NCBI GenBank assembly: GCA_964016885.1
Contig: OZ024740.1
Location: 221,712,001 to 221,776,000 of the forward strand
Direction of reading: 5' to 3'
Length of the DNA: 64,000 nt
From: Eledone cirrhosa
Taxonomy: Eukaryota
Made by a program: the position numbers and the translations under genes. Position 1 is the stretch's first letter, and every line of letters starts with the position of its first letter. Under the pieces are notes generated by a model. That model had not been told where the DNA came from. It saw only the letters and a program-made list of their open reading frames with translations, and did not search any database. Shown here in pieces: positions 1-64,000 of the stretch.

Positions 1-9
1 TGAAAGCTA

Positions 10-64
10 CTGGTGCGTGTGTTTCTTATTGGCAACATGACCCTCCCAAAGTATAACAATATAT
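10..64 (+). mobile_element. 3' terminus of the PLE family seen at 53070-53730, ending in (TA)n
   Basis: ctggtgcgtgtgtttcttattggcaacatgaccctcccaaa matches 53675-53715 and, inverted, ~53072-53122. Confidence 0.7.
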
Positions 65-105
65 ATATAAAATTTAGAAGTTTACATACACATAAACTAA
101 ACAAA

Positions 106-162
<57 letters not shown>

Positions 163-231
163 TTTGGGCAACCATTCACGGTGTGGCTCAATGACGAATT
201 AATTAATTAAATAATCAACAATCAGAGCAAT

Positions 232-1022
<791 letters not shown>

Positions 1023-1332
1023 GGGTGTGTGTGTGTCCAAAGTGTATACTCACTTTCATTACCTGTATAGGCAGTATTTAATATATATTAGAATGCTGTT
1101 GAAGTATGTATACATTTTTGGGGACATCATGTATATATATATATATGAGAGTATGTATCAAATTGAGCACGATTCCGTCGAAATATATGTTGTGCGGATG
1201 TGTACCTAAATATACACATTGAGAAAATAGATATGTAATCATGTGAAATTCAGGTATTTGCCTTGTAGAGTGTACACAATTCCCTTTACAATAAAGGAAA
1301 TATAGCAGCAAGAAAGAGCGAGAGAGAGAGAT

Positions 1333-1505
1333 ATTAAAAGAACTAACCGACTCACTAACAATGAGGTGCTGATCTTCGCCTGAATATTCAACCTCTTCAT
1401 CCTTCAGGCAGTGCTACGTACACCATATCCCCAGAAGACTTGGCTTTCAAAAATAGACCATAAACAAGACGACTCCACTTTTGAATCAATATGTGTTCAA
1501 CAGAG
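1333..1505. repeat. Interspersed repeat next to (GA)n, second copy at ~7953-8115
   Basis: shared ccccagaagacttggctttcaaaaataga..ataaacaagacgactccactttt. Confidence 0.7.
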
Positions 1506-1513
1506 AGGGAGAA

Positions 1514-1591
<78 letters not shown>

Positions 1592-1895
1592 TGATGGGGG
1601 GGGGGGGGGTAAATAAGCAAAACTAATAAAGAGGACAGTGATAGAATGGTTCAATGTTTCTGTTGTTGAATTTTTTGTAGTCTATAAGTATTGGAATATT
1701 TTGTTTATGATTGCCAAATCCTTGACGGTATATTGTACCTCCAATTCTGATAGCTTTTAAAGGCCAGCTTTAAAATGTCTTCTTTAAGACTGGTATTTAT
1801 CACATTGGGAAAACAAAGTGCCATAAAATTTCTGAAGTGTCTCCACAAGAGCTTATAGGTAATTCTATACGACATATCCTTCATAAAATATACTT

Positions 1896-2106
1896 TAACC
1901 CTTTAGCATTTAAACTGGCCAGAATTCTCTCACCTCTTTCTGTTCAAACTGGCTGTAACTGGCCGCTCATACTGATGTTAAGGTATTGTTCTCAACATAA
2001 ATGATAGCAAAATCTCACAGATTCAATATTATGTGAAAAAATTATGTAAGATAAAGCCTTTATCATGAAAATATAATAGTGTATATAGAGTAATGTAAAG
2101 GGTTTA
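1896..2106. mobile_element. piggyBac-like MITE
   Basis: ttaaccctttagcatt ... aatgtaaagggttta termini (TTAA/CCC..GGG type). Confidence 0.5.
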
Positions 2107-2219
2107 GGGTTAAGGGTGTTGAATATGAAACATGTCAAAGGTAGTTCTTTGAGTTTAAGGTTTAAACTCGTTTGTATTTCTTTAATTATTATCAATAACG
2201 AGGATAACATCTGTAGCTA

Positions 2220-2448
2220 CATGACCGTGACGATGACGACGATGACGTCGACAACAATGATGATGATGATGATGATGATGGTGGTGCTGATGGTGGTGCT
2301 GATAATGATTCTCACGATGATGATGATGATGATGATGATGATACCGACTATGAAAAAGGATGATGATAATGATACTGACGACGATCACAACGACGACGAC
2401 GATGATGATGATGATTATCTCCAATCTTATTTCGCTCTCTCTCTCTCG

Positions 2449-2515
<67 letters not shown>
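2220..2515. repeat. Compound (GAT/GAC)n, (CT)n, (CA)n microsatellite
   Basis: direct inspection; source of the poly-M/H/D ORFs. Confidence 0.9.
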
Positions 2516-2984
2516 TTCACCCTCTCCTCTCACTCTCTCGCAGTTGTTTGGTCCCAGGTCAACCCCGATCAAGCCGAGGTATGATCAAAGACATTCCAGT
2601 TGTGTCTACATAATCCAACGTGAACGTGCCCATCTTTCGGGAGATATGACTGCTATTTCTAGCAGGTGTAGCAATCACGCAAAGGTTCCCTTATTGACTT
2701 AGTTCTTCTATGTTTGAAGAGGTAGTTGAACGAAATGGGATCAAGCTATGCAAATATGAACATGTAATCTTACGGATGTTCTGGATTAGCCTGAAATTTC
2801 TCCTTTAACTACTCGGCTATTAAACCATGACCATAGAAACAGCGGTTAGTTGGAATTGTTAGTTGGAATCTCGCCACACGAGATTCTTTGGGATATTTCA
2901 GCCATTTACATCTATTAATTTAAAAGCTAAATATGCTTTATTAACAAAAAAAATTTGTTTAAATCGTTCTCAAATCTATATTAA

Positions 2985-3172
2985 ATAACTGTTTCTACTT
3001 TTTGCACAAAGCCAGTAAATATCCCAGTGCATTACTGGTGCTTTATTTTATCGACCCTGTAAGGATGAAAGACAAAGTTAACCTCGACAGGATTTGAACT
3101 CAGACCGTAAAGGGGTATAACTCTATGCTGCAAAACATAGCGTCCGACCCCTTACCGATACTGCCAATCCAC
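2985..3172 (-). mobile_element. tRNA-derived SINE (Octopus OK-like)
   Basis: A box tggcagtatcgg, B box gagttcaaatcc, core tttcatccttac.gggtcgataaaataaag; TSD attaaataac. Confidence 0.85.
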
Positions 3173-3229
3173 ATTAAATAACAACAACTCTACAGAAACG
3201 GATAATGAAGGGAAAAAACGGATAATGAA

Positions 3230-3450
3230 GGGAAGAGCAAGGGCTCTAGGGTCGCAGAAGAATGGGTGGGATAAGAGGGAAAGTGATGGGCTCAAGGCCT
3301 ACGGTGTGGTTGCGTTGGGGTTGCACCCCATGGACAAGACCGAAAAAGCATTTCCACGGACAATGGCCAGCAACACCCGCTACAACAGCCATCCCACCTC
3401 ACGAGACTCCTTCCTCAGACGGGTTGCTGACGTTTCGATCTTGCAGAAGT
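3230..3450 (-). mobile_element. 3' fragment of a CRE/R2-group non-LTR retrotransposon (restriction-like endonuclease C-terminus)
   Basis: minus strand reads ..EVGWLL*RVLLAIVRGNAFSVL.., resembling the WLxQRxSxAxxRGNA motif. Confidence 0.5.
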
Positions 3451-3749
3451 GCTCGGCGGTACAGGGTCCACGTATGTTCTGTTTCTGCTCGCTCTGAGTT
3501 CAAATCCTTCTGTTTCCTAGTTGAGTAGTAGACTTAATAGTCATCCGGTTCTAACACAACTACCAGGCACCTGGATCTCTTTACCAGACTCCACTCTGTG
3601 ACAAGTCTTCTGGCTAGATCTTCGGTTTCAGTTTACCTTTCTCCCACACTCCCTCTCAGCTGTTTCGAAAGCCAAAAAGAAGGTAATGATTTCTTCGATT
3701 AAATCCTTGACTAAACAGTAAAAATGATTCATGAATTTGTCACAGGGGC

Positions 3750-3922
3750 AGCAATTGGGGAGGGGGAAGTCAGTTATATCGACTCCTGTACTTTTATGGC
3801 ATGATATTTTATCGACTTCAAAAGGATGAAAGTAAAGTTAATCTCGCGTGGGATTTGAACTCAGAACGTAAAGAACATAATTGAATACCGCAAGGCATTT
3901 TGTCCGGTGCCAATCCGCCATT
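3750..3922 (-). mobile_element. Older, diverged SINE copy
   Basis: ggatgaaagtaaagttaatctcgcgtgggatttgaactcag. Confidence 0.7.
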
Positions 3923-4501
3923 AGCGGTAAGTACAAAGATATATAATTTTCATTGCGTCACGTATCTTCCTGAGATTTATGACTGGACATTTTATATTTT
4001 CATATCAAGCTTGTTGCCAACCGATGTTGCCTGCTTGTGTGTTCGTTATTCGAGACAACGTTCGTCAACCGAGACATTTTGTTGCGAATACCTATTCGTG
4101 TACCAACATGTTCGTGATATGAAGGGTTCGTGAGCTGAGGTTGGATCGATGGGATTGTGTACGGAAATAAAATTACAGGAAAAGATTTATAGGCAAAAGT
4201 CATACTTTTGGCTAGGGAAATGAAAGGTTTAAATCAGAATTTAAGTGTTTTTGGTGTCTTTTCTGATAGCTTTATAGTGAAGGTGCGTGACTTAGTGGTT
4301 AAACTGTTGGTTTCACAATCAGAATATTGTAAGACCATACTCATTGAGTTAGACACTTTATTTCAGGTTGTCCCACTTTACTCAGCGAGAAAAACATGTG
4401 TTGCGACGTCACTGGGGTCAAACTGTATTGACCTTTCCCTTTGACATGCTGGTCTTCCATAAAAAAACCCATGGTCAACCATGACGAAAGGGAGACTAGA
4501 A

Positions 4502-4625
4502 TACGAGCGTGGGCTGAAAAGTTCATAGCCTGACTATGAAGGATTGATACTAAAGCTGTGAAATCTTGCATGCATTAATTTCAACTTTTCTTATAAATAA
4601 CTGCATTGTTTATTTCTAGTGACTA
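4502..4625. mobile_element. mariner-type terminal remnant (similar remnant at ~59030-59130)
   Basis: tacgagcgtgggctgaaaagttcatag TIR-like start. Confidence 0.45.
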
Positions 4626-4744
4626 TGTTTAAAAATAAACGTCATTTCGTCATACCATGAGAGTATCTTGGTCAGCCTATGAACCTTTCAGCCGACCTTC
4701 GTACATAGATGTATGTTTCCACATTAAACTACCATTTTTATGTA

Positions 4745-5202
4745 TTGGCAATATCGGTAGAGGGTCGGACGCCATGCTTTGCAGTATAGAGTTACGGCGC
4801 TTTCATCCTTACGGGGTCGATAAAATAAAGTACCAGTAATGCACTGAGATAATTGCTGACCTTGTGCCAAAAGTAGAAACAATTATGACCGGGTGTTTAA
4901 ATCCCGCCTAGGTTAACTTTGCCTTACATCCTTACGGGGTCAATAAAATAAAGTACCGGTAATACACTGGGATAATTGCTGGCCTTGTGCCAAAAGTAGA
5001 GACAATTATTACTGGGATTGGCCGGATCGGTAGAGGGTCGGACACCATGATTTGCAGCATAGAGTTACGCCCCTTTACGGTTTGAGTTAAAATCCCGCCT
5101 GAGGTTCACTTTGCCTTTCTTCCTTACGGGGTCGATAAAGTAAAGTACCAGTAATGTACTGGGATAATTGCTGGCCTTGTGCCAAAAGTAGAAACAATTA
5201 TT
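4745..5202 (+). mobile_element. Three tandem SINE copies (two partial or deleted)
   Basis: three repeats of catccttacggggtcgataaaataaagtacc...gtgccaaaagtagaaacaattat. Confidence 0.85.
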
Positions 5203-5372
5203 ACTGACAAAGCTTGGGTCGAAGTGAACTCATAGTTAATGACACTTGTCCAGGATGCCTGGCATTAAGACCCCCATTATGATTGCAAAGTAAACGCCTA
5301 AACCATTCGGTGATGTTGCGTCCAATGACATGGATTTGGAATTCCTTCCATTAGCTTTGTTTTTGTATTTTT

Positions 5373-5455
5373 TATTGGGTCATCAAGTATGAGATTTGTA
5401 GAAATTTCTTTTATTATTAGAAATTTCTACAAATTTCATACTTGACGACCCAATA
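5373..5455. mobile_element. ~83-bp palindromic mariner-like MITE; second copy 26301-26382
   Basis: tattgggtcatcaagtatga.atttgtagaaattt / aaatttctacaaatttcatacttgacgacccaata, TA ends. Confidence 0.75.
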
Positions 5456-5730
5456 GTTCAATCTGTTGCTGTTTGAAATAAATATCTTGTTATAGAATAT
5501 AATTACATGGATGATAATCGATAAATAATTAGCAATAAATAAATGATTAGCATCATAAGCTGCAATAAATGTTATATATATATTTTTAATCTTCTTTAAT
5601 CTTGTAAATAAATTCCGGTATGGATGAAACTACAACAAATATAAATATATACAGATCTGTGGTAAAACATGACGAGTTACGTCCCTTACATCGGGTACAA
5701 TAAATAGTGCAAAATAAGTGTTGGCGTCGT

Positions 5731-5791
<61 letters not shown>

Positions 5792-6255
5792 GAAATGAAT
5801 ACCGCAAGTATTCGATCCGGTTTTCTAATATCAATTCGTTGCCTTTACGTAGCTATACAATAATTAATATTAGATACCTTTACATTCATGTATTGAATGA
5901 AGTGTGAAAAAGAAGAAAAACAAAGAAGAAAAACAAAAAAGAAAACACATTATTTCTCAAATAATTGAAATTTACTACTGACCAAAATCATTCCATGGCA
6001 AAAATATTGAAATAATGTCTTCGAAATATTGAAATATTCAAATGATCCTTGAAATATTTCGAGAGAAAATTAACTTTTCCGTGCGAATTACGTTAAAGGT
6101 ACACGTGTCTGTGGATTTCTCAGCCACTCGCACCTTAATTTTAAAAATAAGTCTTTCCACGGACAAAACAACGATAACACCCAAAACCGTCAGAAGTCAA
6201 TTTATTTATAGTTAATTTTATTAATGTATCTTTAACAATTTAGTGATTTTACAAT

Positions 6256-6580
6256 AGGCGGCGAATTTGGGAGAGTAGTTAGAATGTTGGATAGAATGCT
6301 TGCGGTATTTGTTTTTTACTGTCTGAGTTCAAACCCCACCGAGGTCAATTTTGCCTTTCATCCTTTCGAGGTTGATAAAAAAAAGTACCAGTCTAGTACT
6401 GGGGTCGAATCTTCCTCTATATCTCTTTCTCACATCCATTCTCTCATTCTGTCTATCCTTCTCTGGAAGAAATCTGCTGTATTCAGACCTGGAGAGGGTA
6501 TGGACCCCGCCAGGTTTAAAAAATGCCTTTGAAACGCCGTATATCAGTACGGCGCCCCTACGACTTCCTCAGGAGTTACA
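6256..6580 (+). mobile_element. Older SINE subfamily with extended 3' tail (relatives at ~31640-31870, 48240-48520, 55870-56110)
   Basis: B box gagttcaaacccc plus shared tail ctatccttctctggaagaa.tctg. Confidence 0.6.
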
Positions 6581-6628
6581 GGACAAAAAGAAGATTTTAT
6601 AATAAAGTGATTTAGTAGAATTTATAGA

Positions 6629-6818
6629 ATAATTGTTTCTACTTTAGGCACAAGGCCAGCAATTACCCAGTGCATTACTGGTACTTTATTTTATCGACCC
6701 CGTAAGGATGAAAGGCAAAGTCAACCTTGGCAGGATTTGAACTCAGATCGTAAATGGACGTAACTATGCTGGAAAGAATGGCGTCCGACCCTCTACCGAT
6801 ACTGCCAATCCACCGCCC
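6629..6818 (-). mobile_element. Full-length young SINE
   Basis: complete consensus; TSD tagaatttatagaataat. Confidence 0.9.
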
Positions 6819-6844
6819 TTGTGAATTTATAGAATTTATAGAAT

Positions 6845-6990
6845 AATGAGAAAAAAAAATGAACGCAAGGATAGCTGCCAAAACAGCAATATGCCGTCAA
6901 TGACGTCGTTGGGTAAAATCTTACCTCAAATTGCTGTTTTGGAAGTTATCTTTACATTGACCTTTTCTCGTTATTCTATAAATTCTAATA
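6845..6990. mobile_element. Internally deleted copy of the palindromic MITE at 42915-43280
   Basis: aacgcaaggatagctg..aatgac..ttgggtaaaa shared. Confidence 0.5.
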
Positions 6991-7147
6991 CACTCGCGCC
7001 TCAACTTCGAGAAAACTTTGTTTACAAAGTAATTTAAGATTTTATAATATCTTTAATCACTTTTAGTATAAAATATAGAATGAATAGAGAGATTTTGACC
7101 ATAATACTTTATGGTGTTATACGATCTTACTGATTTACCAACATTAT

Positions 7148-7325
7148 AAATGCACTGGGTAATTGCTGGCCTTGTGCCTAAAGTAGAAACAATTATAAAT
7201 TAAACATCATCCCGCCGAGGTTGACTTTGCCTTTCATCCTTACGGGGTCGATAAAATAAAGTACCAGTAATGCACTGGGTAATTGCTGGCCTTGTGCCTA
7301 AAGTAGAAACAATTATAAATTAAAT
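7148..7325 (+). mobile_element. Two 5'-truncated SINE pieces in tandem
   Basis: both end gtgcctaaagtagaaacaattataaattaaa. Confidence 0.8.
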
Positions 7326-8154
7326 ATAATCTCATTCCACTAATGCTGTAAGAAAGCTGCGTAATGGAAATATATTAGAGTGATATCTTAATGTTTATAA
7401 CTGGTACCAAGTGCTGATTTGATATAGATCATTCACTTGAAAGGATTAATGATAATGAAATCTATATACTGTCATGTTGAAGGGCTGGGCATATTTTGTT
7501 TTCAAGCGTGTTTCTTTATTTGTTAGAAGCAACAAACAGATCTTCTGTCAGACCAAACAGTGACACCACACTCTGAGAAGCAGTTGTGTATAAGCTTTGC
7601 ATGAGTTATTTAAACCAAAACCCCTAATAAGGTAGTGAGACATAAGTAGGAACGTGGAAAATGTGTAAACATTGCTATGTGTTTGCCACTCAACCTTGAG
7701 TATATCTTCGCCGTCATATCAAAGCATACCTTTAGATTTTGAACTAGGGTTATCTACCATTACACAGCAAGAAGATGGAAAGTGATTCAGTCTGTCATGA
7801 CTGACGGCGAATAGCAAGATATCTATGTCGGCTGTGGAACATGCGTCCTTGAAACACTGTTTTACAACAGTAAGACCTGACACCTCTACTTCAGACAAAA
7901 GTGTCGTCTCAGTGCCTTCCTTATTCACTGCATAAAATACGTCGTTTTATACATTAAAAGAACTAACCGAATCACTAACAATGAGGCGCTGATTCTCGCC
8001 TAATTCTCGCGCTGATTCTCGCTATGTATACCATACCCCAGAAGACTTGGCTTTCAAAAATAGAGCATAAACAAGACGACTCCACTTTTTGTATCAAATA
8101 TGTGTTCAACAGAGAGGGAGAAAGGGAGAGAGAGGGCGAGTGCGTGTGTGTGTG

Positions 8155-8189
<35 letters not shown>

Positions 8190-9193
8190 GAAAGAGAGTC
8201 GAAATCATATCGAAAAGCCGGAGGACATTGCTGGAGGGCGGAACTGGTCGGGGTGTTAAAAAGAGGTGAAGAAGAAATCGAGGTTTGCTATTGAACAGCA
8301 GTTGGAGATGTCTAACAGATAGTGCCTTCAAAGGAAGTTGATGCAGTTAGCGCTGTAACTACCGGAGTAAACGTTGTTTTGCCAACAAGGCCAACGCTTA
8401 ACTGTTCAGGGACATAACCATAGGCTGGTGAAAGTAGTGGATGCTAGACTGATCAAAGCTAAAGACTTAAAATAACAATACGAATGGCAATGAGTTAAAT
8501 TAAATTTGTGTGCAATAGAAAATATGATTGTTTTAGATAAGGTTTCGCTGAAAATGTAATTTAAAACGTAATCAATTAAAAATTATTAAATAATGTCCCT
8601 TTGATAATAATATTAAATAGAATAAAGATTTTTCCAGCAAATTAAGTTTTCTTTAGTAAAAGCATCGATTTCAGTAAAGATGCCTGTGGGAGAACATTTT
8701 AAAATGCTTTATAGCATTTTTTTTTTTTTGTAGTAAACATTGAGGTATGGCGTGAAATTTTATTTGAATTGGATTTGCAGTTCAGTTACCATTACCAATT
8801 CAACGTTGTTGAAGTCAAGAGAAAATAATAAATATCAACTATTTTATTTCTTCAGTTTGATATCTGAGGTTTCATGAGATAATTGAATAAGATTTCATAG
8901 CGATAATAATTTTTAAAACATAAAACATTTAACTCACGATATTTCAGTCCAAGGTTTAAATAGACAGAGTATGGAGTACAGCTCGGTTATTTCACAAATA
9001 TCTAAATTGATTAAAGATCAAATCATTGGATGACATTCTCCTCTACTGATGTGTTTAGTATAAATTAGATGTGAAGTCCTGTGACTTAGTGGTTAGGGTG
9101 TTAAGCTTACAATTATAAAATAATGAGTTCGATTCCAGCTGGAGTACTGTGTTCTATTTATCTTTCTATCGCTTTACACACACACGCACACAC

Positions 9194-11169
<1,976 letters not shown>

Positions 11170-11170
<1 letters not shown>

Positions 11171-11270
11171 AATAGGATAATAAAATAAAATAAAATAAAA
11201 TAAAATAAAATAAAATAAAATAAAATAAAATAAAATAAAATAAAATAAAATAAAATAAAATAAAAAAATA
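11170..11270. repeat. (TAAAA)n microsatellite
   Basis: direct inspection. Confidence 0.9.
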
Positions 11271-11479
11271 AATTTACAATATTTTAGGATATACTAAAAT
11301 CTATATGTAACTTCATAAATAGGTGCATGAAAAAAAAAGGGTTAAGGTAAAAAACGAGGGGGGGTGGGATACAGGAGAAGGTGCGCGTATCCATGTGATA
11401 TACTACACACAGGTAGTATGAGGTGCAAACTTGTGGACGTATATAGAACAAGTAACAGTAGCAGAACAACAATAGAACA

Positions 11480-11573
11480 ATAATTGTTTCTACTTTAGGC
11501 ACAAGGCCAGCAAATTACCCAGTGCATTACTGGTACTTTATTTTATCGACCCCGTAAGGATGAAAGGCAAAGT
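11480..11573 (-). mobile_element. 5'-truncated SINE
   Basis: 3' half of consensus. Confidence 0.85.
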
Positions 11574-11706
11574 CTTCCAAAGTGGAAAGTGTGGAGAGTA
11601 TATAGTCTCGATTGACGGGGTACACATTCAAGGGGACGCCCGGCCCGGTCGCCATGGGGCATGGCACCGTGGCTGGGGTGTGCTGTTCTATATGTTTGGG
11701 GTATTC

Positions 11707-11758
<52 letters not shown>

Positions 11759-11804
11759 TATCGAATACGGTTGGCTTCTTGCTACAATAATTTCTATAGT
11801 TTTC

Positions 11805-11877
<73 letters not shown>

Positions 11878-11879
11878 TT

Positions 11880-13301
11880 AATATTATACTTGAAGCTAGA
11901 CGCACAGTAGTGCACTTTGAAAATAGTTATTGGGTCCGCAGGGATAGACCCTCGGAATTCGACATTACGATGGGTTCTCATGATTCGGCGGAGGTCACGG
12001 ATTTGGTTGGGATCTATATAGCCCATAGACTCCAGAGCGAATTTACGGACCTCCACGGCGGAATATACCGCGACGATACACTTCTATTAGTCAAGAATAT
12101 GAACAAACAAAACCTAGAAAGGCGACGTAAAAACATTAGGAAACTTTTCTTAGAACTAGGGCTTAATATTACCTTTGAACACAATCTTAAGGTGGTCAAC
12201 TTCTTGGATGTCACCTTCAACCTTAATAACGGTAATATAGAGCCATTTCACAAACTTAATGAAAATCTTAAGTACGTTAATGTAAAATCGAACCATCCTC
12301 ATTCGATTATTAAATCTATCCCTAAAAATATATCCATAAGGATCTCCCGACTGTCGTCTAATTTGCAGACCTTCAACGAGCATGCTGAATATTATAATGA
12401 CGCACTTAGAAAAGCTGGTTACTGCGAGAAAATTGAATATCTAGACGATAACCACATAAGTACTATGAATAAAACACATCTAAGTCGAACTAGTATTGCA
12501 CCACACACACACATCAATAGGCATACTAATAGGTGCAAACCAGCAAATAGAGTCAGACGTAGAGAGTACATATGGTATAACCCCGTGTACAATTCTTCTA
12601 TTAGCACTAAGATTATCTCACAATTCTATACACTAATCAATAAACACTTTACAACTTCACATAAATACTATAAAATCTTTAACTCGCGCACCATTAGACT
12701 CTCATACTCCACTGCACCTAACATAGAACAACTAATTAGAAAACTCAACTCAGCAATACTGAATAAGTACATCCCTAATGACTCAGCGCACCAGCATAGC
12801 AACATACAACACACTAATACGCAACCACAACCCCACCAAACTATCCAGGATTCTACTGCAAAACATAAAAATAATTGTAACTGCACCAAACCAGGTACGT
12901 ACCCACTGAATAACCAGTGCCTAGCACGCAATATTGTCTACCGATGTACAATAAATTCCGGAACCAACAAATGGTATTACGTCGGATGTACCGCAACTTC
13001 TTTCAAGGCTCGCCTATACCAACATCGATCTTCGATCAGGTACGAGAAAATGCGCTCCGTAACAACCCTCGCCGATAAAGCCTGGCAGCTTCGGAGGAAC
13101 AATCAAGCGTTCTCCCTTGATTGGCAAATTATTGCAGCTGCGCCTGCATATCAGCAAAATCATCGATTCTGCAAGTTATGCAATTTAGAGATATACTGCA
13201 TTTTAACGTCGGTAAACAAACTTTTGAACAGCAAAATTGAACGTTCTCTATACTGTAACCATCGTTTGAAAACGACTTTTTCTTTTGTTAAATGCATATA
13301 A
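11880..13301 (+). CDS. 5'-truncated Penelope-like element ORF (RT + C-terminal GIY-YIG endonuclease; Nematis-like)
   Basis: FDITMGS, GGIYRDD, NFLDVTF, SNHP, WYNP, CNC..CL, VY..YVG, CKLC..E, LN..E..CNH; the tracked ORF start at 11661 is (TA)n read-through. Confidence 0.9.
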   Translation, partial: NIILEARRTVVHFENSYWVRRDRPSEFDITMGSHDSAEVTDLVGIYIAHRLQSEFTDLHGGIYRDDTLLLVKNMNKQNLERRRKNIRKLFLELGLNITFEHNLKVVNFLDVTFNLNNGNIEPFHKLNENLKYVNVKSNHPHSIIKSIPKNISIRISRLSSNLQTFNEHAEYYNDALRKAGYCEKIEYLDDNHISTMNKTHLSRTSIAPHTHINRHTNRCKPANRVRRREYIWYNPVYNSSISTKIISQFYTLINKHFTTSHKYYKIFNSRTIRLSYSTAPNIEQLIRKLNSAILNKYIPNDSAHQHSNIQHTNTQPQPHQTIQDSTAKHKNNCNCTKPGTYPLNNQCLARNIVYRCTINSGTNKWYYVGCTATSFKARLYQHRSSIRYEKMRSVTTLADKAWQLRRNNQAFSLDWQIIAAAPAYQQNHRFCKLCNLEIYCILTSVNKLLNSKIERSLYCNHRLKTTFSFVKCI

Positions 13302-13710
13302 TGTTACCTTTCTACACCACCGTTTGCAAATTTCTGTCTTATATGTTTATACACAAGATATGGCTTTCTATAATAATAGTACTAAACACTGTTTTTCTGG
13401 ACCCCTTTAGAAATAACCTGCTACTATAATAGCCCTAATAACTTGTCTGTGACACTGTACCACTTTGACCCCTTTAACTAAATTTTGTCCGAACAACACC
13501 ACTAGAAGAATCTACTTCCCCGCCAACCTTAGCACGTCTCATTAAGCTAACTGCTGCCAAAACATTCTCTCCTCACAATCTCTACTAGTCTGACAGTCTT
13601 AAATCCTAAGACTCCCTCCACCTTACTCACTTCCCTCTTCCCTTCTCTTCCTACCTCCTTCTTTATCTTTTATCTAGTGTATAAAATATTTTCATATCAT
13701 TCTAATACAA

Positions 13711-13827
13711 AGGTCTGAAGACATGGTGTGTTTGCTTACAGTGTACCTTCGGTTTATGATAATATTTGTACATTATTCAAATAGCGAGGTATAGGTAACC
13801 CATACACTATAGAAACAATTGTTACCT
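13711..13827 (+). ncRNA. Type I hammerhead ribozyme with ~90-nt stem II
   Basis: aggt-CTGAAGA-c-atggtgtgt...atacactat-a-GAAA-caattg-T-T-acct; palindromic stem III. Confidence 0.8.
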
Positions 13828-13871
13828 AATAAATTCTATATACCCGCATTTCCATTTCGTAAACTTCTTCT

Positions 13872-13944
<73 letters not shown>

Positions 13945-13983
13945 ATATCCATACATACACATAAATAAACAAACACACACACT

Positions 13984-14059
<76 letters not shown>

Positions 14060-14159
14060 CACACATATATATATACACACATACATACACACACACACAT
14101 ACATACACACATATATACGCACACCCATATATAGATATATATATACACACCTACATACG

Positions 14160-14345
14160 CACACACAATTAATTATAATAAAAAATAAAAAACAATGAAC
14201 AACCATATAATTCAATAGGCCGCCACATACAAATAAAAAAATAAAGAATAAGACTTAAGAAAATAAAAATTATAAGTAAGTTGACAGCGATACAGGAAAG
14301 GACACAAATAAATAAACAAACACACATATACACATATACATCCAT
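14160..14345 (-). repeat. Interspersed repeat, inverted copy at ~21210-21385
   Basis: tgtgtcctttcctgtatcgctgtcaa shared. Confidence 0.75.
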
Positions 14346-14353
14346 ACATATAA

Positions 14354-14990
<637 letters not shown>

Positions 14991-15047
14991 ATATATACAA
15001 AAAGTTACATCACCAAGATAATAAAAAAACACACACATATAAACAAC

Positions 15048-15130
<83 letters not shown>

Positions 15131-15134
<4 letters not shown>

Positions 15135-15527
15135 ATAATAATAAAATTGAAGACTAAAATCCAAAGAGGGCTCGATAAGGAAAATATATATCAAATATAT
15201 AAGAACCGTAGAGCAAATATTTATTAAAATAACAGATTAAAGTTTAAGCAAAGAATCGCTGCTTTCACCCTTAACGGGATCTTCTGAAACTAACAAAGTC
15301 AATCTGTAAACGACACCGCTCCTATTAATGACGTATTATTCGTTTTTTCCCGTTCTTTGCCAGCGAACGTTACCACGAACCAAAGTATCGTCTTCCTGTC
15401 TTCCTCCGGTTGCAACGTTTTTTGAAATATCCAGTTCTGCGTTTACAGATTGACTTTGTTAGTTTCAGAAGATCCCGTTAAGGGTGAAAGCAGCGATTCT
15501 TTGCTTAAACTTTAATCTGTTATTTTA

Positions 15528-15535
<8 letters not shown>
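15131..15535. mobile_element. Head-to-head PLE-type terminus in (TA)n; family also at 55659-55785 and 62337-62560
   Basis: arms ~15217-15312 vs ~15440-15535. Confidence 0.8.
15461..15511 (+). ncRNA. HHR-like motif with CAGAAGA core (inverted copy 15241-15291)
   Basis: agttt-CAGAAGA-tccc gttaa gggt-GAAA-gca..tgc-T-T-aaact. Confidence 0.65.
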
Positions 15536-15596
<61 letters not shown>

Positions 15597-16522
15597 GACA
15601 GGGGGGAAGAAAAAAATGGCTTCACTTGTGCTTTCAATAAATTTATTTTCTTCACAAAATCCAAAAATAATTTTTTTTACGGATTAGAAAAAATTTTTTA
15701 AAAGAAATTTTTTTATATAAATTAAGTTGGTTGTTGGTTAGGTCTTAGGAGTTCTTGGTTAACGTAGGAGGTATTGTTTCGTTTTTAGAAAGACCTTTCA
15801 CGCTGAGGTGCGCTTGTCAAACTGATGTGTATGTGGTGTGTTGTTCTATATATGGGGATTTAACATGTTTGTGGTGTGGTTGGGGTTTTTTCTCCCCCTT
15901 TAATGAGTGTAGGGGTGTAGGTGTGTTGAAAAAATTTTAATAGCAGTAATGAGTTGAGACAGTGAGTAGGGTTGGATGGGGAGAAATGTAGCAAGTGCAA
16001 CCTGCCCCGGTCACTCTCGAAAAATTCCTTTATTCAGGGGAAAAAGCTTTTAGTATTCTTTTGTGTCGAGAATGGTCATAGGCAAACCGCACCTGCCAAG
16101 CTTGTAAACAATTATTTTTTCTGAAGAATTTTTCTACGTCCTTCCCAAAATTAGTCCTTTGTTCAACACACACATATGTGCGCATATACGTACATACACA
16201 CACGGGCATATGTAGGAATATATAGGCACACACCATCAATCACACACCCATGTACATATACATCCACATGCATACATAAAAACATATAAAGACACATACA
16301 AAAACACATATACACATATGTACTCATACCTCCACATGGGTATAGATATATATATACATACATACATATACATACATATACACGAATATGTACTCATACC
16401 TCCACATGGGTATAGATATATATATACATACATACATATATATATATATACATACATACATATACATACATATACACACATAAAGATACATAACTAAATA
16501 TACATATATATACACATACACA

Positions 16523-16554
<32 letters not shown>

Positions 16555-16559
16555 GACGT

Positions 16560-16611
<52 letters not shown>

Positions 16612-16868
16612 TATTATATACATACATATACATACAGATATATATAATTATATACACCTATATACATACATATATATATACATATTTACACATATACACA
16701 ATACATACATACACACAGAAATAAATATCTCTGAATAAAAAAGTTGGGTATGTAAAGGGTAAGGTAAAAAGTAGGGGGGGGGGATAAGGAAAATAAATAA
16801 CATAGGAAAAAGTTTAAATATAATGGGAGATAAGGGAGAAAAAGAATATAAGGGTACAGAAAGTGAGT

Positions 16869-17215
16869 TTAGAGAGTAATAAAAATCGTAGTGGATGCAA
16901 GGCGTAAAGAGTAGAGAAGTTCAAGTTGAGTCATCGTAGGAATGTCAATCCAGTTACAGGACAGATGTGATTTTAGGTGAGGACAACATCTGAAGATCTC
17001 GGTGTTGGAGTTCAGGCAAGTTGAAGTGGCTTTCAAATTTTGTAGAATTCTAAATTTTTCAGTGGTACACAGAGAACAATTCTTGTGCCCCTTTGGTATT
17101 CCCTCAAATGGTCTAAAATAGACCAATCGATAGAGTACGGGATGTTTTTATCTTTGAAATCCCACACCTTATTTGCGAGAGCCCTTGCTGTTCTTTTATG
17201 AGAGTGTTTATTTTT
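16869..17215 (-). pseudogene. PLE GIY-YIG C-terminal fragment (Nematis-like)
   Basis: ..TALANKVWDFKDKNIPY.. then ..CSLCTTEKFRI..LNSNTEIFRCCPH. Confidence 0.75.
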
Positions 17216-17235
17216 ATATATATATAATATTTATG

Positions 17236-17430
<195 letters not shown>

Positions 17431-17439
17431 AGAGAGAGA

Positions 17440-17479
<40 letters not shown>

Positions 17480-17754
17480 CATAAATATTATATATATATA
17501 AAAATAAACACTCTCATAAAAGAACAGCAACGGCTCTCGCAAATAAGATGTGGGATTTCAAAGATAAAAACATCCCGTAATTTGACCACCGAGATATATT
17601 GCCATCTGCTAGCTAGCACAAGATCGAGTGAGGCCGAAATTTGACCTGTACATGAACCAGTCCGTAGCAAAAGCGAAGTAAACATAGACGTGTTGTCTAC
17701 TACACTACTAAAAATAGCAGCTAAATAGAACAACAGATTTGTTCTCTACATAAC

Positions 17755-17809
<55 letters not shown>

Positions 17810-18010
17810 CCGTTATGTAGAGAACAAATCTGTTGTTCTATTTAGCTGCTATTTTTAGTAGTGTAGTAGACAACACGTCTATGTTTACTTCCGCTTTTGC
17901 TACGGACTGGTTCATGTACAGGTCAAATTTCGGCCTCACTCGATCTTGTGCTAGCTAGCAGATGGCAATATATTTTGCCGTTCCTGGACTTTAGCCGTAG
18001 GAATGGACAA

Positions 18011-18092
18011 TGCTTTCTGATGAACTTTACTTTTCCATTGGAAATCCCATGGATTTCCAATGTTTTGTGAAGGGAAACGATCGGTAAGAGCA
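18011..18092 (+). ncRNA. Type I HHR with extended stem II
   Basis: tgcttt-CTGATGA-a-ctttac..cattggaaatcc cat ggatttccaatg..gtgaag-g-GAAA-cgatcgg-T-A-agagca. Confidence 0.8.
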
Positions 18093-18200
18093 ACTGGAGT
18101 AAGTAAATATTTAAATTATATTTTTTTATTTATTTTAAAAAATTGTTTGATTTTTGCTTGTTCTGCTTATCTCAATATATATATATATATATATATATAT

Positions 18201-18297
<97 letters not shown>

Positions 18298-18370
18298 TTT
18301 GAATGGATACAGTTTAGTTGTGTGTAATATTTATATTACAACACTACGGAAAATACTGTATATATATATA

Positions 18371-20270
18371 TTCCGCCACCGTTCCAAACGGCACAACATC
18401 TCACGGGGCGAACTCCTCGCTCTCCGCTCCCTCCGTAGCCGAGATGACATCGTCATCAAACCGGCGGACAAGGGAGGCGCCGTGGTGGTATGGCGCGCGG
18501 ACCTCTACACGGCCAAAGCCCTCAGGCAGCTCTGTAACCCCCTCTTTTACCGCCCTCTACCCTCCGATCCCACCCCCCTCTACCAACAACAAGTTTCCTC
18601 CACCATCAAAGACCTTATCGCCTCCTCCCTCCTCCCCCACCGCTTCCCACCTCATCGTCCGCACCCCCGCACCCCCACCATCTACTTCCTCCCCAAACTC
18701 CACAAACCCGGCAACCCCGGCCGCCCCATCGTCTCCGCTTGCAACTGCCCCACCGAACTCATCTCCGCCTTTCTCGACTCCCTCCTCGCCCCCCTTGTCA
18801 CCACCCTCCCCTCCTACATCTCCGACACCAACCACGCCCTGCGCCTTTTCGACTCCTTCACCTACCTACCCGGCCCTCAGCCATTCCTCTTCACCCTAGA
18901 CATCAAGTCTCTCTATACCGTCATCCCCCACGCTGACAGCCTTCGCGCCCTCAAACACTACCTCGACCTTCGCCCCTCCCCCATTCCCTCCACCCCCACC
19001 CTCCTTCGCCTCGCCGAGCTGGTCCTGACCCTAAATTGTTTCTCCTTCTCGGGTGAGTTTTACCAACAGGTCACGGGGGTAGCCATGGGCACAAGAATGG
19101 GCCCGAACTATGCCAACCTTTTTGTTGGCCATGTTGAGGCCCAAATCTTTTCCCAGTACACCGGCCCCACGCCCGAACTGTACGGTCGTTACATTGACGA
19201 CTGTATCGGAGCCACGACCCTCACCCGAGTACAGCTCGACTCCTTTCTCTCCTTCTTCTGCTCCTTCCACCCCTCCCTCCACTTCACCACCTCTATCTCC
19301 ACCACCCACGTCCACTTCTTAGACATCTCCGTCGCCTTCGACCCCTCACACCACTCCCTCGTCACCTCCGCCTTCTTCAAACCCACCGACTCCCACTCTT
19401 ACCTCGACTTCACCTCTTCCCAACCCACCCACACTAAACTCTCCATTCCCTACTCCCAACTTCTCAGGATCCGCCGCCTCGGTAGCCGTGATGCTGACTT
19501 CGAGTCCCAGGCCCTTTCCCTAGTCAGCCATTTCATCCGCAGAGGTTACCCGCCCTCTCTCGTCTACACCGCTCTCACCCGCGCCCGTGCTATCTCCCGC
19601 TCCACCACCCTCACCCCACGCCACCGCACACCCACCCACCGTCTCCCCTTCCCCATCACCTACCACCCCTCCACCTTACCCCTCCACCGCCCCATCCGCC
19701 GCCTCTTCCGACGCCTCCAGTCCGACCCCTCCACCTCCCACATCTTCCCAACACCACCACTCCCCTCCTTCAAACGCGCACGCAATCTCCGCAACCTCCT
19801 CGTCCACAGCTCCCTACCCCCCAACCCACACTCCGGTCCCCCCCCCCCGGTTCCTTCCCCTGTTCTAGGCCCCGCTGCAACACCTGTCTCCACATCACCA
19901 ACACCACCACCTTCCAGGGTCCCAACGGCCACTCTCTCTCGGTCCGGCATGCCTTCCGCTGCACCTCCTCCAACCTAGTCTACGGACTTCGTTGCACGGA
20001 GTTCAGCGCGACTTATGTCGGACAGACGGGACGTCGCCTGGCGGACCGAGTCACGGAGCACCTCCGGGATATTCGTCTCGGGGGCAGTTCCGCCATCGCC
20101 CGCCACTTTGGTGGCCCTGGACACTCCGCACGCCATCTCACAGTCTGTGGCCTACTCCAGTGCCACGGAACACCCGCCCATCGCCTTACGGTCGAACAAC
20201 GCACTATCTTCATCTTACAGACCCACACTCCCCCCGGCCTGAACTCCCCACCCTTATTCCTTTAGCGTTC
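18371..20270 (+). pseudogene. 5'-truncated Neptune-type PLE ORF (RT, CxxxxCxxC linker, GIY-YIG); frameshift in poly-C at ~19845
   Basis: KPADKGG, PKLHK, RPIVS, DIKSLYT, GVAMGTRMGP, RYIDD, FLD; shifted frame CSRPRCNTC..NLVY..YVGQTGRRLADRVTEH..PGLN. Confidence 0.9.
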
Positions 20271-20995
20271 GACCCCCCCCCCCCACACATCTCTCCTCTT
20301 CCGACCATCGCTTCTTGGATTACCCACACGCGAAATTGACTTCTAACCAAATCTCCAAACATCCGTGGAACTTACCAACTTTTCAACCATCCTCTTACAC
20401 CATCACCTATATAACTCACCCACACACACACCCCCAAAAAATTCTTTTTATCCACACGCCACCCACACCCACAACACGCTTAAACCACACACACGTGCTT
20501 CCCACCACATATTTACACCCTCAACCTCCTGATTCCTCTCCCCCCACCCCTCTATCCACACACGCACAGACACTCCGACCCACAAAAACACCCCCCACAC
20601 ACACCTTCCTGAACATGCAACCCCGTTCTTCCCCCAACCCTCACTTTCACATACACACACACACACACACACGCACACCTAACCACACACACCACCTTCA
20701 GCCCTCCCTGCTCGGACACCCCGTCTCCCTCTCTCCACTCCACCCGCCACCACCCCTACTCACCCCACACCCTTCCACCACCTGTTTACCCCCCTTTTAA
20801 TTTCAGTTTATTTTGATCATGCCTTTATTTTTAAATTTTCTCATTCCTTGTATTTTGATCATGCTTTATTTTTATTTATTATTTATTATATTTTTGTCTT
20901 TATTTGTTAATTTTTCATTCGCACCGTTTCCTTTCGCTATATGTCTCTCCACCACTCCCCTACACACCTTTTGAACTCTGTTCCCACACACTTCT

Positions 20996-21030
20996 CACCT
21001 GAAGAAGGGCTTATGCCCGAAACGTCGTCC
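20996..21030 (+). ncRNA. Minimal HHR at the Neptune 3' end
   Basis: CTGAAGA-a-gggc ttat gccc-GAAA-CG-T-C; stem I weak. Confidence 0.75.
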
Positions 21031-21114
21031 CCCACCTACCCCCCACTCTCCTGAGCGTGAATTTAATAAACATTTATTGTACTGCCTCTCTGTTCTGTCC
21101 CTGTTCAATTTTTC

Positions 21115-21149
<35 letters not shown>

Positions 21150-21423
21150 GTGTGTGTGTGTATATATATTTATATGTATGTATATGTGTATATGTGTGTA
21201 TTGCTTACCACGTGTGTTTGTTTATTTATTTGTGTCCTTTCCTGTATCGCTGTCAATTTAATAATTTTTATTTTCTTAAGTCTTATTTTTTATTTTTTTA
21301 TTTGTATGCGACGGCCTATTGCATTATATGGTTGTTCATTGTTTTTTATTTTTCTTATAATTAATTGTGTGTGCGTATGTATGTGTGTATATATGTGTGT
21401 ATGTACGTGTGTGTATGTATGTG

Positions 21424-21484
<61 letters not shown>

Positions 21485-21642
21485 TCATTAGTTAAGCAAA
21501 ACTAGACCATATGTTTCATAAGGAAGACATTATTAAAAGATTGTCAACATACTTTAGTTTGGTATAAGGAATTCACCAATCTCTCCTCTCATATCTCCTC
21601 TCCTATCTCCATCTCTCTCTTTAAGATTAGTTACTCTTGAAC

Positions 21643-21732
<90 letters not shown>

Positions 21733-21734
21733 AT

Positions 21735-22210
<476 letters not shown>

Positions 22211-22213
<3 letters not shown>

Positions 22214-22770
22214 AAGTTATATTTAAAATTGTTGGGTTACAACTAGTAAATATTTATAACTGATATAAAAGCACTCGACAAATACTTGGAGTATATTTAC
22301 AATATTAAATAAATGGAAAACTATATTTATAAAACCATATTTATTTCATTATATATATTTCGGGGATATCATATTAACAATATGCTATGCCTTCATCAGA
22401 CAAAATACAATATAAACAGTTTTATAGATAAATATATTCGACATACCGTAATAAACATCAACTTCATTTGAAGAGGTTCACTCTAGCAGTGAAAATACAG
22501 AGAGAAAGAAAGAGAGAGAGAAAAGAGGGAAATAAGAAAGAAAGAAAGGCAAAACGAAGAAAAGGAAGAAAAAGAAGAAAAAGAAGAAATGCATGGGACA
22601 AAATAGAGAGATGGAAAAATAGATAAAGCGAAGAGCTTCATGTAAAGAGACCGAAAGATATATATATATATATAGAGAGAGAGGAAATAGAGATAGATAC
22701 ATATATAAATATAGATATAGAGAAATTAGGTAGTGGGAGGTCATTTTGAGTAAGTGTATCAATGATGCAT

Positions 22771-22805
<35 letters not shown>

Positions 22806-24765
22806 GCTCAAGTATTAATGTAAGGGAGATATATAGAGAGATATAGAGAGATATATAGAGAGAAAAATTTAAAAATAGCCAGACATATTCGAGGCGTAGA
22901 AAACCCTATGTTTTAATGTATTAGTATTTATAAAACTTACACTATATTGTAAATATCAGTATTCCTGAATGAAACAAGTATTCACAATGCGTGAAAATTC
23001 ATTATCTTATGTTTAGTTTTTTAAAAATTCATATGTCTATGTGAATCCAACTGATTCACTCCGCAAATTCAAAGTTACCGGAAAACATTCTCAATGTGGT
23101 ATAAAAATTTGAGCGTATTATTATTCTTGCGATTACTCTACAAGATTATCTATCAAGCAGAAATAGAGAGCAGATTTCAATATACTAATCGAAAATATAT
23201 ATTATATTATAAGCAGAGATAACAATAATAATGATAATAAGTAAAAATATATGAAAATATAAAAATATAGAATAGAAAACTAAAAAAGAATATTACGAAA
23301 GAATATTACATAATAAAAATATTGCATATTAAAAATACTACGTATTAAAAATATTACGTATTAAAACTTTACATATAAAAATATTAAAAATAAAAATTTA
23401 CATATAAAAATATTAAAAATAAAAATAAAATAAAATAAAAAATAAAAATATAAAAATATTATAGAATACTACAATACTAAAAGAATAAAAATAAAAATAA
23501 AAATAAAAATAAAAATAAAAATAAAAATAAAAATAAAAATAAAAATAAAAATAAAAATAAAAATAAAAATAAAAATAAAAATAAAAATAAAAATAAAAAT
23601 AAAAATAAAAATAAAAATAAAAATAAAAATAAAAATAAAAATAAAAATAAAAATAAAAATAAAAATAAAAATAAAAATAAAAATAAAAATAAAAATGAAA
23701 ATAAAAATAAACCACAAAGAACAACCCTTCAAGGTTAATTGACAATATATTGCCAAGTTCACTACAAGACAAAGCCAAAAATTATCTATCAAATCACATC
23801 TAGCAAGGAATATCGCAAAAAAGATTATGATGTCCAATAATGTCTACATATGTTCCTATATTTAATATATAAGTTTATCAAGTGTAAGGTTAGTTCAGAT
23901 AATTTGGAGCATCGGCTTTTAGGGTAGCTTAATTTTTCATGAGGAATGTTTAGATAAAAATAAAAATAAAAATAAAAATAAAAATAAAAATAAAAATAAA
24001 AATAAAAATAAAAATAAATAAAATAAAATAAACAATAAAAAGAGTAAAAAGAGGGAATCAAAGATTTAGGAATCAAAAGATTTATCGGCTAGTTCTCATA
24101 TAAATATAAATCAAACTAAATATACTACATTTTAAATTTAAATTTATATTTAAACGTTGAGTTTAATCTATGTTTGCAACAACTGAATAAATTTGTCCGT
24201 AGGTTAAGGGAATTTTTAGATTTTAGTATAAAGAATATCTCCTCTGCGCAGAGGTCACATGTCTCAGAGGATGAATTAAAAGGAATCCCTCTTGAGACTA
24301 TATTCCAAGCCGTCGAATATCTAACGTTATCTAGCTTAAGTTGCCAGAGTACACCTGATAGTGCCGTTGAAGATTTTTTATTTGGATCTGTGAAAGAATT
24401 CTTGTGGTTATTATAGCGAAGTTTAAATTCCGTCGATGTGGAACCGACGTAGTTAAAAGAATTAGAGTCAGTATTAACATTACAATTGTATACTATATTT
24501 TTAACTAAGCAGTTGTTATTTAACGGACATTTAGATCTATCTCTACAGTTACATTTGTTAACTTGTATATTATTTATGCTATTATCAGTAGGTTTTAAGT
24601 TCCTATTATTTATTCTATTAATATTTTGTGCTAAATTTTTGGTGGATGAGTAGGTTAATTTAATTGTATGCCTATTGAAGATTGAGTGGTACCTATGTGT
24701 TCTAGGGAAGCGATTATCAAGAGCTTTGAAAAATAATTTAGCGATGTGGGTTTTAATGTTTAAAT
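22211..24765 (-). mobile_element. 5'-truncated Nematis-like PLE: open endonuclease frame 24760->24126, ~1.9-kb AT-rich 3' UTR containing (TAAAAA)n, terminal HHR
   Basis: minus frame ..RYHSIFNRHTIKLTYS..KCNCRDRSKCPLNNNCL..IVY..YVGST..FKLRYNNH..TALS..W..CDLCAEE..LN..CKHR; absent from the ORF track. Confidence 0.85.
22344..22405 (-). ncRNA. Type I HHR
   Basis: minus: ttttgt-CTGATGA-aggcatagcatatt gtt aatatgatatcccc-GAAA-tatata-T-A-atgaaa. Confidence 0.75.
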
Positions 24766-24931
24766 ATATATATATCTATATGAAAAGAATCAAGATCCCG
24801 ACGGCTGAGCTCCCGCCGTTCAGCCGTCAGGGTCCTACTCGTTCCTATTACCCACTCTACTACGCTAATTATTGAGTACTCTGGTGCGTTATGGTCCACC
24901 TGGTTCCTTACCACACTTCCTTCGTTATTTA

Positions 24932-25020
<89 letters not shown>

Positions 25021-25039
25021 CGTGCGTGTGTATATATAT

Positions 25040-25118
25040 ATATATTGGAGTCTGCGGGATGAGACTGTGGAAACAACTAATCATGGGAGTACTCAATGCA
25101 AGGGGAGATGTACACACG

Positions 25119-25152
<34 letters not shown>

Positions 25153-25157
25153 ATAAG

Positions 25158-25242
<85 letters not shown>

Positions 25243-25365
25243 GTGTGTATGTGTGTGTGTATGTGTGTATGTGTGTGTGTGTGTGCGTGTGTACATCTCC
25301 CCTTGCATTGAGTACTCCCATGATTAGTTGTTTCCACAGTCTCATCCCCGCAGACTCCAATATAT
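25040..25365. repeat. Inverted pair of a ~75-bp unique segment embedded in mirrored (CA)/(TA)/(TG) tracts
   Basis: 25043-25118 vs 25287-25362. Confidence 0.8.
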
Positions 25366-25388
25366 ATATATATATACACGCACGCACG

Positions 25389-25502
<114 letters not shown>

Positions 25503-25599
25503 CACACACAACACACACACACACACACACACACTGGGAGACGATGGAGTGTCATTATCTGAAAGTTTCGATTCAGATATAGGAGGGAGTATATTTGCG

Positions 25600-26180
25600 T
25601 GCATATGTATTTAAAAGAAAAGGAGAGGGTGTGCTGAGTTGGGAGTCCCCCCCCCCCGGATGGGCTTGGTGATGCTACCTGCCTCTGGTGCTAATTTCGG
25701 TGACGTTGGTGGAGGTGGTACAACTGTTGCTGATTCTGGCTCCGACTCAGGTGTTCGTATTAACTTCGCTTCTGCTGGTGCCGTTGGAGTTGGTGTTATT
25801 GCTGCTCACCTTCGGGTGTTGCAGCCCTGGTGTTGGCAGCAACCAAGCAATATGGCTCCCTGCTATCTTTTGGTGGCTGCTTTCCCCACCATGATGACAT
25901 CGTGTTTTTTATTTGCACTCGATGACAATGACACCGAAGATGAATTAGGCCTGGGATCTTGTCCAGCTTCTCCGGAAATGTCTCCCAAACTGATCCCATC
26001 CCAGTTTTCCGTCCGAGTTCCTTTTACCTCTAGGAGGTTTGAGTTACCCCCCCCCCCCCTTCAACCCATGACAACGCGTGCCAAGATCCATCAGATGTCT
26101 ACCACTGACAGGACTCCTGAAACGCAGACCTTGACTGTTCTTCTTCCCAAATATTATTGTTATTTTTCGTTGTTTTAATG
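25600..26180 (-). mobile_element. Possible degenerate LINE ORF1-like fragment
   Basis: GC-richer; stop-interrupted frame ..ENWDGISLGDI..CCQHQG..Pro/Thr/Ala-rich; family not certain. Confidence 0.3.
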
Positions 26181-26384
26181 TAACTGGGGGTAGTAGTAGT
26201 AGTGGGAATTAAATGTAAACAGCCGTTATTTCATATTGTAAGGCATATTGTTGTTAATAATTTTAAGTACGACGCAGTAGTCGTTTGGATGAACCAAATA
26301 TATTGGGTCATCAAGTATGAAATTTGTAGAAATTTGTTTTTTTTCTACAAATTTCTACAAATTTCATACTGATGACCCAATATT

Positions 26385-26562
26385 AATTGTTTCTACTTTT
26401 GACACAAGGTCATCAATTACCCAGTGCATTACTGGTACTTTATTTTATCGACCCCGTAAGGATGAAAGGCAAAGTTAACCTCGGTGGGATTTGAACTCAG
26501 ACCGCAAAGGGACGTAACTATGCTGGAAAGCATGGCGTCCGACCCTCTACCGATACTGCCAA
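26385..26562 (-). mobile_element. SINE joined to an ~85-bp Gypsy fragment within one TSD
   Basis: TSD acccaatattaat at 26375-26387 and 26647-26659. Confidence 0.85.
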
Positions 26563-27609
26563 GCCACCACCCAAGCCTGGGCACGGCAGACCTCTCCCTC
26601 AAGAATTCACCTTATCGTGCTTTCTTCATTAGAGACCGAGTCTCAAACCCAATATTAATGCCAGTTGTTTAATCAATTCGACGAAAGAGATTGAATGAAA
26701 AGCTATGTTCACCAGGATTTGAACCTAGAACGTGACATAAATATAGTTATTCTGTGTTATACTGTTGATGTCAATAATCTTCATTAAAGATATAGTAACA
26801 CATTTCTTTCTACATTTCGTTCCACATTTCGTATTTACTAGCTTTGAAGTTTAATAAGGAATATATAGAGTTATCTCCCTTGCACCATTTCCGTGTATAA
26901 TTGCTTAAAATTGTAATATGTTAGTCTGTGACTAATATTGTTTTTTTTTATCAGCACATAATCATTTCTAATACGTCGTCCGCCTCGTGATCCCAGCCGA
27001 CAGGATAGAGAAGATATTTCCCCAGAGGACAGCGAAGAACACGCGCAAGGACAGCCACTTCACCTCGCGGGACACGCATCTGCAGCCAACTCCGCTCCGA
27101 TAGCAGTGAACAGTGATGTGGCCCGGGGTCAAATGACGCCAGTCATCGTTATTTTATTTTGTAGGAGGCGAATTGGTAGAATTGATAAAACAGCAGTTAG
27201 AATGTTCTGCGATACTCGTTAAAGCTATAATGTATGCCCTTGTAGCGCTCTCTAGACAAAGGGAAGTAGGTAGAGTTACTTCCTGTAGAATTTCTAGAAT
27301 ATTCCTTGAACTTTCGTTACTGAGATTATAAAAGAAAGAGCAAAGGTCAATCTCTCTCTCTTTGGCAACAGGCTCTTGAACTGACCACACCGAGCGCAAA
27401 TATGTTAAGCTTTTTCTAATCCTATCTTGTATCTCTGGATTACACCATATCATGGCACGAGGTACGTTTTACTACCAAAAGTTGTAACAAGCACACTTCA
27501 ATAAATGCAAGTCGTTATTGATACTAGCTTCTGAAATATTCGTCATGCTTCAATTATTACATCGTCATTCCTTTTACATCTTCTAAACAAATTAAATTAG
27601 TGGTTGGCA

Positions 27610-30595
27610 TGTAGTGGTATTTACTGGAGTAGATAACCCTGTGGCCAATTCACTAAATTGGTGACCCCGACGTGATAAGAAAATATTTAACGTATAGTGA
27701 GCATGAATGCAGGCATAAAACAGAAAAAAAAAATTGTCCCTCGTGTCTTTGGTTCAACCAAGGTTTCGTTTTTTTTAAGTCGTCATCTTACTTGCTCGGT
27801 GCTATATATATATTTTTTATTTAAGTTTTTGATGGTACTACCACGTGTGTGGTAGTTGAATTTAAAAAAAAAGAAACGACGAAGAAATTCTCGCTCAGCG
27901 TCTATGGTGTTAATCATGAGCAATTCTTCGTTACCAGCATTTCTGGTGATGCCAAATTGTGGTTTGCTCAACTGGACTCGTATTTTGCTGACCAGGGCGT
28001 TCAAGCGGCACAACAGAGATTACACGTGCTTACCAGCGGAATTCCTACTTCGTTGGCAACCTCAGTTAAAGACATAATTACAGATCCTCCACAAGGCACA
28101 TCTTACGAAACCCTAAAGGCAGAAGTGCTCAGACGGAACAGCCGCTCGTCTGAGAGTAGATTCCGTTCCTTGTTGGAAGACCTGGGTGACAGAACTCCGT
28201 TTCAATTTTTACGGCGTATCCGGGAACTGAGCGACTCAACAGCAGAGGACAATTCCTTCGTAAAACAGCTATTCTTCTCCCGTTTGCCAACAAATATGCA
28301 GACCATATTGGCGAATATAGTCGACAACAGTTCTTTGGAACAGATTGCGGACTCGGCGGACCGCATTATGGAATTTTCTCGAGAGCCTACTTCGGCAGAT
28401 TCAGTCGTCGCTTCTTCTGTTTTTAAAACCCAGCCTGCTTCACCTCGTGAAGACTCAATGTTGAGAATCATTGACGCGTTACTCGTCAAGTAGCTAAACT
28501 GTGTCGGGAGCGAACGCCATCTAGGTGGCGTTCACGAAGTCGGTCTCCTTCTCTTCATCGTCGCGCCAACTTCCCCGCCAACAACTCGTCTTTGTGTTGG
28601 TATCATGTGCGTTTTCGTGAAAAGGCGAAACATTGTACTCAGCCCTGTTCTTTCGAAACCCCGGAAAACAAAATTGGAGAGCCAGGCACGGCAGACCTCT
28701 CCCTCAATAATTCACCTTATCGTGCTTTCTTCATTAGAGACCGAGTCTCAAACAGGTCATTTATAGTGGACACAGGATCTAGTTGCAGTATTTGGCCGTT
28801 CCGGTTCAGCTCTACCAAGCCACATTTTTCCGGCATTTCTTTATATGCAGTGAACCAGTCTCCGATCAAAACCTATGGTCAAATAACTTTATTGTTGGAC
28901 TTAGCTTTGCGTCGAGATTTTAAATGGATTTTCGTCATTGCGGACCTACCTCATCCTATTCTCGGTGCCGATTTTTTACACCATTATTCACTGTTGGTAG
29001 ATGTCAGGAGACAGAAACTTGTGGATGGTACCACATCTTTATCTACGCCTGCTCGTAGGTCTACTGCGGCTGTTGTCAGTCCCTTGTTTTTATAGCTGCC
29101 TCTGGAAACCAGTTTCATTCACTTCTTGCCTCGTTTCCCGCGTTAACGGACATCTCATTTAAACCTTATCAGGTAGCCCACTCGACTCGACACTCTATTA
29201 CAACTGGCCCGCCTGTTTTTTCTCCTCCACGAAGGTTGGCTCTAGATAGACTAAAGAAAGCCAGAGATGAGTTCGAGCACATGCTTCAGCTCGGTCTTAT
29301 TCGACCTTCCACCAATCCATGGGCATCTCCGCTTCACTTGACTCGAAAGGGTGAAGCGGATTTTAGGCCGGTTGGAGATTATCGAAGACTTAATGCCATC
29401 ACTACACCTGATCGTTATCCTTTACCAAATTTACAGGATTTTTCATCCGTTCTGCATGGATATAAGATATTTTCTAAAATAGATCTGGTACGGGCTTACC
29501 ATCAAATACCCATGAATCCAGAAGACATACCAAAAACACCTGTGATCACCCCTTCTGGTTCGTTTGAATTTCTGTCCATGCTTTTTGGTATGCGGAATGC
29601 CTCTAGCACGTTCCAGCGTTTTATCGATGAAGTCACACGTGGATTGGATTTCGTGTGTGCTTACGGGGATGACCTCCTGATAGCCAGTGACACAGCTGAA
29701 CATCATCATCAACATCTATCCAAGTTATTTCAACGTCTTCAATCGTACCAAGTCAGAATCAACCCAGCTAAATGTGTGTTTGGTACAGCTTCACTGGAAT
29801 TCCTTGGACATCTTATAGATTCGGAAGGCATTCTACCTTTGCCATCTAAGGTGGAAGCGATTCAGCGTATCGCACCCCCGACCTCACTGAGACAGTTACG
29901 TCATTTCTTGGGATTAATCAACTTTTATCGTCGTTTCATTCCTAACTGTGCGGACAAGTTGTTTCCCTTGACACAGCTTTTAAAGGATGCGAAAAAGAAA
30001 GATGTACCCATTGCACTTTCTGCCGATAATATGCAATCGTTTGAATCCGTCAAGTCCGAAATAGCCGAAGTTTCTTTCCTCGCCCATCCTGTTGCAAACG
30101 CGAGGCTTTCTTTAACTGTTGATGCGTCCGATCATGCTGTTGGAGCAGTTTTGAACATACGATCAACCACCAGGTTCAACCACCAGGTTCAACCACTGGC
30201 ATTTTTCTCACGCCAACTTAAACCAGCGCAACAGAGATACATCACCTTTGACAGAGAACTTTTGGCGGTCTATCTTGCCGTGAAGCACTTCCACCATTTT
30301 TTGGAAGGGCGGGACTTCACGATATTCACGGATCATAAACCGCTAACATTCGCTCTCCAATCCAAGTCCGACAGGTACTCTCCGAGGGCACATAGGCATT
30401 TGGATCTCATCTCCCAGTACACCAGTGACATTCGTCATATAGCCGGAGCTGCCAACATACCCGCGGACGCGCTGTCTCGACTTTCTGTGTGTTCTCTTGC
30501 GTCTCCTGCACATATCGATTTGGTTGCCATGGCAACTGACCAACCTACTTTGGACATTTCATCTGACTAGTTCTCCTGCTGCAAATTGGAATATG
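27610..30595 (+). mobile_element. Defective Ty3/Gypsy LTR retrotransposon (gag, protease, RT, RNase H; integrase and 3' LTR missing)
   Basis: gag LWFAQLD..LGDRTP..LFFSRLP, CWYH..C..PC, VDTGS, ILGADFL, WASPLH, GDYRRLN, YGDD, TVDAS, DRELLA, TDHKPL, ADALSR; frameshift ~28490, stop 29093. Confidence 0.92.
27659..27676 (+). promoter_or_regulatory. LTR-retrotransposon primer-binding site for tRNA-Trp
   Basis: TGGTGACCCCGACGTGAT, complementary to the canonical animal tRNA-Trp 3' end. Confidence 0.85.
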
Positions 30596-30651
30596 ATTAT
30601 AAGCCTAACACTCTAACGACTGAGTTACGCAACTTTACTACATATTTTTAT

Positions 30652-30848
30652 AGGGCGGTGGTTTAGCAGTATCGGTAAAGCGTAGACACCATGCTTTGCA
30701 GCATGGAGTTATGACCCTTTACGGTATGAGTTCAAATCCGGCGAGGCTAACTTTGCCTTTCATCCTTACGGGGTCGATAATAAAGTACCAGTAATGCTCT
30801 GGGGGGTAATTGCTGGCCTTGTGCTGCCAAAGGTAGAAATAGTTATTG
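30652..30848 (+). mobile_element. SINE
   Basis: full consensus. Confidence 0.85.
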
Positions 30849-31932
30849 CATATAAAAATACGATCATAAAGTGTCAGAAGTGGTTTTGACGGATGTCTCA
30901 TTACGTTCTGTATTTAAAGAAGTCGACATTGCTTTTCATTCTTTTCGCGTTAAAAGTAGAGTGAAATGGTTTGAAGAAATGTTTCGAAACCGTCGTGTTC
31001 GGCTAGAGAGAATACCTTGATGTTTGACTGTAACATGTTTAGGGATGGATGGGTACACTGGTTTTCACTTCAGTCACACACACATATACAAACACAAACA
31101 CACACATACACACACTCACTAACACGCACACACACATACAAACACGCACACGCACACACACACACACCGATGCACACAAACACACGCACACTACACACAC
31201 ACAGATATGTATGTGTGTATGTGTATGCGTGTGACTCAAGTGAGAACCACTGCACCTATATACAGACACACGCACACACACATATATATATAAACATACA
31301 CACGAGCGCGCTCATACACACACACACACACACATCAATACCCGAATTACTTGATCGTTTTTTTTGGCTATGCGAATGATTGTTTAACCATCGTCTCAGT
31401 GTCTTCGGCCTTTAACGTTTGTTATAGCTCTGGTTCATCTGATTCATTGAGCACTTGCCTCACATCTCGGAGGTTGTTTTTCCTTATTTCGTGGGCCGAA
31501 ATGCGAATCTCGATAATTTATGCTTGTATATATATATATATATATATGTGTGTATGTGAACAGTAAACGGAAAGAAAAAAGCAAATAACACATTAATATA
31601 TTAAGAAATATATAATTTTAACGCATGATATAATAGGAAACCAAGGTAAACTTTGTCTCTCATCCTTCCAAGGTCGATAAAAAAAGTACCAGACAAGTAC
31701 TGGGTTCATTATTCCTATATATAGCCCTCTCTCTTCCATTCTCTCATTCTCTCTCTCATTCTCTCTATCCTTCTCTGGAAGAAGTCTGTTATATCTAGAA
31801 CTGGAGATGGGATAAAAATGCCGTATGTAAATACGGTGGCCCTATGACTACCGCAGGAATTCCGTGACCCTACATACATTATAGGAAAATAGTCTCTTTC
31901 ACGTTATGTATACACACGTATGTACACACCCA

Positions 31933-31993
<61 letters not shown>

Positions 31994-32025
31994 TTGTGAC
32001 AATCACTTTTACCATATATGGAATT

Positions 32026-32121
32026 ACCCCCTGAGAAGCTCGGCTATTCAAATACCAGGATAAAAATTTTCATTTAGTCCAGAATTAGCCGTCGAAACGG
32101 CTTGAGCTCAGCCGTCGGGGT
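32026..32121 (+). ncRNA. HHR-like motif with CTGAGAA core and long stem II (second copy 55453-55548)
   Basis: acccc-CTGAGAA-g..cggcta...tagccg.c-GAAA-cggct tgagctc agccg-T-C-ggggt. Confidence 0.65.
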
Positions 32122-32187
32122 CCTACTCGTTCCTATTACCCACTCTACTACCCTAAGTATTGAGTAATTTGGTGCGTTATGGTCCAC

Positions 32188-32271
<84 letters not shown>

Positions 32272-32400
32272 GTGAAGGCGTGTGTCTGAGTGATTAGAGA
32301 ATTGTATTCACAATCTTGAGGTTGAGAGTTCGAATCCTGGTCCGGGCGATGCGTTATGTCCTTGAGCAAGACAGTTTATTCACGCTGTCCCTTCTACCTG
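32272..32400 (+). mobile_element. Second tRNA-derived SINE family, degenerate
   Basis: B box gagttcgaatcc followed by tgtccttgagcaagaca. Confidence 0.55.
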
Positions 32401-32686
32401 GAGTTGCGACCGATAGATAGTACTAGCAACTGGAAAGACCAACGGAAACATTGTTTCCTTGGTTTGATTTAACGAAATATACACAATTTCAGCCAACGAT
32501 TAGAAGTATGCAAGGGAAGATACTCTTGGCCATCGTCACAGAGTTGCTTCCCATTTATTTAGCAACTGGCAGTCATCGTTTGAGCGATATCTCTCTCTCA
32601 TTCCCTCTCTCCGCCTCTCTCTCTTTCTCACTCTTTCTTTCTCTCTCTCTCCCCTTCCCTCTCCGTCTCCCCTTCTCTCTATTTAT

Positions 32687-32743
<57 letters not shown>

Positions 32744-33625
32744 AGAAAAGTTCCAGGACTGATGTCACAAAAGATTTATTTCAAACCCAAACTTCACACT
32801 AAGAGTTTTCTCCTTCAAAGTAATCCCCCTGGAGTATGTAACTGTAATCTTAGCTCTCTGCAGCGATCAAATTCTTCATAATTTTATATACATGTCCTCT
32901 GTTTCATGCCGTCAAACAATGAGCACAGAGCAACGAACAAACTTGAAAACTCCGTCAGAAGCACTGGGATTACTGCAGCAAGTGTATGGAGATGTGACGA
33001 TGTCACGCTCACGTGTTTTTGAGTAGTGCAAGAGGTTTAAAGAAGGACGCGAAGATGTGGAAGATGACCCCAGGAGCGGAAGGCCCTCAAAAACCAGGAC
33101 TGAGGTCAACGTTGGGCGCGTCAGGAAGATGGTGCGTAGCGATCGTCGGCTGACTGTTCGACTGATGGCAAATGAGCTGGGCATGAATCGGGACAGCATC
33201 TGGAAGATTCTCACTAAAGATTTGGACATGCGGAAGGTCTGCGCGAAGATGGTGCCAAAACTGCTGAACGATGAACAGAAGGGTCGACACATGCAAGTGT
33301 GCCAGGACATCCTCGAGCGTCTTGAAACCGAACCAGACTTGCTAGGGACATTCATCACCGGTGATGAGTCATGGATCTTCGAGTACAACCCGAAGGGGAC
33401 CCGTTTTGAAGACGTGGATGATATCAAAAAGGTCGTGACGACGGAACTGCGGAGGATCCCGGAAGAATCCTTCCAGGAGTGCATGCAAACGTGGCAGAAA
33501 AGGATGGAAAAGTGCATTAGACTCCAGGCGGATTACTTTGAAGGAGAAAACTCTTAGTGTGAAGTTTGGGTTTGAAATAAATCTTTTGTTTCATCAGTTC
33601 TGGAACTTTTCTGACCCACCTCGTA
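32744..33625 (+). mobile_element. Internally deleted mariner (Tc1/mariner) with ~90-bp TIRs; transposase remnant 32919-33557
   Basis: DDPRSGRP, KMVPKLL, ITGDESWI then directly KGTRFEDV..DYFE; TIR ends ..gacccacctcgTA. Confidence 0.9.
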
Positions 33626-33721
33626 TATATACCGTCGTAAAAGATTGGTAGAAATATTCAAGAGTAAGAACACTCACCATAGGACGTGTTAAGTATAATT
33701 AGTTGTAAGAGTGACATATAC

Positions 33722-33768
33722 CGCGACTTAAGTTTCGTTGAGTTATGAAGCCCAACTCATTCAGCCTG
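33722..33768 (-). ncRNA. Degenerate HHR (CTGAATGA core)
   Basis: minus: CTGAATGA-gttggg..ctcaac-GAAA-cttaag-T-C; stem I not convincing. Confidence 0.45.
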
Positions 33769-34455
33769 CTATAAAAATAAAGATGGCTTCTAGTGGTTGA
33801 ATGTGATTTCTTTTTGGAAGATTGATTGGATTCGATTTCAAAAAATGTTTTATTCAAAAATCGCTACGGGTTTGAACCTCACCGAGGGTGGTATGTTTGG
33901 CACGCTTATTACTGGTTCATATCCAATCTTTACTGGGTAGATGCTTCCGTTGTTTCGCTTTCTGTCTCTCACTTTCTCTTTTACTCCGGACGATATTGAG
34001 TGTATTCTTCATGATATCGCTACGACGCAATCAGGTATACATAACCCACGGATGGATGTATGGAATATTACCTGGTGTTACTCATAGAAGCAACATTATA
34101 CTCCCAAAACCACTCATCATATTATATTCATATTTATGAAAGGATCAACAAGATCGCAGACATCAATCGCTTACTGAATAGGGAACTCGTCCAATCGGAT
34201 CAAGGAAACAATATTTCCATTGGTCTTCTTCAAGGATATAATGCATCACCTGGTGCGGGAATTGCACTCGCAATCTCACGATTTTGAATCCAATTCTCTC
34301 ACCAATAAGATACGTGCTTCACTCATCATATAACATCACCAACAACAACCAATATTGAAAAGAAAACTAACAAACAAAAACAAAATAGAAACAACAACAA
34401 CGAAAAACAAAAGAAAAGCAAACAAAATTAATAATAACCAAGGCGTTTTTCTTTT

Positions 34456-34806
34456 TTAAATATAGGAATGTGATACATTAAAATAATTGAATTTCCATAT
34501 CCGTTTACTGGCCTGAAATATATGTTTTGGCCTTGTGTCGTAACCAAATTGCAAACAATCTTCTTTTAAAAGGACCTCTAATTGATTTAATACTTCTATC
34601 GGTACTGTACTGTAAGCATATGTCATTGCTTCTCTTTTGATGACTTTTAAGCTTATATCATTTTTTGAAACATGACTGGCATCTTTAATGGTATCTAGAA
34701 ATTCTTGCCGAGTAACAAATAATGTTTGGTTATTGGTAAAAGGAAAATCTAGGTCCATACTGACGAATCCTCGAATCTGAGCTCTCCGCCAAACGCGTCG
34801 TAAAAT
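34456..34806 (-). CDS. Carbohydrate sulfotransferase, last coding exon
   Basis: acceptor ttttcag|ATT, phase 0; ILRRVWRRAQIRG..EDCLQFGY..stop. Confidence 0.85.
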   Translation of the reverse strand: MLRRVWRRAQIRGFVSMDLDFPFTNNQTLFVTRQEFLDTIKDASHVSKNDISLKVIKREAMTYAYSTVPIEVLNQLEVLLKEDCLQFGYDTRPKHIFQASKRIWKFNYFNVSHSYI

Positions 34807-35444
34807 CTGAAAATTAAAAATTCATCAGTTTAATAATTAATTGGGAAAATTATCAACAATCAATATCAGTTTATTTCTTTACTTGGTTTGTTAAACCCGT
34901 CCACATATATTTAAGAAAACATACATTGACATACCTTGTTATGCTTTTCCACCATTGTTAATAAATATCATAGTGATGTACTCATGGGTCCCAAATAATA
35001 GGGGTGGGTGGAAAAGCAGGTGTAGTGGTGCAATAAGCGGAGGAGTTGGAATAAGCTAGGGGAAGGGAATCGGGAACTTTTCTAGGTCGTCTCCGTTGAC
35101 TTTTTTAAAAACAGGAATGAGTTTACATATTGAGACTCCAACCTATCCTATTTATTTTATAATGTATGGGATTTCTAGTAATGTACTTTTTTTGTACGTA
35201 TGTTTTGTATTGTTTTAAGAAAATTAATTGTTGTAAGAATGCTACCACTTAAATAAAATTTCGCCGGAGATTAGCAAAATTGAATAGTAAGTAAAGAGTA
35301 GTGATGAATTCCAGTTGCAGTGGTTTCCTGACAGGAGATTGACTTCTGTTACATGATCATCAGCATAACACACATTTTAAAGCATAAGATGCCTTATTAA
35401 CATATGAAATAATGAATGATGCCTTTCATAAGGTCATTATTGAT

Positions 35445-35633
35445 GGTGGATTGGCAGTATCGGTAGAGGGTCGGACGCCATGCTTTGATGCATAGAGTTA
35501 CGGCCCTTGCCATTCTGAGTTCAAATCCCGCTAAGGTTAACTTTGCCTTTCATCCTTACGGGGTCGATAAAATAAAGTACCAGTAATACACTGGGTAATT
35601 GCTGACCTTGTGCCAAAAGTAGAAACAATTATT
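35445..35633 (+). mobile_element. SINE in the sulfotransferase intron
   Basis: full consensus. Confidence 0.9.
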
Positions 35634-36024
35634 GATTTTAACAAGGTGACAAAGATCGAATAATTATATCCATGTAGTAAATTCATCTCACCGTCAGTTT
35701 AGCTCAACATTATGATTGCCACTATGATTAAAATGAGAATGTATTACACAGCTAATGGCTGTGGATTCATAAATCACTTAAAATTAAATTAAAACTACTT
35801 GTCATTCATTCACTTTTCAAAACATTGGCGGTGTTTACAATCAAAGACGAAAAGCAGTTTATGGTTTCAGTTTTCTGTGATCTTACCTTTAGCCTATGGC
35901 GCCTTCGCTAATTAAAACTAAAACTAAAAACAACAGAAAATCAATCAGCTCAATGTTTAATTTCGGGCTGATTATTAAGTAGGTCACCATTTTCTAATAA
36001 AGGTATAAAAGACCTGTCACTTAC

Positions 36025-36987
36025 TTGTGAGAAATCCAAACATGACTTCTTTTTTGTTTGAAAGGCGTACTCAACAACAGCTGTGAGATCATCTTCAACC
36101 CTTTCAGTGCTTATATTTCCAACTGACATTCTATGACTTGCACCAATTTCTTCAAACATCAAATGTAAATCAGGGACAAAGGTATCTAGTTTCCCTATGA
36201 CATCATAGTTTATACCACACGTACCACAGAGATCGTGCATCATGCCAAAATGGTAATCTTTTTTCACGTTGATGTTATTAGAATGAATGACATAGCGCAA
36301 GAACTCTTCAAAAGTAACATCAAGCGGACATCTAATACTTGGCTTTTTAACTTTACCTTTTCTAAAAGTCTTAATAATATAAGCACACAGAGTTTTAAAC
36401 ATTTCTCGTGGCAAAAAAATCTTGTCAAGATAACCTGAAAAAAGACGAGCGTAAGGATCCCGGACAAAAAGTACTTTCTTGTATGATTTCAAGAGTTGGG
36501 CTTTTTTTCTGGGGAAAGTTGGGAGTATATCTATGGGCAATGTATGTACTTTGGTTGGAGCTATATCATAGGGATTGGAAACATTCGGATACTTTCCATT
36601 AAGTATCAACATAAGACGTTTAAAGTATGTGCAACCAACTTTTGGTATATAACAGAACACCATTTTGTGTTGGTGATTTACAAGCATCACATGATTGGTA
36701 GCAGTGTAATGGTGACCATGTCGCCGGCATTGGGCTTTTAGTATTTCTTTCCGTTTGTAGTTTTGTTTCCTTGTTGCGTTCAACGAAAATAGCTGTGGCT
36801 TTTTTTCCATTAAATATCGAGAGAATTTAAGACTCTGTGTTGATAATTGTGTTGATAATTGTGTTGGTGATTCTTGTTTTAGTTTGATGGGAATTATTTG
36901 AAGTGGTATGCTGGTAAGTGTTTCTCTGAGTTTCGGTTGATATGTGTTTCTTAATCCTGTTGGTATTATCACTGATGAAGAAATGTG
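36025..36987 (-). CDS. Carbohydrate sulfotransferase (Sulfotransfer_2; CHST8-14/HNK-1ST-like), main exon
   Basis: 5'-PSB FCYIPKVGCT, 3'-PB FVRDPYARLFSGY, TFEEF, C..C.INYDVIGKLDT; donor CAA|gtaagt at 36025; likely acceptor caacag| at 36987. Confidence 0.88.
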
Positions 36988-37056
36988 CTGTTGTGTAGAA
37001 TCAAGAGACAAGAACAAAATAATTTATCAACACACAGATCACAGCGTACTTTTTCC

Positions 37057-37171
<115 letters not shown>

Positions 37172-37908
37172 TTTATTTGACTATCTACAAAAATTCATTG
37201 GAATATAATCAGCATAAACAAACTGGAAAAACAGTTAAACATTCAACATTCAAAATTTCGCAGCCTTCTGGAATATATTCATTAAAACAGAATACTAAAA
37301 GAAAAAAAAACTTGACAATATACTGAATTCAGGAAAGTACATTTTTAACTTACTTTCCTGCATAACTTAAAATACAGAGCAAAAACAAACTAAATGTTTA
37401 AGCAATTTAAAGGTAAAGAATAAAAATAATATACATGAAGATACAACTAAAAGATAAAGAGAGGCAATATATTTAATTGTATTTTGTGTGATGTATGTCA
37501 TTCTACTCACTTCCTCTATCTTACATAAGTAGCACATGCTCTATTAAAAACCAAACAGCTGCATACACACAAACAGACTGGTGTACTCAAACACACATAC
37601 TCTCATATTCTGTCATTCGGAGCTGAAGATTCCCTTCGTCGCTGTTCTTCAAGTTTCACATTTCCGTTTTTCGCAGTGACTCGAGGAAACGGAAAAGTGA
37701 ACTTCAGAGCAGCTACAGAAAAATAATGTACACTCTCAGTTTTTTTTTTAAATATAGTTTAGTCGAATGAAGGAAGGTGGCGGTTGTGAGACACTCGGGA
37801 ACATTTGGATCCGCTAACGACAGGACTTCGCTAAAGAACTCCGTATTGGTGTTAATGGAACAACATCAATGAGTAATCTTTAACTGTCTAATGCACACAC
37901 GCACACAA

Positions 37909-37947
<39 letters not shown>

Positions 37948-37999
37948 AATATACACACATCTGTGTATATGTGGGTGTGTTTGAGTGTATGTATGTATG

Positions 38000-38055
<56 letters not shown>

Positions 38056-38063
<8 letters not shown>

Positions 38064-38237
38064 GGTATATATAGTGTATTTTGCAATTGCTGAAAATTAA
38101 AGTAAGTGAGTCTGTCACTACTCTAAAACAGTAGCATACGGTCTTCGAAATGCTTTTAATTAAGCATACAGTGTATTGCAAAATACACTGTATATACACT
38201 CATATATATATAGCTTTTTTAGAGCACCAATTCTAAT
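38056..38237 (+). mobile_element. Truncated copy of the U3-A8 retrozyme-like family with a short inverted 5' piece
   Basis: gtcactactctaaaac..gtcttcgaaatgcttttaattaagcatacagtgtattgcaaaatacac. Confidence 0.8.
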
Positions 38238-38269
38238 ATTATATATATATATATATATACACATCCTAC

Positions 38270-40179
<1,910 letters not shown>

Positions 40180-40353
40180 TGAAAATGTGAGAATTCCCAA
40201 AGCAAGAAATAGCTGTAACAACAGTCAATCGCTATGTCTATAGCTTTGAAGAAGGCGCAATATAACCGTAGAGACGGTAAAAAGTGGTCAGTAGCAACTA
40301 CAGAGAATCAATTCCATACCTCTCGAATACCGTCACTAGAGCTGAAGCATCGA

Positions 40354-40420
<67 letters not shown>

Positions 40421-40423
40421 ATG

Positions 40424-40516
<93 letters not shown>

Positions 40517-40520
<4 letters not shown>

Positions 40521-40978
40521 AAATGGGGAGAAAAATACTGCTGGTAGCACATGGATAACATGTAATAAAATAAGTCCCTCATCAGTGATTTGCCGACGAT
40601 CATAGATATTTCATTGCATTAAAAATCATATACCTCACGTCGGTGCAATAATAACTAAATTAAGTTATTAGGACAATAAAAACGCGTAAAGCGAGTGAGA
40701 CAAGAAAACAACAAAGAGTAGAGCTAACCGTAGAAGGAAGGAGACAAGCTTCATAGTTATTCTGTTAGCATAAGCTAGGTGAATATATGAGCGCTTAGAA
40801 AAAAGACCTTTCACGAACGAATGCAATGTGAGAAAAGAGAGAAATTGCTTTCTTCGCGAACGGGGTGAAGTGAGGAGAGGAGAAACAGTGAGTGAGTGAG
40901 TGGAAGTGTGAGGAAGAGTTAACTGACATGACAGAGGGGGCGAAAGAAAGTAGGAGAAACAGAGAGAATGGGGGAGCA

Positions 40979-41024
<46 letters not shown>

Positions 41025-41090
41025 CAGAATCGCAGTTTGGGTAAATATATGTAATAAAATGGGGAGAAAAAACTGCTGGTAGCACATGGA
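40517..41090. mobile_element. ~540-bp non-coding element with terminal direct repeats, in (TA)n
   Basis: aataaaatggggagaaaaa..ctgctggtagcacatgga at 40517 and 41053. Confidence 0.65.
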
Positions 41091-41106
41091 TATATATATA
41101 TTTATG

Positions 41107-41355
<249 letters not shown>

Positions 41356-41381
41356 GTATATATATATTTATGTATATATAT

Positions 41382-41481
<100 letters not shown>

Positions 41482-41496
41482 GTATGTATATATATA

Positions 41497-42605
41497 TATT
41501 ATTTAGAAAACGTAAGAGAGACACAAACATAAGAACAATTCCCGTTCTTTGGCTGTCTGCTGTGGGTCGCTGATGTTGTTTTGACGCATTAAAAACAGTA
41601 CATCTCACAACAGTGCGTTGATAACCAAGAGAGATAGTTATCAGGGAAGACAAAAAAAAAAAAAATAAACCAGGGACGATAGTGAAGAGAACGACAGAAA
41701 AAGAAAATAAACAGGGAAAAAATACCGATAGAGAGGGGGAACACGAGACAGTATTACATGTGAGTTGCAGTAACCAGTGGGAGAGAGGGAGAAGTTAAAA
41801 AGGGGACCGAACGTAAGTCCTGAATCCTTATTAACAGCGCGGAGAGAAGAACCTCTGATCATAGAGAGAACATGCGCAAAGAGGGAGAGACGAAAGAAAA
41901 CGGAAGTGAGGGGGAGGGGGGTGTAGAAAGGGAGCAGTGAGAAAGGGGGAGAAAGGAGATAGGTGGTAAGAGAGAAAGAGAATAAGTGAGTGAGAGAGAG
42001 AGAGGGAGAATAATTGAGTGGGAGCGAGAAAGGGAAAGAAAGAAAGAGAGAAAAAGGGAGACAAAGAAACAGAGGGAAAGGAGGAAAGAAAAGAGTTAAT
42101 CCAAAATGGCAGAACTTAAGTTCAAAACAGGAATTAACAGCCAGCAGCGGGATAGAGAGGATTGAACGGAGGGCAAAGCAATAAATTAATATGAATTAAA
42201 AGTGACAAAGGCGCTGTGTGGTTAGTAATAAATATTATTTAGAAAACGTAAGAGAAACACAAACATAAGGAAGGACAACTCCCACTCTTTGGCTGTTTGC
42301 TGTAGGTCGCTGATGTTTCGACGCATTAAAGACGGTACACCTCACCGCAGTGCGTTGATAACTAAGAGGAATAGTTATCAGGGAAGAAAACAAAAAAAAA
42401 AGAAGAAAAGTGACGACAGTAAAGAGGACGACACAAAAAGAAAATAAAGAAAAGAAAAAACATACCGATAGAGAGGGGGGGAAACACGAGACCGCATTAC
42501 ATGTAAGTTGCAGTAACCAGTGGGAGAGAGGATGAAGTTAAAAAGGAGACCAAACGAAAATCCTGAATCCATATTAGCAGCAAGATGAGAAGAACGTCTG
42601 ATCAT
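41497..42605. mobile_element. 1.5-mer of a ~735-bp non-coding element, in (TA)n
   Basis: 41497-41862 repeated, diverged, at 42233-42605. Confidence 0.75.
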
Positions 42606-42914
42606 ATATATATATATACACACGTGTGTGTGTGTGTAAGTATGTACGGGTGCTTATACCTGGTCATGAGTCTGTTCAGTTATAGCTGATGTTAGGCTAA
42701 ACAACATTAATATCGTTGTCAAACAGATTGGTTTTCATAGCTTCAGTAGTCTTAAAGACACGATAACCGACAAATGAACATAAATCAATACTTTAGAAAT
42801 GAAGTCAGTGAACATTTTTTTATTTTTTTTTTATTACCTTTGATATCCAACTTGTATGCAATTGAACCATCGTGAGGAGGTAGCCGAAATAACCTGAAAA
42901 TAGACAGAACATTT

Positions 42915-43280
42915 ATAGAAAATTGAGAAAAATCAACGCAAAAATAGCTGTAAAAGCAGCCAAATGTTGTTAATGACAGAGTTGGGTAAAAGTACCTGTG
43001 AGGTCAGAGATCAGAGGCTAGTGGTCGGTAGAATGCCAATCCACAAATGGTTGACAGGCAGATGAAATATAGAAACGATTGAAAGAAGAGGAAAACCAGA
43101 AGCCTTCTCTCTCAATCGTTTCTATATTTCATCTCCCTGTCACCCACATCATGGATTGTCTCTCTACCGACCACTAGCCACTGATCTCTGTCCTCTAAGG
43201 TATTTTTACCCATCGCTGTCATTGACAGCATTTGGCTGTTTTAACAGCTATTCTTGCGTTGAGTTCTTTCATTTTCTATT
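42915..43280. mobile_element. ~365-bp palindromic MITE-like element
   Basis: long imperfect arms, e.g. gatgaaatatagaaacgattga / tcaatcgtttctatatttcatc. Confidence 0.75.
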
Positions 43281-43628
43281 CAAATATACTCTCACTTCGT
43301 CTCGATCAGAGGCAACAATATTTATTCGTTAGACAGAAAATTGTTTGGATTTACATGGATAGCTGATACTTTGTTGAAAATAATATTGTAAAAATAAGTA
43401 TTACGTCAAATTAGATGAAATTTAATATTCATATTAGAAAAAAGAAAAGGAGCCGATCCTCAAACCAAACGAAGGAAACGATGTTTTAATTGGTCTTTTT
43501 AAAAGAAAGACAATATATAAATATAAAGGAAGATTGAATCTGCTACGAAAATCCCGTTTAGAATCTAATTTTTGTTAATTATAAACGTTTCTTCGAGAGT
43601 AGAACCTGTTCGTTATTTAATACGACTA

Positions 43629-43821
43629 GGCGGTGGATTGGCAGTATCGGTAGAGGGTCGGACGCCATGCTTTGACGCATAGAGTTACGGCCCTTGCCAT
43701 TCTGAGTTCAAATCCCGCCGAGGTTGACTTTGCCTTTCATCCTTACGGGGTCGATAAAATAAAGTACCAGTAATACACTGGGTAATTGCTGGCCTTGTGC
43801 CAAAAGTAGAAACAGTTATTT
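43629..43821 (+). mobile_element. Full-length young SINE
   Basis: TSD gttatttaatacgactag. Confidence 0.92.
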
Positions 43822-44356
43822 AATACGACTAGCATAGAATATTGGTATGAGCGGTGTAGTCGACCTCGTCGTTGTAGTAGCTTCAAACTATTTTGTTTAT
43901 CTTTGTATTGGCAAGTACTGTGAAGTCTATGCTGTGCTGAAGAGGTCATAATAATCTTTTGTTAAGTTATCTATTTATCTTTATGAATATAAGTAAGCAT
44001 AGATACACACGTACACCAGGCCAGAACACAGAGGAGCCAAACTCCAACTGTCTTTGCCGCCGTCTCTCTCGCCCTCCCCATCTCTCTCGCCCTCCCCATC
44101 TTTTACACCATCAGCTGGTGGTCGCAGCAGAAGGAGGAAGGATTTTCATTCAGAACGCCCCCCCCCCCTACCCCCCAAAATAACTGGATCGCACATTATG
44201 CAGTCGGATTCTTTAATAACTCTTCCAGTCAACAGCCCATGAACTAGTACTTTACTTATCGACCTCGAATGGATAAAAATAAAAGTTTGCCTTGGCGGAA
44301 TTTGAACAGCCAAAACAATTAAGCAAAAAAGCAACGTTTGTTGAAGGTAAAAATAT

Positions 44357-44546
44357 GATTGTTTTTGCTTTTGGCACAAGGCCTGCAATTACCCAGTGTA
44401 TTACTGGCACTTTATTTTATCGACCCTGTAAGGATGAAAGGCAAAGTTAATCTCGGCGGGATTTGAACTCAGACAATAAATGGCCGTAACTCTTTGCTGC
44501 AAATCATGGCGTCCGACCCTCTACCGACACTGCCAATCCACCGCCC
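44357..44546 (-). mobile_element. Full-length SINE
   Basis: TSD ttgttgaaggtaaaaatat. Confidence 0.9.
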
Positions 44547-45447
44547 TATTGTTGAAGGTAAAAATATAATGATCCTTATTAAACACAATAATGAAACTAT
44601 GAAACCTTTACAAATAACAAATCCAAGTGAGAAGTCTCCTAAATCGGACATATAATCAACACGTGCCACAAAAGGCCGCCATATTACTGGGTTTCCTTGT
44701 AGCCAGTCCGACCATCAACAACAAACAACAGCAATACACAAACAGCAATACACATGTCAGCGACAAATTTGAGTCCAGACAGTTTCACAACAGACTTTAC
44801 CTCGACTCTTATATCTCGTAGCCACAATAAATATCATCATCGATATACCGTCTATTATAATAAGTCTACAAGTGTATATATATATACATAATTACATATA
44901 TAATTACATATGTCTTTGTTGAAGATATATGTTCTTTGAGAAAACATTCTTCGCGACAATTTCTAGCACGTATGATCAGCTTGATTGAGGCATGACCTCA
45001 ACGCTGACCGTTTTCTTTGACAGGAAGGTAGTAGCACATTATAAGCTTGTGTCCCTTCACCAGATGGTCATAAGTAGACTTAATAATCAACACTTGAGGG
45101 CGGCCGACCGCGGTAGAAGCTGCTAAATAGTCGGTCGTCCTCTTGTCTCTGATTTTCAGCCCCATGGATTTTATCTGTTATATTCCTTTGTTATATTTTG
45201 AATACCTGATGATGTCACCGGATTCATACTGAACCCGATCATTGTAATGCTCATAGTATAATAAACCTTTCAAGGATTTACACCAGTCCAGCCTCCTGTT
45301 ATTTTATAATAATTAACTCCGTAGTCGCACCACCAACTACACAAACGAAGACGGGTGAGTTGCATTACGTCGAGTGCTCTCCATAATATTACATCGAGGT
45401 TGACCATACGGAATGACCAGTTCTATCCAGTGGTGAACCAACATACC

Positions 45448-45501
<54 letters not shown>

Positions 45502-45699
45502 AGTGTGCACGCGCGCGTGTGTCACTACTCGGTCTACGTTCACGTCAGTGTTTGTATTTAAATGCTGTTATCTAGCGCTTCGACAAAAGGAGATCGACAA
45601 ATAAGTGGCCTGACTTGAAAAGAATCCGTGCTGGAGTCAAGTTGATTGAAATTTAAGGCGGGATCCCAGCAAAAACGCAATCTATCGACAGACACGAAA

Positions 45700-46251
45700 C
45701 AGAATAAAATAATAATTGTTTCTACTTTTGGCTCAAGGCCAGCAATTACCCAGTGTATTACAGAATAAAAAAATAATTGTTTCTACTTTAGGCACAAGGC
45801 CAGCAATTACCTAGTGCATTACTGGTACTTTTATTTTATCCACCCCGTAAGGATGAAAGGCAAAGTCAACCTCGGCGGGATTTGAACTCAGATCGTAAAG
45901 GGACGTAACTATGCTGGAAAGCATGGCGTCCGACCCTCTACCGATACTGCCAATCCAACGCCCTTATCCACAGAATAAAATAATAATTGTTTCTACGTTA
46001 GGCACAAGGCCAGCAATTAACCAGTGTATTACTGGTACTTTATTTTATCGACCACAGAATAAAATAATAATTGTTTCTACGTTAGGCACAAGGCCAGCAA
46101 TTACCCAGTGTATTACTGGTACTTTATTTTATCGACCCCGTAAGGATGAAAGGCAAAGTCAACCTCGGTGGGATTTGAACTCAGATCGTAAAGGGACGTA
46201 ACTATGCTGGAAAGCATAGCGTCCGACCCTCTACCGATACTGCCAATCCAC
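45700..46251 (-). mobile_element. Array of two near-full SINEs and two 3' stubs
   Basis: four starts cagaataaaa.aataattgtttctac. Confidence 0.85.
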
Positions 46252-46873
46252 ATGAATACCAAAACGGATTTGAAATCGTGTTTCCTTCTTGACTGCTGGG
46301 TACAATGGCCACTAACCTATTCCCTACCTTAAAATCATTATACAATATAGAAAATAAATGGCAAGTGTGCTTGAGCAAGACACATCGTTTTATATTACAC
46401 AAGTCTACCCAGCTGACAAAAAGGCGATGAAACTCCCAGAAAACTACGTTAAATTCACGTGTCTCTGAAAGGCTCAGTCACTTGTACGTTAATCAAACGA
46501 GTGGAGCGCTTGTCATCAGAACAAATGGTGGACCAGCACAACACACTTTAAATCTTGAATAATATATGTGTAACTCATGTGTAATTCTTGCGCCGGATCT
46601 GTATTTAGATTTTGATTAGATGTGATCTAATATGATGATGAGGATGTTTCTATCAGTTCTGTATATTTTTTACTTTTCATCTCATAACTATAGTTCTCTC
46701 TCGTGTTCTTTTCACATTTACTCTCCTTCCCATATTAAGAGAAATGTGTGTGTATGTGTGTGTGTGTATGTGTGTGCGTGTGCGTGCGGGTGTGTGTGTG
46801 TGTGTGTGTGTGCACAAATGTAATCATACATAATATATAAATGTATATGTATATGCGAGTGTATATATATATG

Positions 46874-46907
<34 letters not shown>

Positions 46908-47040
46908 TATGTGCACTAATATAATTATACATACATATATTTAAACCTATCGCATATCGCATATATGGATTAATACATATGGTATATATGTATACAATTG
47001 TGTATGCGCGCGCGCGCATATAAACACACATACACGCACC

Positions 47041-47082
<42 letters not shown>

Positions 47083-47137
47083 CATGCATACTCAAGTACA
47101 TCTCAACATAAATATCACTATATATGTACATACACAG

Positions 47138-47170
<33 letters not shown>

Positions 47171-47227
47171 CATACATGCATACTCAAGTACATCTCAACA
47201 TAAATATCACTGTATATACACGCACGT

Positions 47228-47270
<43 letters not shown>

Positions 47271-47315
47271 CATACATGCATACTCAAGTACATCTCAACA
47301 TAAATATCACAGTAT

Positions 47316-47368
<53 letters not shown>

Positions 47369-47420
47369 CATACATGCATACTCAAGTACATCTCAACATA
47401 AATATCACTATATATAAATG

Positions 47421-47478
<58 letters not shown>

Positions 47479-47615
47479 CGTACATACATACATGCATACT
47501 CAAGTACATCTCGACATAAATATCACTATATATAAATATAAACACACACATATATATATATATACGTACATACATACATGCATACTCAAGTACATCTCGA
47601 CATAAATATCACTGT
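47083..47615. repeat. Compound minisatellite: ~37-bp unit separated by variable (CA)n(TA)n; a further unit at ~47990
   Basis: catgcatactcaagtacatctc(a/g)acataaatatcac x6. Confidence 0.9.
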
Positions 47616-47623
47616 ATATACAT

Positions 47624-47662
<39 letters not shown>

Positions 47663-47905
47663 AATATATCCAGGGGGTGTAACTAGGAGTTACTGCAGGT
47701 TCACCCGGGAGAGCACTCGATGTTTAGGTTCATATCAGTGATGATGTGTAGAGCTTTTCTTATAGCACTTTAAGTGGGTCCGTCGAGCTGCGGATTATTG
47801 AGTCGGGTAGGATCGATATAGATCGAACCTTGAGCTGATCAGTGGCGAAACGCGCGTCACCTATCAATAAATGCAATGAAGGAATAATCAATCGTCCTTT
47901 TTATC

Positions 47906-47988
<83 letters not shown>

Positions 47989-48679
47989 CATGCATACTCA
48001 AGTACATCTCGCAATAAATATCATTGTATATACATGCACAGACAAGCAATTACCTTAAGCTTCAGACGCCGGTTGTATATTCAGTAAAACTGATTATTAA
48101 CTCTTCCTCAAAATTGGTTCTAATTTTTAACACTTAAATCACTGTTTAATACAACCAAAGCAGAAGAACGATGATATGCTTTGATTTTAATCTTGAACGT
48201 AACATTTTAATCTTGAGCCTGTCAAATTATTTGCGGTTGGAATTACTTGGGCAGCAAATTAGCAGAATCTTTGGAACGCCAGATAAATCAGATAAAAGGC
48301 TTTCCGGTCTTCGTTCTGGTTCCCTACTCTCTGAGTTCAAATTTCACGGAGGTGAAGTTTGGCTTTTATACTTTCGCGGTCGATAAATAAATTATCAATC
48401 TACTATTGATATCGATTCTCTGTTTTCACTTCTCGCTCCCCCTCTCCCCCTCTCGAAGAAATCGGCTGTGTTGAGACATTGGGAGGGATGGACTATACAA
48501 GGTTGAAATGCCAAATACATGCCCTATTTCACACAATTGTACACCTACCACTGAATAAAGAGTTAAGGGCCCATGGCATGTCATGTCGAGTGAGGTAGTA
48601 ACATGCTTTTACAACTGCCTTCCACTTATTCAGTTGTATCGTAGAACCCTCACAGCTTAACATATCCGAATTAGAGATA

Positions 48680-48865
48680 TACCCTATACACTCGAATATA
48701 AGTCAAGGAATACGTGACCAAATAAGATGGTAAAATGGACGCCATCTAAACAAGGTGTTGATTAGCTGACTTGTTTTATAAACGAGTTTTAGATTTCTGC
48801 CTATTTCTCATACATAAAATAGTGGGGTCGACTTATATTCGGATCGACTTATATTCGAGTATGTA
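48680..48865. mobile_element. pogo/Tigger-like MITE
   Basis: actcgaatataagtc ... gacttatattcgagt TIRs. Confidence 0.6.
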
Positions 48866-49159
48866 AATTAACTCAAAGGGAGAGTGAACCACTATTTTCA
48901 GAGATCTACTGAAGAGGATATTGTTGTCCTCGAACGTATTTAACACTGCACGCTGACAAAGCTCTTCAATTTTGTATATTAGCCATTGATTACATTAAAA
49001 CTATGAACAAGTCATATTTTTTTAGGATATTTGAGTTGAACATGAAACGTTCTTAGACTGACTATAAAGACATGATGCTAGAGCTGTGATATCTTGCATG
49101 CATTAAGTTCAGCTCTTATTAATAATTGCCATGATTCTTTCAAGGGACTATGTTGAAAA

Positions 49160-49184
49160 ATAGACCTGTGCGTATGTATATGTA

Positions 49185-49217
<33 letters not shown>

Positions 49218-49509
49218 GCGTGTGTGTGTGTGTATGTGTGTATGTGTGTATGCGTGAGTTTATATATGTGTGCATGCATGTACATGTGTGTACATATGTG
49301 GGTGTATGCATATATATGTATATATATAGAGCTGTGTATGAGTATGTGTGTGTATGTGGATGCGTATGTATGTATGTGTGTGTGTGTATATATATGTATA
49401 TGTGTCTATGTGTATATTTATATATATATATATATATGTGTACATCTCACAGGAATGTGTACGGATGGATTATATATTCATTTTATTATATATTATTTTA
49501 GCATATATC

Positions 49510-49606
<97 letters not shown>

Positions 49607-49755
49607 TTATATTATATACTATATTGTTATTTGATTGTATATTGTATTTTTATTGTATACTGTATATTTATTTTACGGTTTTGTTTATATATGTATATGT
49701 GCAAGCATGTGTGTGTAAGCACATATGCATATGTGCATGTGTATGTCCGTGTGCG

Positions 49756-49812
<57 letters not shown>

Positions 49813-51145
49813 CTATATACATGTGTATATGTATATGTGGGTATGTGTATGCATGTAGAGTTATATATATGTGTGTGTATGTGTGTGTGTATGTATTTAT
49901 GTGTATGTATGTGTATATATGTATGTGTATGTATATATATACGTGTGTGTATATATGGCTATGCGTAGGTATATGTGTGTGCGTATGTGTGTGTCTATGT
50001 GTATGTATTTGTGTGTGTGTGTACACATATAGACATATGTGTGTACAAGTATGTATGTGTATGTGTGTATATATATGTATATATATATATGTATATGCAT
50101 ACATATATGTATATGTGTATGCGTGTGTGTCTGTATGCGTGTGTATGTGTGTGTATCTATGTACACACATATATATACATGGTGTGTGTATCTGTCAGTG
50201 GGTGTGTGTGTGTGTGGATGCGTACGTACACCCACATAGGACAGGGTTTGTCTATAAGTTTATATGCGGGTATATGTACTTCTGTGTAGATATATGTACA
50301 GGTCTGTATCTATGAATGTATGTGTGCTTTTGTCTTTGGAAGTGTGTCTGTCTTTGATGCCTACCCATATGCGTGTATGTGCGTGTGTGTGTCTATGTAT
50401 GTGGCTGAGAGTGTTTGTGTATATATGTGCAGTTGTGCCCGAACGCCGATATGTGTCTTTGTATGCGTGTACGTGTGTGTCTGCGCGTGTGTCCGAGTGT
50501 GCGTGCGTGTGAGACCAGATGCAAGGGGCTGTATAGGTAGGCACCAGCAGACATAAGGTGGTCTGTATATGGGTGTGGGTGTGCTTCGGTATGTGTAAGA
50601 GAGGGAGAGTGTGTGTGTGTATATATGTGTATGGGGTTATGTGTGTCTACACATGTGTGCGTACATATGTGTATGCATGCATGTGCGTGTGCCTGCGTGT
50701 GTGTATGTGTGTGTGTGTGTGTATATGTGGGTACATACTCTGGAGTGTGAACAGACGTGTGGGATACCAAACCCAGCATGGCTCCATTGAAGTGTGTCGG
50801 ACGGAAAATGGCTGATGACCAGTGTAGCAGTAAATAGTGACCAGAATTTATGATGACGTAGAAAAACAACAGCCAATGGCATGACAAGAGTGAAAGATGT
50901 TTTTTGAAGGTGTTTTTCGATGATAACACCCCAGTGAGAAAATTTGGCCCGAAAGAATTGCATGTGTCCGTAGGAACCTGCAGCCGTAGAATCAGCCAGA
51001 CCCATACAGTGATCATGTATCAAGTTACCTGCCGGCGAAACAATTGTAACACACAATAAACTGAGTCCAGATGCATCACTGATCTTTCGTTTGTTTATAC
51101 TATTCACGCTCTGCTCTGTAAGAATATTGAGTGCTAATTTTGGCA
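49160..51145 (+). mobile_element. Second copy of the ~1.9-kb non-coding element (see 9290-11170)
   Basis: sequence homology; CTGATGA 50812, GAAACAATTGTA 51037. Confidence 0.7.
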
Positions 51146-51492
51146 TACCGCCTATGGAAGCACCATAGCTACCATTAAACACACGTATATATATATATAT
51201 TAATTCTATCGACCATGACTGACCCCCCACTGATTTTATAGACATCTGTTGGCTTAAGAGAAACTTAATGACAAGGAATGGTATGCCACCCGGAACCTGT
51301 TTATAGAATTCTGTCTGCCCTTGTTACTCTAAAAACATTAATAAATATAAATAAAAATAAACTATAGCTTTGTAGAATTAGCTTTTAATGAATTCCCTTT
51401 TCTATCAACCAATGACCTGCACCCATCCCACTCCCCACCCTCTCCTACCACTTGTAGAGACCTATAAATACCATTTTTATTTTTTGATACCC

Positions 51493-51543
51493 AGATTCCT
51501 GATGATTTCTAATGAATGAAACAGTTCTAGTCCTGTAGAATCT
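51493..51543 (+). ncRNA. Intact type I HHR
   Basis: agattc-CTGATGA-tttc taat gaat-GAAA-cag..ctg-T-A-gaatct. Confidence 0.8.
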
Positions 51544-51625
51544 CATCTATATTAAAACTTTTATACTCTGCTATGTATTGAGTACCTTACTTACTGTGGT
51601 TACCTCCGATTCAACCCGGAATAAC

Positions 51626-51730
<105 letters not shown>

Positions 51731-52519
51731 TGTGTGTGGGTGAGTGAGCATGCGTGTGTGTGTATGCACGTATGTATATATGTATTTATGAATATTAAAT
51801 ATCCATTTATATATATGTGTGTCTATTTGTGTGTGTTGACTTTAAAACTTTGTTTATGTTCCGTAACTTAGCAGTTCATAATGAAGGTGATCGATAAGTT
51901 CGATAAAATAAATACCAGACTTGAACCCCCCCCCCCACCCCCCCAAAAAAAATCACAGACTAATGTCGATATAAACGACTAATTCCATTCAAAGTGGTGC
52001 CCCAGCAAGGCCGCAGTTTAATAACTGAAACCATTAAAGCAAACTACAAGACGAATGCATTATATATTTTGAGCCATTTATATAAGCCACTGATCATTGC
52101 ACAATTTATTTAAAATTAATCCAATGAATGCCATTTACTGGGAACAAGTTTGACATTTTATCACAATTATATGCCTTACATCGGGAGACCCCGTAAACCA
52201 GCGTTCCTAAACATTTACCGAGCTATATTACATGTAATTATCGCAGCAATAAAAGAAAAGAGGAAAATGAAAAAAAATAAATAATAAATAAATAAAATAA
52301 AACAAATTATTAAAAAAAAAAACAACCCAGATCTTTAATGTTTAACCAGGAAATGGAAGTATTAAGCTAAAGCTGAAATTGACCCAAATGATGAATTTGA
52401 CTTGTATGTTTAGTAGGTCAACGTATGTAGGTGATGGAGTGGATTATTGCTATTTCATATATAATATATTATTAATTCTTGTTATTCATATAATGATTTT
52501 TACTTTGGGCATACATTAA

Positions 52520-52800
52520 TTGGTACTATGTATTATCGACCTTGGGAGAATGAAAAGCAAAAGTGACCACGGCAGGATTTGATCTCAGAATGTAAAGAGT
52601 CAGAACAAACAACGTAATAGTTGTCTCTACTTTAGGCACAAGGCCAGCAATTACCCAGTGCATTACTGGTACTTTATTTTATCGACCTCGTAAGGATGAA
52701 AGGCAAAGTCAACCTCGGCGGGATTTGAATTCAGATCGTAAAGGGACGTAACTATGCTGGAAAGCATGGCGTCCGACCCTCTACTGATACTGACAATCCA
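52520..52800 (-). mobile_element. Young SINE (52620-52800) inserted into an older SINE
   Basis: two nested consensus matches. Confidence 0.8.
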
Positions 52801-53041
52801 GTAGTTTATCCGATGCTTTATCAATGCTGCCAATCCAACACACGTCTATACCATACAATATTAAGCTAACTCTCTTTTTCTCTAAAGAAAGCCTATCTAA
52901 CGTATTAAGAGAAGATATGGATGTGTGGTTAAGAAGTTCTCTTCACAATCATGAGAGTTCGGGTTGTGTCCCACTGCATAACACCTTGGGCAAGTGTCTT
53001 GTGAGAAAAGTTCGGTAGAGGGGAAACTGCAGAAGGCCCTC

Positions 53042-53069
<28 letters not shown>

Positions 53070-53077
<8 letters not shown>

Positions 53078-53727
53078 ATACTTTGGGAGGGTCATGTTGC
53101 CAATAAGAAACACACGCACCAGTAAAGAATCATCTGTACTCTACCAACATGCTAAAATAGAACATAAGGGTAAATTAGAGAACATAGAAATAAAAATAGA
53201 ATCTGCACACAGAAAAGACGCAATGTTTAGACAAATCACAGAGGCAATAAACATAAAAGAGTTACAACCAAAATTAAATAGAAAATATGAGTGGAACAGC
53301 AACATCACAACTTACAATTAAGGACAAAATTAAAACACACACACACATAGAACAAACAACCAACCGGTAACATGTAAATAAACAAATAAATAAACAAATA
53401 TAAACACACACAGACACCCGGATGTGGCGCATGCGCAGACTGAGCACACAACACACACACAGAAACAAAATGGCGTAGGACAGAACAAAGGAGAGGCACA
53501 AAAACAAAGAAAAGAATCCCCAGTCTTCTGATGAGGTCACAGAATGTGTGACGAAAGAACTTTGACAATATATAAATAACTATCTGGTTGTGGAACCAAC
53601 CAACCAACCAGAAATTTATAAATTTATAAATTCCTAAATATATAAATTTATTATAATAAATTGAAGTGAAGCAACTGGTGCGTGTGTTTCTTATTGGCAA
53701 CATGACCCTCCCAAAATAAAACAATAT
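53070..53727 (+). mobile_element. 5'-truncated PLE (GIY-YIG C-terminus, 3' UTR, HHR) with inverted ~50-bp terminal copy
   Basis: SVLYQH..EH..RQITEAINI..PKLNRKYEW; inverted ends 53072-53122 / 53675-53727. Confidence 0.8.
53523..53566 (+). ncRNA. Minimal HHR
   Basis: CTGATGA-g-gtcaca gaatg tgtgac-GAAA-gaac-T-T-tgac; stem I imperfect. Confidence 0.65.
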
Positions 53728-53781
53728 CGGTTTCAACACACGATTTCAGATAAAGAATCTTGCTAAACAAATTCAGAAACG

Positions 53782-53841
<60 letters not shown>

Positions 53842-53891
53842 ATTAAGTCAAGTATATAAAATTTGGCTTCGTTTATTATAAATTAAGAATT

Positions 53892-53946
53892 ACTGGTATA
53901 CATATTTCAGTGACAGCCATCATTGACTGTGGCCTCTTCAGGCAGT
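53892..53946 (-). ncRNA. HHR
   Basis: minus: actgc-CTGAAGA-ggccacagtca atga tggctgtcact-GAAA-tatgta-T-A-ccagt. Confidence 0.65.
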
Positions 53947-54009
53947 CCGAATTCGCGTGGAAAAGACAGGTACACATGTATTGACGGAGTAAAACGTGTA
54001 AAAAGTGTA

Positions 54010-55642
54010 ATGGCGAAACCCGACCCAGCGTCACGCCACTACACTTTCGGGCCGCATATGGGACCTCAAGGATAACAATATTACCTATGATCTCACTTGG
54101 AGCTTACTGTCCAGAGCCAACTCTTACACGGGAGGACGCCGTCCGTGCAATTTATGCCCGGAGGAAACTTTACAAACGCTGTTTTCGACGGACCAACTCC
54201 TAAACAAGAAAGATGAACTGGTAACTGCATGTAAACACAGATTGCGTAGGAGTTACCCCGCCCTCAAACCCCATAATGACCGGGGGAGGTGGGTAGACTA
54301 GGGCTATAACACCCCACTTGCCGATTTTGTAATGGGTAACCCCTTGCTTGCAAAGGTAAACGTAAGATCTTCTTTTATATCTTTTTATCGCTTCCTCTAT
54401 ATTTCCTTCTTCCCCCATCCCTCCCTAGTCCTTCCACCCCAGTCCTCTTTCTTTGTCGTCGTCCTTTTACTTTCTCGCCCACCCGAGGCAGCCTCTCGGT
54501 CCTTTGTAGCCTCAGTACCCCCACCCCTTCCCCTATTCTATGATAGATTTGGCCGACTCCGCTTTTTATAGCAGATGTGTTAGACCCCAGATACTTGCCT
54601 TCTTATCCGATGGCTGCCCCTTTTCCGTGCTTTCTATATTTCTTAGTGGTATCTTTGCTTTAATTTCTCGTATATCAGTATTTATTTATATTTTTTTTTG
54701 GGGGGGGGGGGGGGATTCTGAATTAATTTTCCGTATCAAATTTTATATATACTTCGTACGAGCATTTATGTAGTTTGCACTAGAATTTTTGTATCGTGGC
54801 GGCACCCTTAGAGATAGTATTAGTATTCTTTTTCGGGATTCTGAATTATTATTTCGTATTAGTTTTTTTTTTTGCACTGAGCGGTTGCTGGCCTTGTGCC
54901 TGGTGTAAAAACCTTTATTTCGTACTGGTCTCGGGACTCTGAATTATTATTTAGTGGTAGTTTCTTTAGTATTTTGCCCCCCCCCCACTTGTTGACCCGT
55001 CACCGTAAGATATATTCGGTTGTTTATTTATACCTCTTAAAAGGGTCTCATTATAATTCCGTCCCACCTAGTAAACCTTTCTTTAGTCTAGCAGTACCAG
55101 TGAGAGACTTGATAACTGTCCTTAGGTTATAGTAACCAGAAATTGTTTTTTTTTTACATTTAATTGTTTTTTAACACTCTCGGTATTTTTCTATATATTT
55201 ACCCCATATTGTTTTACTTATTGTTTCGACTTCCTACCCCTACCCCTCCCTAGTATCTTCTTTGACCTCCTGCCCAGCTGTAGTTGGCACTATCAACGCA
55301 CGACTGGATTTCCTCCACCCCTCTCCCTCTTTCTTCTACTGGCAGGTTCAACTACCCCTTCCCTCCACAAATTGCCATGATAGAATTATTATGTCTCAAC
55401 AACAAACTTTTGACCAATCCTTGTGACAATCACTTTTACCATATATGGAATTACCCCCTGAGAAGCTCGGCTATTCATATACCAGGATAATAATTTTCAT
55501 TTAGTCCAGAATTAGCCGTCGAAACGGCTTGAGCTCAGCCGTCAGGGTCCTACTCGTTCCTATTACCCACTCTACTACCCTAAGAATTGAGTACTTTGGT
55601 GCGTTATGGTCCACCTGGTTCCTTACTACATTTCCTTCGTTA
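54010..55642 (+). mobile_element. 5'-truncated Nematis-like PLE (endonuclease C-terminus, ~1.35-kb 3' UTR, CTGAGAA HHR)
   Basis: HATTLSGRIWDLK..WSLL..CNLCPEE..LLNKKDELVTACKHR at ~54025-54250. Confidence 0.8.
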
Positions 55643-55777
55643 TATATATATATATATAGTAATAATAATAAATTCGAAGACTAAAATCCAAAGAGGGCTC
55701 GATAAGGATAAATATATATCAAATATATAAGAACCGGAGAGCAAATATTTATTAAAATAACAGATTAAAATCTGTTA

Positions 55778-55856
<79 letters not shown>

Positions 55857-56350
55857 CATGCATTGTCTGGTCAATTCGTAGGGGGACCGTATTGACATAC
55901 TGCGTTTCTAGGACATTTTAAAACCACAGATGGAGAGAGTGAAATAATGGAAGTGAGAAAGAGATATAGATATAGAGGAAGAATCGACCTCAGTATTAGA
56001 CTGGGACTTTTTTACCGACTTCGAATGGATGAATAGCAAAGTCGTCTTCGGTAGGATTTAAACTCGGAGAGCAGAGATTCGAAATGAATACCGCAAAGAA
56101 TTCTTTGCCAAAGCATTCTGAGGCCACGTATATATATATATATATATAACAGAAGAAATGTGGTAAGGAACCAGGTGGACCATAACGTACCAAAGTACTC
56201 CTCAATACTTAGAGTAGTAGAGTGGGTAATAGGAACGAGTAGGACCCCGAGGGCTGAGCTCAAGCCGTTTCGACGGCTAATTTGGACTAAATTAGTCCAG
56301 AATTAGCCGTCGAAACGGCTTGAGCTCAGCCGTTGGGGTTCTACTCGTTC

Positions 56351-56445
<95 letters not shown>

Positions 56446-57001
56446 CTACCAAAATTAGATTAAGGATGCCATGTCTGAGAATATCAGAAGCATGCGCCAC
56501 ACCACCTGTGGAATAAGCTCAAAGATTCCAAGTAGTAAATCCGAGCATTTATTAACATTAAATTAAAAGTCAAATGACATATATATATAAAATAAATACA
56601 TCAAACAATTACAGTGGATAATTTGTAAAGAGTGTAAACACACATAGTTACGGAGGTAGATTATCAAAAATTAACAAGAACATTGAAACCTGAAATAATG
56701 ATTAATCTCCTTTGTAAATATTCCATTTAAGAAATATATTTCACCATTAATCGGCGAATCATAGATGTCAAATCTTAGATGATCGGCAAAGGTGAAGATT
56801 TAACTATCTATGATTACACACTAAAAGCAAATCAGGGAATAACGGCGAAAAGCACATGTGGTTTTAAAAACACACATCGCCCGGCCATCAAGCCACTGGC
56901 GTGAATAGGATTATCGACAGCTAAAAATAGCAGCCAAGTCCTTTTAATATAAAAAGCTCTATTAACATACTTAGGAGCCGCAGATACTATATATATATAA
57001 A

Positions 57002-57200
57002 TAGTTCCACAACAGTTAGTTCACCATTGCCGAGAACAATTGTTTCACCTTATTCGGATCATCAGCTCGGTTTAAATGTACAACCTCATTTAAACCGAGC
57101 TGATGATCCGAATACGGTAAAACAATTGTTCTCAGTAATGGTGAACTAACTGTTGTGGAACTACTACCAAACTCGTCCCTTGGACTGAGTGCTCTACTAC
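57002..57200. mobile_element. Palindromic terminus with two opposed minimal HHRs
   Basis: minus 57030-57070: ccgag-CTGATGA-tcc gaataa ggt-GAAA-caattg-T-T-ctcgg; plus-strand copy has GAAA->AAAA. Confidence 0.8.
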
Positions 57201-57217
57201 TATAGATATATCCGTAT

Positions 57218-57271
<54 letters not shown>

Positions 57272-57287
57272 CATATATATATATATA

Positions 57288-57649
57288 TTAAACATGCAGT
57301 ATATTGCTAAATATACTATACATACAAATATACTATACATTCATGTATATATCAGTATTTCAGAGCACCAATACTAATACCTAAATTTTGATGGACCGGC
57401 AACCACTCTGTTTAATCAGTTCTTAAATATTACTGGAATGCTATAAGAATCCAGCCTCTTTAGTTCTAGGGAGAAGCGAAGGGGTGAGTAGTCTTGATAA
57501 ACGCTAATGAGCGTGAAACAGGACTGTCGATTACTCTCCTTTGCTTCTGCCGAGAATAAGTAAGTCACTACTTTAAAACTCATAGAGAATGGTCTTCAAA
57601 ATGTTTTAAATTAAACATACAGTATATTGCCAAATATACCATACATACA

Positions 57650-57654
<5 letters not shown>
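57288..57654 (+). mobile_element. Retrozyme-like monomer (period 323 bp) with terminal redundancy, in (TA)n
   Basis: ttaaacat.cagtatattgc.aaatatac at 57288 and 57611; non-coding; one HHR. Confidence 0.8.
57469..57551 (+). ncRNA. Intact hammerhead ribozyme, U3-A8 core variant
   Basis: gagtagtc-TTGATAA-acgct aatg agcgt-GAAA-cag ga ctg-T-C-gattactc; stem I extends agaagcgaagggg/tcctttgcttct. Confidence 0.82.
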
Positions 57655-57702
<48 letters not shown>

Positions 57703-57968
57703 ATTTCAACCACCAGCGTGGAGAGAATATAAGCTACTAGAGGTATAGGAGAAACATAATAATTAAAAGGATAAATTTAAATGAAAAACCTACCTCATAA
57801 ACTAAACACCACCGACACAAATTCGGTAAGAATTCGTTTCGCCGTGTTACTGGTTACAAACTCACCTCTTGGCTCATCACCAGGTGCGAAGCTGATACTG
57901 TCTCCACTACTAGAGAACGCTCATTGAATTACAGGTTTACACGTGAGTCCTATACTCCGTTATTTTAC

Positions 57969-58041
<73 letters not shown>

Positions 58042-58751
58042 GATGTAAAGAGCCGGGCCAAATACCACAAACGCATTTGGCTGGCGCTCTACCAATTCTG
58101 CCAATCCATCAACCTTGTGGTTCACATAATAAAGTGGCCTCTTGTATAATTCTTTTACTTTTCATATTTTCCGATTTACATGAAATTGGATTAGTGAGTT
58201 TGGTGGTTAAGTCTAGTTCCTTTAGCATTAAGTAGACTGCAAAGAAATAATTATTTGCATTAAACACTGAACAATGACAGGGAGATTTGACCCATGCGAC
58301 ATTGCAAGTATGTGAATCACTCGTTATTTCTTCAGCATCACCGTTGCATACAACGGTAAATTATATAACCTACAGCCGGCATTAGTGTTAAGTGAATTTC
58401 GCCATTGAAACGAAATATCTTATCCAAAGAAACATGCAGCAGCGTTGATAAGACATGATTCTTTCTGGAGAGGGAAAAATATTATGAATAGAACAATCCA
58501 AGTCTTACTAAGTAGATTAACCAGTCTGTTTGTAGAAAGCAAAGCAAGATAGTTTTCACACAAGTCGATAAGTAGACTAATAAAATAAGCTAAGAAATAA
58601 ATGTTCGTCCCGGTCTTATGTTGTTCTCTCTCTAGTATAATCGATGTCGACAAAATCATTTCCATGTTAACTGATGTACATTTTATAATTTTACTATGCA
58701 TACGAATTAGCTTGACAGATTGTACTAAATATTATATAAGAATTATTATTC

Positions 58752-58782
<31 letters not shown>

Positions 58783-59229
58783 GTTCAGCCATCATACTGA
58801 GGTCAAGCTGGAGCACTGCATTGAAAGGATTTAGTTGATCATATTGATCTATTTTTCAAATCTGGTACATATTTTACAGAATTCGTTTTTGTTACAACGC
58901 GAAGTTAAGAGACATAAATATACAGTAAACGTACACAGACACACACATATACAATACCACACCCACCCCACACACTCACACCCATCCACACCTACACCCA
59001 CCCACATCTACACCCACCCACTCCCACACGTCTGCGATGGTCGGGTGAAAAGGTCATAGGCTGAAAAGTTTATAGGTTAACCAGTATACTCTCATGGAAT
59101 GACCAAATGAGATTCATTTTTCAACGTATTCTCCGGAACGTAACAATCCTGAGATATTAATAAGCGTTGAAATTAATACATTCGAGATTTCACAACTGTA
59201 GCATCAATAATTTGTTACACACGGAATCA

Positions 59230-59585
59230 CCCTGAATTTCCCTGAGAACTACATTAAGGGTGCGCGTGTCTGTGTAATGCTCCGCCACTTGCATGTTTAT
59301 TTCAATATCAAGCTATTCTGTTGTTCAAACCACTGAAACACTCGGCGTCACAACCGATGGATATCCTGTACACAATACTTCATATTCAATGGATGGAATC
59401 AATCTCTGTTGGTTTGGATGATGAGTGTATCTGTAGTTCGATCAACAGGACAGCCTGCTCGTGAAATCAACGTGTAAGTAGTTGTGTATTCTACAGACAC
59501 ATGTCCTTTTAAGGTAAAATCTGTAGGAAATTCAGTGTGACTGTGTGATAAGGGTGGCAATTTGAACTACAGATACACGCCATCG
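59230..59585. repeat. Inverted pair of an old repeat (relatives at ~6060-6150, 46435-46520)
   Basis: ac.ttaaggg..cgtgtctgt..ag/c cacttgca.gtt shared. Confidence 0.5.
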
Positions 59586-59806
59586 GACGAATTTCCATAC
59601 AGTTTCCATCCACCCAATTTCATGGGTCGACTCGAGGTTATAGTATTTGACACTTACTCACGAAGACATAAAATGGGATCGAGCTCGTGATCTAATGATT
59701 GCGAAGCGAATTCCTTAACCATTCGACCATGCTGCGTCCACTAATATACAATGACTGTAATTCATACGCAATACACAAAGACCAAGTGTTCGATTTCACA
59801 AATCCT

Positions 59807-60150
59807 ACATCATCATCAGGTGCCAGGTCTGATCCAGACATCAGTGATCCTGACTCTACATTCCTTCCTGTTGCCAGTGTTCAGGATGAGGTCGCTCTTT
59901 CATGTCCTATTTTCGTTAACGTATTTGTTCAAACTGTCTGTAAATGCCGTTCTTTGTCTTCCTTGTCTCCTATTGCCAGCGATCTTGCCACAAAGAATCA
60001 GCTTCTCCAAACCATCTCTTCTCTTTATGTGGCCAAAGAATTCCAGTTGCCTCTTTCTAATAGTATGGACAAGAGAACTTTCCATACCTGCCAGTCATAG
60101 GACTTTATAGTTGGTTTTCTTTTCCCCTCCAAGATATTTTGAATATCATT
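59807..60150 (-). mobile_element. 3' end of an RTE-clade LINE
   Basis: RKRQLEFFGHIKR..LEKLILCGKIAGNRRQGRQR; (TGA)n tail. Confidence 0.85.
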
Positions 60151-61455
60151 CATTACGGCTTTAAAAAGAATTCTAACGCGCCTATCTTACTCGAAATATT
60201 GTGCAGCCCTACATCTCCATATTGAAGTAAAATTGTTTTGGATCTGGGTACGAGACCAACAACTTGGCAATGGAGGAATTCGGATAAATCGAGACAAATA
60301 CTTGATCGTTACTTTACTTTAACGACCCCCGGAAGCATGAATCGCAATAGTGACCGCGGATGAATTGGAACTCAGAAAGTAAAGAGCTGGAACAAATGCT
60401 GTAAAGGATTATGTCTGGCGCTATCACAATTCTGTCATCCCACCGTTTATTGAAGTAAAATTGATGTCGTAATGAAAATCATGAAACACTTCTAAGTGGT
60501 GAACTCAAAATATCGCGCAATTCATTGTAAGAATTATTCATATATTCCGATGAATATTCGTATATTCAAATGGATATTCTATTGAAATCTGTATACATTT
60601 GTAAAGAAATTCTATGATGATATGAAAATCATACGCGTCGTATCAACGTTTCTGTCCAGCTTTAACCAATTCACATATCTGGTTTCATTGAATGAAATAA
60701 ACAATAACACGAGAAACAATCTCAGTTATATTGTACAGATATAGAGGAAATACATAAGGCGATAACTGAAATCAGATACTTCGAGATTATTTGTTAATGT
60801 TATTTCCAGATTGGTTGAGAAGATTTTTGTTCTCGTGCGTGTGCAGGGTAGAAATCGATATATTTAGACATTAATGCCTAAGTAGAGAAGGGGGGGGGGG
60901 GTGACTAGGAAGAGGACGAGGAAGATAAAGAGAAAAACTTGGATTTCTAATAATGGGATAGAATAAAAGAATGTGACCAATGGGACTGCTGCAGTTATTA
61001 CGGAAAATCTGAGAGTCAATGTTAAGAGAATGTGATCAATATTTTTATAGAGGTAATCAGATATAAAGAATTATCTCATTGTAAGCGAAATCACAACAGC
61101 ATCAGAGGAGATATCGCGGTTTTTTATGGTTCAAATCATTTCTTTTTTATGGTGGGGGTGGGTGGGGGGTGGATTCATTTAGTGCGAAGATATTTGACAC
61201 TTGACATGGGAATAATATTTTATCAATTTCTTGACAACGTATTTATGCTTATTTGTTTTGTATTTCATTGATTTACATATTTATTAATTTATTATGTAGG
61301 TGGGGGATTGAAACAGTCATTATAAAATCGGATGGGATGCTATGCAGTATTCGTTCCTGCTCCAGTGTCACCCAAGTCAACATCAACTTACATTTTTCGT
61401 GGTCGATAACTAAAGTACCAATCAAGTAATAGAAGTTGATTTCCTCTTCTTTCTC

Positions 61456-61518
<63 letters not shown>

Positions 61519-61773
61519 ATAATTCAGCTGTCTCCCGACCTTGAGGGATTGGCCTCACCTTTAAGTATCAATAGAGTGCCCTCATGAATCCGTCAGGTGT
61601 TAAGTATCAATGCATTCATTCATTTACTAAATTTTGCTAACGATTTGAAAATATCTGAAGCGACATATTGCTGGGACAGTGCGTTGAAAAGATTTACTGT
61701 TGTACCTATTTTATCGATCTATGTTCTGCCGAAAAGCGGGACATATATTAATAGCTGATGTAAACGCACATAG

Positions 61774-61906
<133 letters not shown>

Positions 61907-62106
61907 AAACATTTTTAACCCCGACGGCGGAGCTCAAGCCGTTTCGACGGCTATTTCTGGACCAGAAATAGCCGTCGAAACGGCTTGAGCTCTGCCGTCG
62001 GGGTTAAACTTTTTCCTATTACCCACTCTACTACCCTAAGTATTGAGTACTCTGGTGCGTTATGGTCCATCTGGTTCCTTACCACACCTTCGTTATATAT
62101 ATATAG

Positions 62107-62288
62107 GTGGATTGGCAGTATCGGTAGAGGGGCGGACGCCATGCTTCCCAGCATAGTTACGTCCCTTAACGATCTGAGTTCAAATCCGGCCGAGGCTGAC
62201 TTTGCCTTTCATCCTTACGGCGTCGATAAAATAAAGTACCAGTAATGTACTGGGTAATTGCTGGCCTTGTGCCAAAAGTAGAAACAGT
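62107..62288 (+). mobile_element. SINE
   Basis: full consensus. Confidence 0.9.
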
Positions 62289-62334
<46 letters not shown>

Positions 62335-62336
62335 TA

Positions 62337-62560
62337 GTAATAATAATAAAATTGAAGACTAAAATCCAAAGAGGGCTCGATAAGGAAAATATATATCAAA
62401 TATATAAGAACCGTAGAGCCAATATTTATTAAAATAACAGATTAAAGTTTAAGCAAAGAATCGCTGCTTTCACCCTTAACGGGATCTTCAGAAGATCCCG
62501 TTAAGGGTGAAAGCAGCTATTCTTTGCTTAAACTTTAATCTGTTATTTTAATAAATATAT
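62337..62560. mobile_element. Palindromic terminus folded back inside the HHR core (15131 family)
   Basis: gggatcttc-a-gaagatccc centre at 62490. Confidence 0.8.
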
Positions 62561-62581
62561 ATATATATATATATATATTCT

Positions 62582-62617
<36 letters not shown>

Positions 62618-63126
62618 AGTGATATATATACACATATATCACACCAAAATCATCGGTCAAATGAGTCTATGATTACTCTTGCCTCATGATAACGAACCAA
62701 ACTCTTTAAACAGTAGCCATGCCTGAGCCTTTCATAAACATTATTAAAATTGTAATCTAGTTTGAATTCCGTCAGTTCCAACACGAGCCGAACATCCTAA
62801 CCACTAAGCCACTTTCTTCTCAGTAAAATTATAGAAATAAGAAATATATTAAAATTTATTTTAGATGTTCTTTTTTTATTTCCAATTTTTTCTGAAAAAA
62901 AAAATTTTATTTATAAAAATATATTTTTTAATATATATATATATTTTATTTAATTTTCCACTCTCTGTATGTATTTGTGTGTGCGCGTGCGTGCGTGTGT
63001 CTGTATGTGTGTTTGTGGTGTGTGTATGTGTGTGGTCTGTGTAATATTGAAAACAATAATTGGATAGGAAAGTACTACAACATTCTAATTCTTATGAGAA
63101 TAATTTTGAAGTAGCATTATTTTTAG

Positions 63127-63312
63127 TGGATTGGCAGTATCGGTAGAGGGTCGGACGCCATGCTTTGACGCATAGAGTTACGGCCCTTGCCATTCTGAGT
63201 TCAAATCCCGCCGAGGTTAACTTTGCCTTTCATCCTTATGGGGTCGATAAAATAAAGTACCAGTAATACACTGGGTAATTGCTGGCCTTGTGCCAAAAGT
63301 AGAAACAATTAT
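63127..63312 (+). mobile_element. SINE
   Basis: full consensus. Confidence 0.9.
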
Positions 63313-64000
63313 TTTTACTTAATATACACCTAGCAATCTCATTTTTCATTAATTATCCGTGCTGAGCTACGATGCTTTAGTATTTATAATTCAAAGAATA
63401 AATGACTCAGATAAAATTGGAATGAATCTTCTATATGCTGATTGAAGGGGTATTACCAAGATGTGTGACGTCAATTTATCTGGAAATTTAAAGTAAATCA
63501 AATTAAATATCCAATTTTACTCTCCAAAGATAGATATTAATGCGGCACCATCTACCATCTGTCATTTCCAGCTTCTCTGGGGGTCGAACTCTCTCCCGAT
63601 ACTCCCCTCTCTATCCACTACCCCCTTCTTTCTCTCTCAAACCCGCTCTCTCTGTTTCTGTGAAGACACGTCGCCTAATAGTAAATGTGTTGAGCACATG
63701 ATCAAAAAGGTTTCGGTTTGATCTTACTGCAACTGGAAACTTGTAGTATGTTCCTCAACAAGACATGATTTCACTCTGCTTTAGTCCACTCGGCTGAAAA
63801 AATATATACCACCCACAACACAGCTGGTGTGATGGCCGGTTTGTTTTGCTCTGGCTAACCATACGACGGACTAGCGTCATGATATGTAAGGAGGGGAATT
63901 TTGCACCCTCAGTTGCTAAACGCTAATGAAACCAGGTTGTGTTCTGTGAGATATTTGAAACCAAATACCCTAATGATTCATTAATAAAATCTAATCACAC

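What the first reader, a model, noticed from the sequence alone, without database searches (positions are those of the whole stretch)
57288..57654. Small retrozyme-like (putative circular RNA) family built on a U3-A8 variant hammerhead
Seen: a non-coding 323-bp unit with terminal redundancy holds a complete type I HHR whose core is UUGAUAA rather than CUGANGA. A diverged relative (14638-14722, minus) has the same core but different, still paired, stems I and II. Two downstream hairpins also covary (atgctt/aagcat vs atgttt/aaacat; gtgtatt/aatacac vs gtatatt/aatatac). The copies at 14486-14990, 38056-38237 and here start and end at different points of one circular order. Known: C3-G8 is a tertiary Watson-Crick pair, U3-A8 is a tolerated but uncommon natural variant, and non-LTR retrozymes are small HHR elements that form circRNAs and are thought to use PLE enzymes. 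Inference: this is a selected, self-cleaving circRNA retroelement that CUGANGA-based searches would miss. Its internal TA-rich patch could anneal to (TA)n targets.
Basis: partly seen in the sequence, partly recalled or inferred. Interest (0 to 1): 0.85.

Follow-up and report, generated by a model that had tools for sequence, protein, structure and literature searches.

The report
Retrozyme superfamily bearing Penelope insertion signature
This is one aged copy of a large family of ~310-base non-coding repeats that carry a hammerhead ribozyme fold with a rare swapped core pair, and their insertion pattern suggests they are likely copied from small RNA circles by Penelope-type retrotransposon enzymes.

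Summary
A type I hammerhead with a U3-A8 core lies at 57486-57536 inside a 323-bp unit.

It belongs to a genome-wide superfamily of 308-323-nt non-coding units. Pattern counts behind a shared motif: 1,216 U3-A8, 16,830 C3-G8 (mostly one young subfamily in long arrays), only 7 C3-A8 and 8 U3-G8. The 3-8 pair switched at least twice, and all ribozyme helices covary.

The 5' ends vary, but 3' ends sit at two fixed sites about 33 nt apart in (TA)n. In head-to-head insertions one arm usually uses each site (10 of 10 young arrays; 37 of 47 older pairs). This is the Penelope-like-element (PLE) 'tail' signature, and autonomous PLEs in this genome show it too. Units within an array are near-identical and share private variants across both arms, as rolling-circle reverse transcription predicts.

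No coding partner was identified. Cleavage and circular RNA are untested. U3-A8 is already reported in schistosome PLE ribozymes.

Verdict: a new variant of non-LTR retrozyme whose main value is mechanistic evidence on PLE-driven mobilisation.

The parts
57288..57653 (+). Subfamily-A insertion, single arm: one 323-bp unit plus ~40 bp of the next (partial tandem), ending at 3' site 1
   Evidence: (L001)
57345..57378 (+). Internal TA patch plus ~30-nt 'tail' segment between 3' site 1 and 3' site 2
57394..57409 (+). 16-nt motif shared by subfamilies A, B, D and G (one substitution here); candidate enzyme-binding element (inferred)
57465..57557 (+). Extended helix I enclosing the ribozyme
   Evidence: helix 1
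57486..57536 (+). Type I hammerhead: helix I 57486-57493/57529-57536, core U3-A9 57494-57500, helix II 57501-57514, GAAA 57515-57518, near-palindromic helix III 57518-57527; predicted cleavage after C 57528
57601..57618 (+). Covarying hairpin 1 upstream of site 1
   Evidence: (helix 7)
57622..57639 (+). Covarying hairpin 2 directly upstream of the AC-rich site 1
   Evidence: (helix 8)
57654..57700 (+). (TA)n target flank
14486..14770 (-). Subfamily-B arm with U3-A8 ribozyme (core starts 14697, 16.2 mutated), ending at site 2 in (TA)n
   Evidence: (L031)
14775..14987 (+). Inverted subfamily-B arm of the same insertion, running ~20 nt past site 2
38053..38240 (.). Head-to-head pair of short B-type arms without the ribozyme core; minus arm ends at site 1, plus arm at site 2

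Best explanation
The element is one aged copy of a superfamily of 308-323-nt non-coding hammerhead repeats that are likely spread as small RNA circles by a Penelope-like reverse transcriptase-endonuclease acting in trans. Shown: unit structure, covarying ribozyme, two fixed 3' ends in (TA)n, variable 5' ends, inverted arms and homogeneous arrays. Inferred cycle: tandem copies are transcribed. The hammerheads, probably as dimers through the palindromic helix III, cut out monomers, and a host RtcB-type ligase closes them. The PLE protein cuts both strands of a (TA)n tract and primes cDNA at two internal sites about 130-165 nt downstream of the cleavage site, usually one site per strand. It copies round the circle for 0.1 to about 19 turns, and the two cDNAs are joined head-to-head. 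U3-A8 is a compensatory replacement of the C3-G8 pair that has switched at least twice in the superfamily.
For: Covariation: 93.8% of 1,718 cells paired, 23 of 44 pairs with double changes, 0 of 500 shuffles as high, slid controls 31-47%. The 3-8 pair: U3-A8 1,216; C3-G8 158 outside D plus ~16,700 in D; mixed 7 and 8. Tree needs 2 changes, AU p = 0.03 against one U3-A8 clade. Ends: 185 of 229 arms at two sites, 149 of those 185 followed by TA; 66 of 129 loci have an inverted partner arm. One arm per site in 10 of 10 two-armed D arrays and 37 of 47 A/B/G pairs (p = 5e-5). Same architecture in autonomous RT+GIY-YIG elements L235, L248 and L152. D units differ by 0.25 positions within arrays against 3.75 between, and both arms share private variants. 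No pile-up of 5' ends at the cleavage site (5 of 185; about 7 expected). Longest ATG frame 30-55 aa, GC 0.33-0.34. A run of the same organism label holds D contigs with clustered A>G changes absent from a DNA-like run, as expected for edited RNA. Literature: PMC7229834, PMC8557442, PMC11167929, 10.64898/2026.07.22.740005.
Against: No cleavage assay and no direct circle: contigs cannot show RNA ends, and the library type of that run is not on record. No autonomous partner with matching terminal sequence was found. In array L253 two units seven apart share two variants and one variant recurs in both arms, which a single monomer circle does not explain. 10 of 47 pairs use the same site twice, 8 of them from G-type loci, and 20 of 67 pairs could not be assigned. 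The active fold is predicted 3-7 kcal/mol above an alternative fold. Family A mostly has a 10.1-11.1 mismatch. In the Anolis PLE, hammerhead cleavage was not needed for insertion in vitro (PMC11167929). In Xenopus 8 of 9 retrozyme dimers did not cleave (10.64898/2026.07.22.740005). Loci were found through ribozyme-side queries, so arm lengths are biased upward.
Confidence: 0.72

Rival explanations
1. Same PLE-dependent non-autonomous element, but the template is an uncleaved linear multimeric transcript of an existing array; circles are by-products or absent.
For: Repeated variants inside array L253. PLE insertion in vitro used unprocessed RNA (PMC11167929). Head-to-tail arrays exist to supply such transcripts.
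Against: The ribozyme is kept through many compensatory changes and two core switches. Arrays of 12+7 identical units carry six private differences (L254). A/B/G sources are mostly under three units, yet 103 of 185 arms exceed one unit (biased sample).
Confidence: 0.18
2. The units are only pseudo-LTR fragments of a coding PLE not yet seen.
For: All insertion features are those of PLEs. Xenopus retrozymes match PLE termini (10.64898/2026.07.22.740005).
Against: Units run head-to-tail into themselves for up to 19 copies. 18 of 18 loci picked by the tail motif alone had no coding PLE joined to the unit. A profile of the unit found, in 50 PLE loci, only one separate neighbouring insertion (L204) and weak hits.
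Confidence: 0.07
3. A DNA-level satellite or MITE-like repeat amplified by recombination, with a coincidental ribozyme look.
For: Long tandem arrays and inverted arms exist.
Against: Fixed 3' and variable 5' ends, strand-specific core conservation, tertiary-pair covariation, dispersed array-private variants.
Confidence: 0.03

Closest known systems
Metazoan non-LTR retrozymes (Cervera & de la Pena 2020, PMC7229834; coral, mussel, axolotl)
   Same: 150-450-bp low-GC non-coding tandem units with a type I hammerhead; U.U at the base of helix II in one axolotl family as in subfamily D; PLEs proposed as helpers.
   Different: U3-A8 core in subfamilies A and B; fixed dual 3' ends and inverted head-to-head arms (the words 'inverted' and 'truncat' do not occur in that paper's main text); circles were shown there, not here.
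Penelope-like elements, 'tail' and inverted 5' copies (PMC8557442; PMC11167929)
   Same: Partial tandems, 5' truncation, inverted copy, 30-40-bp tail at one end, microsatellite bias, two RT start sites next to an AC-rich stem-loop.
   Different: No ORF; 310-nt unit; one-site-per-arm coupling is quantified here, whereas in vitro the two start sites showed no strand difference.
Schistosoma mansoni Cercyon-related minimal hammerheads with U3-A8 (PMC4209133)
   Same: Same core covariation in a PLE context, ~1,300 hits, palindromic helix III.
   Different: Those are minimal motifs, mostly single; here the ribozyme has a 3-5-bp helix III and long helix I inside a repeat unit, with C3-G8 sister subfamilies.
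Xenopus retrozymes as non-autonomous PLE derivatives (bioRxiv 10.64898/2026.07.22.740005)
   Same: Conclusion that animal retrozymes depend on PLEs.
   Different: Their link is pLTR sequence similarity; here no pLTR similarity was found and the link is the insertion signature.

Membership tests
Non-LTR retrozyme | Type I hammerhead in each unit | tested here: met
Non-LTR retrozyme | Unit 150-450 bp, GC below 45-50% | tested here: met
   308-323 nt, GC 0.33-0.34
Non-LTR retrozyme | Tandem dimers to multimers | tested here: met
   D arrays up to 19+3 units; A/B/G: 14 of 185 arms over two units
Non-LTR retrozyme | No protein coding capacity | tested here: met
   longest ATG frame 30-55 aa in three circularised monomers
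Non-LTR retrozyme | No LTR-type PBS or PPT | not tested
   not searched
Non-LTR retrozyme | Self-cleavage in vitro | not testable with these tools
   needs transcription assay
Non-LTR retrozyme | Accumulates as circular RNA | tested here: inconclusive
   only contigs available; probable RNA run holds B- and D-type sequence
Non-LTR retrozyme | Target-site duplication over 4 bp when present | tested here: inconclusive
   flanks are (TA)n, duplication cannot be read
Penelope-like element (autonomous) | RT plus GIY-YIG ORF | tested here: not met
Penelope-like element (insertion signature) | 30-40-bp tail / two 3' ends | tested here: met
   sites 33-35 nt apart
Penelope-like element (insertion signature) | 5' truncation, partial tandem, inverted 5' copy, microsatellite bias | tested here: met
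PLE pLTR derivative | Sequence similarity to the pLTR of a coding PLE | tested here: not met
   50 PLE loci, of 10,597 GIY-YIG candidates, so a small sample
Canonical hammerhead consensus | C3-G8 pair | tested here: not met
   U3-A8 in A and B; C3-G8 in D and G
Canonical hammerhead consensus | Paired 10.1-11.1 | tested here: inconclusive
   paired in this copy, B and G; mismatched in 36 of 38 A copies and in D

The most novel reading that the evidence does not exclude
A dimeric PLE enzyme cuts both strands of (TA)n and its two subunits start reverse transcription at two offset sites on the same ~310-nt RNA circle, each rolling round it. This would explain the one-sided PLE 'tail', the inverted 5' copy and retrozyme arrays in a single mechanism, with a very recently active subfamily (D, ~16,700 units) as a ready substrate.
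Probability: 0.35. Interest if true: 0.78.

Novelty: new variant of a known kind. Interest (0 to 1): 0.55.

Why it matters
How animal retrozymes are copied into genomes, and why PLE insertions have a tail at one end and an inverted copy at the other, are open questions (PMC8557442; 10.64898/2026.07.22.740005). This superfamily gives a minimal non-coding template with a countable rule (one start site per arm), a very young subfamily, and co-resident intact PLE ORFs to test as helpers. It also gives a natural series in which the hammerhead 3-8 tertiary pair flips at least twice with almost no mixed intermediates. Over a thousand such ribozymes here are invisible to CUGANGA descriptors and, at least for this copy, to Rfam.

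Tried and rejected
Rfam: no hammerhead among the 150 listed of 206 window hits or in the 241-bp rescan.

Autonomous partner: 30 GIY-YIG loci plus 20 long-frame loci were scanned with a unit profile. Tail regions of three PLE families were compared with A, B and D; the best was 7 of 300 shuffles among 9 comparisons and out of register, so rejected. PLE fragments beside retrozyme copies have their own termini.

Idea that U3-A8 was chosen to weaken a competing fold: it favours the native pair by over 1 kcal/mol in 3 of 6 subfamily copies, goes against it in 2 and is neutral in 1, so inconclusive.

Idea that the core type sets array length: D (C3-G8) has long arrays but G (C3-G8) does not, so not supported.

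Other organisms: runs X4 and X6 each hold one 340-nt contig nearly identical to D. This could be carry-over or a relative and was not used as evidence. X7 and X10 share mainly the tail region at high depth, a lead only.

My first regex classes mislabelled some B2/B4 copies as 'Gu'; the core labels used for counting were unaffected.

Earlier-findings look-ups returned nothing.

Literature searches found no paper describing this family or the one-site-per-arm rule. The library lacks most subscription papers, Repbase and Dfam could not be checked, Lunse et al. 2017 (PMC5785218) was not held, and no supplements were read.

Full report
Setting. The window comes from a 3.0-Gb animal assembly. An intact PLE ORF from it has mollusc relatives as its best named hits. 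The karyotype, TA-rich DNA and heavy A-to-G changes suggest an octopod cephalopod; that is recalled knowledge and no call names the organism.

Observation. Direct reading and a both-strand scan confirm a type I hammerhead at 57486-57536 with U3 and A8, and a second at 14697 (-). Both regions fold far better than shuffles (z -6.5 and -7.3). Rfam does not detect the first. The unit repeats after 323 bp. This copy is aged: family A copies are about 92% identical to their consensus. It is unusual in pairing 10.1-11.1, which is C.A or A.A in 36 of 38 family-A ribozymes. The 14-kb copy has lost the 16.2 pair. The copies at 14.5 kb and 38 kb are head-to-head pairs of inverted arms.

The family. Searches of the own genome gave 2,925 and 2,196 candidates for the two window copies; a 16-nt tail motif occurs 24,605 times. 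From 202 loci I extracted 175 distinct segments, falling into subfamilies A, B1-B4 and G, a very young subfamily D (99.5% identity), and single further types. Behind a shared 16-nt motif the core is U3-A8 in 1,216 places and C3-G8 in 16,830, of which 158 remain when the D-type base after the motif is excluded. It is C3-A8 in 7 and U3-G8 in 8. The U3-A8 pattern lacked the extra base used in the last three, and one search used a wider gap. All counts need an exact motif, so they are lower bounds and under-count old A copies. Copies are not independent, so I built a tree from 55 of the 175 segments with positions 3, 7 and 8 masked. It runs D (C-G), A (U-A), G (C-G), B (U-A): two changes, and one U3-A8 clade is rejected at AU p = 0.03. 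Caveats: I named the group after seeing a first tree, bootstraps had not settled, recombination is not excluded, and a further C3-G8 type seen in L204/L276 was left out.

Selection on structure. On 40 natural copies my 44-pair structure is 93.8% paired, with double changes at 23 pairs. These include 4 of 5 in helix I, 4 of 4 in helix II, 3 of 5 in helix III, the 3-8 pair (28 U-A, 11 C-G, 1 other) and both downstream hairpins. No shuffle of 500 reached this, and slid controls fall to 31-47%. The structure was drawn from these sequences, and cells count inherited changes repeatedly. Helix III stays palindromic or nearly so through several different sequences, the feature linked to dimeric cleavage (PMC4209133, PMC3088659).

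Insertion anatomy. Of 229 arms in 137 A/B/G loci, 107 end at site 1 (after an AC-rich stretch, at the internal TA patch), 78 at site 2 about 33-35 nt further on, and 44 elsewhere. 149 of the 185 are followed by TA. The 5' ends are spread round the unit and only 5 of 185 lie within 6 nt of the cleavage site. 155 cross the cleavage site and 103 exceed one unit, though the sample was found through ribozyme-side queries. 66 of 129 loci have an inverted partner arm. Among 67 head-to-head pairs, 47 had both ends assignable: 37 use one site each and 10 the same site (p = 5e-5 against 0.5; 8 of the 10 are G-type loci). I fetched 12 D arrays chosen from the hit lists. Ten are two-armed and all ten use one site per arm. 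Units differ by 0.25 positions within and 3.75 between arrays, and both arms share array-private variants. One array (L253) has recurrent variants that a single monomer template does not explain. Autonomous RT+GIY-YIG elements here show the same two ends 38-40 nt apart, one per arm, in L235, L248 and L152.

Fit to PLE biology. Craig et al. (PMC8557442; passages seen) list partial tandems, inverted 5' copies, a 30-40-bp tail often at one end only, and microsatellite bias. Frangieh et al. (PMC11167929; parts 1-2 of 4 read) show that a PLE protein cuts and extends both strands of AT-rich DNA, is predicted to be a dimer, and starts at two internal sites that bound the tail. A linear cleaved monomer primed at sites 1 or 2 could give only 130-170-nt inserts without the ribozyme core, so the template must be circular or uncleaved and multimeric. 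Array homogeneity and ribozyme conservation favour a circle but do not prove it.

Partner. None was identified. Fifty PLE loci showed no terminal similarity, and 18 of 18 loci picked by the tail motif alone were plain units. Only 50 of 10,597 endonuclease candidates were examined. Several coding PLE families here carry U3-A8 minimal hammerheads themselves, so the variant recurs in this genome.

Expression. Run X5 (same organism label, 88 Mb of contigs, library type not on record) holds D contigs, with loose ends whose differences from the reference are all A>G. Two A>G sites it shows are absent in run X1. This points to edited double-stranded RNA, as inverted arrays would form. X5 also holds B-type contigs, one at depth 398 across the ribozyme with five substitutions and a gap. 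X5 and X1 are different samples, and contigs cannot show circles or ends.

Comparison and novelty. The element meets the testable criteria of non-LTR retrozymes (PMC7229834; parts 3-4 of 6 and passages read); cleavage and circles remain untested. U3-A8 is known: about 1,300 S. mansoni hits (PMC4209133; parts 1-2 of 4 read) and several natural cases, with activity shown earlier in vitro (PMC3088659; passages). A 2026 preprint links Xenopus retrozymes to PLE termini but leaves the mechanism open (10.64898/2026.07.22.740005; parts 1-3 of 5 read). The giant squid genome paper only counts 235 hammerheads (PMC6962438; passage). My searches found no description of this family or of the one-site-per-arm rule, within a library lacking most subscription papers; repeat databases and supplements were not seen.

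Verdict. Real feature, new variant of a known kind. The core variant alone is of modest interest; the insertion signature and the very young sister subfamily make retrozyme mobilisation and the PLE tail directly testable. Interest 0.55.

Noticed in passing
G000 genome-wide; e.g. L253-L264, L070:1-1347: Subfamily D: ~16,700 near-identical C3-G8 units in V-shaped head-to-head arrays of up to ~22 units, apparently a very recent burst; the best substrate for experiments.
   Followed up: yes
window 57002-57163: Near-perfect 160-bp palindrome just upstream of the finding: a head-to-head pair of another PLE-type terminus with a minimal C3-G8 hammerhead; a similar end follows a coding PLE fragment in L021 and L069. 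One arm appears to carry an extra ~35-nt tail.
   Followed up: partly
window 21958-22160: Another head-to-head hammerhead element (CUGAAGA core, U.U at helix II base, long palindromic helix III) with two different 3' ends in (TA)n; relatives in L242, L250, L032, L053, L056 share helix II sequence with subfamily D.
   Followed up: partly
L233, L234, L242, L244; L203, L227: Coding PLE families whose terminal minimal hammerheads also have U3-A8.
   Followed up: partly
L235:1275-4562: Intact ~1,000-aa RT+GIY-YIG PLE ORF, 1,035 candidate termini, top copies 96-99% identical; a candidate helper, not linked by sequence.
   Followed up: partly
window 11616-13301 (+), 18206-20265 (+), 24125-24775 (-): PLE-like ORF remnants; a canonical minimal hammerhead follows one at about 20998 (+).
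   Followed up: partly
window 15130-15300 and 15588-15780: Two more TA-inserted termini: a hammerhead-like repeat often found beside the retrozymes, and an end of the L235-type PLE.
   Followed up: no
run X5 on L099:1100-2200: Dense A>G changes in D sequence, consistent with hyper-editing of double-stranded RNA from inverted arrays.
   Followed up: partly
runs X4, X6, X7, X10: Runs labelled as other organisms hold a single 340-nt D-like contig (X4, X6) or the tail region at high depth (X7, X10); carry-over or related families.
   Followed up: no
window 27825-30570 (+), 33027-33557 (-), 35950-37023 (-): ORFs resembling, from recall, a Gypsy-type gag-pol remnant, a mariner transposase and a carbohydrate sulfotransferase exon.
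   Followed up: no
e.g. L004:1190-1400, L148:140-320: A very abundant tRNA-like SINE-type repeat in most fetched loci (identity recalled, not tested).
   Followed up: no
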